From Promethearchaeota archaeon (lineage in GTDB: Archaea; Asgardarchaeota; Lokiarchaeia; Sigyniarchaeales; SOKP01), in NCBI GenBank assembly GCA_016839765.1, contig JAEOTP010000062.1, positions 1-10,086 of the forward strand: a stretch of DNA of 10,086 nucleotides. Reading direction: 5' to 3'. The position numbers and the translations under genes were made by a program. This document shows positions 1 to 10,086 of this stretch, in pieces. Below the pieces are notes generated by a model. The model was not told the DNA's origin. It worked only from the letters and a program-made list of their open reading frames with translations, and searched no databases. Position 1 is the first letter of the stretch. The number at the start of each line of letters is the position of its first letter.

Positions 1-80
1 ATTATTGATTTATAAAAATCAAGCTCATCTATTAGATCTTTTCTCTGTTTATATTGGTCGAGCTTATCTTTAAAACTCAT
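1..80 (-). CDS. 5' end of a hypothetical protein running off the left edge (MSFKDKLDQYKQRKDLIDELDFYKSI...)
   Basis: ATG at 80-78, frame open to position 1; charged helical-looking sequence; divergent from the 190 gene. Not in the ORF track because it is truncated. Confidence 0.6.
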   Translation of the reverse strand, partial: MSFKDKLDQYKQRKDLIDELDFYKSI

Positions 81-189
81 ACTAATTTTTTTTCAAAAAG
101 GTAAAATATATTCTTTTTATATCTAATTAGGGCAATTACAAATTTAAATGTGATATAACACATTAAATATTATACTAAAATAATAATTT
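81..189. promoter_or_regulatory. Divergent promoter region
   Basis: AT-rich spacer between divergent starts. TATA-like TTAAATA at 163-169 lies ~25 nt before ATG190, and a minus-strand AAAAAG-AATATATTTT (118-103) lies ~25-30 nt before ATG80. No SD motif is visible, consistent with leaderless transcripts. Confidence 0.4.
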
Positions 190-831
190 ATGAGAAGAAA
201 AAAATTGACAAAAATTAGTCTTATTGTAGGATCGCCACGTAAAAATAGGAGCTGTAATTTTTTGATTGATCAAGCTATAGAGGGAATAAAATTAATCTCT
301 AGTGATTATGAAATAGAGAAAATTCAAATTTCTGATTATAATATTACTCCTTGCAATGGATGTGATCAATGTTTAAGACCGCCTAATGATTGTCCCCTTA
401 CTGAAAATGATGATATGAACAAGTTAGAAGAAAAAATTTTAGGATCATCTGCGATATTAATTGCAGCACCTAATTATTTTGGATCTGTTAGTTCTCAAAT
501 AAAAGTGTTAATTGACCGATCAAGGCCATGGAAAATGAAAAAGTATTTATTAAAAGATGTAATCTTTGCTCCTTTAGCATCTACCGGTCTAAGGAACGGA
601 GGAGAAGGAGTTATTTCAGATTTAATAAATTTTGCGCTTATCCAAGGAATGATAGTTGTAGCAAACAATCTCGGATCTCCTGTAATTGAAGGAAACATCC
701 CTATAACAAGCTTACAAAAATTTAATTTAAAAGAATTTATCGGGAAAGGAGAAACCGATGAACTGGCAGGTATAATAGCCAAAGATTTAGGAAAAAGAGT
801 GGCTAATTTAGTACAAAAAATTAAAAAATAA
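190..831 (+). CDS. Iron-sulfur flavoprotein (Isf) / NADPH-dependent FMN reductase (flavodoxin-like) family protein
   Basis: N-terminal GSPRKNRS FMN-phosphate loop; compact CNGCDQCLRPPNDC (CX2CX2CX6C) [4Fe-4S] motif; DDM, APNYFGSVSSQIKVLIDR and RNGG motifs. The true start may be TTG at 205. Confidence 0.9.
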   Translation: MRRKKLTKISLIVGSPRKNRSCNFLIDQAIEGIKLISSDYEIEKIQISDYNITPCNGCDQCLRPPNDCPLTENDDMNKLEEKILGSSAILIAAPNYFGSVSSQIKVLIDRSRPWKMKKYLLKDVIFAPLASTGLRNGGEGVISDLINFALIQGMIVVANNLGSPVIEGNIPITSLQKFNLKEFIGKGETDELAGIIAKDLGKRVANLVQKIKK

Positions 832-852
832 TTTAAATTTTAATTATCTTTT

Positions 853-1257
853 TTAAAAATCTTCATATTCTTCTGCTGATTCTTTGTAATCGTCTCCCGG
901 TTCTTCAAACTCCTCTCCAAATTTTTTGAATTCTACGGTGGGTTCTTCTTTAAAAAGAGTCTTATATTCTACACGTTCAGGTTCTTTCTCAAGTTTAATT
1001 AATTTATATTTTTTTTCAAAAAATTTGGGTGGTTTATCTCCAGGCCATAATATATTAGTAATCGCGCCAATTATGATTATCATCACGAATAATATTATAT
1101 ATAATGCTAAATCATTTTTTGGAAAAATTCTTAGTACAACCTCTATCCAATTAATCATCCAAGCTCCAATTGGACTTACAATTGGTTTTAAAAAATTTAG
1201 AATTGCACCTATTATTTCGGCTAATACTTGTAAAAAATCAACCGTTTGAAATATCAT
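853..1257 (-). CDS. Hypothetical membrane protein (amphipathic N-terminus, one strong TM helix, acidic C-terminal tail)
   Basis: Hydrophobic LALYIILFVMIIIIGAITNILW; Glu-rich tail; ATGA start/stop overlap with the upstream gene; GGAGGT SD at 1274-1269. Confidence 0.8.
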   Translation of the reverse strand: MIFQTVDFLQVLAEIIGAILNFLKPIVSPIGAWMINWIEVVLRIFPKNDLALYIILFVMIIIIGAITNILWPGDKPPKFFEKKYKLIKLEKEPERVEYKTLFKEEPTVEFKKFGEEFEEPGDDYKESAEEYEDF

Positions 1258-1766
1258 TTTTTCTCATAACCTCCGCTTATTCCATATCTTTTTTCACGGA
1301 TTTTTTCTCTATTAATAATAAAGTCAACTAAATCATAGCCTTTCAAAACAATAGTAAGAAAGTATATCCCTAGGTATACCATAATCATGTTTTGGAAATT
1401 TAAGAAAAAATATCCAGTCATGTGTTGGGAAGCATCAAATTGGAATAATATATCTGCTGCTCCAGAAAACTTGTAGCTCCATATATACAGACTATTAACT
1501 AGTATCTGAAGTAATGCAAATACTCCCTTACGTATTGATTGTTTGGGGGAAGAATAGGAGAAAAATGCCAACGAGCTAATTAATAATCCAAAAGCAGATA
1601 TCCAAAAAATAATAGATTCATACTCTTGCTGTTCAAGTACTATTGGAATGCCCAGATCGCTCAAATCTTTAATCCAAGTAAATGTAAAATAAGGTATGAC
1701 CATTGTAATTATTATGTAAGCACCCATAAAAATAATACCCTTAATTAAATTCTTTCCTGCTCCCAT
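1254..1766 (-). CDS. Hypothetical polytopic (about 4 TM) membrane protein
   Basis: Four hydrophobic segments, basic C-terminus, strong SD upstream. Confidence 0.85.
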   Translation of the reverse strand: MGAGKNLIKGIIFMGAYIIITMVIPYFTFTWIKDLSDLGIPIVLEQQEYESIIFWISAFGLLISSLAFFSYSSPKQSIRKGVFALLQILVNSLYIWSYKFSGAADILFQFDASQHMTGYFFLNFQNMIMVYLGIYFLTIVLKGYDLVDFIINREKIREKRYGISGGYEKK

Positions 1767-1772
1767 TTTAAA

Positions 1773-1781
1773 CTCCTCCTT
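1773..1781 (-). promoter_or_regulatory. Shine-Dalgarno site AAGGAGGAG
   Basis: Lies 6 nt upstream of ATG1766 and directly after the stop of the preceding gene. Confidence 0.8.
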
Positions 1782-1782
1782 A

Positions 1783-2349
1783 TTATGGAAATGTTCCTAG
1801 TGTAACATTATTTATCCCAAAAGTAAAAGCAATTAAATCTAGAGAATAATAAGCACTTATTGTGAGGTTTCCATGAAATTCTAAAACAGGCGTTCTGAAC
1901 CAATCAATTTCAGTAGTAGCATTTGGAAAATTAGCTTCTATAAAATCTGAACTATTCCCAAAAAATGCACCTGAATAAGTTTGACCTCTTATAATGTTTG
2001 GAAAAGTCTGAGCTTTATCAAAAACAACTGTATTAGTAGTTTCGTTGGTGGGGGTAGAAGCATTCCCAAAAGTCATGGAAATTTTAACCTTGATTATTAG
2101 ATTCGTTAAATCAAAATATCCAGCATTAGTAATATTAAATGGAATAGTAATATCCATACTACTTGGATTTGTAATGTTAAAATTAGCACTTGGTGGACCT
2201 GCCGGAATCTTAATATTTTCATTCACATTCCCAAGGATCATCACAGCAGATAGACCTCCCAAAATTGAAACTACTGTCATAGATAAAGTGAGTAAACCTA
2301 AAAATATTCGAACAATCCATCTGAAAACTCTTGAAGGTCTCATTTTCAT
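1783..2349 (-). CDS. Membrane-anchored protein with an extracellular LEA_2/WHy-like beta-sandwich domain
   Basis: Likely start ATG2349 or ATG2343 (MKMRPSRVFRWIVR): basic N-terminus, then a TM helix, then beta-rich ITIPFNITNAGYFDLTNLIIKVKI resembling the LEA_2 strand-N-P/A-x-x-F pattern; about 8 N-x-S/T sequons. The family call is by eye. Confidence 0.7.
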   Translation of the reverse strand: MKMRPSRVFRWIVRIFLGLLTLSMTVVSILGGLSAVMILGNVNENIKIPAGPPSANFNITNPSSMDITIPFNITNAGYFDLTNLIIKVKISMTFGNASTPTNETTNTVVFDKAQTFPNIIRGQTYSGAFFGNSSDFIEANFPNATTEIDWFRTPVLEFHGNLTISAYYSLDLIAFTFGINNVTLGTFP

Positions 2350-2446
2350 TAAATTTTCTTTATATATAGAGATAAAATTAGTATCTATTAAATAAATGAA
2401 TTTATCAAATAATATAGTATAAATTAATAAATTTATTTGCGAACTT

Positions 2447-2502
2447 AAAATATATTTTATAAATCTATATGGCACGGTTGCTGCCGTTAATCACTATATC
2501 TT
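2447..2502 (-). promoter_or_regulatory. Candidate eukaryote-like SECIS element in the 3' UTR of the HesB-like gene
   Basis: RNA UAUAG-UGAU-UAACGGCA-GCAACCG-UGCCAUAU-AGAU-UUAUA: UGAU/AGAU quartet with tandem G.A pairs, GGCA/UGCC upper stem, and AA 11 nt after GUGA. It is the only GC-rich patch in this intergenic region. The upper helix is imperfect. Confidence 0.4.
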
Positions 2503-2530
2503 CTAAAATTTTCAAGATAAGTACATTTTA

Positions 2531-2917
2531 TTAGCCATATACATTGGAATCTTTTTTCATGAACAAAATTCCTACTTTTTTTCCGTTAACTTCTCCAAGA
2601 GTAGCATCTATAATTACTAAAGGTTTGTCTTCTAATTCTAATATTATTTTTTTTTCAATGTACACTTCAATTTCAAGATCTTTATTTAAATTCTTATTAA
2701 TATTTGTGTTTTGCCATTCAATGAAATCATTATCCTTATAAACTTTGTATTTCTCAACTAACTCAACAACGTTTCCACAGAAACTCATCAATCACGATTC
2801 ATTCGAATAATAAAATAATACTACGACTAATTTTTCTGGATTTTTTTCCCTGTAAAGTTGGTTTTGTTCATGGATATAGTCTAATGCTTTATCTGAAAAT
2901 ATTAATTTAAATACATA
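2531..2917 (-). CDS. HesB/IscA-like small protein with in-frame UGA (candidate selenoprotein); start codon uncertain
   Basis: Frame reads YVFKLIFSDKALDYIHEQNQLYREKNPEKLVVVLFYYSNES-[TGA 2794-2792]-LMSFCGNVVELVEK...IEVYIEKKIILELEDKPLVIID...-TAA TAA. The pattern parallels HesB/IscA (ITLTxxAxxxI ... strand-GGC ... VKVFVD ... IDY). SD-like GGTGAT at 2922-2917. Confidence 0.6.
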
Positions 2918-3051
2918 TCACCAGAATAGTTTTTTTTTAGGTATCCTATTTTATAAGTTATAAATACAAAAACTAAAATATTTTGATAATAATTGCATTA
3001 TAAACTATTATTTTTATGTTCAAATAAATCTAAATCAAAATTGAAGTTATT
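2918..3051. promoter_or_regulatory. Divergent promoter region (HesB-like gene / P-type ATPase)
   Basis: AT-rich spacer with several TTATAA/TATAAA TATA-like boxes (about 2950-2965 and 2998-3004) between divergent genes. Confidence 0.4.
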
Positions 3052-5910
3052 ATGATGGATATAAAAAATCTTAATGCTCATGCAATAACTTCGGATAAAG
3101 TTGAAAAATTACTAGAAACATCAACTGAAACAGGTTTAACTGAAGCTCAGATTAAAACTAGGCTCGAAAAATATGGTAAAAATGAGTTGATTAAAGAAAA
3201 AGGAAAAACCGCTTGGCAAATTTTTATCAGCCAATTCAAAGATTTTTTAATATATCTACTATTTTTTGCGATTATAATATCATTAGCTATAGGAATTTAT
3301 GAATCATCTAAACCTGGAGCTGAAGCTTGGTCTTCAGAGTATACTGATGCAATAGTAATTGCGGCAATTTTAATTGTAAATGCTATATTGGGATTTTATC
3401 AGGAATACCAAGCCGAAAGATCTCTTGAGAGTTTAAAGAAATTAGCTCCTCATTTTGCTAAAGTGCGTAGGGAAGGCAAGGTTATAGAGATAGATGTAGA
3501 AGATTTAGTCCCTGGTGATATTGTGTTAATAGCGGAAGGAGATAAATTTCCAGCCGATATTAGATTATATAAAAAATTTTCACTAAACGTAGATGAGGCA
3601 ATATTAACGGGTGAATCAAAACCTGTCAACAAGCAACTAGAACCTGTAGATGAAAAAATGATTCTAGCAGATAGAACTAATCTAGGATACATGAATACTA
3701 TAATTACAAGAGGAAATGGAGAAGGTATTGTTATTGGAACTGGGATGAACACTGAGATCGGAAAAATTGCAGTAAGCCTGCAGGAAGAAAAAATTGAGCT
3801 TAGTCCCTTTCAAAAAGAAGTAAATAGATTTGGAAAACTATTGGGAATAGTAATATTAGTTATCTGTGCTTTAGTTTTTATAGTTGAACTAATAATTATC
3901 TTAGTTACAGAAGGATTTGCATTTGGACCTAATGAAATTAACGAAATTGTTGAAGCTTTTGAAATTTCAATAAGTCTGGCAGTATCTGCTGTTCCTGAAG
4001 GCCTTATTGTGGTGATTACAGTAGTAATGAGTATTGGAATGAGAAAAATGGCAGATAGAAATGCCCTAGTTAGAAAACTCACTGCCGTAGAAACTTTAGG
4101 AAGAGTTAATGTAATTTGCTCAGATAAAACAGGTACTTTAACAAAAAATGAAATGACTGTTGTGAAAGTTTTCCTAGGAGGAACAGTATATAATGTCGAA
4201 GGGGTTGGTTATGCTATTGAAGGTAAAATTTTTGATGATATGAACAAACAAGTACAAATGAGTGAGAATCTAAGAAGATTCTTAGATGTTTGTATGTTTT
4301 GCAATAATTCAAATGTCTCACCTAGAAATGATGGAACAAATGATACTGATGTTGTTGGAGATCCAACTGAAATCTCAATGAAGGTGTTAGCAATGAAAAT
4401 GGAACTTGATACAAAAGCTGAAAAAATTGATGAAATTCCTTTCAGTTCTGATAGGAAGATGATGTCAGTCGTTGTTAGGATTGATAATAAACTTTATGCT
4501 TTAATTAAGGGAGCTCCAGATGTTTTATTAAAAAACGCAAGTCAAGCTATTTATAACGGGGTAGTAAAACCGATTAATGAAGTAGGCGATAAAATTCTTG
4601 AACAAAATGAAGATTTTGCGAGGAATGCATTGAGAGTATTAGGTGTTGCATATAAACCAATAAATGAAGGTTATAAGGAAGAAGAAATCGAAAGAGACTT
4701 TATATATCTAGGTTTAACTGGAATAATAGATCCTGCGAGAGACGAAGTTAAAGCCTCAATAGAGGAAGCAAGGATGGCCGGAATAAGAACTATTATGATT
4801 ACTGGAGATCATAAAATTACTGCAATGGCGATTGCTCAAAAAATAGGTTTGACAGACTCTCTTGAAGCAATAACCGGAGCAGAATTAGAAGAAATGAGTG
4901 ATGACATACTCCAAGAGAAAGTAAAAACAGTAGATGTTTTTGCAAGAGTGTCATCAGCACATAAATTAAGAATTTTAAGAAGATTAAAAGAATTAGGTTT
5001 AATTGTTTCAATGACCGGAGATGGAGTGAATGATGCCCCTGCAGTGAAAGGTGCTCATGTAGGTGTTGCAATGGGCCTCAAAGGAACCGAGGTAACTCAA
5101 GAAGCTTCTGATATGATATTGATAGATGATAATTATGCTACTATAGTTAATGCAATAGAAGAAGGGAGAGGTATCTTTGAAACAACGAAGGGTTTTTTCC
5201 GCTACATGTTAAGTACAAATTTTGATGAAATATTTTTAATTCTCACTGCCTATATCGTTATGAAATTATTTCCGCTTATGTTTTTGGCGCTGCCGGTCGT
5301 TCCAATACAAATTTTATGGCTTAATATTGCTACAGATGGGATTCCCGCAATGGTTCTTGGTTTAACACCTTCAGATCCTGATGTTATGAAAGAAGAACCG
5401 CGTAAAGGATTTACACTACTCCCAGAAATTAAAGGCCCAGTTCTTCTACTTGGAATTTATACTTCAATTACAGATATCACCCTATATTTATTGTTATGGA
5501 GTGTTTTTATTCCTGCTTGGACCACAGCAGGGATAGATCCTGGACTTGTAAGCGGGGTTACTATTTTCGGTCAAACTTTTACTGCTCAAGAATATGCGAT
5601 CTCATTGACTCAAACAATAGTATTTACTAATCTGGTAGTATGCGAATTGTTGTTCGTCTATACTTGCACATCCAATATAAAACCATTCTATTTATTTCCA
5701 AATAAACATTTATTCTGGGCTACGGGACTTTCTCTTGGATTGCAAATGCTACTTCTTTTTACACCTCTTGGATTAGCTTTTCGTATTGTTCCACTTTATC
5801 ATCCTTACTATTGGATTGCTCTTTTCCTTGGTGCTTTTAGTGTATCTGTAGTGGATGAACTTCGTAAATGGAGATTAAGAAAGAAGAAAGGAATAAAAGC
5901 TAGGAAATAA
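3052..5910 (+). CDS. P-type IIA (SERCA/PMR1-like) Ca2+-transporting ATPase
   Basis: Motifs TGES, AVPEGL, CSDKTGTLT (phospho-Asp codon 4123-4125), KGAPD, DPAR, MITGD, TGDGVNDAPA; N-terminal GL...RLEKYGKNEL; M5 STNFDE, M6 QILWLNIATDGIPA, M8 VVCE. Confidence 0.96.
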   Translation: MMDIKNLNAHAITSDKVEKLLETSTETGLTEAQIKTRLEKYGKNELIKEKGKTAWQIFISQFKDFLIYLLFFAIIISLAIGIYESSKPGAEAWSSEYTDAIVIAAILIVNAILGFYQEYQAERSLESLKKLAPHFAKVRREGKVIEIDVEDLVPGDIVLIAEGDKFPADIRLYKKFSLNVDEAILTGESKPVNKQLEPVDEKMILADRTNLGYMNTIITRGNGEGIVIGTGMNTEIGKIAVSLQEEKIELSPFQKEVNRFGKLLGIVILVICALVFIVELIIILVTEGFAFGPNEINEIVEAFEISISLAVSAVPEGLIVVITVVMSIGMRKMADRNALVRKLTAVETLGRVNVICSDKTGTLTKNEMTVVKVFLGGTVYNVEGVGYAIEGKIFDDMNKQVQMSENLRRFLDVCMFCNNSNVSPRNDGTNDTDVVGDPTEISMKVLAMKMELDTKAEKIDEIPFSSDRKMMSVVVRIDNKLYALIKGAPDVLLKNASQAIYNGVVKPINEVGDKILEQNEDFARNALRVLGVAYKPINEGYKEEEIERDFIYLGLTGIIDPARDEVKASIEEARMAGIRTIMITGDHKITAMAIAQKIGLTDSLEAITGAELEEMSDDILQEKVKTVDVFARVSSAHKLRILRRLKELGLIVSMTGDGVNDAPAVKGAHVGVAMGLKGTEVTQEASDMILIDDNYATIVNAIEEGRGIFETTKGFFRYMLSTNFDEIFLILTAYIVMKLFPLMFLALPVVPIQILWLNIATDGIPAMVLGLTPSDPDVMKEEPRKGFTLLPEIKGPVLLLGIYTSITDITLYLLLWSVFIPAWTTAGIDPGLVSGVTIFGQTFTAQEYAISLTQTIVFTNLVVCELLFVYTCTSNIKPFYLFPNKHLFWATGLSLGLQMLLLFTPLGLAFRIVPLYHPYYWIALFLGAFSVSVVDELRKWRLRKKKGIKARK

Positions 5911-5974
5911 TCCAGAATTTCTTTTATTTTAACTTTATTTTTTAAAATTCTAATTTCGATCATTAAGCATTAGC
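5911..5974. terminator. Convergent intergenic region with T-tracts (probable archaeal terminator for the ATPase)
   Basis: TTTCTTTTATTTTAACTTTATTTTTT directly after the ATPase stop. Confidence 0.45.
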
Positions 5975-7057
5975 TTAATGAGTTATTCTATTTTCTTTAA
6001 TATATTTGAAGAAAAGTCCTATTCCTACTATTTTAAAGGTATCTTGAACGTTAATGTTATGTAATGCGGAAGTCTCAATAAAAGAACATTTAAGTTCGTG
6101 AGCTTTATTTAAACCTTCTTCTTTGGAGATTTGTCGCTGTTCCTCTAAATCTATTTTATTTGCTATAAGTACGATTGGTAAATTACCTAATTCTTTCCGA
6201 GCATCTTTAAACCAAAAATTTATTGCATCATCAAAAGTTTCACGTCGAGTAACATCATAAACTACAAAAGCGCATTTAGCTCCTTTATAATATTCATGTC
6301 TAACACGTTTAAAGTACTCTTGTCCAGCAAAATCGTAGATAAGAAACTTTACAACATCTTCCTTAAATCCTTGGACAAAGTATTTCTGTGTTGAGATGGA
6401 AATACCTAAAGTTGGACGATAATCTATTATGACTTCTTTTTTCAAAAATCGATTAATAAGAGTAGTCTTTCCGACTGCTTTGGAACCTAACACGATAAGT
6501 TTAAATAATTTTTCTCCATTCTCTTCCTTTTTTATTTGATGTACTGCTTTTACTCCCTCAAATAAATTACTTGATTCTGTTAAAGCATACCTATCTAAAC
6601 TCACAGAAATATTTTCGTGAATTTTTAAATCTGGAATTTCTAAAGTATTATAGTTGAAATCAAAACTTTCTTCTAGCAATTGAGCAATTTTCTCAACAAC
6701 AAGATAAGCTATTGGAAATAGATTATTTAAGTCTATCTTATAGCTACAGACTAATAGTAAAATTGCTTCTGGGCCTGCTTCAAGATAAACTATTCTATGA
6801 TCTGAAGTTTCAAATGAACCACTTCCATAATGTCCTATTTTATACTCTAAAGATATTTTATCTAATAGGTTTTCGACTAAAGCAGTTAGTGCACCGTAAA
6901 TTTCATCAATTTCTTGTTCATCATCTATTTTTTTTTCTATATTGCCATACTTAGATATTAAAAGTCCCTGATTAGAATATAAAAAAGCAACTTCTATATC
7001 CTTTTGGGACTCTACAAAATTTTTTAGTAGAATTCCAATATTTTCTTCTTTAGTCAT
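5975..7057 (-). CDS. Roadblock/LC7 (MglB-like) domain fused to a C-terminal Rab-like small GTPase
   Basis: The N-terminal ~130 aa show a roadblock pattern (VAFLYSNQGLLIS...EIYGALTALV...IVYLEAGPEAILLLV). The C-terminal domain has G1 GSKAVGKTT, G2 YRPTLG, G3 DFAGQE, YYKGA, VVYDVT, G4 NKID and G5 ETSA. Confidence 0.92.
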   Translation of the reverse strand: MTKEENIGILLKNFVESQKDIEVAFLYSNQGLLISKYGNIEKKIDDEQEIDEIYGALTALVENLLDKISLEYKIGHYGSGSFETSDHRIVYLEAGPEAILLLVCSYKIDLNNLFPIAYLVVEKIAQLLEESFDFNYNTLEIPDLKIHENISVSLDRYALTESSNLFEGVKAVHQIKKEENGEKLFKLIVLGSKAVGKTTLINRFLKKEVIIDYRPTLGISISTQKYFVQGFKEDVVKFLIYDFAGQEYFKRVRHEYYKGAKCAFVVYDVTRRETFDDAINFWFKDARKELGNLPIVLIANKIDLEEQRQISKEEGLNKAHELKCSFIETSALHNINVQDTFKIVGIGLFFKYIKENRITH

Positions 7058-7185
7058 AGTTCTGGATTTATTTCTACTTACAAAAATAATAAATTACTTT
7101 TTTTTAATTCTTTTCATTAATTTTAAATTGTTTTTAAAATTTTAATTTACATTATACTTCTATATTCCTAATTATTTAAGAGATA
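7058..7185. promoter_or_regulatory. Divergent promoter region (GTPase fusion / ACD beta)
   Basis: Extremely AT-rich spacer between divergent starts; individual boxes cannot be assigned confidently. Confidence 0.35.
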
Positions 7186-7890
7186 ATGGTAATGAATATT
7201 CAAGAGTTTTTGAAGGATAAACTCGAAACTAATCAAACTGTTCTCACAGAATTTGAATCTAAGGAATTGTTAAAGCAAATAGGTATTCCAATTCCAAATC
7301 ATCGGTTAAGCTCTTCTAAAGAAGAAACTATCTCTGCCGCAAAAGACATTGGATTTCCTTTAGTTTTAAAATTAATAGCGGAAGATATCGTACATAAATC
7401 TGATACTGGAGCTGTTATACTTAATATAAAAACTGAAACGGAAGTAGTAAAAGCTTTCGATGAATTAATGCAAATTCCTTCTCAAAAGGAAAAAATGATT
7501 TCAGTACAAAAGATGGCAGACGAGCCTATTACAGAATTGATAATAGGCATGACTACGGATGCTCAATTTGGTCCAGCATTAATGTTTGGGATTGGTGGTA
7601 TATTGGTAGAGCTATTGGAAGATGTAAGTTTTCGGATTGCGCCTATTACGGAATATGATGCTAAAGAAATGATACATGAAATTAAAGGATTCCCAATTTT
7701 AGATGGGTATCGTGGAAAACCAAAAGCGGATTTGAATGCTATAGTTGAAACTTTATTAAAAATATCTGAGCTTGTTACAAAACATGAAGAAATAAACGAG
7801 ATGGATTTAAACCCGGTATTCATCTATGATAAAGGATTAATTTGTGTAGATGCTAGAATTATTTTAAGGAAACCAGACACCGAAGAGTAA
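7186..7890 (+). CDS. acdB: Acetate/acyl-CoA ligase (ADP-forming) beta subunit, ATP-grasp domain
   Basis: Motifs LTEFESKELL, IGFPLVLK, DIVHKSDTGAV (conserved beta-subunit His), VQKM, ELIIGM..DAQFGPALMFGIGGILVELLEDVSFR, LDGYRG, EMDLNPV, VDARI. Confidence 0.93.
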   Translation: MVMNIQEFLKDKLETNQTVLTEFESKELLKQIGIPIPNHRLSSSKEETISAAKDIGFPLVLKLIAEDIVHKSDTGAVILNIKTETEVVKAFDELMQIPSQKEKMISVQKMADEPITELIIGMTTDAQFGPALMFGIGGILVELLEDVSFRIAPITEYDAKEMIHEIKGFPILDGYRGKPKADLNAIVETLLKISELVTKHEEINEMDLNPVFIYDKGLICVDARIILRKPDTEE

Positions 7891-8117
7891 AAACTATTTA
7901 CTTTAATATTTATCATACTAGACTCATTTTTTCATTAACTTATATTTACAAATTTGTAATTTTAAATTGTAGAAAATTAACTAAAATAATATCCTAAAGA
8001 TATATTCAATAATAAAATATGTAAATATAAGAAATTTTAAATTGATCTTGCACGATTATAAATTTAATATTTATAGTTTGCGCTAAACTAAAAATTAGTA
8101 ATTAACATTTGATAAGC

Positions 8118-10086
8118 ATGAAAAAATCTAATTTTAAAAAAACCAAAAGTATAATATTACTCCTTATTTTATCTTTTGGAATGGTTTTATCAACTTTAGG
8201 GGATAATTTTCTAATTTCAAGTTCAAAACATAAGATAAACAATGAGGATGTAAATAATTATGATCCTATAACTTACAATGAACCATCTTTAAAATCATCA
8301 GAACCGGTTAATTTTGATGGATCTGCTAAAAAAGTGAATGTTGTATTGCACCAATCTTATTTAAATAATTCATTTAATAAAGCCTTAAATAATTCTAATA
8401 CAAATGATAATAAATTCACATTACCTTGTCCAAAAGATACTTATTTCAATACTAGTTATGTAAAATTTGAAATCGAAGATATAATTGCTCCAAATAAGAC
8501 TATAGAAATTGAAGCAGGTGCCACATATAAAGAACCTATGTTTTTTGGTGACCTCCATGCTTTTTCATTTATAGCATTGAATTCATGTATTTTACATAAT
8601 TTATCTCTTTGTTTTTCTGAAATAAATTTAGGATTAGCCGAAGTTAAAATAAGAATTTATAGTGCTGTATATGATGGCACAGAAGAAGTAATGAAGCCAT
8701 CTACAAATTTAAATCTTATTGATATTACACAATCAATACCTCAAGCTACTGATACAATATGGTATAATTTTACTATTAATACATATTTAGACGTTTCCAC
8801 CACTAACAATAACACATTTTTTATTGTATTATATAATTCAGATCCTGCAGGTGGTAGAGCCCAATATCACTATGAAGATGATGCTGATGGAACAGATAAC
8901 TCTGAAACCTGGCATTATACAGGGGGAACTTGGAGTATACATTATGAAAGAGATATTTCTTCAAATCTTATTTTAGGATTTAATGATAATACTCCCAGCC
9001 CAGAAGAAATTAATTTAAGAATAAATAATAAAACTGTAAATAATAATATAGGTAACACTGGAATTTGGGAATCTATTGATGAAGAGAGTAGTATTTCTGG
9101 TCATTTAGAATATAATCTTACAGCTAATTGGTGGAATGTTACCTGCACTACATCTAAGGTTCAAATCAATTATACTAAATCTAATATATTGGCTAATTCT
9201 TATTTTGATATCATTAAAAGTGGAGACTATGTCCAATGGAATGTCTCATCGAGTGGATTGAATTATTTTGATGATAGAATCACACACTATAATACAATTA
9301 ACTTTTCTATTCCAAAAACTTGGAATAGTACTACAATAAAAGTATTTAATAATACAAATGAATGGTTAAGCTCAAATATTAATAAAAATTTTATAAGGAA
9401 TGATTATCGCTATGTTCAAATCTTAAATGCAGGAAACGGTACTAATTGGTATTTAACAGCAAACTCAACAAATTTAATCTCTTCAATAAAAACTTATGTA
9501 GGAGGCATTGCTACAACATTAGCTAATTTTTCAAATATTATTGAGTTTAATGCTTCTTTCAGTGAATTCATAAACGATGGTATGATTAACTTAAGTGTAT
9601 ATAGCCCAATAACTAGGCATTTGAACCACACAAATACAGTTAGCATAACTTCAGTTAATGCGGGCTCAGAAATTTTTGTATATAATTGGGATATTTCTAA
9701 TGATGCAAATCAGTATGGCATTTTTAAAGCTCAAATGTTTTGGAATAATGATAGTGCAGCAGGATTTATAGATTCATACTTTACTATTGTAGGGGATACA
9801 TTTCTAAATATTTTGAACCCTCCTGAAAATTATATATTCCTTAAAGGGCAACTATTTAATATAACTATAGAATATAATGATACAAGACTAAGTGAAGGAA
9901 TTATTGATGCAGAAGTTGGATATAGTCTTGATGGTGGTATTAGCTACAATTATACGGCAGTTCATTACATTGGAAATGGAGAATATAATTTAACTGTAAG
10001 GGTTGCTGACCCTGACTTTCCAACCTATGGATTTGTAGATGTTATGATCTCAGCTTCAGAAACTTATTATGTAAATCAAACAGATA
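8118..10086 (+). CDS. Large secreted/cell-surface glycoprotein with Ig-like beta-sandwich domains (partial, runs off the right edge)
   Basis: ATG8118, open for 656 codons to the window end by manual translation. Signal-like MKKSNFKKTKSIILLLILSFGMVLSTLG, N/D-rich linker ending PSLKSS, about 27 N-x-S/T sequons, and a C-terminal unit FNITIEYND...GIIDAEV...GNGEYNLTV...ISASETYY. Absent from the ORF track because there is no stop. Confidence 0.9.
   Translation, partial: MKKSNFKKTKSIILLLILSFGMVLSTLGDNFLISSSKHKINNEDVNNYDPITYNEPSLKSSEPVNFDGSAKKVNVVLHQSYLNNSFNKALNNSNTNDNKFTLPCPKDTYFNTSYVKFEIEDIIAPNKTIEIEAGATYKEPMFFGDLHAFSFIALNSCILHNLSLCFSEINLGLAEVKIRIYSAVYDGTEEVMKPSTNLNLIDITQSIPQATDTIWYNFTINTYLDVSTTNNNTFFIVLYNSDPAGGRAQYHYEDDADGTDNSETWHYTGGTWSIHYERDISSNLILGFNDNTPSPEEINLRINNKTVNNNIGNTGIWESIDEESSISGHLEYNLTANWWNVTCTTSKVQINYTKSNILANSYFDIIKSGDYVQWNVSSSGLNYFDDRITHYNTINFSIPKTWNSTTIKVFNNTNEWLSSNINKNFIRNDYRYVQILNAGNGTNWYLTANSTNLISSIKTYVGGIATTLANFSNIIEFNASFSEFINDGMINLSVYSPITRHLNHTNTVSITSVNAGSEIFVYNWDISNDANQYGIFKAQMFWNNDSAAGFIDSYFTIVGDTFLNILNPPENYIFLKGQLFNITIEYNDTRLSEGIIDAEVGYSLDGGISYNYTAVHYIGNGEYNLTVRVADPDFPTYGFVDVMISASETYYVNQTD

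Follow-up and report, generated by a model that had tools for sequence, protein, structure and literature searches.

Asgard SECIS elements have been proposed as a link between archaeal and eukaryotic selenocysteine decoding. The lokiSECIS form (Mariotti et al. 2016, PMC4989117), which corresponds to the Asgard eSECIS-like type I of Huang, Xiao and Zhang (2024, PMC11227280), comprises an AUGA core, a stem of 9 bp, a loop of 11 nt starting with A and ending with AG, and a GA or AA on the 3' side. A looser Asgard model tolerates up to two stem mismatches, a stem of 7-15 bp and a loop of 8-20 nt, and demands a 5' GA (PMC11227280). The last A of the 5' core is required by both published models, and the Asgard frhA elements vary the other member of the second core pair, giving AUGA_AA (PMC4989117, PMC11227280). 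No SBP2 is known in Asgard archaea (PMC4989117, PMC11227280). Seven Asgard (PMC11227280) and eleven archaeal (PMC13188914) selenoprotein families have been catalogued, and the published Asgard selenoproteins are limited to SelD, FrhA/VhuU, HdrA, FrhD and the Prx-like, AhpF-N-like and DsbA-like proteins (PMC11227280, PMC13188914). A further structure of relevance is the k-junction, in which the non-bulged strand of a kink turn carries an inserted third helix (Wang, Daldrop, Huang and Lilley 2014, PMC4005666); Huang et al. cite that paper only for the GA_AA pairing (PMC11227280).

The window analysed here is a stretch of 10,086 nucleotides (contig JAEOTP010000062.1 of assembly GCA_016839765.1, Promethearchaeota archaeon). 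We are highly confident that 76 nt of its minus strand, 2541-2466, constitute the SECIS of a hidden selenoprotein gene of 127 residues with a HesB/IscA fold, and that this SECIS is a three-way junction. The call is based on its position, fold and covariation, on its likeness to the genome's other SECIS, on the conserved UGA and on the Sec machinery of the genome. The features of the locus, from 5' to 3' of the transcript, are as follows.

2922-2917, minus strand: Shine-Dalgarno-like GGUGAU, 2 nt before the start position
2914-2534, minus strand: coding sequence of the HesB/IscA-fold selenoprotein, 127 residues, from orthologue alignment A5
2794-2792, minus strand: in-frame UGA in a conserved TGA column, putative selenocysteine codon 41
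2541-2534, minus strand: 5' strand of helix I, UAUAUGGC, the last codons Val-Tyr-Gly, pairing with 2473-2466 in the MFE fold
2533-2531, minus strand: stop UAA, unpaired in the junction
2530-2528, minus strand: 5' strand of the short helix below the kink, UAA (a second in-frame stop), pairing with UUA 2490-2488
2527-2523, minus strand: 5' side of the kink-turn-like core, with the loop A2527 A2526 U2525, then G2524 and U2523
2522-2514, minus strand: 5' strand of helix II, ACUUAUCUU, 9 bp with 2502-2493
2513-2503, minus strand: apical loop of 11 nt, GAAAAUUUUAG, with an A-rich start and an AG end
2502-2493, minus strand: 3' strand of helix II, AAGAUA-U-AGU, with U2496 bulged
2492-2491, minus strand: 3' GA of the core, G2492 opposite U2523 and A2491 opposite G2524
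2487-2474, minus strand: helix III, the third arm, ACGG - CAGCAA - CCGU
2473-2466, minus strand: 3' strand of helix I, GCCAUAUA, closing the three-way junction

The TGA at 2794-2792 is the sole interruption of the frame 2914-2534 on the minus strand. A TGA occupies the same column in the window and in all 23 orthologous loci taken from reference genomes, every one of them an Asgard (Promethearchaeota) MAG, and codon 41 lies in the motif S-x-x-[ST]-U-x-x-x-[FL]-C-G-N in the window and orthologues alike. The selenoprotein family was found in 57 of 400 genomes of the phylum and, in the window's own family-level group, in 53 of 134; among the genomes searched it was confined to Asgard archaea. Nearly all of the approximately 75 matches in the 57 genomes have exactly one TGA, the UGA being kept in about 70 copies. 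In orthologue comparisons, dN/dS is 0.10-0.22 both 5' and 3' of the UGA, and thus both parts are translated in one frame. Proteins in databases are either pieces of 85-86 residues that begin just past the TGA or forms of 123-127 residues with W in its place, and this W column is TGA in all genome loci read. Distant and tandem paralogues have Cys at the Sec column. It should be added that tandem arrays of two or three paralogues, with UGA copies and a Cys copy mixed, occur in several genera, and that the Cys copy (…SKQA-C-AGSY…) has neither the second Cys nor a SECIS.

The AlphaFold2 model of the 127-residue protein (pLDDT 81.8) found its best Foldseek matches in IscA and SufA (probability 1.00, TM 0.48-0.66); no Pfam or NCBIfam family was assigned to the protein, and a profile search with the family against PDB sequences returned nothing real. 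With the HesB-like selenoproteins of NCBIfam TIGR01911 the window protein shares small size, a predicted IscA/HesB-like fold and a Sec placed after the second strand. The motifs differ, being U-x4-C-G-N in the window and UxGP in TIGR01911, and only 1 of 22 family members matches the TIGR01911 model (E 0.057), so that, as far as the structural model goes, the likeness to the HesB-like family is one of predicted fold only. The IscA-fold selenoprotein family is absent from the published Asgard lists (PMC11227280, PMC13188914). A small gene that is annotated as 85 residues only is supported by its SECIS as representing a selenoprotein family, and gene finders ought to read through the UGA at 2794-2792.

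The core of the SECIS starts about 3-4 nt past the UAA stop (7 nt downstream of the first base of the stop) and 266 nt downstream of UGA codon 41. RNAfold returned the three-way junction both as MFE and as centroid structure of 2460-2546 on the minus strand (-20.6 kcal/mol, z -3.12), and none of 200 shuffled sequences folded as well. The UTR alone (2530-2430) gave z -0.19, a misleading value because the 5' strand of the closing helix sits in the coding sequence, where UAUAUGGC is matched by its exact complement GCCAUAUA at 2473-2466. Helix II consists of nine Watson-Crick pairs and one bulged U; the bulge is U, C or A in orthologues, or shifted by one, and more distant orthologues are without it. 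The apical loop has the length and pattern of the loops in this genome's hdrA, frhD and frhA SECIS. Within the core, G2524-A2491 makes the first and U2523-G2492 the second pair (2b.2n in kink-turn terms), the latter forming a wobble in the MFE structure. Of the helices, the short one below the kink is the weakest, and RNAfold leaves it out: its loop-adjacent pair is A-U in 24 of 24 sequences, and at the following position 11 have A-U, 6 have U-A and 7 have no pair.

The 3' UTRs of the orthologues are strongly conserved and carry AUGA-9-11-9(10)-GA at the same place, 0-20 nt past the stop. To assess covariation, 24 sequences were aligned with MAFFT (A2), and the 3' core G and A are invariant among them. 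RNAalifold predicted helix II on this alignment, with compensatory changes in 6 of 8 predicted pairs; 95.7% of helix II cells are paired. Helix III is paired in 91.7% of cells and also shows compensatory changes (one orthologue has CACUC/GAGUG), as does helix I, where for instance U-A alternates with C-G at one pair in 7 versus 11 sequences. Taken together, the four-helix structure is 88.3% paired with 14 pairs changed on both sides; among 500 shuffles none reached it on four of five measures and 7 did so on the fifth. Slid controls were 35-51% paired, and the covariation score of the four-helix structure was 0.241 versus 0.04-0.09 for slid partners. Realignment to a covariance model of the junction, R2, brought compensatory changes to all 24 pairs, although this alignment leans towards the model, and the covariation of helices I and III rests in part on alignments fitted in this way.

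Two covariance models were used. R1, for which six other SECIS of this genome served as input (hdrA, two frhD, frhA and two unknowns), has its best match in the window at 2528-2488 (17.2 bits, E 0.029 over 20 kb), a score that is significant for the window only, as the site was not listed in the search of the 3.3-Mb genome. In this match G2492 and A2491 fall on the GA/AA of the six input elements. In relatives, R1 found the orthologous site in most cases, at 15-34 bits. R2, built from the junction of the IscA-fold family only, scored this locus alone among 150 candidates in the whole genome. Furthermore, R2 matched the SECIS of hdrA, frhD-type and other genes at full length (E 3e-7 to 1e-2), where its matches reach 87% pairing and each of the four helices has compensatory changes; these model-based alignments, too, lean towards the model. 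Paralogue arrays served as a natural control. In the tandem arrays of three genomes, L090 (G185:C10), L091 (G190:C334) and L092 (G191:C84), and also at L021:2488-2574, each UGA copy is followed by an element including the GC hairpin; the Cys copy, placed among or next to these, has an unremarkable AT-rich 3' UTR and no element.

The part of the window element that departs from the rule is its 5' core, AUGU (2526-2523). Among the 24 sequences this core is AUGA in 20, AUGU in 3 (window, L003 and L006) and AUAA in one. With metagenome contigs L046 and L047, AUGU was seen in five independent assemblies, and it spans two sublineages separated by dS of about 0.7: L006 stands at dS 0.32 from the AUGA genome L004 and at dS 0.70 from the window. 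On these distances, AUGU would either have arisen twice or have been reverted. The AUGA orthologue L004, otherwise almost identical, scores 24.0 bits with R1 and the window 17.2, and hence the change from A to U costs about 7 bits. As an observation apart, the first sheared pair is without its G in the single AUAA core (L014:1879-1882). The gene and all other parts of this element are intact, and the AUAA may reflect a sequencing error, an element that is dead or one more change that is tolerated.

A second peculiarity lies at the start of the gene. The first codon of the window gene is GUA, not a canonical start, and therefore expression in the window strain is not assured. First codons across the family are ATG (5), TTG (9), GTG, CTG, ATA (2), GTA (window and L020) and other triplets, those other than ATG being common and including AUGA members. 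The first codon is always followed by UUU-AAA/AGA/AAG (window 2912-2922 on the minus strand, matching position in L003-L025), and GGUGAU stands at an equal distance from it in nearly all of the 24 orthologues. This pattern suggests near-cognate initiation driven by a strong Shine-Dalgarno sequence, or deliberately weak initiation, and the lack of a fixed start codon throughout the family argues against a sequencing error as the source of the missing ATG in the window.

Both peculiarities could be taken to mean that the SECIS, though descended from a working one, is crippled in the window strain by its U in place of A, with the GUA as a possible second cause, and that the gene is silent, decaying or produced only as an 85-residue C-terminal piece from the AUG at 2788. 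Indeed, none of the 35 other SECIS inspected lacks the core A, 20 of 24 orthologues have it, its loss is costly in the R1 score, the AUGU genomes begin with GTA, ATA and CTG where the two nearest AUGA orthologues have TTG, and an AUG lies two codons past the UGA. We nevertheless consider this unlikely. AUGU recurs in independent assemblies and in both sublineages, and L006 is closer to an AUGA genome than to the window; in comparisons that involve AUGU genomes omega is 0.10-0.17 upstream and about 0.17 downstream of the UGA; the reading frame and the UGA are intact; a U2523-G2492 wobble is possible; and unusual first codons are no privilege of the AUGU members. The AUGU element is likely, but unproven, to be functional, and the locus represents a natural test of the need for the second core pair.

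The preferred reading, a working SECIS in the form of a three-way junction, gains from the other elements of the genome, which were located by scanning for the pattern and then inspecting the frames upstream. SECIS of the Loki form follow hdrA, frhA, two genes of frhD type and two unknowns that contain a UGA. All six have AUGA, a 9-bp AT-rich stem, an 11-nt loop starting with A and ending with AG, and GA or AA; a GC-rich hairpin follows 2-4 nt past the 3' GA/AA in six of six, and closing flanks were traced in five. With R1, 12 other genomes of the genus yielded 3-10 elements apiece; eight genomes from other families of the order yielded none. Parsing of 35 SECIS from 13 genomes of the same genus gave G-[G/A]-AUGA, 9 bp, a loop of 11-12 nt, 9 bp and [G/A]A-C, and by eye each continues into a GC hairpin 2-4 nt past the core with a closing helix beyond, which, judging from the sequences, frequently draws on the gene's final codons. 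When the SECIS flanks were folded automatically by MFE, a noisy procedure, 27 of 34 showed the hairpin and 11 of 34 both helices, and the generality of the junction rests on inspection and on model-based alignment, which lean towards the model.

From these data we put forward, tentatively and at somewhat less than even confidence, that Lokiarchaeia SECIS are k-junction-like three-way junctions, and not simple kinked hairpins, in which the GC-rich third arm and the closing helix do work and the second sheared pair is dispensable, the last point because genes with an AUGU element stay under purifying selection. The third arm and closing helix would possibly serve as a docking site for the SECIS-binding factor that must stand in for SBP2 in Asgard archaea. 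Our literature search found no paper that joins SECIS with the k-junction or with an archaeal three-way junction.

Alternatively, the GC hairpin 2487-2474 with the closing helix may be a separate signal beside the SECIS, for the 3' end, for stability or for another protein. Eukaryotic SECIS are without such an arm, the text of both Asgard SECIS papers (PMC4989117, PMC11227280) gives only core, stem and loop (a published figure might still draw a third arm), and the flank folding returned both helices in a minority of cases. Against this, the hairpin sits at a set distance past the core GA/AA and inside the closing helix in 35 SECIS of 13 genomes by inspection, it covaries, it is lacking, like all of the element, past the Cys paralogue, and R2 recognises the SECIS of unrelated genes over its full length. 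A separate signal is, in our judgement, quite improbable, and we continue to treat the third arm as part of the SECIS.

The existence of an element in this area had been noticed in a sequence-only reading, which drew a eukaryote-like SECIS at 2447-2502 in the 3' UTR of the UGA-containing gene. It named the right kind of element, which is of Lokiarchaeia type, and the interval overlaps the 3' half of the SECIS; the register was wrong, however, with the core placed at 2494 and not at 2526, and the element was thereby drawn about 30 bases downstream of its true place. All letters that it listed are present (GUGA 2494-2491, 11 nt, AA 2479-2478, 12 nt, GA 2465-2464, as well as GGCA 2485-2482 and UGCC 2474-2471), and so is the GC-rich patch in the AT-rich spacer, but their assignments change. 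The GA (2492-2491) of the presumed 5' core GUGA is the 3' GA of the quartet and the remainder is the end of the stem; AAGAUAUA, read as lower helix, makes up the main stem's 3' strand; and GGCA/UGCC, read as upper stem, forms no helix and shows no covariation. The "GC island" is real and conserved, although it is made up of helix III (2487-2474) and the 3' strand of helix I (2473-2466), and the ACGG/CCGU hairpin, regarded as a competing alternative, turned out to be the conserved third arm.

The motif RTGA-N11-AA-N12-GA occurs at chance level (2 in the window versus 1.26 expected; 69 of 200 shuffles have at least 2). The earlier upper stem has three mismatches in 9 positions and a 7-nt loop and hence fails the loose Asgard model (PMC11227280), and the fold has -0.5 kcal/mol. 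Over the 24 orthologues the stem is paired in 60.5% of cells, equal to shuffled columns (276 of 500 reach it). Of the checks that the sequence-only reading had proposed, the covariance model of the genome's bona fide SECIS did not match its fold and matched the element at 2528-2488 instead, covariation among orthologous UTRs stayed at shuffle level for its stem and supported the four-helix junction, and conservation of the 3' UTR downstream of UGA-containing orthologues proved strong. That the earlier register works as drawn (GUGA 2494-2491, the stem up to GGCA/UGCC, AA in the 7-nt loop and GA 2465-2464) has in its favour that all letters are there and that a GUGA core is known from selD genes of some Asgard archaea (PMC11227280). 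It is scarcely credible, with a motif at chance, a failed loose model, next to no folding energy, no excess covariation, no support by R1 or R2, and bases that are all used by better-supported helices.

Components of the machinery for selenocysteine are encoded in the genome: the gene of tRNA-Sec (62.1 bits, G000:C34:4361-4449) is located directly upstream of SepSecS (377 bits, G000:C34:4669-5826) on the same strand, and selD has one in-frame TGA. In the fold, helix I closes the junction and is built with the last three codons of the gene; helix II rises from the kink-turn-like core after the three-base loop, with G2524 opposite A2491 and U2523 opposite G2492; and helix III forms a short GC hairpin in the non-bulged strand just past the core. 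We infer the binding partners, the kink geometry and the actual insertion of selenocysteine along the following lines. Directly or through an adaptor, this structure may bring the Sec-specific elongation factor and Sec-tRNA(Sec) to ribosomes at the UGA, whereby residue 41 would become selenocysteine and could form a U-x4-C redox pair with Cys46.

In the course of the analysis, at least ten selenoprotein genes were counted in the genome: hdrA, three frhD-type genes, frhA/vhuU, selD, the IscA-fold gene and three unknowns. The third frhD/mvhD-type gene, with two UGAs, has a SECIS with a 12-nt loop at G000:C35:19399-19439 on the plus strand (29.3 bits with R1). An unannotated gene at G000:C20:10493-10825 (plus strand) contains two adjacent in-frame UGAs (…DVGC-U-U-EK…) and ends 8 nt before a canonical Loki SECIS (C20:10837-10871); a Pfam search of its product gave no family. 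Likewise without a Pfam family is the product of G000:C64:40271-41239 (plus strand), of about 323 residues, with predicted membrane segments, an in-frame UGA (…GLGIA-U-DSF…) and a second UGA near the N-terminus in a U-E-S-C context; the Loki SECIS past this gene, C64:41237-41277, has the third hairpin and the closing helix and scores 25.4 bits with R1. A gene at G000:C12:3643-3837 (plus strand) encodes a membrane-anchored protein of only about 64 residues that contains GGG-U-PCPS, and has its SECIS at C12:3841-3875; from the sequence, the end of this gene appears to be a second UGA, 3 nt ahead of the SECIS core, in which case the first UGA would stand for Sec and the second for stop. It should also be mentioned that the window itself encodes, at 5975-7057 on the minus strand, a protein of 360 residues with a Ras/Rab-like GTPase domain in the C-terminal half (Pfam Ras, E 1e-42) preceded by an N-terminal extension, which is typical of Asgard genomes.

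Compared with type I eukaryotic SECIS, whose stem measures about 12-14 bp, the window element has a shorter stem of 9 bp, a conserved final G of the loop and a third helix. A permissive Rfam search of the whole window at E up to 10 gave no match to RF00031 (eukaryotic SECIS) or any other SECIS family and returned only weak, chance snoRNA-like matches. Together with the 35 others, the window element suggests a signal with a third arm that eukaryotic SECIS do not have. With the euryarchaeal SECIS of Methanococcales and Methanopyrus it shares the location in the 3' UTR of an archaeal selenoprotein gene and a short GC-rich helix, but it differs from them in having no GAA_A bulge, which in euryarchaeal elements separates a lower stem from three G-C pairs, the window having UAA-CGG and orthologues UAG, ACA or UCA. 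A euryarchaeal GAA_A reading of the GC hairpin was discarded for this reason, as inspection found no GAA 5' of CGG/CCG in the window or in orthologues.

The resemblance to the k-junction concerns secondary structure only and would comprise the three-base loop, the tandem non-canonical pairs that open one helix, the third helix in the non-bulged strand, together with a Watson-Crick pair flanking the loop (A-U in 24 of 24 here, G-C in six of six other SECIS). The window element differs from it by 1-3 bp between the kink and the branch point, by U and not A at position 2b, and by U.G as the second non-canonical pair.

Among the closest known forms is the lokiSECIS. As in that form, the window element lies in the 3' UTR right past the stop of a gene with a UGA that 24 of 24 sequences keep, its stem has 9 bp, its loop of 11 nt has an A-rich 5' part and an AG end, a 3' GA follows, it is orthologous to AUGA elements, and it was found by a model of this genome's hdrA, frhD and frhA elements. 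It differs in its 5' core, AUGU in place of AUGA with GU where GA is required, in the one-base bulge of the stem, and in serving a gene family absent from the published Asgard lists; moreover, its third hairpin and closing helix, seen also in the other inspected SECIS of the genus, go unmentioned in the text of the lokiSECIS papers. Published rules that demand a 5' GA core and describe only core, stem and loop miss this element despite its strong covariation and orthology; scanners for Asgard SECIS should allow core variants and stem bulges and may use the third helix as an extra signal. As far as can be judged from sequence comparison, the conserved features of the window element are those of the Loki type.

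Follow-up and report, generated by a model that had tools for sequence, protein, structure and literature searches.

A gene interrupted by an in-frame TGA

The window, i.e. the whole stretch of 10,086 nucleotides analysed here, contains on its minus strand a called ORF of 86 residues (2531..2791) that opens with a TTG immediately after an in-frame TGA (2794-2792). The same frame is open for 41 further codons upstream of this TGA, as far as another TGA at 2920-2918. A sequence-only reading of the window had proposed that both parts belong to one gene for a HesB/IscA-like selenoprotein. Its description of the locus, with the TGA directly before the ORF and the frame continuing beyond it, was confirmed in the sequence, and the read-through translation agrees with the protein that it quoted. 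It had further held the 41 stop-free codons to be improbable by chance. The open frame stands, but in a window of ~29% GC the chance of such a stretch, estimated from composition alone, is ~3%, and as evidence for a read-through gene it is only suggestive. We regard the comparison of homologous sequences described below as decisive for such a gene. The features of the locus are as follows.

2531..2914, minus strand: predicted full selenoprotein coding sequence with a HesB/IscA-like fold, 127 codons plus a TAA stop (orthologue alignment, AlphaFold2 model, fold matches)
2792..2794, minus strand: in-frame TGA predicted to be read as Sec, residue 41 counted from GTA (~70 homologues, aligned column, Cys in three paralogues)
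2918..2922, minus strand: Shine-Dalgarno-like GGTGA, 3 nt before the start-position codon, conserved
2947..2956, minus strand: TATA-box-like TTATAAAATA, ~35 nt upstream of the start position, kept in close orthologues
2491..2526, minus strand: predicted Loki-type (eukaryote-like type I) SECIS (pattern, covariation, covariance model, RNA folding)
2526-2523, minus strand: SECIS core AUGU (AUGA in most orthologues)
2522-2514, minus strand: SECIS 5' arm, 9 nt
2513-2503, minus strand: SECIS loop GAAAAUUUUAG, 11 nt, A-rich, ending AG
2502-2493, minus strand: SECIS 3' arm with a 1-nt bulge
2492-2491, minus strand: GA after the SECIS stem
2474..2487, minus strand: GC-rich hairpin (ACGG, 6-nt loop, CCGU) directly after the SECIS (covariation)
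3052-5910, plus strand: P2-type (PMR1/SERCA-like) cation ATPase, divergent from the window gene
853-2349, minus strand: three membrane-protein genes, co-oriented with the window gene

The predicted Sec41 and Cys46 make up a U-x4-C motif, which reads U-L-M-S-F-C in the window copy. According to the alignment this pair is present while a Gly-Gly before U and a C-terminal C-x-C are absent, just as the sequence-only reading had described. The codon at the start position, GTA (2914-2912), is non-canonical and lies 3 nt after the GGTGA; none of the upstream 41 codons is ATG, GTG or TTG. A GGTGA or GGTAA is found at the same spacing in nearly all orthologues of the genus, and we infer a promoter role for the TATA-box-like element further upstream. 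Most copies have ATG, TTG or GTG at the start position; the closest relative has ATA, another CTG, and a 50%-identical orthologue GTA. Non-canonical start-position codons were seen among orthologue loci L006, L020, L022 and L026. The idea that a single extra T would bring an out-of-frame ATG into frame with the gene was also considered but is not supported: at that place the closest relative has ATA, and an ATG is absent.

Conservation of the TGA and both flanks

A six-frame search identified orthologues spanning both halves of the gene in 24 of 36 genomes from the same genus, with 50-79% identity. Each of these 24 has one internal TGA (one also has a terminal TAA), and in the alignment of 19 of them the TGA occupies a single column. 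This column falls where conservation of the protein is highest, in the block L-V-V-V-L-F-Y-x-S-x-E-[ST]-U-[TL]-M-x-[FL]-C-G-N-x-V-E-L-V-E, in which the Cys five residues after Sec is almost invariant. A profile search of 400 Asgard genomes identified, in 56 of them, ~70 copies that contain a single internal TGA; in a few copies a second stop falls where the match ends. Within the Lokiarchaeial family to which the window belongs, 53 of 134 genomes, distributed over 13 genera, bear TGA copies. The TGA is thus conserved together with both flanks, a pattern that the sequence-only reading had named as a check. That reading had also named conservation of the 41 upstream codons: close pairs have dN/dS values of 0.10-0.22 on both sides of the TGA (39 codons before, 86 after), which indicates purifying selection on the upstream part.

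The copies fall into three types. Type 1, which includes the window copy, has the motif U-[TL]-M-x-F-C-G-N; no type 1 copy has a C-terminal Cys, the C-terminus being K-K-x-S-N-V-Y-G. Type 2 has R-S-U-S-G-x-[FY]-C. The third, a Cys type, has Q-A-C-A-G-S-Y-L: its Cys occupies the U column, and a second Cys is lacking. The types are often arranged in tandem; in one genus the Cys type lies between Sec type 1 and Sec type 2. Cys occupies the U column in three stop-free paralogues (genus g27) as well as in P0069 and P0074, which bears out the TGA/Cys pairing that had been put forward as a check on the UGA position. A 1022-residue match, P0060, proved to be an unrelated repeat protein and was discarded.

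Two remote homologues fall outside the main family. L061 (G307:C4) has U-S-G-T-F-I without a second Cys and a GUGA-core SECIS, while L062 (G051:C49) has an adjacent U-C, and a clear SECIS was not seen at this locus. They may represent the outer limits of the selenoprotein family.

Fold and relation to known HesB-type families

An AlphaFold2 model calculated from a 19-sequence alignment (pLDDT 83, pTM 0.79) has the element order strand-helix-strand-loop-strand, with U41 and C46 in the loop. Foldseek against the PDB ranked IscA (1r94) first with E 4.5e-4, followed by SufA, HI1723, 2p2e, 2qgo and 1x0g. VIA-align against 48,161 chains gave the same picture: the top seven matches are all of IscA/SufA/DsrR/HesB type (Z 8.7-5.0), and the next match has Z 2.7. 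Individual Z values are 8.7 for IscA, with 97 of 97 residues aligned, 7.8 for SufA, 6.9 for DsrR, 6.4 for 1x0g, 6.1 for both 2p2e and 2qgo, and 5.0 for HI1723.

At the level of sequence, the window protein and its 19 orthologues reach the threshold of no Pfam or NCBIfam model, and a profile search against PDB sequences returned nothing up to E 10. The model for HesB-like selenoproteins, TIGR01911 (HesB_rel_seleno), does not match the window protein, and one of the 19 orthologues matches it at E 0.064; PF01521 does not match type 1 copies. It is the Cys paralogues that come closest. P0074 scores 22.1 bits with TIGR01911 (E 1.8e-4; cut-off 66.35 bits) and P0069 scores 19.4 bits with PF01521 (E 1.3e-3; gathering threshold 26.3 bits). 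Weak sub-threshold matches of a few members were also obtained with two further HesB-superfamily (seleno)protein subfamilies, NF041239 (CC/Se motif family (seleno)protein; 16 against 40 bits) and NF038090 (IscA_HesB_Se; 15 against 85 bits). The sub-threshold matches of Cys paralogues to these four models therefore provide a sequence link to the HesB superfamily. The fold that the sequence-only reading had assigned is borne out by the model, as is its description of the family as divergent.

The same reading had placed the UGA at the position of the first ligand Cys of IscA. The order of elements fits this placement, but a global hhalign comparison with a reference of Asgard PF01521 proteins and E. 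coli IscA, although it pairs U41 with IscA Cys35, is non-significant (probability 1.7%, P 0.011), and we treat the modelled U41/Cys35 register as tentative. A homologue set of E. coli IscA had been tried as reference profile and was dropped, as it contained near-identical sequences only. In 40 genomes of the archaeal family no canonical PF01521 protein was found; such proteins are present in other Asgard families.

HesB-like selenoproteins and Loki-type SECIS elements are both already known kinds. TIGR01911 proteins, described from Methanococcales and anaerobic bacteria with a UxGP motif (PMC1794560, PMC13188914), resemble the window family in their small size, their single domain of HesB/IscA fold and their one Sec in the loop after strand 2, and Cys homologues are known for both. 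They differ in the motif, which is U-x4-C in the window family (U-L-M-S-F-C in the window, U-S-G-x in type 2), in a best score of 22 bits against 66 that is reached by a Cys paralogue only, and in the SECIS, which is eukaryote-like here and of Methanococcus or bacterial type there. The window family is, furthermore, nearly confined to one Asgard family. A-type carriers (IscA/SufA/ErpA, PF01521; 1r94, 2d2a, 1x0g) provide the best structural matches (Z 8.7-6.4) and share the order strand, helix, strand, ligand loop, strand. In contrast to these, the window family lacks the C-terminal C-x-C ligands, has an extra Cys five residues after Sec, and does not reach the PF01521 threshold. Judged by sequence comparison and modelling, the proteins appear to form a divergent family of HesB-like selenoproteins with a U-x4-C centre.

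A predicted Loki-type SECIS element after the stop codon

The putative SECIS starts 5 nt after the stop codon of the window gene. The element, with a 9-bp stem, an 11-nt loop and the GA, is present in every type 1 and type 2 copy checked from other genera; a few copies missed by the pattern script were read by eye. The core is AUGA in 16 of 19 orthologues of the genus, and in all copies read from other genera but three (one ACGA, one GUGA, one without the element). No SECIS is present in the 3' regions of the three Cys paralogues. Across 29 diverse copies, 90.9% of cells are paired, compared with 79% in shuffles and 45-51% with slid partners, and compensatory changes on both sides occur in 11 of 13 SECIS pairs. 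The GC-rich hairpin that follows (helix 2) covaries too, with three of its four pairs changed on both sides. Taken alone, the SECIS hairpin is thermodynamically unremarkable (z -1.3).

A strict SECIS pattern has six matches in the 3.3-Mb genome, located 3' of HdrA, VhuD, VhuA/VhuU, the window gene and a small ORF on contig 12, with one probable chance match. HdrA and VhuD each contain two UGA. The bare pattern gives ~2.4 matches on average per simulated genome; the pattern alone is not rare, but its placement right after the stops of UGA-bearing genes is. A covariance model (R1) built solely from the 3' UTRs of the HesB-like family and run with filters off on the fetched loci matches four of these loci over the full length, both hairpins included: HdrA at 28.8, contig 12 at 27.8, VhuD at 24.7 and VhuU at 22.8 bits. 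Run over the whole genome with default filters, it matched the window's own element alone. The SelD 3' UTR does not match the model, as expected because the SelD SECIS is of a different type. Rfam gave no SECIS family match up to E 10; according to Mariotti et al. (PMC4989117), Loki SECIS likewise escape tools for archaeal, bacterial or eukaryotic SECIS.

In its architecture the window element equals those of HdrA, VhuD and VhuU in the same genome. It also agrees with lokiSECIS, or Asgard type I eSECIS-like elements (PMC4989117, PMC11227280): a position in the 3' UTR beside the stop, a stem of 9 bp, a loop of 11 nt with an A-rich start and a terminal AG, and GA after the stem. The window copy departs from these in its core, which is AUGU where they have AUGA, and in the 1-nt bulge of its stem. 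A further difference is that a GC hairpin always follows here, for which no description was found in the sections consulted of the two publications. Small GC-rich hairpins also accompany the HdrA, VhuD and VhuU elements of the same genome. The GC hairpin may be a terminator or an accessory SECIS helix.

A GC-rich hairpin of 4-5 bp with a 6-nt loop lies within ~5 nt downstream of each Loki-type SECIS observed, both in this genome and in the family, further examples being L067 2182-2251, L068 1586-1653 and L069 625-694; in many copies the hairpin is followed by a T-run. The AUGU core of the window also occurs in two relatives (genomes G273 and G022; loci L006 and L026), and L017 has AUAA. These variants sit in genes that otherwise appear to be constrained.

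The contig-12 match belongs to a second candidate selenoprotein absent from existing lists (G000 contig C12 3643-3834, plus strand; locus L070 644-835). Its ORF encodes 64 residues with a single membrane pass and an in-frame TGA in G-G-G-U-P-C, and has a lokiSECIS 4 nt after the stop (27.8 bits with R1). Orthologues were present in 8 of 60 other genomes of the archaeal family, each with exactly one TGA, at 36-89% identity.

Sec machinery

The Sec machinery, whose presence the sequence-only reading had named as a check, is encoded in the genome. It comprises tRNA-Sec, SepSecS (475 bits), a full-length PSTK-like gene that scores below the equivalog cut-off, and a SelD gene with an in-frame TGA. 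The bacterial SelB model TIGR00475 does not single out EFSec among the GTPases of the genome. Presence of SepSecS was dropped as a discriminator, since nearly every genome of the archaeal family has it (130 of 135).

Genomic context

The window gene sits between the P2-type ATPase gene and the membrane-protein cluster, both of which are conserved neighbours, and nearly all type 1 loci in the genera for which loci were fetched retain the pairing with the ATPase. In three complete sister-genus genomes that have no copy of the selenoprotein gene, the ATPase and the membrane cluster lie ~340 nt apart (L106-L108), with no gene remnant between them. A functional link to the ATPase is thereby weakened: as the ATPase and the cluster persist side by side in relatives without the gene, the location is inherited and the neighbours are independent of the gene. 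The selenoprotein gene has been cleanly lost or gained between the two.

Elsewhere in the window, 5975-7057 (minus strand) encodes a fusion of a Roadblock/LC7-type N-terminal region and a Ras/Rab-like small GTPase (146 bits with Pfam Ras). Proteins of this type are typical eukaryotic-signature proteins of Asgard archaea.

Interpretation of the locus

Taken together, comparative and structural computation makes it highly probable that 2914-2531 is one gene of HesB/IscA fold whose UGA is decoded as Sec via the Loki-type SECIS. This single gene would encode a cytosolic protein of ~127 residues. The UGA at codon 41 would be translated through the archaeal/eukaryote-type pathway (tRNA-Sec, PSTK, SepSecS, SelD and EFSec), with the hairpin 5 nt after the stop directing Sec insertion. 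The Sec would then lie in the loop after strand 2, at what would be the first ligand Cys/Sec site of A-type Fe-S carriers and HesB-like selenoproteins.

It could be argued that the family consists of genuine selenoproteins but that the window copy itself is poorly expressed or decaying. The GTA at the start position, with no ATG, GTG or TTG before the UGA, would fit such a scenario, as would the AUGU core where 16 of 19 genus orthologues have AUGA. In addition, the minimum free energy fold from RNAfold pairs the core U with the G of the 3' GA, and this U-G pair would remove one of the sheared pairs of the kink-turn. However, the frame is intact and dN/dS is 0.15-0.18 in comparisons with G019, G022 and G013. 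G273 and G022 share the AUGU core and have diverged (dS ~0.7) under constraint, and the ATA, CTG and GTA found in other orthologues suggest that such starts are tolerated. As the frame is both intact and under constraint, we consider decay of the window copy unlikely.

Far less probable is that translation stops at the UGA and that the locus makes two products, the 86-residue ORF from TTG 2791 being a real protein and the upstream part a leader or small ORF. In NCBI MAGs the protein is indeed annotated as a hypothetical protein of 85-86 residues, and a TTG-ATG lies directly 3' of the TGA; that standard gene callers would truncate the gene had been foreseen from the sequence. Nevertheless, conservation in the alignment peaks at the residues on either side of the TGA, and the upstream part evolves under purifying selection and, in the window copy, lacks a start of its own. 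The Cys paralogues are continuous, the AlphaFold2 model forms one compact domain over both halves with all 97 residues of IscA matched, and the SECIS is found only in TGA-bearing copies.

A reading of the UGA as Trp, Cys or Gly, through a variant code or near-cognate read-through, can practically be dismissed: full-length database proteins from metagenome gene calls (P0002, P0005, P0011, P0035 and others) do have W at the Sec position, but the fetched genomic loci that share their motifs have TGA there, and the identical motifs make the W residues best explained as gene calls made with genetic code 4 for contigs that are short and AT-rich; in this genome TGA serves as stop (167 of ~1370 long ORFs, plus one window gene) and TGG encodes Trp, the other window genes lack internal TGA, SECIS and Sec machinery are present, and paralogues have Cys, the usual counterpart of Sec, in the UGA column.

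Returning to a gene read through as a selenoprotein, we infer an active centre formed by the U-x4-C pair, with a function in redox chemistry or in metal/Fe-S handling. The pair could act as a selenenylsulfide redox couple, or as a two-ligand (Se,S) site that would form a four-ligand metal/Fe-S/selenide site in a dimer. The absence of the C-terminal C-x-C would make IscA-style cluster binding impossible. A dimer with two Se and two S that carries Fe-S clusters, iron or selenide by means of selenium is a speculative and rather improbable version of the second option; if true, the archaeal lineage closest to eukaryotes would have a selenium-dependent system in place of IscA chemistry.

Implications

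The published Asgard selenoproteome comprises seven families found by homology to known ones (PMC11227280, PMC13188914). The U-x4-C HesB-like family is absent from the lists consulted, and our literature searches found nothing on it. Searches built on homology to known families would leave such a family invisible. Database entries with W in place of the TGA could in addition mislead homology-based Sec/Cys checks.

Together with the ORF on contig C12, the U-x4-C family suggests that lineage-specific selenoproteins of Asgard archaea have been under-counted. The family also yields dozens of natural, covarying Loki-type SECIS sequences, core variants such as AUGU and AUAA included. These natural variants of the core quartet are useful test cases for the core requirements of Loki SECIS, and they bear on the origin of the eukaryotic SECIS.
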